From assembly GCA_041659045.1 (NCBI GenBank), contig JBAZZB010000001.1, forward strand, positions 6,111-70,110: 64,000 bases of DNA, read 5' to 3'. The notes beneath the pieces were generated by a model. It had not been told where the DNA came from. It saw nothing but the letters and a program-made list of their open reading frames with translations, and searched no databases. This document shows positions 1 through 64,000 of the stretch, one piece after another. Origin of the DNA: Patescibacteria group bacterium (GTDB lineage: Bacteria > Patescibacteriota > Patescibacteriia > SG8-24 > DYFX01). The translations under genes were made by a program, and so were the position numbers. Position 1 is the stretch's first letter. The number at the start of each line of letters is the position of its first letter.

Positions 1-2
1 AA

Positions 3-1862
3 GGTCCGGTGACCGTGCGTGTCAGAGTCGACATGATCCGTACGCGCCGCTCGGCTCGGCAGAATATGTTGCTGACGGAGGCGACGGTTTCCGACGATGT
101 TGGAACAGCCAAAGTTGTGTGGTTCCGGCAACCCTACATTTCGAAAGTCTTGAAGCCGGGGGATCGCGTGCTTTTGTCCGGACGTTTGGAATCAAAACCG
201 TGGGGTTTGGAATTGGTGAATCCGGCGTATGAAAAAGAGCACGCGGGCGCCTCGGTCCACACGGGACGCTTGGTTCCGATCTATTCCATTTCAGGTGCCT
301 TAACGACGAAGCAGATCCGCGCCGTATTACATCTCGCGCTGCCGGCAGCGGAAGCGATTGAGGAAACATTGCCCGCAGAACTTCTCACGCGTCACGATTT
401 GGTACCGCTCGCGACGGCGCTTCGGATGATCCACTTTCCGGAATCGATGGAGGAAGCCGAAAAGGCCGATCGCCGTTTTCGTTTTGAGGAGTTGTTTTTC
501 TTTCAGTTACGCGGCGCTTGGGCGAGACGCGCGCTTGAACGCAAGGTGGCCGTCACGGTGCCGTTCGATCAAACCGCGATTCGGGAATTTGTCGCCTCGC
601 TGCCGTTTGCGCTGACGGACGACCAGAAGCGCGTCGCTTGGAGGATTCTCCAAGACCTGGAAGTCGGACGCCCGATGCAGCGTTTGGTAGAAGGGGATGT
701 TGGCAGTGGCAAAACCGTCGTGGCGCTCATGGCCATGTATGCCTGTGCCTTGGTGGGGCATCGGAGCTTGCTTATGGCGCCGACGGAAATATTGGCCGAG
801 CAACATTACGCGACGATCTCGCGACTTTTAGCGAACACACCATTTCGCGCCGCGCTCCGTACGGCCTCGCACAAGGAGTCCCACGATGATGCTTCAATCG
901 TCGTCGGCACGCACGCCTTGCTGACCAAGGGATTTATCCCGAAATATGTCGCGCTCGTTGTCGTTGATGAACAACATCGTTTCGGCGTGGGGCAGAGACA
1001 AGCGCTTCTTTCAAAACTTCCGAGCACGGCAAAAGAGGAGATCCCACATTTCCTGTCGATGACCGCGACACCGATTCCGCGCTCCTTGGCGCTGGCACTC
1101 TACGGCGACGTCGACTTTTCCGCGCTGCGTCAGATGCCAGCTGGTCGACGCCCGGTTGAGACAGCGTTGATTGGAGAGCGCGATCGCCAAGCGATGATGG
1201 CGCACGTGCGTGCCGAGGCGTCCGAAGGTCGCAAGACGTTTGTTGTCTGTCCGCTGATCGAAGCGTCAGATACGCTTGGCGTAAAATCGGTCGAGGAAGA
1301 AGCGCAGCGTTTGCGCGCGGAGCTGCCCGGCCTTGAGGTTGGCCTGCTGCATGGACGCATGAAGTCCGACGCCAAGCGCGAAATGATGGCGCGCTTTGCG
1401 CAGGGAGATTTGCACGTGCTCGTTTCGACGACGGTCATTGAAGTCGGCGTCGACGTACCGCTTGCGACCGTCATGATTATCGAAGGTGCAGAGCGCTTCG
1501 GCATGGCGCAGCTGCATCAATTGCGCGGCCGCGTCGGGCGATCGTCCTTGCCATCGCGCTGCTACCTCGCCCCTTCCCACGGCGCGCCGCAGGTTGTGGA
1601 GCGCCTGCGTTCTTTCGCGCAGGCCAAAGATTGTTTTGAATTGTCCGAGCTCGATCTGCGTTTCCGCGGCCCCGGCAGCCTCTTCGGAGAAGAGCAGTCC
1701 GGTTTCGCTGATCTCCAACGCTTCCGCCCTGGTGACGCGCAGTTGATTGAAGAAACGCGAGAAGCGGTTCGGATGCTGACGGAATCTGATCCCGATCTTG
1801 AGAATCATCCGCTCCTCAAAAAGAAAATCTCGGCCGAAGCCGAGAAGGTGCATTTGGAGTGA
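3..1862 (+). CDS. recG: ATP-dependent DNA helicase RecG (N-terminally truncated by window edge)
   Basis: Walker A GDVGSGKT, DEQHRFG (DExH), QLRGRVGR motif VI; reading frame open to window start; about 70 aa of N-terminus missing relative to typical RecG. Confidence 0.9.
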   Translation, partial: GPVTVRVRVDMIRTRRSARQNMLLTEATVSDDVGTAKVVWFRQPYISKVLKPGDRVLLSGRLESKPWGLELVNPAYEKEHAGASVHTGRLVPIYSISGALTTKQIRAVLHLALPAAEAIEETLPAELLTRHDLVPLATALRMIHFPESMEEAEKADRRFRFEELFFFQLRGAWARRALERKVAVTVPFDQTAIREFVASLPFALTDDQKRVAWRILQDLEVGRPMQRLVEGDVGSGKTVVALMAMYACALVGHRSLLMAPTEILAEQHYATISRLLANTPFRAALRTASHKESHDDASIVVGTHALLTKGFIPKYVALVVVDEQHRFGVGQRQALLSKLPSTAKEEIPHFLSMTATPIPRSLALALYGDVDFSALRQMPAGRRPVETALIGERDRQAMMAHVRAEASEGRKTFVVCPLIEASDTLGVKSVEEEAQRLRAELPGLEVGLLHGRMKSDAKREMMARFAQGDLHVLVSTTVIEVGVDVPLATVMIIEGAERFGMAQLHQLRGRVGRSSLPSRCYLAPSHGAPQVVERLRSFAQAKDCFELSELDLRFRGPGSLFGEEQSGFADLQRFRPGDAQLIEETREAVRMLTESDPDLENHPLLKKKISAEAEKVHLE

Positions 1863-1863
1863 G

Positions 1864-2220
1864 TCAGCGATCCTTGAGTCCGGCGGCGATGACCGCTCGA
1901 ATTTCGCGTGCGAGGCCGTCGGCATCGAGCCCGGCGAGATGGGCCAGCTGGAAACCGTTGATGATCATCTTGGCTGCCAAGGTTTTAAACTTGCGCCGCG
2001 TGCCGTGATGAAGCTTCTTGCCGTGATCGAGAGCTTCTTCGATGGCGGCTAGGCCGCCGAGGCTCTTGAGCGCATGGAGTAGTACATGATGCCGCGCGAA
2101 TCGGTCGAGTTCCCGCGCACTCGCGCCATCGAGGCTCGGGTACGCACTGTCAGTCCAAGGCCAGTTCACGATCGCGTCTGAGAACAGCTTTCGAAAGGAC
2201 ATCGCTCCTCCTGAACGCAA
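1864..2220 (-). CDS. hypothetical protein (118 aa)
   Basis: ORF convergent with recG, stop 1 nt after recG stop; protein-like composition but no recognisable motif. Confidence 0.35.
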   Translation of the reverse strand: MRSGGAMSFRKLFSDAIVNWPWTDSAYPSLDGASARELDRFARHHVLLHALKSLGGLAAIEEALDHGKKLHHGTRRKFKTLAAKMIINGFQLAHLAGLDADGLAREIRAVIAAGLKDR

Positions 2221-2284
2221 CCTAGCGTATTTCGTGATGAATGGCTAGCAAAAGAAAAGACGCGTCGGAGGACGCGTCGTTGTG

Positions 2285-2872
2285 TCAGAGGTTGGCAGAC
2301 TCGCTCGCTTCGAACTGTTCGCGGAGACGCTTGATCGCGTCGTTGCGCCAGTACTCGCCGTATTCGAGTGTCTGCCGCTCGTCCGGAGTCAGGTGCTTCC
2401 GCATGAACGCCTGGAGACGATCGCGGAGCTTGGTGAAGTCCCCACCGCGCTCCACGACGTTGTTGGGCTGCACCGCGAAGGCGTGCGTCCACCCATCGGG
2501 GGGAGCGAAGACGAGCGTCATGTTGAGGGTTGGCGGCTGGTTTGGGGAGCGCAGACAGGTCGAGAACCTCTTGGAAGGCCCTCCACTGATCTCGCGCGCC
2601 CATGACACGTTGGACTTCACGACGATCAGTACCAGCAGATTGAGGTTGCCATCCTTCCTGCGGATGATGCTGCCGAGACGGATACCCGACTCTCGGTACA
2701 GCCGCTGGGTGGTCTGGCTCTTGGTCGGTTTCCGCGCCCCAGCACCCTTCTTGCCGGTTCCTGGTGAAGATGGCGATCGAACGGTTTTCGTGGAAGACAC
2801 GGGTGTCCTTTCCCGGCGCTTGGCCGGACTCTCTAAGAAAGTGACGCGAGTAGTAAACGCTAAAAAAGACAA
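2285..2872 (-). CDS. hypothetical protein with Lys/Arg/Ser/Pro-rich N-terminus
   Basis: ORF downstream of radA on same strand; C-terminal 80 aa look globular (MTLVFAPPDGW...EYGEYWRNDAIKRLREQF); start uncertain. Confidence 0.4.
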   Translation of the reverse strand: MSFLAFTTRVTFLESPAKRRERTPVSSTKTVRSPSSPGTGKKGAGARKPTKSQTTQRLYRESGIRLGSIIRRKDGNLNLLVLIVVKSNVSWAREISGGPSKRFSTCLRSPNQPPTLNMTLVFAPPDGWTHAFAVQPNNVVERGGDFTKLRDRLQAFMRKHLTPDERQTLEYGEYWRNDAIKRLREQFEASESANL

Positions 2873-2889
2873 AATGTCAAGGCAGACGC

Positions 2890-4200
2890 TTAAAAAAGTT
2901 TCGCGAGCGCGTCTTTCAAATGCGGCGAATTTTTCGGAGTAATCACCTGGCTGAATTGGAGTCGCTTGGCTTCCGCTTCGCGTTTGTCGACAAAGGTGAC
3001 GGGACGCAGTTCTCCGCCCAATCCAACTTCGCCGAAAGCGGCGAGTGAGGCGGGGAGTGGTTTGCCTTTGAGTGCGGAAACAACGGCAAGAACAACGGCG
3101 GCATCGGCGGCAGGTTCTTTCACTTTGTAGCCGCCCGCCACGTTGATATGGATGTCGTGCGTTTGCGTAGGAACGCCCAAGCGTTCGGAAAGAACGGCAA
3201 GGAGCACCTGCAGACGGTTAGCGTCGAAACCGGAAGCACGGCGTTGCGGATAACCGAACGTCGTGCGCGAAGCGAGTGCCTGGATTTCAACCAGAATCGG
3301 CCGCGTGCCTTCCATGATGCAGGTGACGACGGAGCCGGGAACATCTTTGGATCGGTCGTTTAAAAAGAACGACGATGGATTGGCGACTTCCTTAAGGCCG
3401 GAAGCGGTCATTTCAAACACGCCAACTTCGTCGGTTGCGCCAAAGCGGTTTTTGGCAGTGCGGAGCAATCGATAGTTGGAAGAGCGATCACCTTCAAACG
3501 ACACAACGACGTCAACGAGATGTTCGAGCGTTTTTGGTCCGGCCACATCGCCGTCTTTGGTGACCTGTCCGACGATCAGCATTGGCACGCCGCTTTTTTT
3601 GGCGTAGTCCATGAGCTGTGCCGTGAGCGCGCGGATTTGGGTTGCGCCACCTTGCGCGCCGGCCGCTTCGGGGGAGGAGAGCGTTTGGATAGAATCGATA
3701 ATGACGAGCGACGGTTTTTCAGCGTCGATCGTTGCGAGAATCGTCGTGATGTCGGTTTCGGAAAGAAATTTGAGGCTCGGCGCTGCCAAACCAAGACGTT
3801 CAAAACGCAAAGCGACCTGATCGGCCGATTCTTCACCAGAGGCGTAAAGCACGTTCGGAAGAGCGGAAGCGACTTGGAGAAGCAACGTGGACTTACCGAT
3901 ACCTGGCTCTCCCGAAAGAAGTACAAGCGAACCCGGCACGACACCACCGCCGAGCACGCGGTCGAACTCGGCGATACCGGTTGAGCGGTGCGCGGTTTTA
4001 CTGCCCTTCAGTTCAGAGAGGGAATATGTCTTTCCGGGTCGGCCAGTGAGAGCGACAGGTTTTTTTGCTTCCGGAACCGAGGCGAGCTCCGTAACCGTGC
4101 TCCAGCTTCCGCATTCCAAACAACGCCCACTCCACTTGGTGGATTGGGCGTCGCATTTGGTGCAAATGAAGAGCGCTTTCGTGGTCGCTGACATGGACAA
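2890..4200 (-). CDS. radA: DNA repair protein RadA/Sms
   Basis: N-terminal C4 zinc ribbon (CTKCDAQSTKWSGRCLECGSW), RecA-like Walker A GEPGIGKST, KNRFG motif, C-terminal Lon-protease-like domain. Confidence 0.93.
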   Translation of the reverse strand: MSMSATTKALFICTKCDAQSTKWSGRCLECGSWSTVTELASVPEAKKPVALTGRPGKTYSLSELKGSKTAHRSTGIAEFDRVLGGGVVPGSLVLLSGEPGIGKSTLLLQVASALPNVLYASGEESADQVALRFERLGLAAPSLKFLSETDITTILATIDAEKPSLVIIDSIQTLSSPEAAGAQGGATQIRALTAQLMDYAKKSGVPMLIVGQVTKDGDVAGPKTLEHLVDVVVSFEGDRSSNYRLLRTAKNRFGATDEVGVFEMTASGLKEVANPSSFFLNDRSKDVPGSVVTCIMEGTRPILVEIQALASRTTFGYPQRRASGFDANRLQVLLAVLSERLGVPTQTHDIHINVAGGYKVKEPAADAAVVLAVVSALKGKPLPASLAAFGEVGLGGELRPVTFVDKREAEAKRLQFSQVITPKNSPHLKDALAKLF

Positions 4201-4231
4201 AGGATAGCAGAAGACGAGGCGAACGTGTCAA

Positions 4232-5416
4232 TTAGTCCGGTGACCAAGCGCTGATGAGAGGGATAAGCCGCGAGCCACATGTGCTTTTAACGCACCAGGT
4301 ACCGCCGCGCGCACGACTCTTTTCAGTGCCGCGCCCGCCACCGCCACCTTGAACCACCTGCATTTTGCCGCCCGAAGCCCAGCCCATGAAAATGACGGCG
4401 TGCGCACCCACCAAGTCTTCGTTTCCGTTATAGATGACAATACGGTCGCCTGGTCGGAGCTTGTTAGCCCAACCGTCAGGCCAATCTTTCGGAAGTCTTC
4501 CGGCGGCTTTTTCCGCGTTCATAAAATCACGGACTTTCGTCACCGCTTCGGAAGAGCTGTTTACGCACTCACCAGCAGGACGAGCCTTTCCGGGATACTC
4601 TTTTTCGACGCCGCAACGCCATCCAAAGAGGTATCTCCGTTGAGCGGTCGAGACGCTGAAGAGCTGTCGGCCTTTTCCATAATCGTTACAGTTTCCGTCC
4701 TTTGAATCGAGACATGAGACCTTACCGACGCCAGCCAGAGCAGTGATGGTACCGGCCGTATTACCGCATGATCCCCAGTTGACGTCACAGGCGTTGGCGA
4801 TGTCCGCGATCTGAATAACTCTATCGCGTGGATTCGTTGCGGTTACGGCGGAACTCATGGCAGAGCGGAATTGTACTTTTGAAGCTTTGCCGACCGTCAC
4901 GGTGAGCGGTATCGGACAGTTCGTGAAACTTGATGTGTGACTGCCGGGCAACGGTCCGCCCCCAGCGCCGCTGACGCTGTCTGATGCATCGCCGTCTTGT
5001 GCGGTTTCAACGGACGTGGTGCCCATTGTTTGAAAGTCTGCTGTCTCGGTTTGTATTTGCAGCAAACTTAAGGACTTGAACCTCACCAGATCCGGATTAA
5101 TCGTAAAGAGCAAAAGATAAGAACTCAATGCCAGAACGACGCCGATGAGCGCGTCGACGATTCTCTTTCTGGCGGCGCCAATCTTTCCAGAATCTCCCGC
5201 CGACGTTAAATACTGAAACCCGCCGATGATCATCATGACCGCGGCGACGACGCCGATGATGCTGATCAGAAACGTGTACGCGCCGCTCACGTACTGGCCA
5301 ATCCAGGGAATCGAGTACGCGTCCGTATCCGTAAGAGACGTAAGTGTGACGCCCGGGATAGGAATTTCGAGGCGTGGCGGCTCGTTTTGAGCGAGATGTG
5401 AAAATGTATCCTTCAT
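4232..5416 (-). CDS. membrane-anchored CHAP-domain peptidoglycan hydrolase with N-terminal T4SS-pilin-like (TrbC/VirB2-like) two-helix module
   Basis: N-term TM helix + ...IGGFQYLTSAGDSGKIGAARKRIVDALIGVVLALSSYLLLF (pilin-like Gly motif and second helix); C-term Cys (GECVNSS) and GDRIVIYNGNEDLVGAHAVIFMGW resembling CHAP Cys/His amidase. Confidence 0.75.
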   Translation of the reverse strand: MKDTFSHLAQNEPPRLEIPIPGVTLTSLTDTDAYSIPWIGQYVSGAYTFLISIIGVVAAVMMIIGGFQYLTSAGDSGKIGAARKRIVDALIGVVLALSSYLLLFTINPDLVRFKSLSLLQIQTETADFQTMGTTSVETAQDGDASDSVSGAGGGPLPGSHTSSFTNCPIPLTVTVGKASKVQFRSAMSSAVTATNPRDRVIQIADIANACDVNWGSCGNTAGTITALAGVGKVSCLDSKDGNCNDYGKGRQLFSVSTAQRRYLFGWRCGVEKEYPGKARPAGECVNSSSEAVTKVRDFMNAEKAAGRLPKDWPDGWANKLRPGDRIVIYNGNEDLVGAHAVIFMGWASGGKMQVVQGGGGGRGTEKSRARGGTWCVKSTCGSRLIPLISAWSPD

Positions 5417-5418
5417 AC

Positions 5419-6063
5419 TTACCGTACGGCTTCAAGAAGTTCTTCGTACGTCAGGGCGCCGACGTGGCGCTTGCCGTTGATGAAAAACGTCGGCAGCGCG
5501 TCGACGCCAAGTGCCAACCCCTCGTCGACCGTCCGTTCCACGAACGGACGCGTCGCATGGGTCCGCAAACACTCTGCAAACGATTGCATGTCGAGCCCGT
5601 TCTGCCCCGCCTCGAATGCTAAAGACGTTTCGTTAAACGAACCGGAGTAGCTGAAAAGCACTTCATGAAATTTCCAGAAGGCGCCTTGCTGTGCGGCGCA
5701 TAATCCGGCTTCGGCCGCTGTATCGGCGCCTTCGTGTAGGGGAGCGGGCATGTCTTTCCACACGTAGCGTACGCGTGTCGGTTGCTCCGCGAGCAGGCGC
5801 TGCACCGCCAACTCCGCCGTACGGCAATGCGGGCAGAGGTAATCGCCAAACTCGACGATCGTGATGCTGGCGTCTTTTGGTCCGACGATCTGGTCGATGA
5901 ACGTCACGTTCGGTTCCTCGAGTGTTCTCGTGACTGTTTCTGTTTTCGCGACGACGGGCGCGTTGCCTGAGATTGTTGCACGCACGACGTTCCAAAACAG
6001 CACAAGCACGGCTCCGCCAAGAACGAGAGCGACGAAAAGGATGAGAAAGAATTTATTTCTCAT
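5419..6063 (-). CDS. DsbA-family thiol:disulfide oxidoreductase (thioredoxin fold), membrane anchored
   Basis: N-terminal TM, CPHC active-site motif, DsbA-like length and C-terminal PTFFINGK. Confidence 0.85.
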   Translation of the reverse strand: MRNKFFLILFVALVLGGAVLVLFWNVVRATISGNAPVVAKTETVTRTLEEPNVTFIDQIVGPKDASITIVEFGDYLCPHCRTAELAVQRLLAEQPTRVRYVWKDMPAPLHEGADTAAEAGLCAAQQGAFWKFHEVLFSYSGSFNETSLAFEAGQNGLDMQSFAECLRTHATRPFVERTVDEGLALGVDALPTFFINGKRHVGALTYEELLEAVR

Positions 6064-6064
6064 A

Positions 6065-7282
6065 TCAGCGAAGAAGCATTTCTTTCAAGGAGCCGTCTTC
6101 TCCGGTGTAGTAGAGCTTCGTTCCGTCGGAAGAAACGACGAGTGAAGACATTGATGTGGATTCAGACGGCTGGCCGATGAATGAGGAGGTTCCGCTCACG
6201 AGGTCAATCTTCATGACGCGATCGGAAATCGTGCTCGCGATGGAGCGTTCCAAACCAGCGCCTTGCGGCAATGAAATCGGTACGGCGCAGTACAGGGTGC
6301 TGTCTCCTTGAAATGTGCATTTGTCCGCCCAAGTGTTGACGCCCAAGCTTCTGCGACTGCCGCCGACGGTATCACTGCCGGCGTCGACGATCCAAAGCAT
6401 CGGTTTGAAATCGCTAACTTGTCCGGCTGAGCTGTAAAGAAGCCGGCTGCCAGTTGGCGACCAGTTCGGTTCAAAGTCCAAGCCTTCGACGCGAAGGGCG
6501 GGGAAGTTTTCGTGGTTCTGGCCGATGACGAGCAGATCGCGCGTATCAAAGCCGACCGGATCAGCCGTGTCGGAGAAGGCGACGACGGAGGCGTCCGGAG
6601 AGACACTGACGGTGACCTTGTCGCCGTTCTGTCCGAGCGGTTCGATGAGCTTCGCGCTTGAGCCGTCGGAAGCGGCGCTGACCAGCCAGCGGTTCGCGGG
6701 GTCGAGCGCCATCGATTTTGCGATGATCGTCGAGCCGTCGCCGTTGAACGCGATTTCCTGCCAATGACTCGGCAGCGTGACCTGCTTTTGCGATTCGAAA
6801 TCGTAGATGATTTTTGAAGCGTCTGGGAACGTGAGAACGACTTTGTTGCCGGCGGGAGCCCAAACGATGTCTGTTGCGTTGCGGAAGGCTTGCGTGTTCA
6901 AGGATTCCTTCTCGCCGTTCGGCAGCACGCGGTAAAAGCGTCCTTCGATGCTGTTGTAATAGCTGAGCAGTCCGTTCGCCGCGAGTTTGGGATTGCTGGC
7001 GTTGTCTTCGGCGATCGTGACGGTCGAGCCGATGTTGGTTGTTCCGGACGCGCCAGGCGTCGCCGTGCCGGGCGACGTCGGAAGTCCGCCGGTGGGCGTT
7101 TCGGTGCCCGTTGTCGGTCTTCCTGTGCCGGCCGTTGGCAAGCCTCCCGGTGTCGTGACGCCGCCGTTGGTCGTTGGCGGAGGAGTGACCATCGGTGCGC
7201 CAAAAAAGAATCGATAGAGCAAATAGGCGAGACCGAACGTGACGCCGAGGAAGAGGACGATGATGGCAATTTTCTTGAACAT
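6065..7282 (-). CDS. TolB-like beta-propeller (WD40-like repeat) envelope protein with Thr/Pro/Gly-rich linker
   Basis: N-terminal TM anchor (start taken at MFKKIAIIVLFL), TTPGGLPTAGTG low-complexity linker, repeated ...SPDG/ SxDGxxL propeller-blade-like segments. Confidence 0.6.
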   Translation of the reverse strand: MFKKIAIIVLFLGVTFGLAYLLYRFFFGAPMVTPPPTTNGGVTTPGGLPTAGTGRPTTGTETPTGGLPTSPGTATPGASGTTNIGSTVTIAEDNASNPKLAANGLLSYYNSIEGRFYRVLPNGEKESLNTQAFRNATDIVWAPAGNKVVLTFPDASKIIYDFESQKQVTLPSHWQEIAFNGDGSTIIAKSMALDPANRWLVSAASDGSSAKLIEPLGQNGDKVTVSVSPDASVVAFSDTADPVGFDTRDLLVIGQNHENFPALRVEGLDFEPNWSPTGSRLLYSSAGQVSDFKPMLWIVDAGSDTVGGSRRSLGVNTWADKCTFQGDSTLYCAVPISLPQGAGLERSIASTISDRVMKIDLVSGTSSFIGQPSESTSMSSLVVSSDGTKLYYTGEDGSLKEMLLR

Positions 7283-7286
7283 ACGA

Positions 7287-8606
7287 TCAGAGGAAGGGGA
7301 TTGAGTCGACGGCTCGTCCGGCATCCATGATCGCGCCAAGGATGAAACCGAGCGCTCCAAGAATGGCTAAGTCGATGATCAACACCCAGAAGGTGATGAA
7401 AAACATGGCGACGATTTCTCCGAGCTTGAGCGGGAGCAGGGCGTGCGCTGGCATTTTCTTTCCGATCTCTCCGGGGAACCATTCTTTTCCGACTTCGGGA
7501 ATGTATTGTCGCAGGTATTTCGAGGCCCAACCGGCGAAGAAGAGAATGTCGATGATGTAGATGGAATGTCCGAAGGTCATCCAGAGATTCGACCACGACA
7601 TCTTGATGAGCCCGTTGCCGAACATCTTCTTGAGATCCTCGCCGCTCATCGGTATTCCACCAGGCCCCGTGCCTCCGGACGGCGTCGCGAGTTTCATGGC
7701 CAAGCCGGTTGGCGTGGGATTCTTGATGAGCGACATCGCGTCTTTCATCGAGAGGCCGCCGCTCTTTTTTTGCATTCGATCGTTCGTGAGACGATCTCGT
7801 CGTAGACGGTTTTCAAAATTTCGCTCACGACCCTGCCTCCCTTCTCCTTTTTCACCGAAGGCCGTCTTCGTTGTCGTGCCGTCGGCGTTGCGCACGTTCA
7901 TCGAGGATCTGGCCCATAACGGCGTGCTCCTCCGCTTTCTCCGCTCTTCTTCCTCTTCCTCCTCGCTGCGGTTTCCTTTATTTCCGCCCGAGATTTTTCC
8001 GCTGAAGCCCGCCGCCTGCATTTCTTGGGTCGCTCTACCGCTTACTTCCATCTTAAAACCTTCCTCCTTTGAGAGTTTGCCCAGGTTCTTTGCGCCTTGA
8101 CCGACAGATTTCACTCCCTCGCCGACCGATTTTACGCCAGAGCCAAGGCCTGCCACGCCGGAGCCGATGCCTTTTGCTCCGGCACCGAGCGCTTTGATAG
8201 GAGCGCCGAGCACTGAACCAAGTTTGCTGGATGAAAGAGCGGAACCAAGAGCACCGGCCCCCGAACCCACACCGCGCAAACCCTTGCCCGCCATCTCGGT
8301 GCCAGCGCCGACCAATTTCGCGGTACTTCCGAGAAATTTTGTTCCCGTTCCGACGGCGTTTAGCCCCCTCCCGACCTTTTGAAGGCCGCGGCCGACTTTG
8401 ATTCCAGCCTGAGCCTCCTTAGCGTTCATCTCCCGCATCGTACGAGTGAATTCATCCTCCTCATCTTCGTCGTCCTGTGCGCCCGATTGCGCTCCGCGAG
8501 AGGCTGAGCGGATACGTGATGGAGTTTTTGCCGACCGCAAACGCCGCTCTCGTTCCGCATCAACGGAGCTCGGATGGTTCGTAGATTGCGGCTGCATTGC
8601 GGCCAT
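7287..8606 (-). CDS. hypothetical protein with tandem G-x-G-x-K-x-(V/L)-G repeats and C-terminal 3-4 TM domain
   Basis: GGAGG RBS before ATG; repeats KVGRGLQKVGRGLNAVGTGTKFLGSTAKLVGAGTEMAGKGLRGVGSGAGALG...; acidic/basic central region; hydrophobic C-terminus. Confidence 0.55.
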   Translation of the reverse strand: MAAMQPQSTNHPSSVDAERERRLRSAKTPSRIRSASRGAQSGAQDDEDEEDEFTRTMREMNAKEAQAGIKVGRGLQKVGRGLNAVGTGTKFLGSTAKLVGAGTEMAGKGLRGVGSGAGALGSALSSSKLGSVLGAPIKALGAGAKGIGSGVAGLGSGVKSVGEGVKSVGQGAKNLGKLSKEEGFKMEVSGRATQEMQAAGFSGKISGGNKGNRSEEEEEEERRKRRSTPLWARSSMNVRNADGTTTKTAFGEKGEGRQGRERNFENRLRRDRLTNDRMQKKSGGLSMKDAMSLIKNPTPTGLAMKLATPSGGTGPGGIPMSGEDLKKMFGNGLIKMSWSNLWMTFGHSIYIIDILFFAGWASKYLRQYIPEVGKEWFPGEIGKKMPAHALLPLKLGEIVAMFFITFWVLIIDLAILGALGFILGAIMDAGRAVDSIPFL

Positions 8607-8622
8607 ACCTCCTGGAGAGCAA

Positions 8623-11190
8623 TTACGGTTTTACGACCAAGACGTCATCTTTGACGGTCAAACGCACGGTACCGCCCTTGTCGGAGTCGCCTGAAAGGAG
8701 GCGCTCGGCGATGAGATTCTCGACCAGCTCTTGAATCGTTTTGCGGACACCGCGGGCACCTTGAAGCGGAATGAAACTCTTCTCAGCAATAAGTTTCTCG
8801 CCTTTGGACGTGAGCGCCACCTTGATGTGATGCTCGGCTTCCAAGCGTCGGTTCAAGTCGTTGATGTGAAGCGTGACGATCTTCTGCAGGCTTTCGAGAT
8901 CGAGCGGACGGAAAAGGATAACCTTGTCGATGCGGTTGATGAATTCCGGCTTGAACTGGCGCTCAAGGTCTTGCAGCATCGAGCCCTTGGCTTCGTTGAA
9001 CTTGTCGCGCACCGATTCACTCTTGTTGGCGGACGAGTTGAAGCCGACGGACGCGGTGCGCAGATGCTGCGAACCGACGTTCGAGGTCATGATGATGATC
9101 GTGTTCTTGAAGTTGATCTTTTTGCCGGTGGCGTCCGTCAGGTGCCCGTCTTCGAAAATCTGGAGGAAAATGTTGAGCACGTCCGGATGCGCTTTTTCGA
9201 GTTCGTCGAAGAGGACGACCGAATACGGACGGCGCTTCACGGCATCGGCAAATTTGTTCGAGTCGCGGTAGCCGACGTAGCCGGCGGGGGAGCCGATGAG
9301 TTTCGAGATGTTGAAGCTCTCGGTGAACTCCGACATGTCGACACGGACGAACGCTTCCTTATCACGGAAGACGGTTTCGGCGATCGCTTTGGCGAGTTCT
9401 GTTTTACCGACGCCGGAAGGTCCCATGAAGAGGAACGAGGCGAGGGGACGGTTCGGGTTGGCGAGGCCGAGGCGCGCGCGGCGAATGCTTTCGGCGACGG
9501 CTTTGACGGCTTCGTCTTGTCCGATGACGCGTTCGCGCAGCTTGTCTTCAAGACCAGCGAGGTTACGCTTTTCTTCGAAAACAATTTCTTCGACCGGAAT
9601 GCCAGTCGAGCGAGCGAGAACTTTGGCGATATCGCCGGCTGTGACCTCCGTTGCCAAGGCATCAGCGCGACCCTTTTCAAGCGACTCCATTTTTTTCTGG
9701 AGCGCTTTCTCGTGCTCTTTGAGCGTGAGCGCTTCGTCGAAGTTGTCGCTGACAACGGCTTGCTGCTTCTTGGTGCGCACTTCGCTGAGCTTGCTTTCGA
9801 CATCGCGCGCTTCGCGGAGTTCCGGATTCTGTCCTTCGTTGACGCGCAGCATGGCCGCCGCTTCGTCGATCAGGTCGATCGCTTTGTCGGGGAGGAAGCG
9901 GTCTTGGATATAGCGCACGGACATCTGCACGGCGGATTCAATGGCGGCGTCAGAGATCTTCACGTTGTGGAAGTTCTCAAACGACTCGCGCAAGCCGCGT
10001 AAAATATCGGCCGCCTGTTCCGGCGTCGGTTCTGCAACTTGGATCGCTTGGAAGCGGCGTTCGAGCGCGCCGTCGGCTTCGATGTGCTTCTTGTATTCGG
10101 CAAGCGTGGTGGCACCGATGCAGCGAATTTCGCCACGTGCGAGCGCGGGCTTCAGGATGTTGGCAGCATCGATCGAACCAGAAGCGGCGCCCGCGCCCAT
10201 GATCATGTGAAGCTCGTCGATGAACAGGATGATTTCTGGGTGGCTCTTCACTTCGTCGATGATCTGCTTGAGGCGCGACTCGAACTCGCCGCGATAAATC
10301 GTGCCGGCGATGATGAGTCCCAGGTCGATCGAGATGATGCGCTTACCTTCGAGCGCTGGCGGTACTTCGCTGCCCGCGATTTTTTTGGCGAGTCCTTCAA
10401 CGATGGCGGTTTTGCCGACACCAGGCTCGCCGAGGAGAACCGGGTTGTTCTTGGTTTTGCGGCAAAGCACCTGCGTCATGCGTTCGACTTCGCGCTCGCG
10501 ACCGATGACGGTTTCGAATTTTTCAACAAGCTTCTTGCTCGTCATGTCGACGCCGAAGAAATCGAGCGCCGGTGTCTTGGCCGTTTTTGCGGCGGCTGCG
10601 GCGGTCGCGGCGGCGTTCTTGGTGGGGGAGCCGGCCGTGGCTTTCGCTTTGGAACCGTCCTTCTTGCCTTCGCCCTTCGCTTTGCTGTCGAAGGTTTCTG
10701 TCATGTCGGGGAACTTCGATGTCGACTTGAGCACGCTCGCAATTTGGTCTTTGACCATCTTGAGCGGAATGCCGCGCGATTCAAAATACGGTTCAACATC
10801 ATCGCCCGCGACCTGGAGGATCGCTGAGAGCAAGTGTTCGGTGCCGACGTATTTGTGTTCGTGCAAATTGGCGGTCAGAACCGCCTTCTCAATCGTGCGC
10901 TTGGCTTCACCAGAAAGTTTCGGCGATGATTCCGACGCGGCAGCATCCATCTTCGTCGCTTTGCCGGGAAGAGCACCCGCGACGTCACCGACGAAACGCT
11001 TGATGTCTTCCGACGACGCGCCAAGCTTGGCGAGTACTTCCGAAGCGATCGAGCCTTTCTGCGCGGCGAGCGCGTACATCAAATGCGACGGCTCGATCGA
11101 CGACTGGCGAAGTTCTTGCGCCAAAGCGTAGGCGCGAACCAGCGCGTTCTTGAGATGAGTTGAGAACTTGTCGAGAATTTCCGCGTTCAT
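8623..11190 (-). CDS. clpC: Clp/Hsp100 AAA+ chaperone (ClpC/ClpB family, short middle domain)
   Basis: Clp_N repeats, two AAA modules (GEPGVGKT; GPSGVGKT), short M-domain of about 65 aa (ClpC-like), Ala-rich low-complexity insert after N-domain. Confidence 0.92.
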
Positions 11191-11205
11191 AGGCTTGTCG
11201 TTGAG

Positions 11206-12090
11206 TTAAGCGTTGGTTCCCATTTGTCGCAGGGCTTCGATCCGTTTTTCAACGGGTGGATGTGTGGAGAGGAGCCCCGCCATGAATCCTTTTGATCCGA
11301 ACGGGTTTGCAATGTAGAGGTGCGCGGTGGCGGAGCCTGCGTGCTTCAGCTGTCCTTCGTAGCTCGAGATCTTTTCGAGCGCGCGCGCCAGACCTTCGGG
11401 GTAGCGGGTAAGGAGTGACCCCGAGGCATCGGCCAGAAATTCTCTTCGACGCGAGATGGCGAGCTTCACCAGGTTGGCGACGAGCGGAGCCAGGATAATG
11501 GCGACCAATCCGATGATGAGGATGATTCCTCCTCCACGCTTGCGATCGCCTCCGCCGCCGTGCAGGCTGATGCGGAAGAAGAGATCCGACATGAGCGCGA
11601 CGACGCCGACCAGGACAACAACGATGGTCATGACGCGGATGTCGTAGTTTTTGATGTGCGAGAGTTCGTGCGCGGCGACGCCTTCCAGCTCTGTTCGGTC
11701 CAGGCGCGCGAGGAGTCCTGTTGTGAAAGCGACAGAAGCGGTTTCAGGCGTACGGCCTGTTGCGAAGGCGTTCGGCGCCGGGTCGTCGATGAGATGGATC
11801 TTCGGCAACGGTTGGCCGTTTGCGATACAGAGATTCTCGATGACTCTCCACAGTTCTGGTGCGTCTTCTTTTTTGATTTCTTTAGCTCCAGAAGCCATCA
11901 AAGCCATTTTGTCCCCGGCAAAGTAGGCGACCAGCGCCGTCACGACGGCGTAGATGAGTACAACAACCAAAAGACTACCGTCAGCACCGTAATAACTGTC
12001 GATCAACCAGCCCAAACCGAGAACCAACACCATGAACAACGAGATCAATAAAACGCTCTTTCTTTTGTTGGAGGTGATCTGTGAATACAT
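11206..12090 (-). CDS. htpX: zinc metalloprotease HtpX
   Basis: TM helices flanking HELSH (HEXXH) zinc motif, typical HtpX architecture. Confidence 0.9.
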   Translation of the reverse strand: MYSQITSNKRKSVLLISLFMVLVLGLGWLIDSYYGADGSLLVVVLIYAVVTALVAYFAGDKMALMASGAKEIKKEDAPELWRVIENLCIANGQPLPKIHLIDDPAPNAFATGRTPETASVAFTTGLLARLDRTELEGVAAHELSHIKNYDIRVMTIVVVLVGVVALMSDLFFRISLHGGGGDRKRGGGIILIIGLVAIILAPLVANLVKLAISRRREFLADASGSLLTRYPEGLARALEKISSYEGQLKHAGSATAHLYIANPFGSKGFMAGLLSTHPPVEKRIEALRQMGTNA

Positions 12091-12216
12091 AGCCTTATTT
12101 TACCCTTTCTATAAGGAAGGGACAAACGAAGTTCTGCTGTACATCAGCGGCTTTCTTTACTGGAAGTCCTGCACGGTTAGGTCTATACTCCGTTCGGATC
12201 ATTTTTAGGGGGTTTT

Positions 12217-13008
12217 ATGATCGGTTCACGTTGTTTTTCGGTCGTTATCGCCTTCATGGCCCTGCACCTCGATCTCTCCAGTGTTTGGGCAGAGGCGTGT
12301 CCACCCAAGCCCGTCGTTGAAGAGGGCGGCACACATCGTTGCTATGCCGATGGAAGACGCGGACACGTACACCTCTGGACACCCAAGGAGTTTGAGCCGA
12401 AGTCGGCCGTGACCGTCATCTACGTGCACGGACACAACTTGCATGATGACGGCTGTGCGAATGCGCACTATCTCGATTGCGCGTGGGACGCCCACGGTCT
12501 CGCCTCGCAGTTCGCGAAGAGCGGACTCAACGCGCTCTTCGTCGCTGTCGAAGGTCCGGTGCGCGCTGGTCGTGACGTGAAGTGGACGTCGCTCGGTGTT
12601 CTGCTGCGCTCTGTGCGTCGCCGGGGCGGCATCGTTCCGCCGACTCCGGTCGTGGCCGTCGCGCACAGCGCCGGCATCTACACGGTCATGCGTTTCTTGG
12701 GCGACAGTCGTTTGCGTCACGTTGTTTCGCTCGACGCGCTGTATCTGCGTTCTCCGAAGGTGCTCGCGAAGTGGTACCGCGGTTCCAAACGTCGGCGTCT
12801 CACGCTTGTCGGCGCCGAATCGCGGTACGCGCGAACGTCCGCTCTTGGTCGAAAGCTCTCCTGCGCAAGCAAGACGGATGTCTTCGGTCCATACTCCAAC
12901 GCGCGGTGCGTTGTGGCCGTCGATCCTGACATCGGACACATGGATCTCATCCGCGACGGACGCGTCCTGCCAGGTGTTCTCGCTCGCATCAACACGGCTT
13001 CTCGATAA
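12217..13008 (+). CDS. secreted alpha/beta-hydrolase-like protein
   Basis: signal peptide (ending SSVWAEA), candidate nucleophile elbow VAVAHSAGIY (A-H-S-A-G), VIYVHGHN oxyanion-region-like; GC noticeably higher than neighbours. Confidence 0.5.
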   Translation: MIGSRCFSVVIAFMALHLDLSSVWAEACPPKPVVEEGGTHRCYADGRRGHVHLWTPKEFEPKSAVTVIYVHGHNLHDDGCANAHYLDCAWDAHGLASQFAKSGLNALFVAVEGPVRAGRDVKWTSLGVLLRSVRRRGGIVPPTPVVAVAHSAGIYTVMRFLGDSRLRHVVSLDALYLRSPKVLAKWYRGSKRRRLTLVGAESRYARTSALGRKLSCASKTDVFGPYSNARCVVAVDPDIGHMDLIRDGRVLPGVLARINTASR

Positions 13009-13016
13009 AACACAAA

Positions 13017-13045
13017 CCGACCCTCTCGGGTCGGCTTTTCTTTTC
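13017..13045. terminator. bidirectional intrinsic terminator
   Basis: accgaccctctcgggtcgg hairpin followed by cttttcttttcc; sits between convergent genes. Confidence 0.6.
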
Positions 13046-13600
13046 CTAGAACTTCACTTCGACGTTCTGTTGGGCAGCGTCGTTGTCCGGAAGATCGAAG
13101 AATTCGCGCTTCTTGAAGCCAAGCGAGTTGGCGACCAAATTGTTCGGGAAGACCTGCATCTTGATGTTCAGGTCGCGGGCGTTGGCGTTGTAGAAGCGGC
13201 GGGAGGCCTGGATCTTGTCTTCCGCGTCGCGCAGCTCGTGCTGCAAGTCGAGGAAGTTCTGGTTGGCCTTGAGATCCGGATAGGCTTCGGAAACCGCGAA
13301 GAGGGACTTCAAGGTCTGCGAGAGCATGTTCTCGGCTTGAGCGTGCGCACCCGGCGTCTGGGCACCCATAGCGGCGGCGCGAGCTTTTGTTACGTTTTCG
13401 AAAGCGGAGGATTCGTGCGTTGCGTAACCTTTGACGGTGTTGACGAGGTTCGGGATGAGGTCGTAGCGGCGCTTGAGCTGGACTTCGATGTCCGACCAGG
13501 CTTCTTCCGTACGGACGTTCAGCGTGACCAACCCGTTATAGATCGACCAGAGCCACAAGACGACCACGACCACGACGCCCAAAACGATATACAGTGCCAT
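13046..13600 (-). CDS. lemA: LemA family protein
   Basis: N-terminal TM then conserved LemA core (RRYDLIPNLV...VFPNNLVA...). Confidence 0.85.
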   Translation of the reverse strand: MALYIVLGVVVVVVLWLWSIYNGLVTLNVRTEEAWSDIEVQLKRRYDLIPNLVNTVKGYATHESSAFENVTKARAAAMGAQTPGAHAQAENMLSQTLKSLFAVSEAYPDLKANQNFLDLQHELRDAEDKIQASRRFYNANARDLNIKMQVFPNNLVANSLGFKKREFFDLPDNDAAQQNVEVKF

Positions 13601-13640
13601 AGTGGCAATTTTTGGATTGCGAAGTTAAGATACCACCAGT

Positions 13641-14987
13641 ATGGACTATAACCCCTCGATTTTCAAGGCGTACGACATCCGCGGACTGGTCGGCAAGGAT
13701 TTTGATAACGAATTCTGTGAAGCGCTCGGACGCGCCTTCGTGGTGCACACCGGCGCCAAGGTCGTCGTGGCCGGACGCGACATGCGCGGCAGCTCGCCGG
13801 GATATTTCGCGGCGCTGACACGCGGCATCATGATGCAAGGTGCGGACGTGGTTGATATCGGCATGGTTTCGACGCCGATGTTTTATTACGCCGCCGCCGA
13901 ATACGATTTGCACGACGCCGGCATCATGGTGACGGCCTCGCACAATCCGTCCGAGTACAACGGTTTTAAAATGGTCCACGGCGATGCCATGCCAATCGGC
14001 AAGGGGAGCGGCATGGAGGAACTCAAAGCACTCGTCGAGAAAAACGAATTTCCGGATGCGCCGGAAGGTACATTGATAGAAACGGACATCACCGAAGAAT
14101 ATCTCGATCGTCTGTTTGAACTCGTTCCGTCGGAGTCGATCAAGAAGCTCACTGTCGCGGTCGACGCCGGCAATGGCATGGGCGGCGTCATCTTGCCGGA
14201 AATTTTCAAGCGCCTCGACGTGAAAGTACATCCTCTTTTTTGGGAGCCGGATGGCACCTTTCCGAACCACGAGGCGAATCCGCTCAAGACGGAAACGTTG
14301 AAAGATCTTCAGGCAAAGATTCGAGAAACGCGTTCTGACGTCGGTATCGCGCTCGACGGTGACGCGGATCGCATCGGACTCGTTGATGAGAAAGGTGCTG
14401 TTGTTTCGGCTTCCGAAATCATTGCTATGTTGGCGCATGTGCTTTTGCCTGGGCATACGGGGGAGACAGCCACTTATAACGTGAGTTGCGGACGCGTTGC
14501 ACCCGAAGAAATCAAGGCATCCGGCGGCGTGCCGCTCATGACGCCGACGGGCCACGCGCTTATCAAGCACATCATTCGGGAACACGATGCTGTCTTCGGT
14601 GGCGAGCTTTCCGGCCACTTCTATTTTCGCGACTTTGGCGGCGTCGAGAATACCGACTACGCCATGCTCCTCGTGCTACAACTCTTGTCGCGCCAAGAAA
14701 AAACGCTCTCCGAACTCGTCGCACCGTTCCGCCGCTACGTCCATTCGGGTGAAATCAACTTCAAAGTGAGCGACGCGCAGGCGAAAATGGCGGCCATTCG
14801 CGAGCGGCTTGAGGCGGAAGCGGCGACCGTCACCGAGATCGATGGTTTACGCTTTGACTTCTCTGATTGGTGGTGTAGTATTCGCGCGTCAAATACTGAA
14901 CCATTGCTCCGACTGAACGTCGAGGCGTCATCAGCAGATTTGATGGAACGTAAAAAACAAGAACTCGTCTCGCTCATCACCGCTTGA
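13641..14987 (+). CDS. phosphoglucomutase/phosphomannomutase
   Basis: alpha-D-phosphohexomutase active-site TASHNP, Mg loop DGDADR, sugar-binding GEE/GGELSGH region. Confidence 0.9.
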   Translation: MDYNPSIFKAYDIRGLVGKDFDNEFCEALGRAFVVHTGAKVVVAGRDMRGSSPGYFAALTRGIMMQGADVVDIGMVSTPMFYYAAAEYDLHDAGIMVTASHNPSEYNGFKMVHGDAMPIGKGSGMEELKALVEKNEFPDAPEGTLIETDITEEYLDRLFELVPSESIKKLTVAVDAGNGMGGVILPEIFKRLDVKVHPLFWEPDGTFPNHEANPLKTETLKDLQAKIRETRSDVGIALDGDADRIGLVDEKGAVVSASEIIAMLAHVLLPGHTGETATYNVSCGRVAPEEIKASGGVPLMTPTGHALIKHIIREHDAVFGGELSGHFYFRDFGGVENTDYAMLLVLQLLSRQEKTLSELVAPFRRYVHSGEINFKVSDAQAKMAAIRERLEAEAATVTEIDGLRFDFSDWWCSIRASNTEPLLRLNVEASSADLMERKKQELVSLITA

Positions 14988-15001
14988 AGGAGGTAAGGCC
15001 C

Positions 15002-15709
15002 TTGCGCCGAACCATGTACCCTTGCATCGAGGCTGTGTTTTCGGATCTCGACGGCACGTTGGTCGATTCCGAAGAGCCACTCCGCAATTCCTGGGTGGAA
15101 GTGATCGCCGAATGCGGCCATGACTTCTCGAGGTTCAACTACCTCGACATCATCGGCGCGCCGGAGAGCGAAAAAGTCGGGATCGTCCTGGCGTTCTTCG
15201 GGATCAAGGAGGACTCGCAGGAGTTCTACCGTCGCCTCATCGCGAAAATGCGAGAACGATTGCCGCGCGAGATGAAGCTCATGCCTGGTGCCGAGCGCTT
15301 CCTCGAAGCGTGTGTCGGAACCGGTGCACCACGAGGGCTCATCACGTCGGCAACCCAATGGCACGCGGATCTCGCGCTCGACCTGTTCAATCTTCGGAGG
15401 TTCTTCCATCCGAAGTGCATCATCACCGCCGAAACGCCAGGACTCGAAGCGCGCAAGCCGAGCCCGGCGCCGTACGTGATGGGTGCGCAGCGTCTTCGCG
15501 TGAAGCCCAGTCGCTGCGTCGTTTTCGAGGATTCTCCGCATGGTGTTCAAGCCGGTGTTTCCGCTGGCATGAGTGTCGTCGCGATTCCTCACGCGCTTTC
15601 GCCGCGTTCGGTGCTCGAGGCCATCAATCGGAGCGTCTATGTGCTGCCTGAGGGGCAGAACATCGGCGATTTCGAGTTCGACCATATCGAGCATTTGCTC
15701 CCGCAATAA
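15002..15709 (+). CDS. HAD-superfamily hydrolase (beta-phosphoglucomutase-like)
   Basis: DxDGTL motif (FSDLDGTLVDSE), downstream of pgm with GGAGG 8 nt before TTG at 15002 (ATG at 15014 alternative). Confidence 0.75.
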   Translation: MRRTMYPCIEAVFSDLDGTLVDSEEPLRNSWVEVIAECGHDFSRFNYLDIIGAPESEKVGIVLAFFGIKEDSQEFYRRLIAKMRERLPREMKLMPGAERFLEACVGTGAPRGLITSATQWHADLALDLFNLRRFFHPKCIITAETPGLEARKPSPAPYVMGAQRLRVKPSRCVVFEDSPHGVQAGVSAGMSVVAIPHALSPRSVLEAINRSVYVLPEGQNIGDFEFDHIEHLLPQ

Positions 15710-15885
15710 TCTGCCGTGCGGCAGACGCGGGAGCCTTTTCTTTTCAACAAAAATCGTCACGTCACCTTGTTGACAATTGGCCGATTTTCGGCTACGGTGC
15801 GCGGTTCCTCCGATGTCCGTTCGGGCGGGGGAATATTCATCGTCTTTGACAAAAAACCCACCCGAACGGAACACAGGAGCAACCG

Positions 15886-18800
15886 ATGCGAGAAGAGATG
15901 CTTCCGATCCTTGCGAGACGCAAGGAGATCGTGAATGCGATCCGCGAACATCAGGTCGTCGTGCTGGCCGCCGAAACCGGCGCCGGAAAGACGACGTGGG
16001 TGCCGCGCTTTCTCCACGAAGAACGTTTCAGCCGAGGAGGTTTGATCGGCGTCACGCAGCCTCGCAGGGTCGCGGCCATGAGTGTCGCGGCCTACGTGTC
16101 CGAGCAGATGCAGTGTGAACTTGGCACGTTGGTCGGCTACCAGATCCGCCACGAGTATGTCTGTGAAGCCGATCGTACGGCCATCAAGTTCATGACCGAC
16201 GGCATCCTGCTGCGCGAGCTGCAGGCTGATCCGCTGATCGAGAAGTACGACGTGCTTGTACTCGACGAGATGCACGAGCGCAACTTGCACCAGGATTTCA
16301 TTCTGGCTCTCGTGAAGCGCGCACTGCCTCGGCGCCCCGACCTCAAGGTTGTGGTCATGTCGGCGACGATCAACGAGAAGGTGTTTGCCGACTACTTCGG
16401 CGCGAAAGTCGTTCGGATCGAAGGTCGGCAGTATCCGGTCGAGGTCGAATACCTCGATGGTATGCCGTACGACCCGATCGAAGCGGCTGTCACGTCCGTT
16501 ACCTCTGCGCTCACGCGCACGAGCGGCGACGTGCTGGTCTTCGCACCCGATCTCGCGTCGATCGACAAGATCATGCGCTGCCTCGGCGACCAAGCGCTCG
16601 GAGTCGAGATCCACGCGCTCTACGGCGATCAGTCGCCAGAAGAGCAGCGTCGCGTCTTCCGTCCCGGAGGACGCCGCGTCATCGTGGCGACCAACATCGC
16701 CGAGACGTCGATCACACTGGGTGGCGTCACGGCCGTCGTCGACACGGGGCTCATCAAGCAGATGGCCTACCTGCCGCATGTCGCGATGTCGTCGCTTCAA
16801 GCGGTCGAACACTCGCGCGCCGGATGCGATCAGCGCACCGGTCGAGCTGGACGCACCGCGCCCGGCTTGTGCCTGCGCCTCTACACACGCGAGAATTACG
16901 AGTCGCGCGAAGCCTTCACCTCGCCGGAGATCCTGCGTTCGAGCATCGAACAGGTGATCTTGCAGATGAAGGCGATGGAGATGGACGACGCGACGATCGA
17001 CAACTTCGACTTCCTCGACGCACCGTCGAAAGAAGCCTTTGTTGCCGCGCGAGCGACGCTTCACTCGATCGGCGCCATCGACGACGAGGGTCACCTCACC
17101 GACGATGGACACTTCATGACCAAGATTCCCTTGCCGCCGATCGTCACGCGCATGATCTTGAGCGCCCGCACGCACGGATGCGTCGAAGCCGTCGTCACGA
17201 TCGCCGCGAGCTTCTCGACGCGCAGTATCTTCGTCCGCCCGCAAGACAAGCAGGCGGAAGCGGATGCGGCACGCGCACAGTTTCGCGACCCGACTTCCGA
17301 CTTCCTGACGGTGCTGAACGCCGTCGAGGCGTATCGGAACTCCAAGGAGCAGCGCGCGTTTGCCTTCAAGAACTTCTTGCACGCACGCGCGATCGAAGAC
17401 ATTCTCGCGACGGAGGATCAAATCTGCGGCTTGCTCAGGAAATTCGGAATCGATATTTCCGAGGGTCGCGATCGCCTCAGTATCAGCAAGTCTGTTGCGT
17501 CAGGGTTGGTGTCGCGCCTGCTCGTGCATAACGGCGGCATGGCACACAGCTACCAGAACGCATCGCACGATGAGATCTTCATCCACCCCGGTTCGAGCCT
17601 GTTCAAGCAGGATCCTCCGTACCTGGTGGCTGTGGAAATCGTCGAGACGACGAAGGTGTACGCCCGCATGCTGCAGGCGGTCACCCAGCCGATGCTGCGC
17701 GAACTGATTCCTGCGCGCGAGCTCACGAAGACTCCGCTGCGTCACTACGTGCGGTTCCACGGAGATGATCCTGTGGTCTGCTGCGAAGTCGGCGTCTCAT
17801 GGGGTCAAATCAGGCTCGGTATCGAACACGTCGAGAACATTCGCGGGTATGAAGTTTTCGGCATTCTTGTGAAAGAGATTGTCGAGACGCACGTTGGCCG
17901 CGGATGGGGCTGGTACAGCGGCCTCCCAGGGATACACTCCTCGGGGAGCTGGCACGACCACGTCAACGAGAACATCGAAGACATCCGCAGCTTCAACAAG
18001 CGTTTCCGCTCGTTCGTTTCGCCATCCGTGGCGGTTCTGACGCGGTTCTACTGCGAACGCTTGGACGGCATCACGGCGATCGAGGAAGCGCTCACGCGCG
18101 ATCTGAAGATGGACTTGGTGTCCATGCTGGACGAATCCGACAAGGAGGCGTATCTCAATCCGCCAACGTTCGCCTTTTCACCCGCCCCCGAAACCGTTTC
18201 CAGCGACATGTTCGTCCGCACGGAGACGCCTCGTCGGGAAAGGGTACTTGGTGAAACGGAACGGCTGGGAACGCTGGCGTATGAGGCTCTCAAGCGAGAA
18301 GTCGGAACGTGTCCGCTCTGCGGCCGCGAACTGACGGACGTGTGCTACGGTCCGCACGATCGTCGACGCCTGCTCTTCACGGAGCCGACCTGCGTCTATC
18401 TGTCGCTCGCGACCGATGTTGGTCAGGAGATCGCTCGCATCGTTGTTCACAAAAATAACGGCCGCGTCGAACTTCAGAAGAACAAGCGTCTCCTCAACTG
18501 GCACAATTGGTTGGGTAAGCACTTCACGTCCATCGATCCGAAGCGCCGCGCGGACGACATCATTCCGGTGACGGTGCAGGATCTCGAAGGGTTCCTTACG
18601 GCGTTCGAAGAGTTGAAGCGTTGGCGTGCCGAGGCGGAGAGATTGAAGGCTGAGGCCGCGGCGCTCAGCAAGGAGATTGCGCGAGGACACGTGGCACGAG
18701 TCACGTTCGAATCCGCTGGTGGAGGACGTCCCGTCGCGCAGCATCGCGGCATGACGTACATTCCTCCCAATATCCTGCCGTATCCGGAGGTAGGCGAGAC

Positions 18801-18954
18801 GTGGTTCTGCCGACTCACGACGCCCACGCAAAGCAGGCCGACGGCTGCGCTGCTCTGCAAGGACATGCCGTCGGCGACGGAAGAAGAAGCTCTCGTTGCG
18901 GAAATGATCGAAGAGATCCGCCGCACGCACGGCTTCGTTCCGTCGAAATTCTGA
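15886..18954 (+). CDS. DEAH-box ATP-dependent RNA helicase (HrpA/HrpB-like) with about 300-aa non-canonical C-terminal extension
   Basis: GAGKTT Walker A, DEMHER (DEAH), SATI, HA2/OB-like region; C-terminal part contains CPLCGRE...C...C cluster and coiled coil. Confidence 0.85.
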   Translation: MREEMLPILARRKEIVNAIREHQVVVLAAETGAGKTTWVPRFLHEERFSRGGLIGVTQPRRVAAMSVAAYVSEQMQCELGTLVGYQIRHEYVCEADRTAIKFMTDGILLRELQADPLIEKYDVLVLDEMHERNLHQDFILALVKRALPRRPDLKVVVMSATINEKVFADYFGAKVVRIEGRQYPVEVEYLDGMPYDPIEAAVTSVTSALTRTSGDVLVFAPDLASIDKIMRCLGDQALGVEIHALYGDQSPEEQRRVFRPGGRRVIVATNIAETSITLGGVTAVVDTGLIKQMAYLPHVAMSSLQAVEHSRAGCDQRTGRAGRTAPGLCLRLYTRENYESREAFTSPEILRSSIEQVILQMKAMEMDDATIDNFDFLDAPSKEAFVAARATLHSIGAIDDEGHLTDDGHFMTKIPLPPIVTRMILSARTHGCVEAVVTIAASFSTRSIFVRPQDKQAEADAARAQFRDPTSDFLTVLNAVEAYRNSKEQRAFAFKNFLHARAIEDILATEDQICGLLRKFGIDISEGRDRLSISKSVASGLVSRLLVHNGGMAHSYQNASHDEIFIHPGSSLFKQDPPYLVAVEIVETTKVYARMLQAVTQPMLRELIPARELTKTPLRHYVRFHGDDPVVCCEVGVSWGQIRLGIEHVENIRGYEVFGILVKEIVETHVGRGWGWYSGLPGIHSSGSWHDHVNENIEDIRSFNKRFRSFVSPSVAVLTRFYCERLDGITAIEEALTRDLKMDLVSMLDESDKEAYLNPPTFAFSPAPETVSSDMFVRTETPRRERVLGETERLGTLAYEALKREVGTCPLCGRELTDVCYGPHDRRRLLFTEPTCVYLSLATDVGQEIARIVVHKNNGRVELQKNKRLLNWHNWLGKHFTSIDPKRRADDIIPVTVQDLEGFLTAFEELKRWRAEAERLKAEAAALSKEIARGHVARVTFESAGGGRPVAQHRGMTYIPPNILPYPEVGETWFCRLTTPTQSRPTAALLCKDMPSATEEEALVAEMIEEIRRTHGFVPSKF

Positions 18955-18955
18955 C

Positions 18956-18989
18956 GCCCGCATCAATCGATGCGGGCTTTTTCTTTTTC
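18956..18989 (+). terminator. intrinsic terminator after helicase gene
   Basis: gcccgcatcaatcgatgcgggc hairpin + tttttctttttc. Confidence 0.7.
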
Positions 18990-19012
18990 GGAGGCGCAGG
19001 TAGGATCAACAC

Positions 19013-19807
19013 ATGATCGGCCTCTTCGATTCGGGAATTGGCGGGCTCACTGTCGTCCGCGCACTTCGAGCCGCGTGCCCTGATTTGTCGTACGTCTATC
19101 TCGGCGACACCGCCCGGACGCCGTATGGTCCGAAAAGCCCGGAAACGATCCGTCGCTACTCCGAAGAAGCCGTCGATTTCTTGAAATCGAAAGGCGCCAA
19201 GGCAATCATCATTGCCTGCAACACCGCCTCCTCGCTCGCCGCCGCGCATCTTCGCGCGCGCGATCCAGAACTCCCCATCTTTGAGGTCGTGGGTCCGGCC
19301 GTGCGCATGGCGGCCCGCGTTTCCCTCAAGAAAAAAATCGGCTTGATCGGTACGCGCGCCACAGTTGGTAGCGGCGTGTATGAGCAGCGCTTGAAAGAAC
19401 TTGATCCCTCGATCGAAGTCTTCTCGAAGGCGGCACCGCTTCTCGTGTCGCTTGTGGAAGAGGGCTGGATCGATCAGCCGGAAACATCGACGATCATTGG
19501 AAAATATCTGGCGCCAATTCGCGAGTCTGAAATCGATGCGCTCATCCTTGGTTGCACGCATTACCCGATCCTCAAAGATGCGATCGCGCGTACGATGGGG
19601 GAGGGCGTCAAACTTGTTGATTCCGCCGAGGCTGTCGTGCACGAGTTCTGTGCTACACTTGAGAAAGATCCGGCTTTTGCCGCGTCGCTCGCGAAAGACG
19701 GTCGCGCTTCGTATTTCACGACCGATCCTACGCCCGCGTTCTCCGAACTCGGTTCCCGCTGGCTCGGTACCGAGATCCTCGTTTCACACGCCATCCTTTC
19801 AGCATAA
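19013..19807 (+). CDS. murI: glutamate racemase
   Basis: GLFDSGIGGLTV and IACNTAS motifs, second catalytic region GCTHYP. Confidence 0.92.
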   Translation: MIGLFDSGIGGLTVVRALRAACPDLSYVYLGDTARTPYGPKSPETIRRYSEEAVDFLKSKGAKAIIIACNTASSLAAAHLRARDPELPIFEVVGPAVRMAARVSLKKKIGLIGTRATVGSGVYEQRLKELDPSIEVFSKAAPLLVSLVEEGWIDQPETSTIIGKYLAPIRESEIDALILGCTHYPILKDAIARTMGEGVKLVDSAEAVVHEFCATLEKDPAFAASLAKDGRASYFTTDPTPAFSELGSRWLGTEILVSHAILSA

Positions 19808-19810
19808 ACC

Positions 19811-20941
19811 ATGGAAACCCTTCTCGTGCACGGCTCGACCGTGCTGCTCTTCATTATCGTTCTCGCCGTTCTTGTGCTCGTGCACGAGCTCGGTCATTTT
19901 CTGACCGCCCGATGGTTCGGCATCGACGTTGAAGAGTTCGGTTTCGGTTTTCCGCCGCGCATCTTCGGCGTGAAAAAAGGTAAGACGCTCTACACCCTCA
20001 ACTGGATTCCGCTTGGCGGCTTCGTGAAGATTAAAGGCGAAGACGATCCGGAAGCGCATGGTCCCGGTACGTTTGCCAACAAACCCGCTTGGGCGCGCGC
20101 GATTGTGATCGGCGCCGGCGTGTTCATGAACCTTGTTCTCGCGTCGATCTTGTTCGCAATCGGCCTTACGATCGGTATGCCGCAGGCGGTCGACAGTTTG
20201 CCCGCAAACGCCCGTGTGCGCGATCGCCAAGTGCAGATCATCGAAGTCCTGAAAGGCACGCCTGCTGAACAGGCCGGTTTGATGGCGGGGGATACCATCG
20301 TTTCGATCAATGATCAGGCCTTCACGAAGATTGAAGACATTCAAAACATCGTCAACATCGCGGAATCTTCCGTTAGTATTGAAATCCGTCGCGGGAAGAA
20401 AACTTTCACACAGGAACTTACGCCCGTGCTTGAACCGACACTCGGCAAGCGCGTCATGGGCGTCGGTTTGGTTGAAGCGGCCACGGTTTCCTATCCTTGG
20501 TACATTGCGATCGTTAAAGGTGTTCAAGCTACCGGTTTTTACCTGAAGGAGATCCTTCTGTCCTTTGCCGACCTCTTTAAAGGTCTCTTTGTCGGACAGA
20601 AATCCGACGTCGAATTCTCCGGCCCCGTTGGCATCGCCGTTTTGACCGGCCGCGCCGCCCGCCTCGGCTTCACGTATCTCCTGCAATTCGCCGCGCTTCT
20701 CTCCATCAACCTCGCCGTCATCAACGTCTTGCCGATTCCAGCGCTCGACGGCGGACGCCTCCTCTTCATCATCATCGAAAAAATCCGCGGCCGCTCTGTC
20801 CGTCCGGTCGTCGAAGCCGTCATTCACCGCATCGCCTTCTTCCTACTACTGGGCCTCATCGTGATCGTCACAGCCAAAGACCTCTCACGTTACGGAAACC
20901 AGATTTTGAAGGCACTGGGAAGTTTGATCGGGGTGTCTTGA
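19811..20941 (+). CDS. rseP: RIP (site-2) zinc metalloprotease RseP
   Basis: HELGH zinc motif in TM1, PDZ-like middle domain, LDGG motif in C-terminal TM; 3 nt after murI stop. Confidence 0.88.
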   Translation: METLLVHGSTVLLFIIVLAVLVLVHELGHFLTARWFGIDVEEFGFGFPPRIFGVKKGKTLYTLNWIPLGGFVKIKGEDDPEAHGPGTFANKPAWARAIVIGAGVFMNLVLASILFAIGLTIGMPQAVDSLPANARVRDRQVQIIEVLKGTPAEQAGLMAGDTIVSINDQAFTKIEDIQNIVNIAESSVSIEIRRGKKTFTQELTPVLEPTLGKRVMGVGLVEAATVSYPWYIAIVKGVQATGFYLKEILLSFADLFKGLFVGQKSDVEFSGPVGIAVLTGRAARLGFTYLLQFAALLSINLAVINVLPIPALDGGRLLFIIIEKIRGRSVRPVVEAVIHRIAFFLLLGLIVIVTAKDLSRYGNQILKALGSLIGVS

Positions 20942-21003
20942 CGTGAACGCTCAAACGTGATGGTGTGAAACCAGCGTGACTTCTGCGCGGAAAGAAGGCT
21001 GCG

Positions 21004-21543
21004 ATGTATCCCGTGACCTATCTCTCGAACCTCGTACACCGTCTCGTCAACCCCATGAGCCGTGCGCGACCGGCCAGGAGAACACGACCTGTCAGGGTCT
21101 TCGTCTGTTCGGATGAGACGCTCCCGGCGCTCATTGATCGCAGTGGGTACTGGCGTCTCTCCAGCTACGGTGTCCCGAAGGATTTTCACCGCGCCGAGTA
21201 TCCCAACCGAAACGTGCTGCCGCTCGTGAGCGGCTGGTCGACGGTCCAGGGGATCTTCTTCGATGCGCCGATCAGTTACGTGGAACTGGAGGATTTCTCG
21301 CGCGAGTCCGGTCTCGCCTTCGGCAGTAATTTCGAGCATGTGGCGCTCGATATGCAGCATCCGATGGCGATCGACGGTCGCAGACTCTGCTCCTTCGACC
21401 CCTACCCGTTTCTCATCTCCAAGGGCGCACGCGGTCGGCGGGAGCTATACCCGGACTGGGTACCCGGCCTCGGTTTTCCATGGCCGCAAGAGCACTGCTG
21501 GCTGTTTCGCCTACCGGAACCGTGCAACACTTCGTCGTCGTGA
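21004..21543 (+). CDS. hypothetical protein, paralogue 1 (C-terminal ...WLFRLP)
   Basis: ATG with conserved leader gacttctgcgcggaaagaaggctgcg; shares C-terminal motif with next gene. Confidence 0.45.
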   Translation: MYPVTYLSNLVHRLVNPMSRARPARRTRPVRVFVCSDETLPALIDRSGYWRLSSYGVPKDFHRAEYPNRNVLPLVSGWSTVQGIFFDAPISYVELEDFSRESGLAFGSNFEHVALDMQHPMAIDGRRLCSFDPYPFLISKGARGRRELYPDWVPGLGFPWPQEHCWLFRLPEPCNTSSS

Positions 21544-21652
21544 TCGCCTCATTCTCGAGGCGGTTTTTGTTTCAAGGTCTTCATTGACAAAAAATCAAAA
21601 TCATGATGCGCTGTCGGCAGCGCGACCTCTGCGCCGAAAGAAGGTGACCGTC

Positions 21653-22219
21653 ATGTGTCAATTGAAAAGCAATCTCTTCTCCAGTCTGCTCGAGTTCGTT
21701 GTTGCGATCGAGGCGCGAGAGGTCCATGTCCCTCCCGACGTGTCGATCAACGCGCTTATCGATCGCGCCGTCGGTCTGGGGATCCTTCCCGCCATCCACG
21801 AGTCGGAGCGCGCCATCCGCTACTTCGCCTCGCCGCACCAGAGCCAGCTCGGCTTGCGAGCCACGCAGCACGGCGTTTCTCGTGTCGCGGCCCTGGCCTT
21901 CGATCAGGACGTGAGCGATCACGAGGTCAAAGGGTTGGTCCGGCAGTACAACGAGCGTTGCGGCCTCGGCAAGCAGATCGCCTTCGCCACAGCTTTCGAA
22001 CTCATCGATCTCGAGATGCGGCATCCGGAGTTCCTACGCGGTCACGACGTCAGGGCTATCGAACCGGGTTTCAAGCTCGGCGGCGGCTCCTATCACCTCG
22101 CGATTTCTGATGCGCCGAACGGCAAGCGTCAGCATCGTGTGGAGTGGCACAAGCCCGGTAACAGTCGGCTTTCGGGCTGGTACTGGCTCTTCCGACTCCC
22201 GTCCCAACCGCCGGCCTGA
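21653..22219 (+). CDS. hypothetical protein, paralogue 2 (C-terminal ...WYWLFRLP)
   Basis: ATG preceded by near-identical leader gacctctgcgccgaaagaaggtgacc; followed by short hairpin + T-run. Confidence 0.45.
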   Translation: MCQLKSNLFSSLLEFVVAIEAREVHVPPDVSINALIDRAVGLGILPAIHESERAIRYFASPHQSQLGLRATQHGVSRVAALAFDQDVSDHEVKGLVRQYNERCGLGKQIAFATAFELIDLEMRHPEFLRGHDVRAIEPGFKLGGGSYHLAISDAPNGKRQHRVEWHKPGNSRLSGWYWLFRLPSQPPA

Positions 22220-22293
22220 CCCCGCACCTACTCGCGGATCATGCGCCGCGGTTTTTTATTTACAAAAACAGGTCTTTCCCTTAAAGTACCCGT

Positions 22294-23352
22294 ATGAAAG
22301 AGAAGTTTGAACGGCTTCAAACCGAAGCCTCCTCGGCCTTTGCTGAGGCCAAAAATGCCGCTGAACTCGAAGCCGCGGAAATCAAATACCTCGGACGCAA
22401 AGGCTCCATGGCCGCTCTCATGCAAGGGATGGCCGGTTTGGCTTCGCATGAACGTCCGATGATGGGCAAGCTCGCCAATGAAGTGAAAGTCGCGATCGAC
22501 CGTGCGCTCGCCGAACGGAAGAAGGAACTCGAAGCTGAAAAGCTGGGCAAGCTCGCCACGGAAGAATGGATCGATCTCACGGCACCCGGCACGCGCCCAC
22601 CCGAAGGACACCTCCACCTTGTCACCGACGCCGTCTCGGCGATTACGGAAATTTTTTCGCGCATCGGTTTCACTCGCGTGCGCTATCCCGAAGTCGAATG
22701 GGATTGGTACGCCTTCGAAGCGCTCAATATGCCGAAAGATCATCCTGCGCGCGATGAGTGGGAAACATTCTTCATGGACGCTCCTGAGCATCCGAAGCTC
22801 GGCAAGATGGTGCTGACTCCGCATACTTCGTCCGGACAGGTGCGCGAGATGCAGAAAGGAAAGCTTCCGATCCGCATGATCAACATCTCGAAAACGTACC
22901 GCCGCCAGAGCGACGTGACGCATGTGCCGATGTTCCATCAGTTCGAAGGTTTGATGATCGACAAGAATGTTTCCGTCACGCACCTGAAAGGCGTGCTCGA
23001 TCATTTCGCGCGCGAATTTTTCGGACCGACGCGCGTGACGCGTCTGCGCCCCTTCCACTTCCGCTTCACCGAACCGTCGTTTGAAATTGATATCTCCTGC
23101 GACCTTTGCGGCGGTACTGGCAAAATCGGCGAAGCGAAATGTCGCGTCTGCAAAGAAGGCTGGCTCGAGCTCGGTGGCGCCGGCATGGTGCACCCGAACG
23201 TCCTCAAAGCCGGCGGCGTCGATCCGGAGAAGTGGAGTGGCTTCGCCTTCGGTTGGGGCGTCGAACGCACCATGATGATGCGCGAAGGCGTGAAGATCGA
23301 CGACATTCGCAGGCTCTATAAGAACGATTTCCGCTTCCTTCAACAGTTCTAA
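22294..23352 (+). CDS. pheS: phenylalanine--tRNA ligase alpha subunit
   Basis: class II aaRS motifs (FRFTEPSFE, GAGMVHPNVL, GFAFGWGVERTMMM). Confidence 0.95.
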   Translation: MKEKFERLQTEASSAFAEAKNAAELEAAEIKYLGRKGSMAALMQGMAGLASHERPMMGKLANEVKVAIDRALAERKKELEAEKLGKLATEEWIDLTAPGTRPPEGHLHLVTDAVSAITEIFSRIGFTRVRYPEVEWDWYAFEALNMPKDHPARDEWETFFMDAPEHPKLGKMVLTPHTSSGQVREMQKGKLPIRMINISKTYRRQSDVTHVPMFHQFEGLMIDKNVSVTHLKGVLDHFAREFFGPTRVTRLRPFHFRFTEPSFEIDISCDLCGGTGKIGEAKCRVCKEGWLELGGAGMVHPNVLKAGGVDPEKWSGFAFGWGVERTMMMREGVKIDDIRRLYKNDFRFLQQF

Positions 23353-23353
23353 T

Positions 23354-23689
23354 ATGGCCGCTTTCCTCGCCATTCTCGTCGCTCAGCTGCTGTACACCAC
23401 GGCCGACGTCTTTCAGAAGAAGGCGCTCGGCAATCTTGGATTTTCGTTTCGCACGTTCATTAATCCGGCGTTTGCCTTCACGTTCCTGATCTCCGCCACG
23501 GGCTTCGTCTTCCAAATGTACGCGCTCTCACGGATGGAACTCTCGCGCGCCATCATTCTCCTCGGCGTGATCGGTGTTGTCACCGCAGCTGTCGCCGGTA
23601 TCATCGTCTTCCACGACAAGTTCACCTGGTGGAATTGGCTCGGCGTCGCCTTCGCGATCGCAGCGATCGTGCTCGTCAAACTGAAATAG
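23354..23689 (+). CDS. small 4-TM DMT-superfamily (SMR/EamA-like) membrane protein
   Basis: 111 aa, four hydrophobic helices; wedged between pheS (stop 23352) and pheT (start 23691). Confidence 0.55.
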   Translation: MAAFLAILVAQLLYTTADVFQKKALGNLGFSFRTFINPAFAFTFLISATGFVFQMYALSRMELSRAIILLGVIGVVTAAVAGIIVFHDKFTWWNWLGVAFAIAAIVLVKLK

Positions 23690-23690
23690 C

Positions 23691-26102
23691 ATGAACCTCC
23701 TCGTCTCCTACAATTGGCTGAAGCAGTACGTAAAGCTGAAACAGACGCCGCAGGAATTTGCGGCGCGACTTTCGCTTTCCGGCCCGTCGATTGAGCGCAT
23801 CTATCCGCAAGGCGCGGCTCTGAACAATATTGTCGTCGGTAAGATCGTGAACGTGAAGCCGCATCCGAATGCTGACAAGCTCCGTGTCGTTGAAACGGAT
23901 TTGGGAACGATGACGAAAGATATTGTCTGTGGCGGATCAAACCTCGCTCCCGGGCAGCTCGTCGTCGTGGCACTGCCGGGTTCTTGGGTGAAGTGGCATG
24001 GAGAAGGGGAGCCGGTCGAAATCAAAGCGGCGGCACTGCGCGGCGTCGAATCCTACGGCATGATCTGCGGCGCCGACGAAGTCGGATTGCTTGATCGATT
24101 CCCCAAAAAAGAAGAGAAAGAAATTGTCGATCTCTCCGCACTGAAACTCAAACCAGGCACGCCGCTCGCTGAAGCCTTGAAACTCGATGACGTCATCTTT
24201 GACGTTGAAGTGACTTCTAACCGCCCCGACGCGTTTTGCATGACCGGCATGGCGCTTGAAGCATCCGCAATTTTGAACGCGCCACTCGTCTGGAAGACTC
24301 CTTCTCTTCCCACCCCGGCGAAAGCCGGGGCCCAGAAATCCTTGCCGCTCGCGGTTTCGGTTGAAGCGAAAAAACTCTGCCCGCGCTATCAGGCCGTCGT
24401 CATGAAAAACGTGAAGGTCGGCCCGAGCCCGGCTTGGATGAAAGAGCGCCTCGCCTCTGCCGGTGTCCGCTCGATCAACAATCTCGTTGATATCACCAAC
24501 TACGTCCGCCTCGAACTCGGGCAACCGATGCACGTGTTTGATTACGAAAAACTCGCCGGCGCCAAAATCATCGTGCGCGAAGCGAAAGCGGGGGAGAAAC
24601 TCAAGGCGCTCGACGGCAATGCGTACGAACTCAAGGCCGGACAGCTCGTGATCGCTGATGCCGCGCAGCCTGTTGCCGTGGCTGGTGTCATGGGTGGAGA
24701 AGAAAGCGGAACAACAGAAGGCACGACGACGATCGTTTTCGAATCGGCGTCTTTCGACTCCGTTTCGGTGCGCCGTACCGCCCGCGCCCTCAACCTGCAT
24801 TCCGATTCCTCGCAGCTTTACGAAAAGGGTCTCTCGACCGAGATCACTTCCGCTGCGCTCGCGCGCGCGGCCGAACTCGCCAACGAACTCGCCGGAGCCG
24901 AACTCGTCTCTAAGATCATCGACGTCCGCGCTTCCACCTACAAACCGCTTGTCTTTCCGTTCCGCCCGTCGCGCGCCGCCGAACTCATCGGCGTCGATCT
25001 TCCGGCCAAGGAAATGCTTCGGATTTTGAAAGCGCTGGGATTCAAAACGACCGGTACTGGCAAGCAATGGAAAGTTACGGTTCCACCTTGGCGCGATCAT
25101 GACATCGAAGGTGAACGCGACCTCGTCGAAGAAGTCGCGCGCGTCTACGGCTACGGCAATCTTCCTTCGGTGCTGCCGGAGGGCCAGTTGCCGCTCGCCA
25201 CGCCGGATCGTTCGCTTGTATGGGAAGACCGTGCCAAGCGCCATCTGAAAGATTGGGGCTTCACCGAGCTCATGACCTACTCGTTCGTGTCGAAAGACTT
25301 GGCCGAGAAATCGAGCTGCGGCGAACAATCGATGGTGCGCATCAACAATCCGCTGACGGAAGAGTTTGAATACATGCGCGATCGCTTGATTGGCAGCGTG
25401 CTCAAAGTCATTGCTGAAAACCAAGAGGAGTCGGTAGAGGGGCGCACTTTCGAATTGGCCAACGTCTACACGCCGCGCCCAGGCGACTTGCCGCTCGAAA
25501 CTCCGCGCCTCGTCATCGCTTCTTGGAGCCGTCATGAAGATGGACGCGATGTTTTCGCGATCAAAGGCATCATCGAAGCCTTGCTTGAAACGTTCGGCAT
25601 TCGCGGCGCGAAGTTCGAACGTGGTACGGGTTCCGACGTCTGGCACCCGGGTCGCAGTGGCGTCGTGAACGTCGGCGATCAAACGCTTGGCGGTTTCGGA
25701 GAATTCCACCCGCAGTTTTTGAAGCGCTTCGGCATCGACCGTCGCGTGGCCGCCGTCTCGCTCGATTTCCCGATGCTCGCTTCGTGGGCCAACGAAGCCA
25801 AGTTCTACGCCCCGATCCCGGAGTTCCCGCGCGTGAAGCGCGACTTGGCTTTCGTCGTCGAACGCCACTTGGAACACGCCGCGATTGCCGCCAAGCTCGA
25901 AAACGCCGATCCGCTCGTCGCTTCTGTCGAGTTGTTCGACGTGTACGAGGGCGAGAACCTTGGCGCAGGCAAGAAGAGTATGGCGTATCATCTTGAATTC
26001 GCCGCCACCGACCGCACGCTCAAGGCCGAAGAAGTCGATCAAGTTCTCGAGGCTCTCCGCGTAAAACTAAAAAGCGACTTCGGAGCCGAAGTCCGTTCCT
26101 AA
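23691..26102 (+). CDS. pheT: phenylalanine--tRNA ligase beta subunit
   Basis: tRNA-binding OB N-term, B3/B4, B5, catalytic-like and FDX-ACB C-terminal domains; 803 aa. Confidence 0.95.
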   Translation: MNLLVSYNWLKQYVKLKQTPQEFAARLSLSGPSIERIYPQGAALNNIVVGKIVNVKPHPNADKLRVVETDLGTMTKDIVCGGSNLAPGQLVVVALPGSWVKWHGEGEPVEIKAAALRGVESYGMICGADEVGLLDRFPKKEEKEIVDLSALKLKPGTPLAEALKLDDVIFDVEVTSNRPDAFCMTGMALEASAILNAPLVWKTPSLPTPAKAGAQKSLPLAVSVEAKKLCPRYQAVVMKNVKVGPSPAWMKERLASAGVRSINNLVDITNYVRLELGQPMHVFDYEKLAGAKIIVREAKAGEKLKALDGNAYELKAGQLVIADAAQPVAVAGVMGGEESGTTEGTTTIVFESASFDSVSVRRTARALNLHSDSSQLYEKGLSTEITSAALARAAELANELAGAELVSKIIDVRASTYKPLVFPFRPSRAAELIGVDLPAKEMLRILKALGFKTTGTGKQWKVTVPPWRDHDIEGERDLVEEVARVYGYGNLPSVLPEGQLPLATPDRSLVWEDRAKRHLKDWGFTELMTYSFVSKDLAEKSSCGEQSMVRINNPLTEEFEYMRDRLIGSVLKVIAENQEESVEGRTFELANVYTPRPGDLPLETPRLVIASWSRHEDGRDVFAIKGIIEALLETFGIRGAKFERGTGSDVWHPGRSGVVNVGDQTLGGFGEFHPQFLKRFGIDRRVAAVSLDFPMLASWANEAKFYAPIPEFPRVKRDLAFVVERHLEHAAIAAKLENADPLVASVELFDVYEGENLGAGKKSMAYHLEFAATDRTLKAEEVDQVLEALRVKLKSDFGAEVRS

Positions 26103-26111
26103 CCATCATCT

Positions 26112-26402
26112 ATGGCTACACGCAACGAATTCATCCAGCGCCAGCACGACGAAGTCCGCGAGACGCTCGAACGCCTGCGCGAGCACGCCATGGGGTTTGA
26201 AGAAAAAATGCAGGAAGGCGAAGACGCCGAAGAGTGGCAGCCCCTCGTCGACGAGGCAAAAGCCGGCGTCGCCGCGCTCGAACCGGTCCTGGCCGACTTC
26301 GACAACGTCGGCGTCGATCCTGAAGAGCTCGTGCAATACGCGCAAATCATCGAACACTGGCAGATGCGCGAAGCCGAGTTCGCCAAGACGCTTCAGTCGT
26401 GA
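26112..26402 (+). CDS. hypothetical acidic protein
   Basis: 96-aa ORF 10 nt after pheT; no motif. Confidence 0.4.
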   Translation: MATRNEFIQRQHDEVRETLERLREHAMGFEEKMQEGEDAEEWQPLVDEAKAGVAALEPVLADFDNVGVDPEELVQYAQIIEHWQMREAEFAKTLQS

Positions 26403-26426
26403 TATCCTAAGGCCATAAAGGAGGAT

Positions 26427-26798
26427 ATGGTCATCGCATCATCAAAAGACATCTTGTTCGTCGTCTTGGCGTTCTGCGCCCTCTGGTTCACGGTCTTCGT
26501 GTGCTGGGCGCTCTATTACGTCATCGGCATGCTCCGCGACGCCTCGTTTATCATGCGTGAGATCCACGATAAGATCTCCGCTATCGATAAGGCGATCAGC
26601 GCGGTACGCGAAAAGGTGGAAACCTCGTTCGGCAGCTTCGGTATCGCCGCGGCTGGACTCAAGATGCTCGGCGGATACCTCGACAAGCGCAAGGGAAAAG
26701 CGGCGGCTCAAGTCGAAAAAGCGGCTGAATTGCTCAAGAAGAAAGCCAACAAAGTGAAAAAGAAGATTCAGGAAGAACTGGAAGAAGATAGCGACTGA
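26427..26798 (+). CDS. hypothetical membrane protein with Lys-rich C-terminal coiled coil
   Basis: one TM helix then charged helical region; followed by hairpin aaacccctttggccaacaccgaaggggttt + T-run. Confidence 0.45.
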   Translation: MVIASSKDILFVVLAFCALWFTVFVCWALYYVIGMLRDASFIMREIHDKISAIDKAISAVREKVETSFGSFGIAAAGLKMLGGYLDKRKGKAAAQVEKAAELLKKKANKVKKKIQEELEEDSD

Positions 26799-26886
26799 CG
26801 CAAGAAACCCCTTTGGCCAACACCGAAGGGGTTTTGATTTACGGCGAGAAGCTGCTATTCTTTGGGCGAAGATTCACTTTACGCTT

Positions 26887-27330
26887 ATGGAAACGCAACA
26901 CGGACTCCCGGGTGTCAGCTGCATGGACTTGAGGAAAATTCAGGAAAGCGAAAAGCCGCACGTCTTAATCGACGTACGCGACTTGGCCGACTACGAAGCT
27001 GGTCACGTCGAAGGCTCGATTCACGTGCCGCTGCGCGAGCTTGAAACGAACATTGATGGTGTTGTGCCGTTGAAAGACGAATACGTCATCGTGATCGGCG
27101 AAGAGCGCGGTTTCGCCCCAGAAACATACGAACAGTTGAAGAACAAAGGCTATACGAACGTCGAATTCCTGCTCGGAGGTTTCGATGAATGGTGCAAACC
27201 CGCGACTCCGGACATCAGCGATCTCAAAGAAGACGCAGAAATGGAAAAAGAGATTGCGGAAGACCGTTCTGGGCACGGCGAAGACCAGGACAACATCGAG
27301 CAAGGTACTCAGGACGAGCCCTTGATGTGA
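26887..27330 (+). CDS. rhodanese-homology-domain protein lacking catalytic Cys
   Basis: rhodanese fold pattern (HVLIDVRDLADYEAGHVEGSIHVP ... LGGFDEW) but active-site loop is IGEERGF (no Cys). Confidence 0.6.
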   Translation: METQHGLPGVSCMDLRKIQESEKPHVLIDVRDLADYEAGHVEGSIHVPLRELETNIDGVVPLKDEYVIVIGEERGFAPETYEQLKNKGYTNVEFLLGGFDEWCKPATPDISDLKEDAEMEKEIAEDRSGHGEDQDNIEQGTQDEPLM

Positions 27331-27432
27331 GGTGGGGAGGGGAATTGACAAAAAAGCCGATATTCATTGGCTCCCCGCCAGATAGTTGCTATACTTCCTA
27401 ACGTATCTAAGACTTATCCACAGAGAGATTGT

Positions 27433-27714
27433 ATGGCTAAGATGAGCAAGTCCCAGGTCGTCGCCGCGATGGCCGAAAAGAGCGGTTTGTCCAAGAAGGA
27501 CGCCGGCATGTACCTCGAGAACCTCGCTAAATTGGCTGAAACGGAAGTGAAGAAGGCCGGCGAATTCGTTCTCCCGGGCTTCGGCAAACTCGTGAAGATG
27601 CACCGCAAGGAGCGCATGGGCCGCAACCCGGCCACGGGCCAGCCGGTCAAGATCGCCGCAAAGACGGTCGTGAAGTTCCGCCTCGCGAAAGCGATGAAGG
27701 ACGCCGTTCTCTAA
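27433..27714 (+). CDS. hup: DNA-binding protein HU
   Basis: HU/IHF signature (GFGKL...RKERMGRNPATGQPVKIAAKTVVKFR). Confidence 0.9.
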   Translation: MAKMSKSQVVAAMAEKSGLSKKDAGMYLENLAKLAETEVKKAGEFVLPGFGKLVKMHRKERMGRNPATGQPVKIAAKTVVKFRLAKAMKDAVL

Positions 27715-27721
27715 GAGAACC

Positions 27722-27756
27722 AAAAAAAAACCCCGCATGCGCGGGGTTTTTTGATT
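27722..27756 (+). terminator. intrinsic terminator after hup
   Basis: aaaccccgcatgcgcggggtttttt. Confidence 0.8.
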
Positions 27757-27837
27757 TTGCCGTCGCTGCCATGCTCTCTTGACGAAAGGGCCATTTTTTG
27801 GTAGCTTCGATCGGTCTTTCATTACGAGGAGCATACA

Positions 27838-29016
27838 TTGCACTACGACGACATTGTCATCGGACTCGGTGCCATGGGCAGTTCGACGGTCTATCAGCTC
27901 ACCAAGCGCGGGCGGAAAACGCTCGGGATCGACGAGCGCGAGGTGGGACAGAAGCATCTGCCTGGAGAACGTGGGGCGCGCGTCACGCGCACGGCGATCG
28001 GCGATGATGGGGTACACACTCCGTTCGCCCGTCGTTCGGACGAACTGCTCGACGAGCTCGAGCGCGCGTCGTCCGTGCGACTCCGTATGAAGACAGGCGG
28101 CTTGCTTGTCAGAAAGCCGGACTCCGAGGCGTCCGAACTCGTGTCGAAACCCTTCGAACGGGAGGCAGCCTCGGCTCGGTCCTACGGCGTCGGCTACGAG
28201 TGGCTCGAAGCCAAGGATATTCGCCGCCGGTTTTCGCCACTACGTGTGCGGTTCGGCGAGATCGGTTACTACGAACCCGAATCCGGGTACGTGAAGCCCG
28301 GACATTGCGTTTCGATCCAGCTCGGTTTGGCCGGCCTCTCCGGAGCGGAGATTCGTCGTGGCGAGCGCGCGCTGTCGTTCCACGCATGTTCTGATGGCGT
28401 CTCCGTCGAAACCAATCGCGGAACGTATCGTGCCGAGCGCTTGATCGTCTGCGTCGGGGCATGGGCGTCGGATCTGCTCGGTGAGGCGTTCGCGGAACGC
28501 AGCTCGTTGCGGCACGAGACCGTCTACTGCTTCGAAGTCGCCGACGAGCGGCCTTTCCTGCCCAAGAACTTCCCGGTCTTCACGTGGGGACAGCAGAACT
28601 CCCACAAGGAGATCCATGGCTTTCCAGCCGTCGACGGTTTCGAGGGCGGCGTGAAGATCGCCACCGAACGAAACGTCAAAGCGGGAATCTCTGTGAAGTC
28701 GGAGCGCGTCGTGAGTCCCGAGGAAGCGGCTGCCATGCACGAAAGCTGTATTGCGCCGCGTATGCGAGGCGTCACCTCCCGGATCCTCAAGGCCTGGACC
28801 CGCACGTGTGCGGTTCCTAACAACGCGGGGTTCACCGTCGATCGGCATCCCGAGTCCGCCGCGATTACGGTTGTCTCGGCTTGCACGGGCTTCGGTTCCA
28901 AGTATGCGCCTGCCGTCGGCGAAGCGATTGCACAGACGCTTGTCGACGGTCGCAGCGCGCTCGATCTCACAGCCTTTCGATCGGATCGTTCACGAGACTC
29001 CATGGCCATCGCCTAG
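27838..29016 (+). CDS. FAD-dependent oxidoreductase (DAO/sarcosine-oxidase-like family)
   Basis: TTG start with ACGAGGA RBS; Rossmann dinucleotide motif DIVIGLGAMGSS; DAO-family length; high GC. Confidence 0.75.
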   Translation: MHYDDIVIGLGAMGSSTVYQLTKRGRKTLGIDEREVGQKHLPGERGARVTRTAIGDDGVHTPFARRSDELLDELERASSVRLRMKTGGLLVRKPDSEASELVSKPFEREAASARSYGVGYEWLEAKDIRRRFSPLRVRFGEIGYYEPESGYVKPGHCVSIQLGLAGLSGAEIRRGERALSFHACSDGVSVETNRGTYRAERLIVCVGAWASDLLGEAFAERSSLRHETVYCFEVADERPFLPKNFPVFTWGQQNSHKEIHGFPAVDGFEGGVKIATERNVKAGISVKSERVVSPEEAAAMHESCIAPRMRGVTSRILKAWTRTCAVPNNAGFTVDRHPESAAITVVSACTGFGSKYAPAVGEAIAQTLVDGRSALDLTAFRSDRSRDSMAIA

Positions 29017-29160
29017 GGGTCTCTTTTTCTTTCGAACGCGGTTTCGTGTATACTCTCTTCATTACGCTTTTATTTTTTCCATATGGCCAAAGGGAACAAC
29101 TCCCAGCAGCGCGAAAAGAAGAAGCCCAAAGGCGGCAAGAAAAAGTAGTCTTGCAAGGCA

Positions 29161-29190
29161 CCTCCGTACGGGGGTGTTTTTCTTTTGTGG
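29161..29190 (+). terminator. intrinsic terminator after 22-aa Lys-rich sORF (29082-29150)
   Basis: cacctccgtacgggggtg hairpin + tttttctttt. Confidence 0.5.
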
Positions 29191-29224
29191 CGTGGCTGCG
29201 CGTTTTTGTATAGACTTTTGGTAT

Positions 29225-29680
29225 ATGACGCAAGAGAATTTCAGTATCGCGCATACGCGCGTGATCGGCGCGACTCGCAAACGCGTCTGGCAGGCTTTCA
29301 CCGATCCGGAACACATTTCCGAATGGTGGGGGCCGAACGGTTTTACGACCGAGACGGAAACGATGGACGTGCGACCCGGCGGCGCGTGGCGCTCGGTCAT
29401 GCGCGGACCCGACGGCGAAACATATCCCAACCATTTCACATACAAGGAAGTCGTCGAGCCCGAGCGGCTTGTCTATGCTCACGGAGATTTTCAAGTCGGT
29501 GAGACGTGGTACAAGGGCTTCACGTCTGAAGTGATGTTTGAAGAGGAGGGGAGAAAGACGAAGGTGACGCTTCGCGCTGTGTTCGCTTCGGAGGAAGAAC
29601 TCGAAAAGCAAAAGATGCTCGGTGCCGACGAAGGGGGAGCACAAACGCTCGCTCGGCTCGATAGCTATCTCTCAAAATAA
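29225..29680 (+). CDS. SRPBCC-superfamily protein (AHSA1/activator-of-Hsp90-ATPase-like)
   Basis: about 150 aa, TRVIGATRKRVWQAFTDPEHISEWWGP signature typical of AHSA1/START-like fold. Confidence 0.7.
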   Translation: MTQENFSIAHTRVIGATRKRVWQAFTDPEHISEWWGPNGFTTETETMDVRPGGAWRSVMRGPDGETYPNHFTYKEVVEPERLVYAHGDFQVGETWYKGFTSEVMFEEEGRKTKVTLRAVFASEEELEKQKMLGADEGGAQTLARLDSYLSK

Positions 29681-29683
29681 TCT

Positions 29684-30100
29684 ATGGAGAACAACACCAT
29701 CCTCATCACGCACCTAGTCGGCGCGCCGCGCGAGCGCGTCTACAAAGCGTTTCTCACGCCGGACGACCTCGTCCACTGGAGCCACGCCGGTGACGGCTGG
29801 GTGACGCCGTATGCTCGCGTCGACGCCAAGCCGGGTGGGGAGTTCCATATCGGCTATCAATCGGGAGACGGCGCGCAGACGTTTGATTTCACCGGCACGT
29901 ACGACGAGTTGGTTGAGAACGAAAAGATCGTTTACACGATCATCGATGGTCGCAAGGTTTGGGTCGCGTTCTCTGATCAAGATGGAAAAACCAAGATTGA
30001 TCTGACGCTGACGCTTGAGACGGAGAATACGGCTGAACTTCAGCGCAAAGGCTGGTCCGAGCACCTCGTGAACCTCGACGCCTATCTTGCTAAGGTCTAA
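29684..30100 (+). CDS. SRPBCC-superfamily protein (AHSA1-like), tandem paralogue
   Basis: 138 aa, RERVYKAFLTPDDLVHW, same fold pattern as upstream gene; 3-nt spacing. Confidence 0.7.
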   Translation: MENNTILITHLVGAPRERVYKAFLTPDDLVHWSHAGDGWVTPYARVDAKPGGEFHIGYQSGDGAQTFDFTGTYDELVENEKIVYTIIDGRKVWVAFSDQDGKTKIDLTLTLETENTAELQRKGWSEHLVNLDAYLAKV

Positions 30101-30159
30101 GACCTCAAGAAACACCTCCGTAGAGAGGTGTTTTGCGTTTTCTGCTAGACTGGGTGTAC

Positions 30160-31215
30160 ATGCTTCCCCCTTTCCTCGCCCAGCACAAGAAACTGATCTT
30201 CGTCGCTGTTGGCGTCGTTGCTTTGGTTGGTAGCGGGGCGTTTGCCGCGCGCTATTTTGTTGAAAGCGCGTCGTCTTTGCAGGAGGAGGTTCCTACTACA
30301 GCAGCCGAGCCCGTCATCGACGTCGCCGACTACGACCGTCGTCTGCGCCGGCTGGCACACGTGCCGGAAACCGCCACGAATACCGACGGCTTGAAGTGGC
30401 CGGTTAAAGCCGCCTATCCCGAGGTTGGCGCGATCCTGCCGTTCAAGCGCATTGTCGCGTACTACGGAAATTTTTATGCCAAAGGCATGGGTGTGCTCGG
30501 GGAATACCCCGAAGCCGTCATGCTTGAGAAATTCAAAAAAGAAATCGCCGCCTGGGAAGCGGCTGATCCGGAAACACCTGTGCTTCCGGCCATCGATTAC
30601 ATCGCGATCGTCGCCCAAGCGGGTGCTGGCAAAGACGGCAAGTACCGCGCGCGCATGCCGCACGACCAGATCGACAAAGCGCTCGCTGTTGCCGAGAAAG
30701 TAAACGGCATCGTCATTCTCGAAGTGCAAGCGGGACTTTCCGACGTGATGACGGAAATCAAATCGCTCGAGCCGTATCTCGTGAAGCCGAACGTGCATCT
30801 TGCGATTGATCCTGAGTTCGCGATGCTGCGTCGTAAAACGCGCCCTGGTCTCATGGTCGGTACGGTCGACGCCTGGGAAGTGAACGCAGCAGCCGAGTAT
30901 CTCGCAGAGCTCGTGCGCGCGAACGCGCTTCCTCCTAAGGTGCTGGTAGTGCATCGTTACACCAAACCGATGCTCACCAACGCCACAAAAATTGTCCCGC
31001 TTCCTGAAGTGCAAATCCTTATCGACATGGATGGCTGGGGTGGTATGTCCAACAAAATCAGCAGCTACGAGGCTTACGTCAAATCCGAACCGGTGCAATT
31101 CACGGGCTTCAAGTTGTTCTATAAGAACGACGTGAAGTGGCAAGGCTCGCGCATGCTGACGCCAAAGGAAATTTTGGATCTAACGCCGTCACCTTCGTTC
31201 ATCCAGTACCAGTAG
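30160..31215 (+). CDS. hypothetical membrane-anchored protein (possible glycan-active TIM-barrel-like domain)
   Basis: N-terminal TM, about 320-aa extracytoplasmic domain; immediately upstream of GH3 gene; antisense ORF is R/H-rich artefact. Confidence 0.5.
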   Translation: MLPPFLAQHKKLIFVAVGVVALVGSGAFAARYFVESASSLQEEVPTTAAEPVIDVADYDRRLRRLAHVPETATNTDGLKWPVKAAYPEVGAILPFKRIVAYYGNFYAKGMGVLGEYPEAVMLEKFKKEIAAWEAADPETPVLPAIDYIAIVAQAGAGKDGKYRARMPHDQIDKALAVAEKVNGIVILEVQAGLSDVMTEIKSLEPYLVKPNVHLAIDPEFAMLRRKTRPGLMVGTVDAWEVNAAAEYLAELVRANALPPKVLVVHRYTKPMLTNATKIVPLPEVQILIDMDGWGGMSNKISSYEAYVKSEPVQFTGFKLFYKNDVKWQGSRMLTPKEILDLTPSPSFIQYQ

Positions 31216-31222
31216 CAGGCGT

Positions 31223-33028
31223 ATGTTTAGAAATAACGCATCGGCAAAAAAAGCTATCGTCTTCTGGTTGCTCGTCGTGCTCGTTATTGTTGCGAGCGCT
31301 TTTGCGTTTGTTGCCACGCAGCCGAGCCGCGTCGTTGTTCCCGTTGATACGACAGGCGCCGTGTTTCGCGATGCGGGGCAGTCAATCGATGCGCGCGTCG
31401 AAGACCTGCTGCAACGCATGACCGTCGCCGAAAAGATCGGCCAGATGGCGATGGTTGAAAAAAACAGCATCCATGATCGGGACGATATCGCCCGCTATGG
31501 AATTGGCGCGATGATCAGCGGCGGTGGCGGCAAGCCGGAGCCGAATACTCCGGCCGGGTGGCTTGCGATGGTCAACGGATTCCAAGAGGATGCCCTGCGT
31601 TCGCGTCTCGGCATTCCGCTGCTCTATGGAGCGGACGCCGTGCACGGGCATTCCAACGTACCTGGCGCGACGGTTTTTCCGCACTTCATCGGCCTCGGAG
31701 CCACACAGAACCCGGATCTCGTACGTCGGGTGGCAGAAGCGACGACAGCAGAATTGGCGGCGACGGGAATTTATTGGAACCTTTCCCCGAACCTCGACGT
31801 CGCGCAGGATGCACGTTGGGGGCGTATGTATGAATCGTTCGGTTCGGACACGGCTTTGGTGAGCGCGCTAGGTGCCGCTTACATGGAAGGGGTCAGCGCT
31901 GGAGGTGCCGCTATCGGCACGGCAAAGCATTTCGTGGGCGCGGGAGGTATGCGGTGGGGAACCTCTTCGAACAAAGAGTTCAAGATCGACCAAGGCACGA
32001 CCGACGAAGATGAAGCAATACTGCGGCGCGTGCATCTGCCGCCGTTCAAAGCAGCGATCAGTGCTGGTGCCGCCAGTGTCATGGTCGGTTTGAATAGTTG
32101 GAACGGGATAAAACTTTCCGCGAACCAGTACTTGCTGACCGACGTGCTCAAAAAAGAACTTGGCTTCGATGGCTTCGTTGTTTCCGATTGGTACGGCGTC
32201 TACGAGATTCCGGGAGGGGACTATCGCGCCGCAGTCACAGCCATCAATGCGGGCGTCGACATGGTCATGCTTCCGTTCGATTACAAAACGTTTATTCGCA
32301 ATGTCCGCGTCGCGATGGAGCGAGGCGAAATTTCGGAAGCGCGCATCGACGACGCCGCTCGCCGTATTTTGACGGCCAAATTCAAGGCGGGCTTGTTTGA
32401 TCGCTCACTCGCCGGCGATGAGGGGCTTTCAGTTGTTGGCTCAGAAGAGCATCGCGCCTTGGCGCGCGAGGCGGTGCGCGCGTCGCAAGTGCTTTTGAAA
32501 AATACGGCGAACACCTTGCCGCTCAGCAAAACTGCGTCGCGCATCGTCGTCGCCGGTTCTTCGGCGCACAACATCGGTCGCCAAAGCGGCGGCTGGACGG
32601 TGGAATGGCAGGGGATCGACGGCAACTGGATTCCCGGCACGACCATTCTCGATGCAATCAAGGGCGCGGTTTCTTCGCAGACGGAAGTTGAATACGATCT
32701 CGAAGGAAACTTTGTGGCGTCGAAGCCGTTGGCCGACGTGGGCGTTGCCGTTGTCGGCGAAGCGCCGTATGCCGAAGGCTGGGGTGACAGCGAACATCCA
32801 GCCCTCACGCCGGAAGATCTCCAGACGATCGACAGAGTCAAAGCTGCCAGTAAAAAAATCGTCGTGATTATCGTCTCCGGTCGCCCGCTCGATATTCGCA
32901 CGCATGCCTCAGCATGGGACGCTGTCGTCGCAGCCTGGCTTCCGGGAAGCGAGGGTCAAGGCGTTTCCGATGTGCTCTTTGGCGAGTATCCATTCACCGG
33001 AAAATTGCCGGTGGCCTGGAAGTTGTAA
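31223..33028 (+). CDS. glycoside hydrolase family 3 (beta-glucosidase/NagZ-like), membrane anchored
   Basis: GH3 N-terminal motifs KHFVGAGG, GFDGFVVSDW (catalytic Asp), plus C-terminal alpha/beta sandwich domain. Confidence 0.88.
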   Translation: MFRNNASAKKAIVFWLLVVLVIVASAFAFVATQPSRVVVPVDTTGAVFRDAGQSIDARVEDLLQRMTVAEKIGQMAMVEKNSIHDRDDIARYGIGAMISGGGGKPEPNTPAGWLAMVNGFQEDALRSRLGIPLLYGADAVHGHSNVPGATVFPHFIGLGATQNPDLVRRVAEATTAELAATGIYWNLSPNLDVAQDARWGRMYESFGSDTALVSALGAAYMEGVSAGGAAIGTAKHFVGAGGMRWGTSSNKEFKIDQGTTDEDEAILRRVHLPPFKAAISAGAASVMVGLNSWNGIKLSANQYLLTDVLKKELGFDGFVVSDWYGVYEIPGGDYRAAVTAINAGVDMVMLPFDYKTFIRNVRVAMERGEISEARIDDAARRILTAKFKAGLFDRSLAGDEGLSVVGSEEHRALAREAVRASQVLLKNTANTLPLSKTASRIVVAGSSAHNIGRQSGGWTVEWQGIDGNWIPGTTILDAIKGAVSSQTEVEYDLEGNFVASKPLADVGVAVVGEAPYAEGWGDSEHPALTPEDLQTIDRVKAASKKIVVIIVSGRPLDIRTHASAWDAVVAAWLPGSEGQGVSDVLFGEYPFTGKLPVAWKL

Positions 33029-33051
33029 AATCTTGATGACACGCAGCCTCT

Positions 33052-33456
33052 ATGAAAGCCGTATACAAAACAGTCGCCGCATATAACCGCGGGCAAGCGA
33101 AGAACGACAAGATCATCTGCGACGCGCTGAAGCGCGAGATCGAAAAAGCCATGCCGAAAGCCGAGAGCAAAATTTGGCACGGAAGTCCGGTCTGGTTTTT
33201 GGAAGAGAATCCGATCGTTGGCTATCACAAGTTGAAGGACGCGGTGCGTCTACTTTTTTGGAGTGGGCAATCGTTCGATGAAGATGGTTTGAAGCCGGAA
33301 GGAACGTTCAAGGCAGCCGAAGCGCGCTTTGTTGACGCCAAAGAAATCAAACCTACCGCGCTGCGCCGCTGGCTCGCGAAGGCCAAGAAGATTCAGTGGG
33401 ACTACAAGAACATTGTGAAGCGGAAGGGGAAGCTCGTGCGGTTGAAAACCTCGTGA
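33052..33456 (+). CDS. DUF1801 (YdhG-like) domain protein
   Basis: 134 aa, pattern consistent with YdhG-like family; neighbour of YdeI-like gene as commonly seen. Confidence 0.55.
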   Translation: MKAVYKTVAAYNRGQAKNDKIICDALKREIEKAMPKAESKIWHGSPVWFLEENPIVGYHKLKDAVRLLFWSGQSFDEDGLKPEGTFKAAEARFVDAKEIKPTALRRWLAKAKKIQWDYKNIVKRKGKLVRLKTS

Positions 33457-33464
33457 AGAAGCGT

Positions 33465-33719
33465 ATGAAAGCAAAAAAAGACAGCGCCCGCGTGCCGCAC
33501 CCTGTCGCGCCGGCTGATGTAAAGAAAATGCTCGCTGGCTCCCCGAAGGCGAAAGCCGTCTGGGACGCCATCACGCCGCTCGCCCGCAATGAATGGATCT
33601 GCTGGATCACCTCCGGCAAGCTGGCGGAGACGCGGAAAATCCGTCTCGAGAAAGCGCAATCAAAACTCTCCGGCGGCATGCGCCGGCCGTGCTGCTGGGA
33701 AGGATGCTCGCATCGCTGA
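33465..33719 (+). CDS. YdeI/OmpD-associated-family-like small protein
   Basis: 84 aa with ...EWICWITSGKLAETRKIRLEKA... typical of YdeI C-terminal domain. Confidence 0.5.
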   Translation: MKAKKDSARVPHPVAPADVKKMLAGSPKAKAVWDAITPLARNEWICWITSGKLAETRKIRLEKAQSKLSGGMRRPCCWEGCSHR

Positions 33720-33750
33720 ACCCTCTTGCGTGAAAAATGGCGTCTTTGCT

Positions 33751-33836
33751 AGGACCTGTCGGTGGGCCCGAGTCCTTGGTGGGCGAACCGGTCTTGCCAG
33801 TCTGGTTTTGGGGGTTCGATTCCCCTCGGGTCCACC
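33751..33836 (+). tRNA. tRNA-like element (canonical T-arm + acceptor stem + CCA; D and anticodon arms non-canonical) - possible degenerate or unusual tRNA
   Basis: GGGGGTTCGATTCCCCT T-arm directly followed by CGGGTCC-A-CCA; two possible 5' acceptor partners (GGACCTG at 33751, GGGCCCG at 33763); I could not fold a standard anticodon arm by hand. Confidence 0.3.
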
Positions 33837-33920
33837 ACCGCGTTGACAAGCATGCGGTGAACGGCTACCATTTAGCCATGGCAAGGCCGGTTTGAATCCC
33901 TCCGGGATCAGAACCAGCGG

Positions 33921-33947
33921 AAACTCCCCGAAAGGGGAGTTTTCGTT
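33921..33947 (+). terminator. intrinsic terminator closing the tRNA-like/structured RNA region
   Basis: aactccccgaaaggggagtt + ttcgttt. Confidence 0.7.
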
Positions 33948-33959
33948 TACACTCCAAAT

Positions 33960-34277
33960 ATGAAGAAGCGAAACCTGTTCAGCGAACGCGTCATCGAGCT
34001 CGCGCTCTCAATCCCGAAAGGCCGCGTCACGACCTACGGACGACTCGCCCGCGCCGCCGGCGGGGCTCTGCACCGGCCGGTGCAGAGCGGGGGAACGATG
34101 GCCTCGCAAAGCATCACGTCGATTCTTTGGAAAGCCGAACAGCGCGGCGTCAAGAATATTCCGTATCATCGGATCGTGTATGCGGATGGGAGGATTTGGA
34201 TTGATCCGAAGCGGCGAGGGAGAGGTTGGCGCTTTATAAGAAGGAGGGGATTAGAATTGACGAAAGAGACAGGATAA
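33960..34277 (+). CDS. MGMT-fold DNA-binding protein, alkyltransferase-like (ATL) with active-site Cys replaced (PYHRIV)
   Basis: helix-turn-helix TTYGRLARAAG and P-Y-H-R-I-V where O6-alkylguanine transferases have P-C-H-R-V. Confidence 0.65.
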   Translation: MKKRNLFSERVIELALSIPKGRVTTYGRLARAAGGALHRPVQSGGTMASQSITSILWKAEQRGVKNIPYHRIVYADGRIWIDPKRRGRGWRFIRRRGLELTKETG

Positions 34278-36640
34278 TAGCCTTGTAACAAGGTCGTGTT
34301 ATAGTCAAAAGGTGTCTTAAAATGCAATACGATTTTCAGAATCTTTCTCCAATAGAGTTTGAACATCTCGTTCAAGATCTTTTGCAAGAAGAATTCAAAA
34401 TCTCTTTAGAGAGCTTTGCTCCTGGTCGAGACCAAGGAATTGATTTGAGATACGCGAAAGCAAAGAAAAAAGACCTGATTGTTCAATGTAAAAGATATAA
34501 ATCGGCAACAGATTTGATGCCTGTTTTAAAAAAGGAACTTGAGAAAGTAAAAGCCTTAAAACCAGGTCGATACATATTAGCGACATCTGTCAGTCTCACC
34601 CTAAACCAAAAGCTAAAGATAAAAAAGCTCTTTAAACCGTATATCCGTGCTACGGGAGATATTTTAAGTAAGGAAAGTATAAACAATCTAATTACAAAAA
34701 ATGAAAATGTTGAACTAAGGCACTTTAAGCTTTGGCTATCAAGTACAAACATTCTACGGAAGATTATTCACAGCAAGGTCATAAACCAGGGGAAGTTAGA
34801 ATTGGATAAAATAAAAGAGGAAATTAAATTTTTTGTAGATAACTCGAGTATTGGAGATGCGCTCGATATTTTAAGAAAGACAAAAGTTATTGTTATTTCT
34901 GGTCTACCAGGTATTGGTAAAACAACACTGGCAAGAATGTTGGCCTACCATTACTTGGCAAGAAATTCATACGAAGAGTTTGTATATATATCTGATTCAA
35001 TTAGTGAGGGGTATGAAAATTTTCAAGAAGGAAAAAAGCAGGTATTTTTATTTGATGATTTTTTGGGCAGAAGTTTTCTGACAAAAGACCTACCTACAAA
35101 CGAAGACAAAAGAATAATTGAATTCATTGAAAGTATTAAACGGGCGCCAAACAAGGTTTTGATTGTCACTACTCGCGAATACATTCTTGAACAAGCAAAG
35201 AAGAAGTATGAAAATTTAAATAGCGTTGAGGTGGGTTTTTCCAAATATGTTCTGGATCTGGCCGTTTATACAAAAATGATTAAGGCAAAGATATTGTATA
35301 ATCATTTGTTTTTTTCGACGGTCCCTCAGGGGTACATCCTGGATCTATTAAAATCAAAGCACTATTTAAACATTATTAATCACAAGAACTATAGCCCTAG
35401 AATCATAGGTGCTGTCACAAAACCAGCAATTTGGGAAAAAATTGTGCCAGATAAGTACTCTGAGTTTTTTAAGAATTCTTTGGATCATCCAGACAGTATT
35501 TGGGAACACGTATTTTCAAATCAGATCACCCCGCTATCCCGCTTGATAGTCTTAACTAAATTTACTTGTGGGGAAGGATCGACATTTCTTACGGATCTCA
35601 AGGATGCGACTGAAAAGTTAGTTAAAGAGTGTGGTTTAAATTATGGAGCTGTATTTAATGCAGAAAACTTTAATAATTCGATAAAAGAGCTTGAAAGAAC
35701 ATTCATTCAAATATCAAAGGATGATTCTAACCAATTGGCAGTCGAATTTCAAAATCCATCCATCACTGATTATTTGCGTGACTATTTAAAAAACAATGAA
35801 TCTGTAGTTTCAGATTTAATTGGAGGAGCATTGTTTTTTGACCAACTCTCCCTTCCGTATTCTTTTGAGAGTGAAAAAAAATATGGAGGCATACTTTTAA
35901 GAAAACCATTGATAGAGAAAGTGGTTGAAAGAATGTCTAAAGAGTATCAATCGTTGGTATACGCGCGCCTTACGAGAGTTTATTCTATTGGTGAAGAGAG
36001 TTTTAGATGGGATAGAACTGAGGCGGGTGTGATTCAGAAGGCACAGACTGTTATAGATAAAATTGGTACTTCAATAATCGGGCAAGTTAGGCCGTTGCTA
36101 CCCACCTTAGTCAAAGATCTTATTTTAAAACGTCTTACCTATGTAGAAAGAGGACAGGTTCCAGCACTCGTTTACAAGTTAAGAAAATTTCTCACCACGG
36201 ATTTCCATGAAATCATGGAGAATTACTTAAATAGCATTTACTACTTTCCAGATGTCTTGCGTTTTTTGGAGTTTAAGCGAGTCTCAAGAAAAGAGTATAG
36301 AAAGTTTCTTAAGAAGAATCTTCAAAAGTTAATAGAAAAGATCAATTTTGCCTTAGAAAATGAGATGGATTTTATAGATAATACAGAACTCCCCAATCTT
36401 ATAAACCATGTTCAAGATGTTCAATTACGACTAGGGATCGATCTCAGCGCGTTTATTGAAAGAATAGAAAATGAAGTTCAGCTTAGAGAAAAGAAGAGTG
36501 ACCCCGAAGTTAAAGAGATTAATTTTGAAAGAGAAGAAATTGGATCCGAGATTGATATTGTAAAAATGTTTGATTCATTAGTGGATCAAAACAAAGATTG
36601 AGGTACATTTCCCCGTTCGCCCTTCCTCCTGTAAGATCGG
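34230..36640. mobile_element. AT-rich horizontally acquired island (single gene, no integrase)
   Basis: abrupt drop to roughly one-third GC by eye between high-GC ATL gene and dnaE; AT-rich codon usage throughout the ORF. Confidence 0.55.
34322..36601 (+). CDS. Mrr-type restriction endonuclease domain fused to NB-ARC/STAND-like P-loop NTPase with helical C-terminal region (Avs-like candidate defence protein)
   Basis: N-term FEHLVQDLL...GRDQGIDL...LIVQCKRY (Mrr_cat PD-(D/E)xK pattern); Walker A GLPGIGKTT; Walker B KQVFLFDDFLG; sensor-1-like KVLIVTTREY (compare NB-ARC GxGGxGKTT / LLVLDD / TTR). Confidence 0.8.
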   Translation: MQYDFQNLSPIEFEHLVQDLLQEEFKISLESFAPGRDQGIDLRYAKAKKKDLIVQCKRYKSATDLMPVLKKELEKVKALKPGRYILATSVSLTLNQKLKIKKLFKPYIRATGDILSKESINNLITKNENVELRHFKLWLSSTNILRKIIHSKVINQGKLELDKIKEEIKFFVDNSSIGDALDILRKTKVIVISGLPGIGKTTLARMLAYHYLARNSYEEFVYISDSISEGYENFQEGKKQVFLFDDFLGRSFLTKDLPTNEDKRIIEFIESIKRAPNKVLIVTTREYILEQAKKKYENLNSVEVGFSKYVLDLAVYTKMIKAKILYNHLFFSTVPQGYILDLLKSKHYLNIINHKNYSPRIIGAVTKPAIWEKIVPDKYSEFFKNSLDHPDSIWEHVFSNQITPLSRLIVLTKFTCGEGSTFLTDLKDATEKLVKECGLNYGAVFNAENFNNSIKELERTFIQISKDDSNQLAVEFQNPSITDYLRDYLKNNESVVSDLIGGALFFDQLSLPYSFESEKKYGGILLRKPLIEKVVERMSKEYQSLVYARLTRVYSIGEESFRWDRTEAGVIQKAQTVIDKIGTSIIGQVRPLLPTLVKDLILKRLTYVERGQVPALVYKLRKFLTTDFHEIMENYLNSIYYFPDVLRFLEFKRVSRKEYRKFLKKNLQKLIEKINFALENEMDFIDNTELPNLINHVQDVQLRLGIDLSAFIERIENEVQLREKKSDPEVKEINFEREEIGSEIDIVKMFDSLVDQNKD

Positions 36641-36653
36641 GTACACTTAGAGT

Positions 36654-39600
36654 ATGCCCGCCAAATTCACCCACCTCCATTGTCATAGCCATTATTCCCT
36701 TCTAGAGGCCCTGCCTCAGGTGGATAAGCTGGTTAAGTTTGCCAAGTCGCAGGGAGCGACGGCCGTCGCCCTGACGGACAACGGCAACATGTTCGGGGTG
36801 ATCGAATTCGTGCAGGAGTGCCAGAAGGCGGAGATCAAGCCGATCATCGGGTACGACGCCTTCGTGGCGGTCGACACCATCGACTTGAAGCGCCACCGCA
36901 TCGACGACAAGAATGGACGCCTCGTGCTTCTGGCCGAGACGATGGAGGGCTATAAGAATTTGATGAAGCTCGCGTCGGTCGCGTACCTCGACGGCTTCTA
37001 CTACCGCCCGCGTATCGATCGCAATCTCCTTCGCCAGCATGGGAAGGGGATCATCGCGCTTGCGGGTCCGCGCAGCGACGTCGGCAAGGCGCTCGTCGAT
37101 GGCGATATGGAAAAAGCGCGAGAGAGAGCGGTAGAGTATCGCGATATTCTCGGCGCGGAGAATTTTTTCTTTGAACTCGTCTACCAGCCGGACAGTCCGA
37201 CGCAGAAAGAAACGAACGACGCCTTCATCGCGCTCGGCAAAGAACTGAGTATCGGCGTCGTCGCCTCACGGAACGTCTATTATTTGAAACCGGAACAAGC
37301 CGAAGCGCGGTCGCTTTTGTTGTGCATCAAAGATAACCGCACACTTGAAGATCGCGAGCGTTCCGTTGCGGCCGACAACGATCTTTCGATGTCATCGCCG
37401 GAGGAAATCGAAGAAGCGTTTAAAGACGTTCCCGAGGCGATCGAGAACAACGCGCGCATCGTGGAGCGTTGCAATGTGAAGCTCGAGCTCGGCAAATGGA
37501 ACTTCCCCGTCTTTGAGATTCCGGACGGCCTCACGGCTATCGAGTATTTGAGAAAAATTTCCTTCGAGCGCTTGCCGCTGCTTTTGAAGCGTCCGCTCGA
37601 ACAGCGCGAGATCGATCGACTGAACTACGAAATCGACATTGTCGAGAAGAAAGGTTACGCCACCTACTTCCTCGTCGTCGCCGACTACGGTTCATGGGCG
37701 CGGGCTCAAGGAATCGTGCTGACCACTCGTGGTTCGGCCGCCGGTTCGCTCATGGCCTATGCCATCGGCATCGTCACCGTAAACCCGCTCGACTACAACC
37801 TGCCGTTCGAGCGCTTCTTGAACCCGCAACGTCCGTCCGCGCCGGATATTGATATGGACTTCGCCGACCACCGTCGCGGTGAGGTCTTGGAATACGTGAA
37901 AGGAAAGTACGGCGCCGATCACGTGGCGCAGATCTGTACCTTCGGAACAATGGCCGCCCGCGCTTCGATGCGCGACGTCGGCCGCGCTTTGGGCTACCCG
38001 GTGGCGTTTTGCGATCAAATCGCCAAGACGATTCCGTTCGGCCAACAAGGCTTCGCCATGACGATCGACCGCGCGCTGGCCGAAACGCCCGACTTCAAGC
38101 GCCGCTATGACAACGAACCAGAAGTAAAACGCCTCGTCGATTTGGCCAAGCAGCTCGAAGGCAACGCCAGACATTGTTCAGTGCACGCCGCCGGCGTTGT
38201 TATTTCCGACAAGCCGCTCGTGGAATACACGCCTCTGCAGAGAGAAGCAGGAGGCGATGCCATCATTACGCAATACGAAATGCACGCGGTCGAAGATGCC
38301 GGCGTGCTCAAGATGGACTTCCTGGGTATTCGCAACCTTTCGATTTTGGAATACGCGATCGCGCTCGCCAAGCGCACCAAAGGCGTCGAGGTCGATTTGG
38401 TGCACATGGATTTGAAGGACAAGAAGACCTTCGAAATGCTGGCCGCCGGAAAAACGATGGGTCTGTTTCAGTTGAACGGCGACGGCATGACGAAGTACCT
38501 GATGCAGCTCAAGCCCACGATGATCGAAGACATCATGGCTATGGTCGCGCTGTATCGCCCGGGCCCGATCGATATTATTCCAGAGTTCATCAAGCGCAAG
38601 CAGAACCCGAGGCTCATCACGTACCTCGATCCGCGGATGAAGGAATATTTGGGCATGTCATACGGCATGCTCGTCTATCAGGACGACGTGCTCATGACCG
38701 CCATCAACCTCGCGGGCTACGACTGGCTCGAGGCCGACAAGTTCCGCAAGGCCATGGGCAAGAAGATTCCCGAGGAAATGGCCAAGCAGGAAATCAAGTT
38801 CAAGGATGGTTGTGTCGAGCACGGCATGACCAAGGCCAAAACGGAGGAATTGTGGGAACTCATCAAACCGTTCGCGGCCTACGGTTTCAACAAGGCGCAC
38901 GCCGCCTCGTACGGCATCGTCGCGTACCAGACGGCCTACATGAAGGCCAACTTTCCGGCCGAATACATGACGGCACTCATGACGGCGGAATCCGGCGATC
39001 TCGACACGATCGCGCTGGCGGTTAAAGAATGCGACGCGCTTGGCATCAATGTCTTGCCTCCGGACGTGAACAGTTCCGAAGCCGACTTCACGTACATCGA
39101 CGACCGCACGATTCGTTTCGGTCTCGGCGTCATCAAGGGTCTCGGCATCGATACGGTCAACGCCATTATCGACGAGCGCAAAGACAAGGGATTGTTCAAA
39201 GACCTCGCCGACTTCTCAGGACGCATTCCCGGCAAGGCTTTTAATAAAAAATCTCTTGAAGCTCTGGCAAAGTCGGGCGCGCTCGACGCACTTGGCGAAC
39301 GCAACCAGATCGTCGAGAACTCCGATGTGCTCACGACGTACAACAAGAATCTCCTCAAGGAGCGTGACAACGGCCAGTCGAACCTCTTCGCGTTCGTTGT
39401 GCCGACCGGAACCGAACTCATTCCGACACTCGGTCTTCGGAGCGTGCCGCCCGCTTCGCAGCGTAAGAGATTGGATTGGGAAAAAGAATTGCTCGGCCTG
39501 TACGTCAGCGCGCATCCGTTCGAGGAAACCTCCAAAGAATTCGGTGATCTGCTCATGCCGATTTCCAAAGCGTTCACGCTGCCAGAAAAATCTCCCGTGC

Positions 39601-40172
39601 GCGTTGGTGGAACCGTCACGGCCGTGAAGCAAATCGTCACCAAAAAATCCGGCGAGCCCATGCTCTTCGCGACGATCACTGACCCGAGCGGTACGGTCGA
39701 ATGTTTGGTATTCCCAAGCGTCTTTAAAGAGAATGGCGCCGTCTGGATTGAAGGCGCAAACTTGGCCGTGACCGGACGCGTCTCGCGCAAAGACGACGAG
39801 TTCAAAATTCTCGCCGATCGCGGCTGGACGCTCAACAACGAAACGATCCCGGTCTACAAAGCGCATTTCAACGGAGAGACGGTGAGTTCCGACATGATGC
39901 TTTCGATGCAGCGTCCGCGCCCCAAAGCGGGGAGTGGGGAAGTGCGTATCGTGCTGCCGTCCAAAATGCCACCGTCCGCCGTCACCGCACTCAAAGCTAC
40001 GCTCGCCAAGTATCCGGGAAAAACAATGGTCGCACTCGACGTCCGTGCTGAGGGTGGATATCAGCGCGTCGAAACTTCATTCATGGTCGATCCGTCACCC
40101 GACGCCGTGGCTGCCATCGAAAAGCAGGTTGGCATGGGGAATGTGAAAGTGACTCTGCCCACGGGTGTATAA
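36654..40172 (+). CDS. dnaE: DNA polymerase III alpha subunit
   Basis: PHP domain start (HLHCHSHYSLLEA), Pol IIIalpha palm/fingers, OB domain; 1172 aa. Confidence 0.95.
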   Translation: MPAKFTHLHCHSHYSLLEALPQVDKLVKFAKSQGATAVALTDNGNMFGVIEFVQECQKAEIKPIIGYDAFVAVDTIDLKRHRIDDKNGRLVLLAETMEGYKNLMKLASVAYLDGFYYRPRIDRNLLRQHGKGIIALAGPRSDVGKALVDGDMEKARERAVEYRDILGAENFFFELVYQPDSPTQKETNDAFIALGKELSIGVVASRNVYYLKPEQAEARSLLLCIKDNRTLEDRERSVAADNDLSMSSPEEIEEAFKDVPEAIENNARIVERCNVKLELGKWNFPVFEIPDGLTAIEYLRKISFERLPLLLKRPLEQREIDRLNYEIDIVEKKGYATYFLVVADYGSWARAQGIVLTTRGSAAGSLMAYAIGIVTVNPLDYNLPFERFLNPQRPSAPDIDMDFADHRRGEVLEYVKGKYGADHVAQICTFGTMAARASMRDVGRALGYPVAFCDQIAKTIPFGQQGFAMTIDRALAETPDFKRRYDNEPEVKRLVDLAKQLEGNARHCSVHAAGVVISDKPLVEYTPLQREAGGDAIITQYEMHAVEDAGVLKMDFLGIRNLSILEYAIALAKRTKGVEVDLVHMDLKDKKTFEMLAAGKTMGLFQLNGDGMTKYLMQLKPTMIEDIMAMVALYRPGPIDIIPEFIKRKQNPRLITYLDPRMKEYLGMSYGMLVYQDDVLMTAINLAGYDWLEADKFRKAMGKKIPEEMAKQEIKFKDGCVEHGMTKAKTEELWELIKPFAAYGFNKAHAASYGIVAYQTAYMKANFPAEYMTALMTAESGDLDTIALAVKECDALGINVLPPDVNSSEADFTYIDDRTIRFGLGVIKGLGIDTVNAIIDERKDKGLFKDLADFSGRIPGKAFNKKSLEALAKSGALDALGERNQIVENSDVLTTYNKNLLKERDNGQSNLFAFVVPTGTELIPTLGLRSVPPASQRKRLDWEKELLGLYVSAHPFEETSKEFGDLLMPISKAFTLPEKSPVRVGGTVTAVKQIVTKKSGEPMLFATITDPSGTVECLVFPSVFKENGAVWIEGANLAVTGRVSRKDDEFKILADRGWTLNNETIPVYKAHFNGETVSSDMMLSMQRPRPKAGSGEVRIVLPSKMPPSAVTALKATLAKYPGKTMVALDVRAEGGYQRVETSFMVDPSPDAVAAIEKQVGMGNVKVTLPTGV

Positions 40173-40182
40173 TGGAACGACT

Positions 40183-41259
40183 ATGACTGTCGACCCCAGA
40201 GAGGAAGCGGTGCGGCGTGCCTATGAAGCGGCCCGCTTTGACGAACGCACCCCCGACGAGCGAGGTTTCGCGGAAACGTTCGAAAAAGAAATCAAGCCGA
40301 AACTTATCGCGGGTGTCGGGTTTAACAGAAGCGTCAAAGAGGCGCGCTTGCGTCGACGTAAAATCGCCTTCGCGCTCGCAGTGTCTTACGTCGTGGTTTC
40401 TCTTTTTGTTCTTGCGATACTTGATCTTCCAGACAGTGGTGTTGGTCTCCAATTGTTTCTTTTCGGTAGCTTCTTCGTCGGTTCCGCTTTGTGGAACTAT
40501 GCGTTCATGAAACGCGCTGGCGAAGAAGATCCCAACAACGCAGCGGTGATCGATGCGGTTCTCGCTCGCTTCGGTTGCCGGATGGGCTCAGGGTTTGCAA
40601 AGTATGTTGCGCTGCCGTTTGCCGCGCCGATCACGCCGTCGTACAGCGACTTCTCATTCGTCAACGAGCATCTGACGGGCACGTTTGATGAACGCATTCC
40701 ATTCGTCGCCTTGCGGTTAACGATGAAAGCAAAGTCGGGAAAGAGCAAAATAACCACGTTCAAGGGGTGGTATCTCAATATTGAACTGCCCTTCTCGTTT
40801 TCGGGCACCACGATTATTCACGAACGACTCTCCGTTTATCACCGCATTCCGGGTGGTCGGAACCTCGGCGTCGTTTCTTTAGAAAGCCTCGAGTACGAAA
40901 AACGTTTCACGGTAAAATCAAGTAATCAAACCGAGGCGCGCGTGATTCTGACTCCGGATGTCATGCATCACCTGGCACTCGAGGCCGATCGTTTTGCATC
41001 TGAAGGAAAGGGCTGGAACCCCTCCGGCAACTTGATGCTTGGTTTCTCGGAGAATCGCGCTCACATATGGATGCCCTCCCGCGAGACCGCACTTTCTGTC
41101 TGGAATCCGCTCGACCCCACCGCGATGATCGAAGGTCTGCATGGTGCGTTTGAAGAACTTGCGGAAATGCGCGCCTTTCTTCGTGATATCGACGTCATTG
41201 CCGAATCCGAAGGTTTCCGCGCCTTGGCCGCCAAAAACGGGAGAAGCGAAGCGTCTTGA
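40183..41259 (+). CDS. hypothetical membrane protein (2 TM + C-terminal domain)
   Basis: ATG 10 nt after dnaE stop; two adjacent TM helices then about 230-aa domain. Confidence 0.5.
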   Translation: MTVDPREEAVRRAYEAARFDERTPDERGFAETFEKEIKPKLIAGVGFNRSVKEARLRRRKIAFALAVSYVVVSLFVLAILDLPDSGVGLQLFLFGSFFVGSALWNYAFMKRAGEEDPNNAAVIDAVLARFGCRMGSGFAKYVALPFAAPITPSYSDFSFVNEHLTGTFDERIPFVALRLTMKAKSGKSKITTFKGWYLNIELPFSFSGTTIIHERLSVYHRIPGGRNLGVVSLESLEYEKRFTVKSSNQTEARVILTPDVMHHLALEADRFASEGKGWNPSGNLMLGFSENRAHIWMPSRETALSVWNPLDPTAMIEGLHGAFEELAEMRAFLRDIDVIAESEGFRALAAKNGRSEAS

Positions 41260-41585
41260 CACCGACCATCTTTTCCGCTAAGGTCGTCTGTCCTGAACGG
41301 GAGATTCCCCATCAGGGGGCTCCTTCTCGAAACCCTAACCCACGCACGGAGCGCACGGTATGAGCGACCCCGGAAACCAACGGCCTCTGTATCGGCCGTC
41401 CCAACCGACCCCAGAGCAGGAAGAGCAGATGGCTTCCTTGCTCGAGCGTCTTGGTACCTCTTCTGGTGTGCCGTCCGCTTCCGAAATTCCGGCCGACCCT
41501 TCGTCGCCCACTGCGACCTAGCGTTGTTCCGAAGCGTGTTCCGTGATATATTTGTGAGCGAAAGCTCACTTTTTTGTATTTCCGT

Positions 41586-42827
41586 ATGCAGGAAGACGAA
41601 CGCTCCAGAGAACGCGCGGAACGCCTGAATCAGGTGTTTGAATCCCTGCTCAAAGGGCGCCAAGCGGAGCGAGCTGAGCAGCAAGAAGGGGGAGAGTCCT
41701 GGCTCGAGGACCGTATCGGTAATTTGCCGGAGCGGGCGCAAACCCAGATCCGTTCCTTTGAACGCAAGCTCACCGAATCCGGCGTGGCAAATCCTGCCAA
41801 ACGCGCTGAGTTGGTCGAGGAAAAGATCGTCGCCTTCGAGCAGACGTACCAAGACCGCCGCTTCACCGTGAAAGACGGCGAGCACATGCTCAACAAAGCT
41901 TTTGCTAAAGAGCAGGCTGTTTCCTATTTGAAAGAAATTTTGGGCGATTCGCCGACCCCGCAGGATTTAAAGAAAGTCGCGCTTCTGAACGCCGACGCCA
42001 ACGGCCTCAAAGCCGTGAACGATCTTTCCGGCTCCCACGAGAAGGGGACGGAGTATCTGAAACGCGTCGCTGAAGTTTTTGCGGATGATGCGAGCCCGGA
42101 AGCCAAACGTTTGAAGGAACTTGGTATCGATGTCGTTCTGCCTGTCACGGCGGGCGGTGACGAGTACAGCACACTGCTTCGTTCCGACAAGGTCATCACG
42201 CCAGAAGTCATGGAGGAAGCCATTCGTTTGTACGATCAAGCAATTCAGCGCGTCGATGTTTCAGACCTGGTTGATTTTACGGAGGAGAGCACGCTCTTGC
42301 GCTACCTCGGCGTATCCGAGCAGCAATTCGGCTTGATGAAAGAGGAACAGCGCCAAAAACTTCTTGATGACGGCCGCAAGGAAGTTCCGAAGGGTTTTAA
42401 GATGCGTGCCAGCGCTTCGCTTGGAGGCTCAACGCTCTACGAAGGATTGCTCATGGCCATGGAGCATCAATCCAAGCCGCTGACCGGCGAAGACGATTTC
42501 AATCGCGCGGTCGACAAGATCGTCGGCGGCATGTGGGACGCCTCCGACAAGGCGGCGATGGAGAACAAGACAACCTTCAAAGAAGGGTTGCGCGCCGAAG
42601 GGAGTCCGGAAGGAGACCGCTTCTTTTCAAAGGTGCTGGCACGCACCAGCGAAGCACGCGTGCTCGAAGCGAAACTCGATGCCATGACGATGGAGCTTAA
42701 GAAGAGTGAAACGATGGAGTCCGAGCTGGCGAAGCTCGATGAACTCATGGATCAGGGCGTGATGGATGAAGCCGCGTACGGTCGAAACATGCGCGAGATT
42801 CGCAAGAAGTACCGGACGAACGCTTAA
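41586..42827 (+). CDS. GGDEF-domain protein (motif GGDEY) with charged N- and C-terminal extensions
   Basis: ALLNADANGLKAVNDLSGSHEKGTEYLKRVAEVF...VTAGGDEYSTLL matches GGDEF-domain core (D-x-D...FK-x-ND-x-GH...GD...GGDEF). Confidence 0.55.
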   Translation: MQEDERSRERAERLNQVFESLLKGRQAERAEQQEGGESWLEDRIGNLPERAQTQIRSFERKLTESGVANPAKRAELVEEKIVAFEQTYQDRRFTVKDGEHMLNKAFAKEQAVSYLKEILGDSPTPQDLKKVALLNADANGLKAVNDLSGSHEKGTEYLKRVAEVFADDASPEAKRLKELGIDVVLPVTAGGDEYSTLLRSDKVITPEVMEEAIRLYDQAIQRVDVSDLVDFTEESTLLRYLGVSEQQFGLMKEEQRQKLLDDGRKEVPKGFKMRASASLGGSTLYEGLLMAMEHQSKPLTGEDDFNRAVDKIVGGMWDASDKAAMENKTTFKEGLRAEGSPEGDRFFSKVLARTSEARVLEAKLDAMTMELKKSETMESELAKLDELMDQGVMDEAAYGRNMREIRKKYRTNA

Positions 42828-42847
42828 CGTGATATACTCAAAACGAT

Positions 42848-44371
42848 ATGCCGCCTAGGAGGAAAAAAGCGGCTGAGGAGGAAACGCCGATGACGCCGGA
42901 GAGCGACGCATCGAACGTTTCTTCCGAGGCAAAACCCAAGAAGAAGAGTATTACGCGGGCCAAAAAGCCGGCGGTCTTGAAGATTTCGGAACCAGAAGAG
43001 AAGCCGACCCCGCTTGAGCGCATTCCGGCCATTATTCCGATCAAAACGCCTCTTACTCCGGCGCCGCGCATTTCGATCGAGCCAGATGTCATGATGGGCC
43101 AGGAAGAGCAGCCTTGGACCCCGACGCTGCGCAATGATCCCGACCTTTCCATGCCGCCGAAGCCGCTCATGCAGAACAAGAAATTCACGACCCAAGATGT
43201 CGAAGACATCATGAAAGCGGACGACGACGAAGACCCCGAATACCGCAACACCTTCCAGCTCCCGGTCAGAACCGGTGTGTTCCGGAAGATCGCTCTGGGT
43301 TTCACGGTGCTGGCACTGCTTGTCGGTGCGGGAGTCGCCTATGTGGTCTACGCGCACGCGACGGTCGCCGTGTATCCGCAGAAGGCTGAAGTAAAAACCG
43401 AACGCGTTTTGTCGGTCGTGGTGAATCCACAGAACAGTGATGAGATTAACGGTGAAGTCACCGAAGTGACCGTGGCAGGGGAGAAGACAGGTGTTCCTGA
43501 AACTTCTACCAAAACCGACGGCATCGCGACCGGGAGCGTAACCCTTATCAACGAAACATCGAGCGATCAAACGCTTGTGGCGACGACGCGCTTGCTGACG
43601 GAAGACGGTGTGTTGTTCCGTCTGAAGGCTCGGGTGAATGTTCCGGCCAACGGCCGCGTCAAAACCGAAGCGTACGCCGACAAGGCCGGAGAAAGCGGCA
43701 ACATCACTCCGACGCGCTTCACGATCCCTGGTCTGACGACCGAGCTCCAGAAATCAATTTACGCCGAATCCGAAGCGGTCATGACCGGAGGTATCGTCAC
43801 CGTTGGTACGGTGACAACCGCCGACATTGAAAAAACAGAATCCGATCTCCGACAGGAACTGATCGCACAGGCGCGCCAGGAACTCGTCAAAGCGGTCGAG
43901 AGTCCGTGGACCGGTCATGCGGTTATCGCCGAGACGATGGCGCGCGCCGTCAGCGCGGGTCCGGGTGAAACAGCAAACGGCGTTACGGTACGTCTCACGC
44001 TCCGCGTCCGCTCGGTAGACTTCGATCGCGTCAAAGCGGTCGGCGCCGCCGCCGAAGACTTGAAACGCAGCCTGACCTCTGACCGCGAACTGATCGGTGT
44101 GAAGGTTGAGGACTCTTCCTTCACGATCGATAGGGCTGACGCAAAGAGCGGCACGGCATCGCTGCGCGTTGCTCTCACGGGACAATCTCGCGTTTCTCTG
44201 GGCAGCCCGCTCTTCGATGCGAGCAAGCTCCGAGGCCTCGGTATTGAAGACGTGCGGAAATACTTCGAGGGGATTGAGGGCGTTGAGCGCGTGGACGTGA
44301 AATTCCGCCCCTTCTGGCTCAAGCGGATGCCGCTCCTTCCGGACAGAATCGAGTTCCAAGTAGAGAAATAA
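42848..44371 (+). CDS. hypothetical membrane protein with disordered Lys/Pro-rich N-terminus and large extracytoplasmic domain
   Basis: single TM (FRKIALGFTVLALLVGAGVAYVVYAHA) then about 330-aa Thr/Val-rich beta-rich domain; followed by terminator. Confidence 0.55.
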   Translation: MPPRRKKAAEEETPMTPESDASNVSSEAKPKKKSITRAKKPAVLKISEPEEKPTPLERIPAIIPIKTPLTPAPRISIEPDVMMGQEEQPWTPTLRNDPDLSMPPKPLMQNKKFTTQDVEDIMKADDDEDPEYRNTFQLPVRTGVFRKIALGFTVLALLVGAGVAYVVYAHATVAVYPQKAEVKTERVLSVVVNPQNSDEINGEVTEVTVAGEKTGVPETSTKTDGIATGSVTLINETSSDQTLVATTRLLTEDGVLFRLKARVNVPANGRVKTEAYADKAGESGNITPTRFTIPGLTTELQKSIYAESEAVMTGGIVTVGTVTTADIEKTESDLRQELIAQARQELVKAVESPWTGHAVIAETMARAVSAGPGETANGVTVRLTLRVRSVDFDRVKAVGAAAEDLKRSLTSDRELIGVKVEDSSFTIDRADAKSGTASLRVALTGQSRVSLGSPLFDASKLRGLGIEDVRKYFEGIEGVERVDVKFRPFWLKRMPLLPDRIEFQVEK

Positions 44372-44374
44372 GCT

Positions 44375-44407
44375 TAAAGCCCCTCGAAAGAGGGGCTTTT
44401 CGATTTC
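44375..44407 (+). terminator. intrinsic terminator
   Basis: aaagcccctcgaaagaggggctttt. Confidence 0.75.
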
Positions 44408-44457
44408 CAGCCCGCTATGTTAAGGTAAAGCCTGTACTACAACCTGAAACCCTCGAT

Positions 44458-46290
44458 ATGGCCGCCAAAAAACCCGCTGATTTCGACGAACTTGACCGGA
44501 TGCGCCACTCGGCCGCCCATCTTTTGGCCGCGGCAATTATGAAGATGTTCCCTGATGCCAAGCTTGGTGTAGGGCCCGTCATTGAGAACGGTTTCTATTA
44601 CGACATGCTGCTCCCGCGCGCCCTCGCTCCCGAGGATTTTATCGCGCTCGAGAAAACGATCGAAGGGCTCAAAAAAGAGAATGCCGAGTTCCGCCGCGAA
44701 GAAATGCCGATCGATCAGGCAATTGAGTTTTTCCGCTCTCGCAACCAGGACTTTAAGGTCGAACTTCTCAGCGACCTCAAAGCGCACGGCACGACGAATT
44801 TGAAAGACGAAGACGCACAGGATCTCGATGGCTCCGGCACGGCCTCCTTGTATTGGACGGGGGATTTCGTCGACCTCTGCCGTGGTCCGCACGTCGCGCG
44901 TTCGAGCGAAGTCGGAGCCGTCAAAGTAAAATCGGTCGCCGGCGCGTACTGGCGCGGCAAAGCGGAGAACGCGCAGATGCAGCGCGTCTACGGCTGGGCC
45001 TTCCGCACGCAAGAAGAACTCGACGCGCATCTCAAAATGCTCGAAGAGGCCGAGAAGCGCGATCATCGCAAGCTCGGTAAGGACATGGGCTTGTTCGTTT
45101 TTTCCGAACTGGTCGGCCCGGGTCTGCCACTTTGGACGCCGCGCGGCACCATGCTTCGCGAAACGCTCAACGAGTATGTTTGGGAACTGCGCCGTGCGCA
45201 CGGCTATCAGCGCGTGACGATTCCGCACATCACCAAGAAAGATCTCTACGAAACCTCCGGTCACTGGGCGAAATACGGCGATGATCTTTTCAAGATCAAG
45301 ACGCGCGAAGACCATCTCTTTGCGATGAAGCCGATGAACTGCCCGCACCACACGCAAATTTTTGCCAGCGAACCGCGCAGCTATCGCCAGATGCCGGTGC
45401 GTTATTGCGAAACGACGATGGTCTATCGCGACGAACAGTCTGGCGAACTCTCCGGCTTGTCCCGCGTGCTTTCCATTACCCAAGACGACGCGCATGTCTT
45501 CTGCCGCCTGAACCAGGTGCGCGAGGAGGCTGAAAAAGTCTGGAATATCATCGAGACGTTCTACAAGACGTTCGGTTTCGAACTGAGCTTGCGTCTTTCG
45601 CGCCGCGATCCCGCGCACCCGGAGAAGTATCTGGGCGCGCCGGAAGACTGGGATGCCGCCGAGACTTCGCTCCGCGAGATTCTCGAGGCGCACAAAGTGG
45701 AATGGGTCGACGGTATCGGTGAAGCCGCCTTCTACGGCCCGAAGATCGACTTCATGGCCAAGGACTCCATCGGTCGTGTTTGGCAGGTTGCCACGATTCA
45801 GCTCGACTTCAACCAGCCGCGAAGCTTCGGCTTGACCTGTACCAACGAAAAGGGCGAAAAGGAACAGATCTTGATGATCCACTGCGCTATCATGGGCTCG
45901 ATCGAGCGCTTCATGAGCGTCATCATCGAACACTTTGCCGGCTCTTTCCCGCTCTGGCTGGCGCCTGAACAGCTGGCACTTTTGCCGGTCGGCGAGAAAC
46001 ATCGTGAAGCGTGCCGCGCCTTGGAATCCAAACTGCGCGCCCTCGGCGCCCGCCCGTGGCTCGACGAATCCGACGAGTCGGTCGGCAAGAAGGTGCGTGG
46101 CGCGGAGAAAATGAAAATCCCGTACAGTCTCGTGCTCGGCGACAAAGAGATTCCCGCAGATGGCGTGTGGAACGATGACGTAAAGCTCGCGGTTCGCGTC
46201 CGTGGCACCAAGGATGCGGTTGAAATGACGCTTGGTGAGCTCTCGTCACGCCTCAAGGATGAGATTGAGATGAGAAAGCTGGCTCCGTAG
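44458..46290 (+). CDS. thrS: threonine--tRNA ligase
   Basis: class II motifs, HSAAHLL zinc site, anticodon-binding C-term. Confidence 0.95.
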   Translation: MAAKKPADFDELDRMRHSAAHLLAAAIMKMFPDAKLGVGPVIENGFYYDMLLPRALAPEDFIALEKTIEGLKKENAEFRREEMPIDQAIEFFRSRNQDFKVELLSDLKAHGTTNLKDEDAQDLDGSGTASLYWTGDFVDLCRGPHVARSSEVGAVKVKSVAGAYWRGKAENAQMQRVYGWAFRTQEELDAHLKMLEEAEKRDHRKLGKDMGLFVFSELVGPGLPLWTPRGTMLRETLNEYVWELRRAHGYQRVTIPHITKKDLYETSGHWAKYGDDLFKIKTREDHLFAMKPMNCPHHTQIFASEPRSYRQMPVRYCETTMVYRDEQSGELSGLSRVLSITQDDAHVFCRLNQVREEAEKVWNIIETFYKTFGFELSLRLSRRDPAHPEKYLGAPEDWDAAETSLREILEAHKVEWVDGIGEAAFYGPKIDFMAKDSIGRVWQVATIQLDFNQPRSFGLTCTNEKGEKEQILMIHCAIMGSIERFMSVIIEHFAGSFPLWLAPEQLALLPVGEKHREACRALESKLRALGARPWLDESDESVGKKVRGAEKMKIPYSLVLGDKEIPADGVWNDDVKLAVRVRGTKDAVEMTLGELSSRLKDEIEMRKLAP

Positions 46291-46384
46291 ACTCACCCCC
46301 TAGCCCCCTCTCTTTCAGAGAGGGGGAATCAGATCCGAATCCCTCCCCTGAAAGGGGAGGTGCCCGCAGGGCGGAGGGGTCTTA

Positions 46385-46417
46385 AAAACTCCCATGACGC
46401 GCGTCATGGGAGTTTTT
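46385..46417. terminator. bidirectional intrinsic terminator (last of three hairpins after thrS)
   Basis: aaaactcccatgacgcgcgtcatgggagttttt; preceded by two further GC hairpins 46297-46360. Confidence 0.75.
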
Positions 46418-46425
46418 GTTCTCGA

Positions 46426-47364
46426 TCATCGTCCAAACAGTCTGGCAAAGAAGCCAGGTTTTTTCGAGGTGCCGCTCCCTGGTTTCATGGCAGGCTTCGG
46501 TAGTGGCATACCTTCGCGAACTTCGACTTCTTCGTAATCCGGAGCGACTTTGCGAGCTGTATCGCGTGCGCCGGCGCGTTCGCTGCTGACACTCGCAAGC
46601 TGCTGCTCGTAGTCGGCAAGATTCTTTTGTGTCTCTTTGAGCTCGGCGCGGAGCTTACGCGCTTGCCACCAGCCGGCGGTTTCCAGCTCGCGGTCGAGGC
46701 GCGCTCTCTCCATCAGCTGAAAGCGGTAATCCTTAGCGTTAAAGACCTCGGGATTGAGCTCGCCGTTGGCAAGCATGATTTCAGCGTGTTTCGTGGCCGC
46801 CTCAAGTTCTTCGTCCGTATCGATGATCGTGTCCGTTTTCTTTGTGTCGTAGGATTCGGCGATCGAGCGGCGAACATCAGCTTCCTTGCGGGCGTCCTCG
46901 GTTCTCTGCTTTTCGGCAAGAGATTTCACGTACGATTCGTCCTCGCCTTGTTTGAACCAGGCTTCTTCTTTCTGGCTCGACTCCGGAGCCTCAGGCGTTG
47001 TCTCGACGCTAGCCGCGACAACCTTCGCAAGCTCTTCTTTGGTGAACGACTGTCGTTTTGCGCGCTTCACGCTCGGTTTCTTCTCTGCAACAACATCTTC
47101 CGTAATCGAAATTTCTTCGTACGGCTCGTTATCATTTGCAGGTACGCTCGGTTCTTTTCCTGCGTCTACGTCTTCGACCAAGTGTTCAGTGAGATCCTCG
47201 ATCTCTTCAACCTTCGGTGCCGTCGCTTTCTTGCGTGAGCGAGGTTTTTTTGCGGCAGCAACGGGTTTGTCCAAGTCGCTGACGTCGAAGCGATCGGTAA
47301 TATCATCATCTTTCGCTTCGGGGACGGCTTCAGGAGTCGGATTTTTGCGATATTCGCGAGCCAT
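46426..47364 (-). CDS. hypothetical acidic protein, IEDLT-motif family member 1
   Basis: start taken at MAREYRK; EEIEDLTEHLVED motif; C-terminal basic tail KKPGFFARLFGR. Confidence 0.5.
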   Translation of the reverse strand: MAREYRKNPTPEAVPEAKDDDITDRFDVSDLDKPVAAAKKPRSRKKATAPKVEEIEDLTEHLVEDVDAGKEPSVPANDNEPYEEISITEDVVAEKKPSVKRAKRQSFTKEELAKVVAASVETTPEAPESSQKEEAWFKQGEDESYVKSLAEKQRTEDARKEADVRRSIAESYDTKKTDTIIDTDEELEAATKHAEIMLANGELNPEVFNAKDYRFQLMERARLDRELETAGWWQARKLRAELKETQKNLADYEQQLASVSSERAGARDTARKVAPDYEEVEVREGMPLPKPAMKPGSGTSKKPGFFARLFGR

Positions 47365-47433
47365 AGGCGCTGCTATGTGGATGAAATCACTGTAAGTATA
47401 ACACAAAACCGCCCGAAGGCGGTTGTCGTGTGC

Positions 47434-47772
47434 TTAGGAAGCTTGGCGTTTTTTCTTATCAAGATCCTCGAGGATTTTCCGTTCCAAGGTGTCCGTATCC
47501 TCATCGGTTGGCGTGCGAACAGATTCTTTCTGAATGCCATACGACTCCGGTGTGCGAAGCTCCGGCGCGACAGCATCCGTCAGATCCTCGATCATGTCGT
47601 CCTCGAGCTTTGCAAGCTGGCTTTCGTAGCTGCGAAGCTTTTCTTTGAGGAAGTCATGCTCGGGAGCATCGGCCGGCATGCCGGCAAGCTCAGCCGCCGC
47701 TTTGCTGATCTCCTCGCGGAGAAGGTCGGCTTCGGATTTTGGCTGTTCGAGTGAGGGAGTTTCAAAGCTCAT
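47434..47772 (-). CDS. hypothetical acidic protein, IEDLT-motif family member 2
   Basis: ATG at MSFETPS downstream of TTGACA-17-TATTCT promoter; DMIEDLTDAV motif. Confidence 0.5.
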   Translation of the reverse strand: MSFETPSLEQPKSEADLLREEISKAAAELAGMPADAPEHDFLKEKLRSYESQLAKLEDDMIEDLTDAVAPELRTPESYGIQKESVRTPTDEDTDTLERKILEDLDKKKRQAS

Positions 47773-47826
47773 GGGAGTGTGATTATCACTTGCCAGAATA
47801 GCATAAAAATGGGAATTTGTCAACGC

Positions 47827-48726
47827 ATGAAAGCACTTCCGCGCATCATCGTCATCGTCGGTCCAACGGCTTCAGGGAAGTCTGCTTTAGCGCATCGTTT
47901 GGCAAAAGCGATCGGTGGAGAGATTGTATCTGCTGATTCACGCCTGCTCTATACGGGTATGAATATCGGCACGGCAAAACCATCGCTCTCTGAGCGAGAA
48001 GAAGTGCCGCATCATTTGATTGATGTGGTGTCTCCCTCAAAAACGCTGACGCTTTCAGAATATAAGCGCAAGGCCCTTCGCGCGATTCGCGATATCTTGA
48101 AACGCGGACGCGTACCGATCGTTGTCGGTGGTACCGGCCTCTACGTTCGTGCTCTCGTCGAGAATCTTGAAATACCGGAAGTGCCGCCAAACCCCGTATA
48201 CCGCGATTTTCTTAGAAAAAAAGGGGATGCGTGGATTTTGACGCAGGTTGGAAAACTCGACCCGGAGTACGCGAAACGTATTGGTCCAAACCCACGCTTT
48301 GCGACGCGTGCTCTTGAAGTTATGAAAGCGACGGGCAAACCGTTTAGCGCGTTGCAAGGAAAAGGACCTCAACTGTTTGACGCGCTTCTTCTTGGCTTGT
48401 CTCCAGGCACTCCGATACTCAAACAACGGATCTTGAAACGCGTCACGAAGATGTTTCGCGCAGGCTTAGAAAAAGAAGCGAGGGCGATCGCGGAAAAATA
48501 CGACGAGGCGCTGCCAAGCATGAGCGGAATCGGCTATCGCGAGCTTTGGCCGCACCTGCGCGGAGAGATTTCGCTCGCGGAAGCGAAAAAAACAATCGTA
48601 AGGAACACAGAACAGTACGCCAAGCGGCAAATGACGTGGTGGCGTGGCATGAAGGGGATCGAGTGGCACGTTCAACCTCAAACCGCCTTTCGTTCCGCTA
48701 AAAAATGGCTAATTTCAGCAAAATAA
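47827..48726 (+). CDS. miaA: tRNA dimethylallyltransferase
   Basis: P-loop GPTASGKS, ADSRLLY, typical MiaA length. Confidence 0.9.
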   Translation: MKALPRIIVIVGPTASGKSALAHRLAKAIGGEIVSADSRLLYTGMNIGTAKPSLSEREEVPHHLIDVVSPSKTLTLSEYKRKALRAIRDILKRGRVPIVVGGTGLYVRALVENLEIPEVPPNPVYRDFLRKKGDAWILTQVGKLDPEYAKRIGPNPRFATRALEVMKATGKPFSALQGKGPQLFDALLLGLSPGTPILKQRILKRVTKMFRAGLEKEARAIAEKYDEALPSMSGIGYRELWPHLRGEISLAEAKKTIVRNTEQYAKRQMTWWRGMKGIEWHVQPQTAFRSAKKWLISAK

Positions 48727-48795
48727 CAGTCTTCGGGCTTTTCAAAAGCCTTATTTTGTGGCATAATAAGCTCAGAATTATTAACGTCCCACCGT

Positions 48796-48966
48796 ATGGA
48801 ACCCATCATGGGCTACTGCGTGAAGTGCAAGGACAAGCGCGAAATCAAAGACGCGCAAGAGGTACAGATGCCCGCCAAGGGCGGCAAGACCCGCCCAGCG
48901 CTCAAGGGCGTCTGCCCGATCTGTGGAACTGGTATCTTCAAGATCCTGCCTTCCAAAGCGGCGTAA
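48796..48966 (+). CDS. small zinc-ribbon protein (56 aa; below the 60-aa ORF-track cutoff)
   Basis: CVKCK...17 aa...CPICG Cys4 pattern, Lys-rich; followed by strong terminator. Confidence 0.5.
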   Translation: MEPIMGYCVKCKDKREIKDAQEVQMPAKGGKTRPALKGVCPICGTGIFKILPSKAA

Positions 48967-49000
48967 GCCACGTCGGTCGCGACCGACGTGGTAAGCCGGA

Positions 49001-49025
49001 CTCCTCCCTCATGGGAGGAGTTTTT
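49001..49025 (+). terminator. intrinsic terminator
   Basis: ctcctccctcatgggaggag + ttttt. Confidence 0.75.
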
Positions 49026-49088
49026 ATTTATACACATGTGAATCTTGCCGCGCTCGCTTGCTGATGGTAAACTCCTTTTTTCGCCAGT

Positions 49089-49191
49089 GAGCCGCAGGGG
49101 ATTTTTCGCCGGTGCTACTTCTTACGCACCTGCGAAATCTCTCAGAGGGTCGGGCGCGCCGCGTCGTGGTCGACCAGTACCCCTGCGGCTC
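49089..49191 (+). ncRNA. candidate structured RNA (unknown family) enclosed by 12-bp helix, between two terminators
   Basis: gagccgcagggg (49089-49100) pairs with cccctgcggctc (49180-49191); internal hairpin ggtgc...gcacc; no protein-like ORF; strand uncertain. Confidence 0.25.
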
Positions 49192-49202
49192 CTTGGTGGA
49201 AA

Positions 49203-49228
49203 AGAAAAAGCCCCACGTGGGGCTTTTT
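49203..49228. terminator. bidirectional intrinsic terminator
   Basis: aaaaagccccacgtggggcttttt. Confidence 0.8.
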
Positions 49229-49232
49229 ACAA

Positions 49233-49721
49233 TCACTTCTTGCTGAACCAGCCTTTGATCCGACCCAACAAAGATGGCTTTGGCTTGTTGCTGCGAGCAA
49301 TCGTGTTATCCATCGGATAGACTTCATCAGCGCTTCGTACGCGAGCTTTCCGCGCTGCATCAGCCGTCAGCTCCTCAACGCGATCACTTTCGTCCATCAA
49401 GCGCGCTTCCTGCGTCATGTCCGGGATGGCATCCAGGTTTTTCCGAGCTTCTTTCATCATCGCCTCATCTCGAATGCGCCGCGCTTCGTGCGTCATGTCT
49501 TCGATCTCTTCCAAGTCACTCGTCTTCAGTTCGGTCTCCTGCTCTTCCTCGGGCTCCTCCTTCACGTGATCGGACAGGTCCTCGATTTCCTCGAGGTCGC
49601 TTTCTTTGAGTTGGATTTCTTCCGTGCCCTCGACCAGTTTTAAGTGGTTTTTCTTTTTTTCCGGTTTCGCGGCTTTTGGTTCGGGTGCGGGCATTGCCTC
49701 AGCGAAGTTGCGGCGGGGCAT
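49233..49721 (-). CDS. hypothetical acidic protein, IEDLT-motif family member 3
   Basis: two copies of motif (EEIEDLSDHVKEE, EEIEDMTHEARR); C-terminal basic tail KPSLLGRIKGWFSKK similar to member 1. Confidence 0.5.
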   Translation of the reverse strand: MPRRNFAEAMPAPEPKAAKPEKKKNHLKLVEGTEEIQLKESDLEEIEDLSDHVKEEPEEEQETELKTSDLEEIEDMTHEARRIRDEAMMKEARKNLDAIPDMTQEARLMDESDRVEELTADAARKARVRSADEVYPMDNTIARSNKPKPSLLGRIKGWFSKK

Positions 49722-49732
49722 AGGAGAAAAGG

Positions 49733-51268
49733 TTAAAGCTTCCCAAGTTTGGCTTCGAGAATCTCGCGGACAAGATCCGGTTTTGCTTTTCCTTTGGTTT
49801 CTTTCATGACCTGGCCGACCAGGAACATGATCGCGGCTTGCTTGCCGGCTTTGTAGTCACCAACCACTTTTTCGTTGGCGAGGATGATGTTGTCGCACGC
49901 GAGTTCGAGGTCGCCGACGTCGGAGACTTGCTCGAGGCCGCGCTCGGAAACGATCTGGGAAGGATCCTGGCCACTTTCGAGCATGGCACGCAGTACTTCT
50001 TGCGCCGCGGTCGAGTTGATCTTGCCGGCGTGGAGCAAGGTGAGGAATTCGGCAAAATTCTCCGGCGTAACCTTGGCAATGCGAATGTCCGTTTTGATTT
50101 CGGCCATGAGGCCGAGGAGTTTCGAGAGAAGCCAGCCGGAGACAAGTTTGGCGAACTTCGGCTTGACCGCATCCCACGTTTCTTTTTCGCCACTCGACGA
50201 GAGCCATTCTTGAAGTTCGGAGAACGTTTGTTCGGTGAAGTCGGCGAGACCGGGCGTTTCAACAATTTGCTTGGCGTCGGCAGGAGAGAGAGCATATTCC
50301 TCGCGGAAGCGCTGGCGCTTGGCTTCGGGAAGTTCCGGCATTGTTTGTCGTACGGTACGTTCGAGCTCAGCGAGTTCAAGCGGCGGCAGATCTGGTTCGG
50401 GGAAGTAGCGATAGTCGGCAGAATCTTCCTTTACGCGTTGTTCGACCGTAATCTGCTTGTCTTCATCCCAGCCGCGCGTTGTTGTGATCATGGGTGGCGT
50501 ACCGATCTCCCACAGCTTCGTTTGGCGCATGATCTCGTATTCGAGAGCGCGCTCGACGGCCTTGAAAGAGTTCAAGTTCTTCACTTCCGTTTTTGGGTTG
50601 AAGCGCGCGACCGATTCCTTCTCGATCGCCGGATCATCGATCACTTGGCGGAGGCTGACGTTGGCGTCGCAGCGCAGGTGTCCCTTTTCCATTTCAGCGT
50701 CGGAAACACCGAGCGTGCGCATGATGAGGCGCAGCTCGTGCAAGAAGGCTTTAGCTTCGGAAGCCGAGGCGAAGTCGGGTTCGGTGACGATTTCGGCGAG
50801 CGGCGTGCCAGCGCGGTTGAAGTCGACAAGCGAAGCGCGGCCGCCGTCGGCGTGCTGCAGCTTGGCGGCGTCTTCTTCAAGATGGAGGCGCGTGATGCCG
50901 ATCGTGAAGACCGTGCGCTCATTGCCCTTGGCGTAGGGATTCTCAAGCGTCATCGTGCCGGCGACGCCAACAGGTTTGTCGAATTGCGAAATTTGGTACC
51001 CCTTCGGCAAGTCGGGGTAGAAGTAGTTCTTGCGGTCGAATTTCGATTGCGGGGTGATGCGGCAGCCGATCGCGAGCGAGGCCAAAATACCGAAATGAAT
51101 AGCCTGTCGGTTCGCAACTGGAAGCGTGCCGGGGTGCCCCATGCAGATCGGGCAGACGGCGGTATTCGGCGGTGCGTCCTCGGCACGGTTATCGCAGCCG
51201 CAGAACATCTTCGATTTTGTTTTGAGCTGGACGTGGATTTCCAGCCCGATTACGGGCTCCAAAGTCAT
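49733..51268 (-). CDS. gatB: aspartyl/glutamyl-tRNA(Asn/Gln) amidotransferase subunit B
   Basis: GatB N-terminal GLEIHVQL...CGCDN motif and C-terminal YqeY-like domain. Confidence 0.93.
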   Translation of the reverse strand: MTLEPVIGLEIHVQLKTKSKMFCGCDNRAEDAPPNTAVCPICMGHPGTLPVANRQAIHFGILASLAIGCRITPQSKFDRKNYFYPDLPKGYQISQFDKPVGVAGTMTLENPYAKGNERTVFTIGITRLHLEEDAAKLQHADGGRASLVDFNRAGTPLAEIVTEPDFASASEAKAFLHELRLIMRTLGVSDAEMEKGHLRCDANVSLRQVIDDPAIEKESVARFNPKTEVKNLNSFKAVERALEYEIMRQTKLWEIGTPPMITTTRGWDEDKQITVEQRVKEDSADYRYFPEPDLPPLELAELERTVRQTMPELPEAKRQRFREEYALSPADAKQIVETPGLADFTEQTFSELQEWLSSSGEKETWDAVKPKFAKLVSGWLLSKLLGLMAEIKTDIRIAKVTPENFAEFLTLLHAGKINSTAAQEVLRAMLESGQDPSQIVSERGLEQVSDVGDLELACDNIILANEKVVGDYKAGKQAAIMFLVGQVMKETKGKAKPDLVREILEAKLGKL

Positions 51269-51316
51269 AGTATGCCTATCCTAGCAGGTGTTTACGCATA
51301 AAAAAAGGGGCCAGAG

Positions 51317-51832
51317 CTATGTCTGAACCCGGGCGGAAGCCGTCCTTCGTTCGGCGGCTTCGAAGTAGGAAGATGGCGTTCTTTGGAGGTAGATGCTGCC
51401 CAGGAGTCCGAGGAGGCTCACGGCGCAGCCAGCGGCGACCGGTGCGGCCGCGTTCGATGTCGAGCCGATCGCAGCGAGGACGGCGATCGCGCCGATGGCC
51501 GAGATCTTCAGAAAAGCGACGATGGCGCGCTCGAGGATGTAATACTGCCAGGGATGGGGACGCTTCCGTGCTGGCTCCAAGCCAGTGCCCAACGCGTGAT
51601 AGCCGGCGAAGATGAAGAAAACGGCCAGTGCGGCCTTTTCCAGCGCCATACCCGGGCGCGTCAGCGCGCCGGCCGCGAGCGGCACGAAGGAGACGACAGT
51701 GATCAACCCGAGCATGAGTGCCAGGACGGAACGACTGCAGCTCAGGCGGTGCATCAGACGCAGGGTAAGACGATCGAAGGCCGCCTGAATCTTCTCGTCG
51801 ACCCAGCGGAACGGAAAGAGCAGAAATCGCAT
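51317..51832 (-). CDS. small multi-TM membrane protein, paralogue A of tandem family
   Basis: ATG with GGAGGA RBS; own TTGACA-17-TATGTT promoter upstream (51859-51886); N-term motif F..R..D..IQAAFD shared with B and D. Confidence 0.5.
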   Translation of the reverse strand: MRFLLFPFRWVDEKIQAAFDRLTLRLMHRLSCSRSVLALMLGLITVVSFVPLAAGALTRPGMALEKAALAVFFIFAGYHALGTGLEPARKRPHPWQYYILERAIVAFLKISAIGAIAVLAAIGSTSNAAAPVAAGCAVSLLGLLGSIYLQRTPSSYFEAAERRTASARVQT

Positions 51833-51858
51833 GGAATCCTCCGGATGTTTGACGTGAA

Positions 51859-51886
51859 GAACATACGGGCACGCCCAGTCGTTGTC
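51859..51886 (-). promoter_or_regulatory. sigma70-like promoter for paralogue A
   Basis: minus-strand TTGACA (51886-51881) - 17 nt - TATGTT. Confidence 0.45.
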
Positions 51887-51891
51887 AAGAA

Positions 51892-51978
51892 AAAAGCCCA
51901 GACTTACGTCTGGGCAGGAGCGGTCTGCGGCGTTCCGACATGTTCCCGTGCCTTTTCGGCGGGCGGGTTCATGGGGGT
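51892..51978. repeat. 87-bp perfect direct repeat copy 1 (3' coding tail of paralogue B + terminator with stop codon in hairpin loop)
   Basis: identical to 52988-53074; contains gcccagacttacgtctgggc hairpin, minus-strand reads GCCCAGACG-TAA-GTCTGGGC-TTTTTT. Confidence 0.9.
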
Positions 51979-52455
51979 TTTGGCGAGGTAGAGAAGAAGG
52001 AGTGATGTGAAGCAGGCGAGCGAGAGGCCGAGCATGCACACCATGGTTTCTATCTTATAGCGGACATAGACCGCCGTAACCAGAAGCCACAGACTGACGG
52101 CGAGAAGCGCACACTTCATTAGTAGTGTCGCCGAAGCGAGTTGTCGCAGATCCGATCCCGAGAGGATAGATGTTGCTCTGGATTCTGCCTCGCGATCCTC
52201 TTCGTACTGGGCGACGTCGCTCCATGCGAATAAGGCCAGGAGAAACAAGACGAATGCGGCGCCGCCATAGATACGCGCTTGAACGAGCATCGCAAGCGAC
52301 GGACCGAAGAAGGTGAAGGTACAGCAGCATTGCAGTCTGTAGCGGATTACGGACTTCTTGAGCCCGAACTTCAACATGAGGAAGAAGCAGACGGAATCAA
52401 ACCGCTTCTGGATCGCGGCATCCGCGCGCTCTAGGAAAGAAACGACGTACTTCAC
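51904..52455 (-). CDS. small multi-TM membrane protein, paralogue B
   Basis: GTG start overlapping stop of paralogue C (GTGA); C-terminal 25 aa identical to paralogue D (...KTPMNPPAEKAREHVGTPQTAPAQT). Confidence 0.5.
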   Translation of the reverse strand: MKYVVSFLERADAAIQKRFDSVCFFLMLKFGLKKSVIRYRLQCCCTFTFFGPSLAMLVQARIYGGAAFVLFLLALFAWSDVAQYEEDREAESRATSILSGSDLRQLASATLLMKCALLAVSLWLLVTAVYVRYKIETMVCMLGLSLACFTSLLLLYLAKTPMNPPAEKAREHVGTPQTAPAQT

Positions 52456-52928
52456 GGAGCGTCTCCTTTCTCCGGATCTGGCCGGTATCCGAGCGGCGCA
52501 GCGCTCATCACGGCCATGCAGATGGCGACGAGCGCGATGCCGATCGAAAAGAGTGAAACGAGCGCGGCGTGCTCCGCAAATGAGAGGCCGATTTCTCGGA
52601 CGGTTGCCGGAGGTCGGACAAGCATCCAGACGATCTCGATCAGGAGAACGAGTCCGGCCGCTTTTGAGAACCTGCCCCACTTCGCAATGAGCGGATCGTC
52701 TTCTTGGTCGACGGCTTCGAGAAGCGCCGCCGGGAGCACGAAGATCCCGATCATGATGATCGACGTGATCACCGTGATCACCAGCGCTGGGTCAGCCGTA
52801 TCCGCCAGACATGCTCCGATCAAGAGCGCCAGACAGATGATACCATGGCCGAGATAGCAAAACAGCCGCATGCACGACGACTTCTTCCAGCCACGGCGCA
52901 TGAACGCATGAAGGATCAATTGCCCCAT
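52452..52928 (-). CDS. small multi-TM membrane protein, paralogue C (N-terminally shorter)
   Basis: shares FMRRGWKKSS-like segment with D (FMRRFGVRKS); 4 predicted TM helices. Confidence 0.45.
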   Translation of the reverse strand: MGQLILHAFMRRGWKKSSCMRLFCYLGHGIICLALLIGACLADTADPALVITVITSIIMIGIFVLPAALLEAVDQEDDPLIAKWGRFSKAAGLVLLIEIVWMLVRPPATVREIGLSFAEHAALVSLFSIGIALVAICMAVMSAAPLGYRPDPEKGDAP

Positions 52929-52987
52929 TGGTGCCTCCTTTGTGGGACGCTTGAACCTACCCCAGAAGAGTCATCTCGTCAAGATAT

Positions 52988-53074
52988 AAAAGCCCAGACT
53001 TACGTCTGGGCAGGAGCGGTCTGCGGCGTTCCGACATGTTCCCGTGCCTTTTCGGCGGGCGGGTTCATGGGGGT
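52988..53074. repeat. 87-bp perfect direct repeat copy 2 (3' coding tail of paralogue D + terminator)
   Basis: identical to 51892-51978. Confidence 0.9.
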
Positions 53075-53524
53075 CTTTTTCAGGTATTCGTGCGCCAGCG
53101 TGCAGATGAAGAAGTGTCCGATGCAAAGAGAGATACTGGCGGGCTTGTCCATGAGGGCGGTCACGGTCACGATCCCGATGATCGTACAAGCGATCTTGGC
53201 GACTCCGTCCGTGCCGATGTCGGCCACCGAGGCTGTTTGGATCGAGCCTTCGGCTTCATGATCCTTCCCAAGGTTGTTCGTTTGCTCGACCACGATGACA
53301 AGCGCAGAGAACGCGGCGATGATGCCGAAGATCAACGGGTGTCCGTACCACATGCCGAGCTGCACGAGCGCCGAAGCGAGCGTCACAGCCGCGACGGCGG
53401 CGAGCGCGTACCGAATCATCGACTTTCGTACGCCGAAGCGGCGCATGAAGAAGAAGCAGATCGAGTCGAAGCGCTTCTGAACCGCGGCGTCGAGTTTGGT
53501 AAAGAACGCGAAGAGAAAGCTCAT
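53000..53524 (-). CDS. small multi-TM membrane protein, paralogue D
   Basis: ATG (MSFLFAFF) with GAGGAGG RBS; TTGACA -35 element just upstream inside end of tmk; N-term motif KLDAAVQKRFDSICFF matches B. Confidence 0.5.
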   Translation of the reverse strand: MSFLFAFFTKLDAAVQKRFDSICFFFMRRFGVRKSMIRYALAAVAAVTLASALVQLGMWYGHPLIFGIIAAFSALVIVVEQTNNLGKDHEAEGSIQTASVADIGTDGVAKIACTIIGIVTVTALMDKPASISLCIGHFFICTLAHEYLKKTPMNPPAEKAREHVGTPQTAPAQT

Positions 53525-53574
53525 CAGGACCTCCTCGTAAGACATCAGAACAAAAACACGCCTCGACGTTGTTG

Positions 53575-54291
53575 TCAAGACGTGGTGGGTGCAAGTTGCA
53601 GGGCGCGTTCGACGTGCGGCCAGACGAGACCATGACAGTCTTCGATTGAAGGCAGATTACCCTCGGGGGTTATGCAGTCGATCAGGACGTGATTGGGAAA
53701 CTGGTTGGCAAGCTCGCGGTACGCGATCTCGACGTTTTCTTGGTAGGCGCGGTCGCGTTCGTGCATATCTTTTTCCTGGCCGGCGGTGTAGGCACGCGCT
53801 TCCTTTTTTGCCACAAGCGTATCGCGTAGGTCAGCGGGAACCGACATGATGAGCGTAAGGTTCGGGCGGGGGAGCATCATGCGGACAAATTCCAGGTCTT
53901 CAACCCAGAGGCGAAAGGTCGTCCGCTCTTTTGGATCGGCAAAGAAGGCGCTTTCATACGCCATAGCCGAAGCGACAAAACGGTCTGCGATGACGATTTT
54001 TCCCGCGTTGAGCCAGCCTTGAATTTTTTCTTTCGTGGTCTGACGATCGCGGGCGTAGAGCGCAGCCACGACGTATGCGCCAACTTCGTCGCGCGTGCCG
54101 AACTCGCCACGTAGGTACATGTCAATGATTTTTGCCGACGGCGCGCCGTGCTGCGGAAAGCTGATCGTTTCGACCTCGCGGCCGAGCGCACGCAAACGAT
54201 CGACCAGCAATTTCATCTGGGCACTTTTGCCGGAACCGTCACCGCCTTCAAAATTGAGGAAGAATCCACGCATGCTAGGAACCGTCTTCAA
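53575..54291 (-). CDS. tmk: thymidylate kinase
   Basis: P-loop FEGGDGSGKS, DRY-like region, LID; overlaps thyX end by 17 nt. Confidence 0.88.
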   Translation of the reverse strand: MKTVPSMRGFFLNFEGGDGSGKSAQMKLLVDRLRALGREVETISFPQHGAPSAKIIDMYLRGEFGTRDEVGAYVVAALYARDRQTTKEKIQGWLNAGKIVIADRFVASAMAYESAFFADPKERTTFRLWVEDLEFVRMMLPRPNLTLIMSVPADLRDTLVAKKEARAYTAGQEKDMHERDRAYQENVEIAYRELANQFPNHVLIDCITPEGNLPSIEDCHGLVWPHVERALQLAPTTS

Positions 54292-55900
54292 GCGCGGCTT
54301 CTTTCACGCGCTGCTTGGCTTCGGAATCGGCTCGACTCCAGAAGTAGTCGCCGTGGTCGGCGAACTTCATCGCCTCGGCGCGCCAGGATGAACGGGCCGC
54401 GACGGCTTTGTGCATCAGCTGCGCGACGCGACGATACGAAGGATGGCCTTGCGGCGTGGTGCGCAGCTCGATGAGGTGCATGAGCGCGCGGTCGTTGATG
54501 CCGAGCGTCCAGCGGATGAGGGAGCCGTGCAGGGTGGCGTAGGGAGCTTGCTCGGGGAACTCCGGCGCCAAGCGCTCGTACAGCGCGACGGACTTTTCTC
54601 GGCAGGCTTCTACCCGCCCCGCGAAACCGGCGTTTTTGATGTCTTCTGGTACGACGAAACCGAGTATCGGCGTGAACTTCTGGCGATCCTGACTGGCCAT
54701 GCGATGCCGCTCCAAGTCCTTGTAGGTGCCGTAGTCGACCAGCATGTCGAACGTATACGGATAGCCGCTCTCCATGGCTCGGCCCGGGCGGTCACGTCGG
54801 CTCTTGCGATTGCCGACGTACGTGGCAATGATTGCCCCGCGCTTCTCATCGGAAAGAGAGTGCACCACTTCGCGAATTTGCGCGAGCGGATGATTCAGGT
54901 GCGGATAGAGCATGAGCGCGAGCGTCAGGTCGTCGGACTCACGCTCATTCGTGGCGCGGTCCATGAGTGCGACCGTCTGAGCTTCTTGCGGCGCGATGCC
55001 GGCGAACAGTGCCTGTGCCAGCGCGCGCACGGCGTTCCTGGTTTCAATGACGTAGTCGTTTGCCTTTGCGCGTTTCACGTAGCGCGGAATGATCTTGTCG
55101 AGTGCGGTTTGCGTGCGCGCCGCAATGTCGCGCACTTCGGGAATGGCAGAGGAGTAGCAATGGGTCATGACCGTCTGGAAGAAACGGCCGTTGCCGAAAA
55201 TGCCGACGTTCGTGAGTGTCGAGAGCGGCAAGAGCGCGCGGAGCGCGTCGCAGGCTTTGGAACGGATGTCGGCTTGGTAGGTGGTGCGGAAAGCCTTCTG
55301 GAGCTTCTCATCTTTCAGCTCGGCATAACGCTCCTTCGCGCCATCGCCGTTTACATCGTATTCGGCGATGTCGAGCGGTTTGAGCTGTTCGTAATACGCC
55401 TTCATGGGCGGGATCAGCTCGCAATAGGTCGAAAAAATAAAATCCATCGTTTCGACATACGCTGCACCATGCGACGAAGCCATGATGGCCGGATCGCGGT
55501 AGTAACGGTAGTGGCCCTCAGCATTTTTCTGATCGTAAAAAACGTACCGCGTCGACTGTTCGATGGGGGAGCCGCCGATACGGCGATCTTCGATCTCCTT
55601 CGTAGAAAGCGTCGAAATGTTTTCAAAAGAAACATGCGCGCCTTCGAGTTCGCCAACCGAGTCGTCGCCGTAGGCGATCAATACGCGCTCAATAAGGTCT
55701 CCGGCCTTCTTCGCGTCAATCGCGCCTTCGCGAATGAATTCCTTGAGCAGTGTTTCACGGAAACCGCCCGGGGCGCGGCTGTAGCGCGCGTACACCGCCC
55801 CTGTCATGCCGTCCAAACCCTTCACAGCAAAAATATCGTCTTCGGTGCTGGTGACGTACGGGGCAAGCAGGATTTTTTCTTCGTCGGAAAATTTCGGCAT
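54275..55900 (-). CDS. thyX: flavin-dependent thymidylate synthase ThyX, tandem-domain (541 aa) form
   Basis: N-half has ...EQSTRYV, C-half has RHRMAS...; two ThyX-like halves in one polypeptide. Confidence 0.7.
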   Translation of the reverse strand: MPKFSDEEKILLAPYVTSTEDDIFAVKGLDGMTGAVYARYSRAPGGFRETLLKEFIREGAIDAKKAGDLIERVLIAYGDDSVGELEGAHVSFENISTLSTKEIEDRRIGGSPIEQSTRYVFYDQKNAEGHYRYYRDPAIMASSHGAAYVETMDFIFSTYCELIPPMKAYYEQLKPLDIAEYDVNGDGAKERYAELKDEKLQKAFRTTYQADIRSKACDALRALLPLSTLTNVGIFGNGRFFQTVMTHCYSSAIPEVRDIAARTQTALDKIIPRYVKRAKANDYVIETRNAVRALAQALFAGIAPQEAQTVALMDRATNERESDDLTLALMLYPHLNHPLAQIREVVHSLSDEKRGAIIATYVGNRKSRRDRPGRAMESGYPYTFDMLVDYGTYKDLERHRMASQDRQKFTPILGFVVPEDIKNAGFAGRVEACREKSVALYERLAPEFPEQAPYATLHGSLIRWTLGINDRALMHLIELRTTPQGHPSYRRVAQLMHKAVAARSSWRAEAMKFADHGDYFWSRADSEAKQRVKEAALEDGS

Positions 55901-55969
55901 AGGCAGTATCAGGATTTGTACCTGCAGTACATCACTTCGCTCACAGCCGTAGAAGTGGACAAGCCTGTG

Positions 55970-55995
55970 GATAAGAAAAAGGGGCCAAAGCCCCT
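55970..55995 (-). terminator. intrinsic terminator immediately after dut stop
   Basis: minus strand AGGGGCTTTGGCCCCT + TTTTTCTT. Confidence 0.6.
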
Positions 55996-56421
55996 TTATC
56001 CGGTAGTTCCGAACCCGCCACGCGTCTTGTCTGTAAGGGCTGGGCCCTCGTCCCAGACTGCGCGGTCGACCCGGACGAAACCAGCCTGGCAGACGCGGTC
56101 GCCCTTCTTGATTTCGACCGGTGCCTCGGTGAAGTTCATGACTCGAAGCTTGAGCTCATCCTCAGGGCCGCAGTAGTCCTGATCGATGATACCGATGCCA
56201 TGCGGCAGCTGGACGCCCTTTTTCGGAGTCGAGGAGCGCGAAGCGACAAGGAGCATGTAGCCCTCGGGAATGCCAAAAACGAGACCGGTCGGCAGGTCGG
56301 CCATGGCTTTTGGCGCGAGGGTGATGTCTTCGACGCAGACGAGGTCGAAGCAGACGGCACCGGGCGTTTTATATTCAGGCAGCGCGACGTCGGGGCGGGT
56401 TTTTGTGATTCTGACTTTCAT
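55996..56421 (-). CDS. dut: dUTP diphosphatase
   Basis: dUTPase motifs (AVCFDL, ASRSS, GIGIIDQDYCG, GGFGTTG). Confidence 0.88.
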   Translation of the reverse strand: MKVRITKTRPDVALPEYKTPGAVCFDLVCVEDITLAPKAMADLPTGLVFGIPEGYMLLVASRSSTPKKGVQLPHGIGIIDQDYCGPEDELKLRVMNFTEAPVEIKKGDRVCQAGFVRVDRAVWDEGPALTDKTRGGFGTTG

Positions 56422-56432
56422 CGCGTTTTTTT

Positions 56433-56511
56433 GTCATCCCGAGCGCAGTCGAGGGATCTATTCTTCGAGCCAATAGATCCCTCCACTTCGCTGCGCTTCG
56501 GTCGGGATGAC
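56433..56511. repeat. about 80-nt imperfect inverted repeat (long hairpin) in kinase-dut intergenic region
   Basis: gtcatcccga/tcgggatgac, gcgcag/ctgcgc, agggatctatt/aatagatccct arms around cttcgagcc loop. Confidence 0.7.
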
Positions 56512-56513
56512 AA

Positions 56514-57119
56514 TTAAGGACTGGTGTGCAATTTATTCCGATGCGGGTGCGGGTGGTCGAAGTCGCCGGCTTTGATGTATTCGAGGATCGACCGCACGGA
56601 CGCGTAGTACTCCTCGATCGATCCGGTATTGTCGAGCATGAAGCCAGCGGAACGGCCGATTTCCGGAATGTCCTTTTCGGTCGACAGGTTTTCTTCTTCT
56701 TTGAATGTTTCAAGCGACATTTCGGATTCTCCGACTTTCTCGCCGCGCCCGCGCGCGCGCTGCCAGCGGATCTCAACGGGTGCCGTGATGTAGAGAAGGT
56801 GGAAACCGGGAAGATCTTTCAATGCTTCCACATCGCCCCAGCGACGAATGCCGTCGATGACGATGAGTGGGGTTGCGGCATTTTTCGCATCGCCGGCGAT
56901 CACTTGTGCAAACAAGTTTTGGCCAAAGGCTTCGCGAAGCGTGACCGACATCTTTGTCTGGTTTTCGCGCGTCTGTGGGATGTACAAACGGTCGAGTACG
57001 TCGTTCAGAATCTTGCTGAAGCGGAACGTTTGCGCGCCGTATTTTTCAACCAAATACTGGGCGGCGGTGCCTTTACCTCCGACTTTCTCGCCGACGAGGC
57101 CGATGATGATCTTGTTCAT
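56514..57119 (-). CDS. P-loop nucleoside/nucleotide kinase-like protein (CoaE/dNMP-kinase-like fold)
   Basis: start at MNKIIIGLVGEKVGGKGT (Walker A); overlaps deaminase stop by 4 nt (ATGA). Confidence 0.55.
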   Translation of the reverse strand: MNKIIIGLVGEKVGGKGTAAQYLVEKYGAQTFRFSKILNDVLDRLYIPQTRENQTKMSVTLREAFGQNLFAQVIAGDAKNAATPLIVIDGIRRWGDVEALKDLPGFHLLYITAPVEIRWQRARGRGEKVGESEMSLETFKEEENLSTEKDIPEIGRSAGFMLDNTGSIEEYYASVRSILEYIKAGDFDHPHPHRNKLHTSP

Positions 57120-57634
57120 GCTTTGGAGACGTAATTTTCGAGCGGCGCGGTAAAGGCCTGCGCCAGGCGTTCGGTCCATTCACGCGAAGGCTGGTAGGAG
57201 TCGAGCGTGACGCCGGCTTCATGGAGCGCGGCGACGACGGCGGGGGAGCGATACTCGGCGCCGGCCAGGATGCGTTTCACGCCGGCGACCGTCAGCGCTT
57301 TGAAACAGTGGTAGCAAGGCGAGTGCGTCGTGTAGAGCGTCGAACCGACCGTGCTGCCCGCGCCCATGACGGCGGCTTGGAGTACGCAGTTCTCTTCAGC
57401 ATGCACCGTACGGATGCAGTGATTGTCCTCCATAAGGTGTCCGGCCGGGCCGTCGCAGTGGGGCATGCCGGGCGGCGCGCCGTTGTAACCCGTCGCCACG
57501 ATGCGGCGGTCTTTCACCAGCACCGCGCCAACCTGGAGGCGATTGCAGGTGCCGCGCGTCGCCACGATTTTGGCGATGCCCATGAAGTAGTCGTCCCAGG
57601 ACGGGCGCTGGAGAGAAGGAGTCATAGTGTTCAA
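57116..57634 (-). CDS. dCMP deaminase (cytidine/deoxycytidylate deaminase family)
   Basis: zinc motifs HAEENC and PCYHC. Confidence 0.88.
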   Translation of the reverse strand: MNTMTPSLQRPSWDDYFMGIAKIVATRGTCNRLQVGAVLVKDRRIVATGYNGAPPGMPHCDGPAGHLMEDNHCIRTVHAEENCVLQAAVMGAGSTVGSTLYTTHSPCYHCFKALTVAGVKRILAGAEYRSPAVVAALHEAGVTLDSYQPSREWTERLAQAFTAPLENYVSKA

Positions 57635-57702
57635 ACCTTACCGTCTTGAGCGAGGTGCCGCAAGAGACGAAAAACCGACCCCTTTCGGGATCGGTTTCGT
57701 CC

Positions 57703-58374
57703 TTAGATCGTGCGGATGGCCGGACCCATGGTGGTCGCGACCGTGACGTTCTTCAGGTAGACGCCCTTCGAAGAGGACGGCTTGATTTTGCGAACGGCTT
57801 CGAGCAGCGTTTCGTAGTTCTCGGCGAGCGCCTTGGCGTCGAACGAGACTTTGCCGATGACGGTGTGGACGATGCCGTAGTCGTCGCTCTTGAAGGCAAC
57901 TTTGCCCTTCTTGAGTTCCGAGATCATCTTCGTCACGTTCGTGCTGACGGTTTCAGACTTCGGGTTCGGCATGAGACCCTTCGGACCGAGGACTTTTGCG
58001 ACCTTGGCCATCTTCGGCATCATGTCCGGCGTTGCGACCGCGAGGTCCCACTCGAACTTACCGGTCCTGGTGATTTCGGCGAGCGTTTCTTCCGTACCGA
58101 TTTCATCGGCGCCGGCTTCCTTCGCTTCCTTCTCCTTATCAGCGGAGACGAAGGCGATGATCTTTTTCGTTTTGCCGCTGCCGTTCGGGAGCGAGACGGT
58201 GCCGCGGACCTGCTGGTCGGACTTCTTCGGGTCGATGCCGAGGCGGAGGTGGACTTCCACGGTGGCGTCGAACTTCGACGGCGAGGTCTGCTTGGCCAGT
58301 TCCATCGCTTCGGCGGTCGAATACGTTTTCTTCGAGTCGACGAGCGCGGCGGCGGCCTTATACTTCTTTCCCAT
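57703..58374 (-). CDS. rplA: 50S ribosomal protein L1
   Basis: uL1 signature; start taken at MGKKYKAAA. Confidence 0.93.
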   Translation of the reverse strand: MGKKYKAAAALVDSKKTYSTAEAMELAKQTSPSKFDATVEVHLRLGIDPKKSDQQVRGTVSLPNGSGKTKKIIAFVSADKEKEAKEAGADEIGTEETLAEITRTGKFEWDLAVATPDMMPKMAKVAKVLGPKGLMPNPKSETVSTNVTKMISELKKGKVAFKSDDYGIVHTVIGKVSFDAKALAENYETLLEAVRKIKPSSSKGVYLKNVTVATTMGPAIRTI

Positions 58375-58431
58375 ATATAGGTGTGGTCGGGCGCCTTTCG
58401 GCTCCCACATGCCTTATGTATTAATGCCCGC

Positions 58432-58460
58432 ATCCTAGCGGAAGCGGGCATTCGTGTCAA
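58432..58460 (-). promoter_or_regulatory. sigma70-like promoter for rplA (TTGACA-17-TAGGAT)
   Basis: minus-strand TTGACA at 58460-58455, TAGGAT at 58437-58432. Confidence 0.45.
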
Positions 58461-58464
58461 TCTT

Positions 58465-58869
58465 TTAGGCGTTCATCTTGAGCTCCGTCTCGCGCTCTTT
58501 CTGGACCCACTTGAAATGGAGGACGAAGAGCGGGGCGGAGACGACGAGCATCGCGATGTACTGAGCCAGCGAGTTTTGGCGCTGGGCGTCGCGCTGCTCT
58601 TCCTGGTTCTTCTCGCATTCTGACTTCTGCGCGTCGAGATCGGCCTGCGACGGCTGTTTCGCACCCTCCTCGACGGCGACGGGCATCGGCCGCGCGTAGC
58701 CCATGTCGCAGGAGTTATAGGCGAAGTCTGCCTTGGTGAAGACGTAGGTCTTCATGCCGAGGTTGAGGAGCGAAATCGCCGCGATGACCGACATGATCAG
58801 GAAGATCAGGGTCGCCGCGTAGAAATAAATCTGGCGGATGGTGTTTTTCATATAAGGAAAGGCTAGCAT
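58465..58869 (-). CDS. hypothetical 2-TM membrane protein inserted between rplK and rplA
   Basis: start after rplK terminator (MLAFPYMKNTIRQ...), two TM helices with Cys-containing acidic loop. Confidence 0.5.
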   Translation of the reverse strand: MLAFPYMKNTIRQIYFYAATLIFLIMSVIAAISLLNLGMKTYVFTKADFAYNSCDMGYARPMPVAVEEGAKQPSQADLDAQKSECEKNQEEQRDAQRQNSLAQYIAMLVVSAPLFVLHFKWVQKERETELKMNA

Positions 58870-58875
58870 AAACAA

Positions 58876-58900
58876 AAACTCCCGCAAAGCGGGAGTTTTC
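58876..58900 (-). terminator. intrinsic terminator directly after rplK
   Basis: minus strand aaaactcccgctttgcgggag + tttttgttt. Confidence 0.65.
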
Positions 58901-58906
58901 GAAGCC

Positions 58907-59332
58907 TTACGGCTTGACCTCGAGACCCATCTGGCGCGCGGTACCTTCGATGGTACGCATGGCCGATTCGATCGAGGTGGTGTTGAGGTCAGGGAGCTTC
59001 TTCTCCGCGATTTCGCGGATCTGGGCTTTCGTGACCTTACCGACTTTTTCCTGAAGGGGCTTGCCGGAACCTTTTTCGAGGCCGGCGGCCTTCATGAGGA
59101 GAGTCGATGCAGGCGGCGTCTTGAGGATGAAGTCGAACGTACGATCTTCGTAAATCGTCAGGACGGCCGGGACGATGTCGCCCGCCATTTTGGCGGTGGC
59201 GGCGTTGAACTTCTGGACGAAGTCCTGGATGTTCACGCCGTGCTGACCCAGGGTCGGACCGATCGGCGGGGCGGGAGTCGCTTTGCCGGCGGGGGCCTGG
59301 ATTTTGACGATGGCTTTGACTTTCTTGGCCAT
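58907..59332 (-). CDS. rplK: 50S ribosomal protein L11
   Basis: [34 protein letters not shown]... canonical uL11. Confidence 0.93.
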
Positions 59333-59479
59333 GAATTTGGGTTTGCGCGTCGGAGAGAAGCTGGCTAAATGCCACGCCGCGCACGTAGCCAGGAGAGTAC
59401 CCGAAACTGGGAAACTTGGCAAGAGACGGGGATTGACGTTCAGCAGGGTCGGGTTTAGGCTCATCGTAGGAGGCACGTC

Positions 59480-59632
59480 ATGCAAGAGATCCTTCAGATG
59501 ATCGAAGCGCTTGGGATCTTTCTGACCGCGCTCGTGACGCTTCTGGTTTTCTTTCCGCTCTGGCCGCTCGGGATCTGGGCGTTCATCGAGTGGCATTGTG
59601 CGCCACTCCTGCCTGACTCGGCGATCGACTGA
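59480..59632 (+). CDS. candidate 50-aa hydrophobic small protein antisense to rplK leader
   Basis: TAGGAGG RBS 6 nt before ATG; [50 protein letters not shown]; followed 60 nt later by bidirectional terminator. Confidence 0.35.
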
Positions 59633-59687
59633 TCCATACACCTCGGCATCTGCCGCGGTGTTTTTCTTTGTCATTCTGCGTGAAAAG

Positions 59688-59722
59688 AAAAATCCCTCTC
59701 CGATTCGGAAAGGGATTTTTCG
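59688..59722. terminator. bidirectional intrinsic terminator after nusG
   Basis: near-perfect palindrome atccctctccgattcggaaagggat flanked by T-runs on both strands. Confidence 0.65.
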
Positions 59723-59746
59723 CTTCGTTTAGGATGACAGATCTGA

Positions 59747-60292
59747 TTAGATCTTCTTGACCTGGAGGAAGTCGAGCTCGATCGGCGTTTCGCGGCCGAA
59801 CATGTTGACGAGCACTTTGATTTTGCCGCGTGCTTCGTCGATTTCGGCGACCTTGCCTTCGAAGCCCTTGAACGGACCGTCGGCGATTGAAACGGCCGAG
59901 CCGGTTTCGACGTCGATCTTGTATTCCGGTTCGTCGACGCCCATGCGCTTCTGAAGCGACTTCACTTCCTCGTCGGAAAGCGGACTCGGCGTCGTGCCAG
60001 TGCCGATGAAGCCGGTGACGTTCGGCGTGTTGCGAACGACGTACCAAGAGTCGTCGGTCACGACCATTTCGACCAACACATAGCCGGGGAAGATTTTTTC
60101 TTCAACCGTCTTGCGCTTGCCGTTTTTGATCTTGATCTTCTTCTCCTTCGGAATCATGACACCGAAGATCTTGTCCTGCATGTCGAGCGATTCGATACGC
60201 TGCTTCAGGTTGTCGCAGACGTTCTCCTCGTAACCCGAATAGGTGTGAATCGCGTACCAGCGGCGACCTTGCTGAAGTATCTGCTTTGCCAT
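59747..60292 (-). CDS. nusG: transcription termination/antitermination factor NusG
   Basis: NGN and KOW domains (WYAIHTYSGYE...GPFKGFEGKV). Confidence 0.93.
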   Translation of the reverse strand: MAKQILQQGRRWYAIHTYSGYEENVCDNLKQRIESLDMQDKIFGVMIPKEKKIKIKNGKRKTVEEKIFPGYVLVEMVVTDDSWYVVRNTPNVTGFIGTGTTPSPLSDEEVKSLQKRMGVDEPEYKIDVETGSAVSIADGPFKGFEGKVAEIDEARGKIKVLVNMFGRETPIELDFLQVKKI

Positions 60293-60294
60293 AG

Positions 60295-60495
60295 TTACTT
60301 GGCGGCGATGATCGCTTGGAGCGCCAGGTTCAGTCCGTAGTCGAGACCGCCCAAAACCGCGGCCGTACCGACCGAAACGCCGATCACGATCAGGGTCGAA
60401 ATAATGGTCTGGCGGCGGGTCGGCCAGGCGACTTTTTCGAGCTCTTCCTTCGCTTCGTAGAAGTACCGGATGACCTTGTTTTCCTTGAGGCTCAT
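60295..60495 (-). CDS. secE: preprotein translocase subunit SecE
   Basis: 66 aa, single TM, ELEKVAWPTRRQ motif; 2 nt upstream of nusG. Confidence 0.85.
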   Translation of the reverse strand: MSLKENKVIRYFYEAKEELEKVAWPTRRQTIISTLIVIGVSVGTAAVLGGLDYGLNLALQAIIAAK

Positions 60496-60543
60496 ACCAA
60501 ATGAAGTTTTTTAAAGAGACCCCTGGGGGTCTCTGTTCGCAGC

Positions 60544-60578
60544 CACTATAGCAGGTGCGCGCGAATCTGTCAATTTGA
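60544..60578. promoter_or_regulatory. overlapping divergent sigma70-like promoters (secE-nusG leftwards; 60631 gene rightwards)
   Basis: minus: TTGACA-17-TATAGT; plus: TTGACA-16-TACTCT; secE transcript would begin with hairpin agagacccccaggggtctct. Confidence 0.5.
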
Positions 60579-60630
60579 CACCCCAGTGCTTCAAGGTACT
60601 CTGTGTCAGAACCGTCAGGAGGAAACCTGC

Positions 60631-60975
60631 ATGTCGGAAAAGCGATTCTTCATCGCTCCGTCCGATCCGGACGCGGGCGACCAGCTGATTGCGTATCTTC
60701 TGCGCGTCGAACACCGTGTCTCACTCAACGATGTCTTCGATCTTTTCTCCGCCAAGAAGGACCCCGTGAAGAAGACGAAGGTTTTCGGTCTGCTCACGGA
60801 CCTGATCATCGCGGAACGTCTGGTCGAGGTGGAACGACATCTCTACTGCTTGCCGAAGCTGAGGTTCCCGGTTCTGGCCGTCGTCGACGTTTCCGTGTTG
60901 CGACGCTCTATCGGAAACAAGGAAGCGCTTCGGTTGAAGCCGTTGTGCCGCGATTCTCCAAAAGATGACGACTGA
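60631..60975 (+). CDS. hypothetical protein (114 aa)
   Basis: AGGAGGA RBS; followed by terminator gatgacgactgacgtcatc + tttttctttt. Confidence 0.5.
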   Translation: MSEKRFFIAPSDPDAGDQLIAYLLRVEHRVSLNDVFDLFSAKKDPVKKTKVFGLLTDLIIAERLVEVERHLYCLPKLRFPVLAVVDVSVLRRSIGNKEALRLKPLCRDSPKDDD

Positions 60976-60991
60976 CGTCATCTTTTTCTTT
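60959..60991 (+). terminator. intrinsic terminator
   Basis: gatgacgactgacgtcatc hairpin + T-run. Confidence 0.7.
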
Positions 60992-61055
60992 TAGCTTGAC
61001 GCGAGGGGGTTCGAACGGCAAGCTGGTCACGCGTGCAACACCCAGGAGGTGGAAC

Positions 61056-62162
61056 ATGACAGCAACCAAGTTCCTTCAGACGCGTCAGGTGGAGAGACGA
61101 CTGCTTGCGGCGCTGAAAGGCCGGAGGGAAACCTTCACGGCCCATCAGCTCTACGAGCTGTGCGGCATTCCCCTTAAGGACGAAAACGCGAAGTTCACGC
61201 TTCGTCAGGTCGCGACCGAGCTTGCGAAGTCACGCAAGATCAAAGCGATCGGCGGCGGCATGTATCGCAGTATGGAACCTGACGCGGAGCGGGAAGAGAT
61301 TCCTGAGCCCGTTCCAGAGCCCGTCGTGGTCGTTGAGGAAGTCGCTGCTGAAGAACTTGTCGATGACGCACATTCGGAACCGGACTTCGAGTCCGGAGAC
61401 GAAGAAGAAGTCGTCGTTGAGGAAGCTGGCAGCAACACCGAAACGGCGCAGCCCAAGATCGATCCTATCGAAGCGCCGGCGTCGAGGGCTCCTCAGGGAG
61501 CGTTCCGCGCGTGGCTTCTTGGATACCTGCGACCGAACGTGATTCTCAGCACGAAGGATATCCTCAACCGTGCGCTTGAAGCGAAAGTGGCGGTGAGTCG
61601 TCAGTCGGGACAGCTCTCGCTCGGGGCGATGGTGAAGCGAGGAGATGTGCGCCGCGTGCGCAAGGGATACTTCTCACTGCCTCAGTCGCCCACGTCCGCA
61701 AGCCAATCAATGAGCGTCGTCGCCGTTCCAGACGCACCGAAGGATCCGCCTGTTCTGAGTGTTGTCCCGAATCCACCGGTGGAATCGGAACGCAAACCGG
61801 AGCCGGTGGTTGAAGAGGGATCCTCGGTTGATGCGGATCTTCCGCCGGATCCGGAGACAGGTGCCTTGCAAGAGGAAGTGAAGCTGCCCACCCCGAAGCG
61901 AAAAGCGGCTCGATCGGAAGAAGATGTCTTCATGCGTATCGACCGCATGTTTCGCGAGAAGGACAGGCTGCTCCGTCAGCGCATCGTGGAGGGTGAAGCC
62001 TACAAGAAGGAGCTCACCGCCATGATTCGCAAAGGCGAACGACAGCTGATCGAGATCGAGCGCTGCTGCGTGGATGCACGCTCGTTGCTTCTGCAAGTCA
62101 CCAAGGCGCGACAAGAACTTACAAGACTCGAACGCTCCTTGCGTCCTCGAAAGAGACGATGA
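61056..62162 (+). CDS. hypothetical protein with two N-terminal winged-helix-like modules, acidic linker and C-terminal coiled coil
   Basis: GGAGG RBS; repeated pattern (...HQLYELCG...RQVATELAKSRKIKAIGGGMY / ...KDILNRALEAKV...LGAMVKRGDVRRVRKGYF). Confidence 0.45.
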   Translation: MTATKFLQTRQVERRLLAALKGRRETFTAHQLYELCGIPLKDENAKFTLRQVATELAKSRKIKAIGGGMYRSMEPDAEREEIPEPVPEPVVVVEEVAAEELVDDAHSEPDFESGDEEEVVVEEAGSNTETAQPKIDPIEAPASRAPQGAFRAWLLGYLRPNVILSTKDILNRALEAKVAVSRQSGQLSLGAMVKRGDVRRVRKGYFSLPQSPTSASQSMSVVAVPDAPKDPPVLSVVPNPPVESERKPEPVVEEGSSVDADLPPDPETGALQEEVKLPTPKRKAARSEEDVFMRIDRMFREKDRLLRQRIVEGEAYKKELTAMIRKGERQLIEIERCCVDARSLLLQVTKARQELTRLERSLRPRKRR

Positions 62163-62235
62163 CCGCTCCTGTTTCCAGCTGCGGTCTTTTTTATTTCTGA
62201 TTCCTCGTTTGTTTCCAAGAGAGTACACTCTTCAT

Positions 62236-62832
62236 ATGAATCGTCTTTCACCGACGCTGGAACGCATGCTGATTTTCACGGCTGTCTCGGCATTTTGGGT
62301 GCTGGTGTATTTTGGCGTTGGGAACGTGAATGCCGCGCGTCACGCCTGGATGCTCGAATGGGATCCGATTCGATACGTGCCGCTCTTGAGCCCCTTCGTG
62401 TTCGTGTATCTTTCTGCTTACATCATGCCGCTCGCACCCTACCTCGCTCTGCGAGATCGTGCGCGTACGCGAAGATTTGCTGCGGTGACTTTTGGGGTCA
62501 TCGCGTTCTGCGGTGTCGTTTTCCTCTTGCTTCCGTTCACGATCGAACGTCCATCGATTTTTTCTGACGCAAGTTCAGATCGATTGCTTGGCTGGTTGTA
62601 TGCAACGGATCGCCCGATCAATTTGTTTCCGAGCATGCACGTGGCGCTGGCTTATCTCTTTGCCTATGGTACAGGGCAAGAACGGCCTCGTTGGAAAAAG
62701 TTCATGATGCTTTGGGCCACGCTCATCGCTCTCTCGACGCTGTTTACGCATCAGCACTACGTGGTCGATGTCCTCGGGGGAATCATTGTTGCTATGGGCG
62801 CGTGGAGGATTTTTTTGAAAATGACAAAATAA
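62236..62832 (+). CDS. PAP2-family (type 2 phosphatidic acid phosphatase-like) membrane phosphatase
   Basis: PAP2 motifs PSMH and THQHYVVDVLGG within multi-TM protein. Confidence 0.8.
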   Translation: MNRLSPTLERMLIFTAVSAFWVLVYFGVGNVNAARHAWMLEWDPIRYVPLLSPFVFVYLSAYIMPLAPYLALRDRARTRRFAAVTFGVIAFCGVVFLLLPFTIERPSIFSDASSDRLLGWLYATDRPINLFPSMHVALAYLFAYGTGQERPRWKKFMMLWATLIALSTLFTHQHYVVDVLGGIIVAMGAWRIFLKMTK

Positions 62833-62865
62833 AAACGGGATGCTGAGCATTCCCGTGTGCTGCGT

Positions 62866-63402
62866 CTACGGCGCGAGCGCGAGCTCGTCGTAGCGCGGCT
62901 TCGGTCCCGAGGTTGTGTCGTATCCCGACCAGTTGAACTTCTCCGACTGCGCGTTGTACTCGCGCACCAGGTTGTTCCGCTGGGAGATGATGGCGAGGAG
63001 ATCATCCTTCGCCTGCTTGTAGTCCTCGCCGTACTGCATCTGCGCTGTCGGCGGCCACGTCGCGCGATCCTTGCCGTGGGTCAGCTCGTACTGCGTCGTG
63101 GTGTCCGCGACACGCTGCCGGTACAGCTTCACGTCCGCGTCCATCTTGTCGATGTAGGTCGCCTGATCGACGAACCACTCGTACTTCTTCAGGCTGGCAC
63201 GCGGACCGTGCTGCTCGCGCGCGACGTCGGCCGCTTCGCCGACCCAGCCGAGGCCGTAGGCGAGCGATCCGATCACGACGCAGAGCGCGGTGATCGGCAA
63301 GACGACGCGGGTGATGATCTTGCCGAGCGTCCAGCCGGACTCTCCGGTGACAGCCTCGACGCCCTTGCGATACTCCTTGCGTCCTTCATCCCAGTTGGTC
63401 AT
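62866..63402 (-). CDS. hypothetical single-TM protein
   Basis: ORF with N-terminal cytoplasmic segment, one TM, conserved-looking C-domain; high GC. Confidence 0.45.
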   Translation of the reverse strand: MTNWDEGRKEYRKGVEAVTGESGWTLGKIITRVVLPITALCVVIGSLAYGLGWVGEAADVAREQHGPRASLKKYEWFVDQATYIDKMDADVKLYRQRVADTTTQYELTHGKDRATWPPTAQMQYGEDYKQAKDDLLAIISQRNNLVREYNAQSEKFNWSGYDTTSGPKPRYDELALAP

Positions 63403-63429
63403 GACGATGCTCCTTCTTCTCGTTCGAGT

Positions 63430-64000
63430 TCACTGCGGGTTGCTGGTTTCTGCCGGCGAGGCGGGGGAGCGTCCTTGCATGCGAGCTTCTTGCTCGGCCT
63501 GCCAGGCTGCCGCCGCCTTGTCGGCGTTGTAGAGACCGGAGATCTTGTCCGTCGGGTTCTCGAGGTCGATCGGGTAGTCCGTCAGCAGGTAGCCGAGGCC
63601 GCCGGCCGTACCGTACTGGTGGTAGCGACCCGAGGTGTCGAACCAGTAGATGTAGGGATCCGAGCTGCCATAGGTGCCGTCGGGCTGCATCAGCTCGTCG
63701 ACGTAGTAGCCGTTGTAGGCGGGGAAGCTGCCGCCGGACTCGTGCGGATCGACCACGACCTTGGCGGGCTCGAGACGCTTGCCGGAGCTCGTGACCTTGT
63801 TGCGCACGGGCATCCGGCGGATGATCGTGCCGTCGAGGCCGATCAGGTGGATCCACATCACCTTGGTCGGGTTGGTGGTGACCTCCTGGCGGTCGTAGAT
63901 GTTCTGCTGCTCGACGGTGTGCCCCTTCCCGTTCCTGGGAACGTGGTAGGGGTCCGCCTGCTTGGCGCCGCTCGACGACACCTGGTCGTTACCGGGCTTG
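63430..64000 (-). CDS. hypothetical protein (N-terminus possibly beyond window)
   Basis: ORF reaching window end; Tyr/Gly-rich. Confidence 0.35.
   Translation of the reverse strand, partial: KPGNDQVSSSGAKQADPYHVPRNGKGHTVEQQNIYDRQEVTTNPTKVMWIHLIGLDGTIIRRMPVRNKVTSSGKRLEPAKVVVDPHESGGSFPAYNGYYVDELMQPDGTYGSSDPYIYWFDTSGRYHQYGTAGGLGYLLTDYPIDLENPTDKISGLYNADKAAAAWQAEQEARMQGRSPASPAETSNPQ

Follow-up and report, generated by a model that had tools for sequence, protein, structure and literature searches.

The window analysed here, a stretch of 64,000 nucleotides, comes from a metagenome-assembled genome (MAG) of uncultivated Patescibacteria, and the gap between its tmk and gatB genes is filled by a tandem array of small membrane-protein genes designated D, C, B, and A, all of them on the minus strand. 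The neighbours of the locus are thyX, tmk, gatB, miaA, and a dUTPase gene. Gene D (53000..53524, 174 aa, annotated at NCBI as hypothetical protein WC866_00285) adjoins tmk and starts with an ATG after a GGAGG; its AF2 model is a helical bundle with a low-confidence C-terminal tail. Gene C (52452..52928) codes for a small membrane protein of 158 aa, is preceded by a promoter-like site of its own and is ~90% identical in nucleotides to C' of a sister lineage (contigs L013/L014/L017, see below). Its stop codon overlaps (GTGA) the GTG start of gene B (51904..52455, 183 aa, WC866_00275). Gene A (51317..51832, 171 aa, WC866_00270) is the gatB-proximal one.

Three of the products, those of D, B, and A, are members of a single unannotated family of Patescibacteria membrane proteins located between tmk and gatB. 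In this family the N-terminus is conserved, the membrane-spanning middle varies, and the C-terminus is again a conserved tail, which reads TPMNPPAEKAREHVGTPQ.AP.. in the close relatives compared. Within this close subfamily ~28 C-terminal residues are conserved and the stop codon lies in a terminator loop, while the wider family conserves only YLx(K/R)TPxxPP(P/A). Gene A is a strongly diverged member: it is 18% identical to D, scores 27.6 bits against a family profile built without it, and a homologue search with it gave no match other than A itself. Gene C was also considered as a member, and this was not demonstrated (hhalign probability 0.2, 4.9 bits). Profile searches of A to D against Pfam, NCBIfam, PADLOC, PHROGs, and PDB gave nothing above the cut-offs, Foldseek gave no match at E <= 0.001 in PDB or BFVD, and an exact look-up of the D and B proteins found no other record, while the look-ups of A and C succeeded. 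The family is rare, with about 179 cluster representatives among 1.84 billion, and the DNA comparisons covered about 15 of its members; relatives carry one to three of its genes at the tmk–gatB locus, and only three were recovered from the 646-kb source contig of the window.

Two stretches within this array, R1 (51892-51978) and R2 (52988-53074), are identical at 87/87 bases, so that the repeat without mismatch reported in a preliminary description of this DNA stands on recounting. Identity ends abruptly, with 0 further matching bases on either side. A self-comparison of the whole window (all diagonals, k=18, 64 kb), a check proposed in that description, gave these two copies and no other exact direct repeat of at least 18 nt. 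There is no third copy in the 64-kb window with up to three mismatches allowed, and two repeat matches were obtained in 0/100 shuffles. Read on the minus strand, each copy consists of the last 24 sense codons of its gene, D for R2 and B for R1 (TPMNPPAEKAREHVGTPQTAPAQT), the TAA stop and 12 non-coding bases, namely four T of the T-run preceded by the 3' arm of a hairpin with an 8-bp stem. The 25 identical residues previously counted are correct for the protein but not for the DNA, where the 25th codon from the end, a lysine (AAG in D, AAA in B), falls just outside the identical stretch. The two copies flank 1009 bp (gene C plus the body of B) and lie directly upstream of promoter-like sites on the same strand. 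The one for C–B (52954..52982; TTGACG, 17 nt, TAGGTT) starts 5 nt after R2 and keeps its -35 and -10 elements in L013; it was read from the sequence and is absent from the output of a stricter promoter scan. The one for A (51860..51888; TTGACA, 17 nt, TATGTT) starts 3 nt after R1. The 5' UTR of gene C resembles that of the D/B/A family.

The hairpin at the end of the repeat has the form GCCCAGAC-GUAA-GUCUGGGC and is the same in D (52992..53011, with TAA 53000-53002 in its loop) and in B (51896..51915, TAA 51904-51906). It has a stem of 8 bp with six G-C pairs and a loop of 4 nt, in place of the 9+3+8 layout first proposed, and folds at -16.7 kcal/mol (z = -4.4 and -5.3, 0/200 shuffles as good). 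A T-run follows, TTTTTT in B and TTTTAT in D. At one stem position compensatory changes are found among the family sequences, with three C-G pairs, three T-A pairs, and one A-T pair. By its stable G+C-rich stem, the U-tract and these compensatory changes, the D/B hairpin is intrinsic-terminator-like, and the strong stem and T-run bear out the earlier view of a terminator-like unit whose loop contains the stop codon, the function being predicted. This design is not peculiar to the two copies: a hairpin enclosing the stop and followed by a T-run was present in 14/14 distinct family 3' ends examined, and also in tmk and in one more gene of the window. Overall, about 4 of the 16 terminators detected in the window overlap a stop codon. 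The tmk hairpin (53557..53584, minus strand; -17.2 kcal/mol, z = -4.3) holds both the TGA stop of tmk and the TTGACA -35 hexamer of gene D. That of gene A (51307..51330, minus strand), with TAG in the loop and then T7, is weaker (-9.7 kcal/mol, z = -0.45, the fold alone not being significant), and the sequence downstream of it is homologous to the gatB-proximal flank in relatives. Inverted 22- to 30-mers in the window are ordinary palindromic terminator stems.

The family hairpins probably terminate transcription, as judged from their sequences, and that of D and B shares with Rho-independent terminators the G+C-rich 8-bp stem, the tetraloop, the T-run and the compensatory conservation across relatives. 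It differs from them in that the 5' arm is coding sequence and the loop contains the stop codon. In Escherichia coli most intrinsic termination sites lie 25–75 nt past the stop codon (PMC12207403), and a terminator placed 5 bp after the stop loses most of its efficiency via ribosome occlusion (PMC4824070). The stop-in-hairpin terminator seems to be a design of the whole family, and by E. coli rules it should be translation-sensitive. The ~28 conserved C-terminal residues of the subfamily end at a stop inside the terminator loop, an arrangement that could follow a tnaC-like logic. A search of Rfam over 51000-54000 gave chance-level matches only.

Outside the tail, genes B and D are only moderately similar, just as had been described: 70/169 residues are identical over the whole protein and 22/99 in the middle region, and nucleotide identity is 0.44–0.60. 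Recent whole-gene duplication followed by divergence was rejected on the basis of the four-fold degenerate sites, which match between B and D at 16/17 in the last 27 codons, at 2/7 in the N-terminal part and at 3/13 in the middle. The identical tail peptide, in turn, is largely explained by the conservation of this tail in the family and, with the tail conserved in close relatives, is not in itself evidence of conversion; only the synonymous and non-coding identity counts. All 23 degenerate codons of the tail (16 four-fold and 7 two-fold) and the 12 non-coding bases are identical in B and D, and we estimate from background rates that the chance of identical degenerate codons is ~1e-4 to 1e-3. 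Between genomes, four-fold identity in the tail is 0.5–0.88, against a gatB background of 0.60–0.75, and 104 other tail pairs have on average 53.5/75 identical bases and at most 72/75. Paralogue tails elsewhere do differ (0.64 nucleotide identity for L012a/b, 74/120 for L005a/b, 67/75 for L013/L017), and homogenisation of the tails was looked for in the other tandem pairs, L005 and L012, and not found.

A comparison with a related lineage bears on how the two tails became identical. The sister lineage (sample ERR12080971) has the arrangement tmk-D'-C'-B'-gatB, without gene A and with B' directly adjoining gatB; it is a single lineage in short contigs, of which L013/L014 and L017 abut by only 9 nt. 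Its own D' and B' tails share only 67/75 bases, and the tail found in the window has 72/75 bases in common with D' but 68/75 with B'. At the positions where B' differs, gene B has the states of D and D' (CCC vs CCG, GTC vs GCC, CCG vs CCA, ACG-TAA vs ACC-TAG, and the 3' arm of the hairpin). The 5' end of B (90 nt), on the other hand, is orthologous and ~90% identical to that of B' in L017, yet its tail is that of the D gene of the window, which amounts to phylogenetic incongruence within one gene: the tail groups with the D of its own genome and the 5' flank with the orthologue. The middle of B is unlike that of B' as well (28/101 aa), so the history of this gene must be more complicated than a single conversion event. 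The D tail passes uninterrupted into its downstream flank, which is 87–93% identical to the positional orthologue L013, and the tail is therefore in its native context. The affinities of the window also change here: tmk and the body of D are closest to L001 (0.62–0.88), and from 53090 on the nearest sequence is L013 (0.87–0.93). The tail thus appears in these sequences as a breakpoint between lineages also.

The most probable explanation is that the 87-bp identity is the footprint of recent homologous recombination, by which a D-type 3' end came to replace that of gene B. Of the two origins initially suggested, a recent gene conversion or a mobile 3' cassette, the former is favoured, as conversion or an equivalent recombination, by the localised identity and the D-type tail of B, and the cassette is not. 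The segment replaced would comprise 24 codons, the stop, the hairpin arm and the start of the T-run, and the homology for the exchange could have been provided by the prior similarity of the tails (~89%, including an exact run of about 29 nt). The copy of D would then be the donor, or native one, and that of B the acceptor; this direction is read from a single sister lineage, and so is any decision for an intragenomic or an intergenomic donor. Both the recombinational mechanism and the recency of the repeat are deduced from sequence. Two versions fit equally well. The event may have been an intragenomic, non-reciprocal gene conversion from D to B, or it may have been one crossover in the tail that also joined B to the D-type tail plus promoter and body of A. 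An intergenomic crossover would leave the same end product as an intragenomic conversion, and a simple D-to-B conversion leaves the origin of gene A and the junction of R1 with its promoter unexplained.

It is this last point that is covered by a related scenario, in which a single recombination with a donor locus from another cell or sister chromosome, carrying a D-type gene, its tail plus terminator, a promoter, A, and gatB, brought in gene A and the D-type tail together, with the left crossover falling within B's conserved tail and the right one within gatB or its flank. The repeat would then be a by-product of homology-guided insertion and not of intragenomic conversion. The sister lineage, where A is absent from beside gatB, is in agreement with it, and so is the mosaicism between lineages, which indicates that crossovers in the tail do happen. 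Besides, the spacer between B and A, CTTGACAACGACTGGGCGTG, is similar to the one between tmk and D, CTTGACAACAACGTCGAGGCGTG, so that the A unit looks like a tmk-proximal unit copied behind a D-type terminator. However, the D-type tail of the donor would have to equal the resident D tail at 87/87, A is an orphan for which no D-R-A arrangement was found, and its divergence from D means that it is no recent copy of the resident gene. All in all, we regard this insertion as unlikely. Much less probable is an assembly artefact, by which near-identical tails or a wrongly ordered segment would have been collapsed and traversed twice. The source is a MAG, and a k=31 node with two entries and two exits would in principle also allow D-R-A plus a circular C-B-R. 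Nevertheless, a repeat of 87 nt is shorter than a normal read and would be spanned by reads, and the independent Logan k=31 contigs of run SRR18595301 agree with the window without any mismatch along 1069 and 1532 nt, confirming at each junction the outermost 30 nt at either end of the repeat. At both copies these contigs start or stop 30 nt (k-1) within the repeat, exactly as expected of a genuine repeat that can be entered and left in two ways. The order D-tail-promoter-C is also contiguous in L013, and C'-B' in L017. The interior 27 nt of the repeat come from the MAG assembly alone, where bubble popping could erase one or a few true differences; even with a few smoothed SNPs the tails would be far more alike than those of the sister lineage.

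A self-contained module of tail and terminator that moves between genes would be consistent with the sharp boundaries, the terminator of its own and the position directly upstream of a promoter in both copies. Against it, there are only two copies in 64 kb, and the source contig yielded no family genes beyond the three already mentioned. When GTDB species representatives and JGI metagenomes were searched with the tail and N-terminal peptide motifs as seeds, only family genes came up, nearly all of them in the tmk–gatB slot, and throughout the family, the diverged A included, the tails are homologous and conserved by vertical descent. The surroundings of the locus showed no signature of a recombinase or transposase, no terminal inverted repeats and no target-site duplications, and such a module is in our opinion extremely improbable. 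Purifying selection at the nucleotide level, acting on an RNA element or binding site, could keep tails identical without any recombination, and part of the segment is under structural constraint in the hairpin and the peptide is strongly conserved. Yet, from one genome to another, synonymous sites in the tail change freely and at the same rate as the gatB background, which indicates that such constraint is not the cause of the identity; the region has no Rfam match and the paralogue tails of other genomes differ, leaving this explanation with a likelihood close to nil.

Interlocus gene conversion between bacterial paralogues is well known from tufA and tufB of Salmonella and E. coli, and homologous recombination between D and B would resemble it in the short, fully identical tract within diverged paralogues, bounded by loss of homology, and in the homogenised synonymous sites of a tract that groups by genome and not by orthologue. 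Further examples are provided by RF1 and RF2, the release-factor genes (PMC4530459), and by mycobacterial PE_PGRS pairs (PMC1762029). Unlike in these examples, the tract described here is confined to the 3' end, continuing past the stop through the terminator, and the genes involved are adjacent in tandem; RecA dependence and non-reciprocity are presumed. The conserved 5' and 3' segments around a diverged middle, with breakpoints in the conserved 3' segment, are reminiscent of another system, the pilE/pilS genes of Neisseria. There, a conserved 3' Sma/Cla repeat and conserved ends surround variable middles in a diversification driven by recombination. The resemblance goes no further, for at the present locus there are no silent cassette stores and no evidence of programmed variation, and the D/B/A family has no known surface exposure or antigenic role.

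In itself the repeat is real but ordinary and matters little, gene-conversion tracts of such kind being already known. It does represent a clean and well-bounded case in which tandem paralogues of a reduced Patescibacteria genome have had their 3' ends homogenised, suggesting that homologous recombination is active in this lineage, with conserved gene ends as crossover points within and between genomes. It also draws attention to a rare unannotated family with conserved ends, a fast-changing middle and a fixed slot between tmk and gatB. R1 and R2 could themselves mediate loop-out deletion or unequal exchange of C and the body of B, which fits the differences in copy number among relatives, where the locus holds one to three genes of the family. 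That the conserved ends of the family, including the tail-terminator unit, act as recombination anchors and that, at the same time, the stop-in-loop terminator acts as a translation-sensitive switch is a combination we find quite doubtful. If the ends were anchors, the hypervariable middles, and even the neighbouring tmk, would be swapped between paralogues and lineages, and the tmk–gatB gap would serve as a small locus for diversifying a protein that faces the host or phages. If the terminator were a switch, a ribosome at the stop, with the proline-rich tail in its exit tunnel, would block the hairpin and allow read-through into the next gene. On a more practical side, the repeat is a trap for short-k assemblies, whose contigs break exactly at its ends.

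The 87-bp repeat reported in the preliminary description is real and significant: exactly two copies are found in the window, R1 at 51892–51978 and R2 at 52988–53074, spaced 1096 bp apart, with identity stopping sharply at both ends. No third copy was found in the 64-kb window with up to 3 mismatches allowed (none being expected by chance), and this is the sole exact direct repeat of at least 18 nt within it. R1 and R2 form the 3' ends of genes B (52455–51904, 183 aa, GTG start; WC866_00275) and D (53524–53000, 174 aa, ATG start after GGAGG; WC866_00285), which together with C (52928–52452, 158 aa) and A (51832–51317, 171 aa) make up a tandem of small membrane-protein genes between tmk (54291/54273–53575) and gatB (51268–49733), all on the minus strand. 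Each copy consists of the 24 sense codons that close the gene, followed by the TAA stop, a hairpin 3' arm of 8 nt and four T. The preceding Lys codon differs between the genes (AAG in D, AAA in B); the 25 identical final residues described previously therefore hold for the protein, whose identity reaches one codon past the 24 codons identical in DNA.

An assembly artefact had also been considered. Logan k=31 contigs of run SRR18595301 match the window with 0 mismatches; one (L019) begins at 51921 in R1 and extends across A into gatB, and another (L020) spans C and the body of B, from 53017 in R2 to 51949 in R1, each of these contig ends lying 30 nt within the repeat. These k-1 overlaps are as expected of a genuine two-entry, two-exit repeat and put the branching precisely at its ends, and the order D-repeat-C is confirmed by synteny in L013, a sister-lineage locus. 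The repeat ends and junctions are thus independently confirmed, and the interior 27 nt rests on the MAG assembly; the 87/87 identity is as assembled, with small smoothed-out differences between copies possible.

D and B are hypothetical proteins of a Patescibacteria MAG (646-kb contig) and belong to a rare family, with 18 matches in a word-indexed search, ~179 cluster representatives (E <= 0.001) among 1.84 billion, five loci among GTDB species representatives and four in JGI metagenomes. Searches of Pfam, NCBIfam, PADLOC, PHROG and PDB with the family proteins gave no match, and neither did a fold search (no significant match) with the AF2 model, a helical bundle predicted with confidence (pLDDT 83.7) except for its C-terminal tail, where confidence is low. 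The alignment has a conserved N-terminus (LDAAIQKRFDSxCFFLMRRFGVRKSxIRY), a variable middle and a conserved tail (YLKKTPMNPPAEKAREHVGTPQxAPAxx), reduced in remoter members to YLx(K/R)TPxxPP(P/A). Since the tail is conserved across the family, the identical peptide of B and D is largely explained without conversion and is no evidence for it. By its sequence A is a strongly diverged member, reaching 27.6 bits against a profile from which it was left out and carrying a YLQRTP...QT* end and its own stop-in-loop hairpin; a homologue search with A matched only A itself. C may be a shortened and highly diverged member, though profile tests did not demonstrate membership. Its motif FMRRGWKKSS resembles the family FLMRRFGVRKS, and its 5' UTR (AGCGTCCCACAAAGGAGG, 52929–52999, minus) is like that of tmk-proximal family genes (GACGTCCCGCAAAGGAGG; compared at window 53525–53600, minus, and L001 7925–8000).

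It is the DNA that argues for recombination. Four-fold sites of the tail are 0.5–0.88 identical between genomes, similar to the gatB background (0.60–0.75), which indicates no special nucleotide constraint on the tail. Over the 75 nt that begin at the Thr codon and end with the stop, the B and D tails are identical (75/75, plus the 12 non-coding bases after them), the other 104 tail pairs average 53.5/75 and reach 72/75 at most, and the counterparts D' and B' of the sister lineage (sample ERR12080971) agree at 67/75. Four-fold sites agree between B and D at 16/17 across the final 27 codons, compared with 2/7 in the N-terminal part and 3/13 in the middle region. From background rates (16 four-fold and 7 two-fold codons) we estimate a chance of ~1e-4 to 1e-3 for identical tails. 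As to direction, the window tail matches D' at 72/75 and B' at 68/75, and where D' and B' differ, B has the D-type base; B also ends in the D-type ACG-TAA and 3' arm, not the ACC-TAG and gccaggggc arm usual in gatB-proximal genes. The D tail continues unbroken into the promoter and gene C, 87–93% identical to L013, and is thus in its native context, and the B-specific GCC AAA (Ala-Lys) that directly precedes the tract agrees with B'. Taken together, these observations point to a B 3' end overwritten by a D-type end, which would have occurred through recombination (gene conversion with a D-type donor). Gene conversion, as originally proposed, is therefore supported by synonymous and non-coding identity, and the mobile 3' cassette offered beside it is not.

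Alternatively, one crossover within the tail may have brought B together with a unit of D-type tail, promoter and gene A. In its favor, A is absent from the sister lineage, takes the gatB-proximal position in the window, followed by the conserved gatB flank, and the spacer after R1 (CTTGACAACGACTGGGCGTG) is similar to that between tmk and D. Only the donor sets this reading apart from intragenomic conversion. In all loci readable on both flanks the family gene sits between tmk and gatB, with one copy in L001 (CP129476.1), L015 and L018, two in L012 and L005, and D'-C'-B' in ERR12080971, an order pieced from contigs abutting by 9 nt inside C' (L013/L014 with tmk, D' and the first part of C'; L017 with the last part of C', then B' and gatB). 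Of the versions seen, the window D-C-B-A is the most expanded. The thyX 3' end of the window is closest to L012 (0.91–0.95), tmk and the D body to L001 (0.62–0.88, vs. 0.08–0.80 for L013 and 0.12–0.90 for L012), and from the tail start at 53090 onward to L013 (0.87–0.93). From these comparisons the locus is a mosaic between lineages, with tmk and the D body apparently exchanged as a block; the switch at the tail marks it as a site of crossover both between genomes and inside this one, which fits conserved ends supplying homology for recombination.

Mosaicism is strong at 53575–54575 against L001, L012 and L013: thyX is 96% identical in amino acids to L012 and the adjoining tmk only 48%, tmk being 87% identical to L001, and gatB is 95–98% identical everywhere. 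The tandem pair of L005 (Patescibacteria MAG, JBBTWH010000004.1, 3042–3342 and 3853–4150) has upstream regions and first codons 82–83% identical, both genes beginning MGHLISFFSRIDA, and different tails (74/120); homogenization or conservation in this pair acts on the 5' and not the 3' end. L006 and L007 (CAYMBC010000016.1, CAZHHN010000004.1) carry a Patescibacteria-type family gene and gatB flank under the title 'uncultured Gammaproteobacteria bacterium', probably a mislabelled or contaminated bin.

The hairpin of B and D, GCCCAGAC-GUAA-GUCUGGGC (-16.7 kcal/mol, z = -4.4 and -5.3), encloses the stop codon, and folding gives such a hairpin followed by a T-run in 14/14 distinct family 3' ends, so the design is ancestral to the family and not peculiar to the repeat. 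Its 5' arm is either the last three codons (window D and B, L013, L005a, L007) or, in most gatB-proximal genes, the more upstream codons G-CCC-CNG-CC; the third base of the Pro codon and its partner are C-G (three sequences), T-A (three) or A-T (one), a compensatory change. In E. coli most termination sites lie 25–75 nt past the stop codon (PMC12207403), and a terminator placed 5 bp past it drops from ~90% efficiency to below 10% by ribosome occlusion (PMC4824070). The stop-in-loop placement is unusual by comparison, although E. coli rules may not hold for Patescibacteria. Nor is it unique in this genome, as ~4 of the 16 terminators detected in the window overlap a stop codon, that of tmk among them. 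The phenomenon is of a known kind, paralogue homogenization and a stop-overlapping terminator, in an unannotated Patescibacteria family. The plus-strand gene 60586–60975 has its stop codon within a terminator-like 11-bp hairpin, AAAAGATGACGACTGACGTCATCTTTT. Perfect palindromes of 23–34 nt occur at 46384–46417, 49205–49228, 34065–34088 and 48968–48991, the first two, flanked by A-runs and T-runs, looking like bidirectional terminators between convergent genes.

Promoter-like hexamers begin 3–5 nt beyond each repeat copy, TTGACA-17 nt-TATGTT for A and TTGACG-17 nt-TAGGTT for C, the latter kept in L013. The tmk terminator hairpin (53557–53584, minus; 11 bp, -17.2 kcal/mol) encloses the tmk TGA stop and the TTGACA -35 hexamer of D, so that 28 nt are common to stop codon, terminator and next promoter. 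The GTG start of B and the TGA stop of C overlap as GTGA (52452–52455, minus), also in the sister lineage (L017 329–332), which suggests translational coupling of C and B. Upstream of gatB, the stretch from a T-run into the first gatB codons (window 51269–51316, minus; 108 nt aligned to L001 8534–8641, L017 889–996 and L018 1155–1262) is 95–99% identical between genomes whose gatB third-codon positions differ by 25–40%. It holds TGCTAGGAT, extended -10-like and ending 8–9 nt ahead of the ATG, and lacks a Shine-Dalgarno sequence; the mRNA from which gatB is translated may be leaderless or nearly so.
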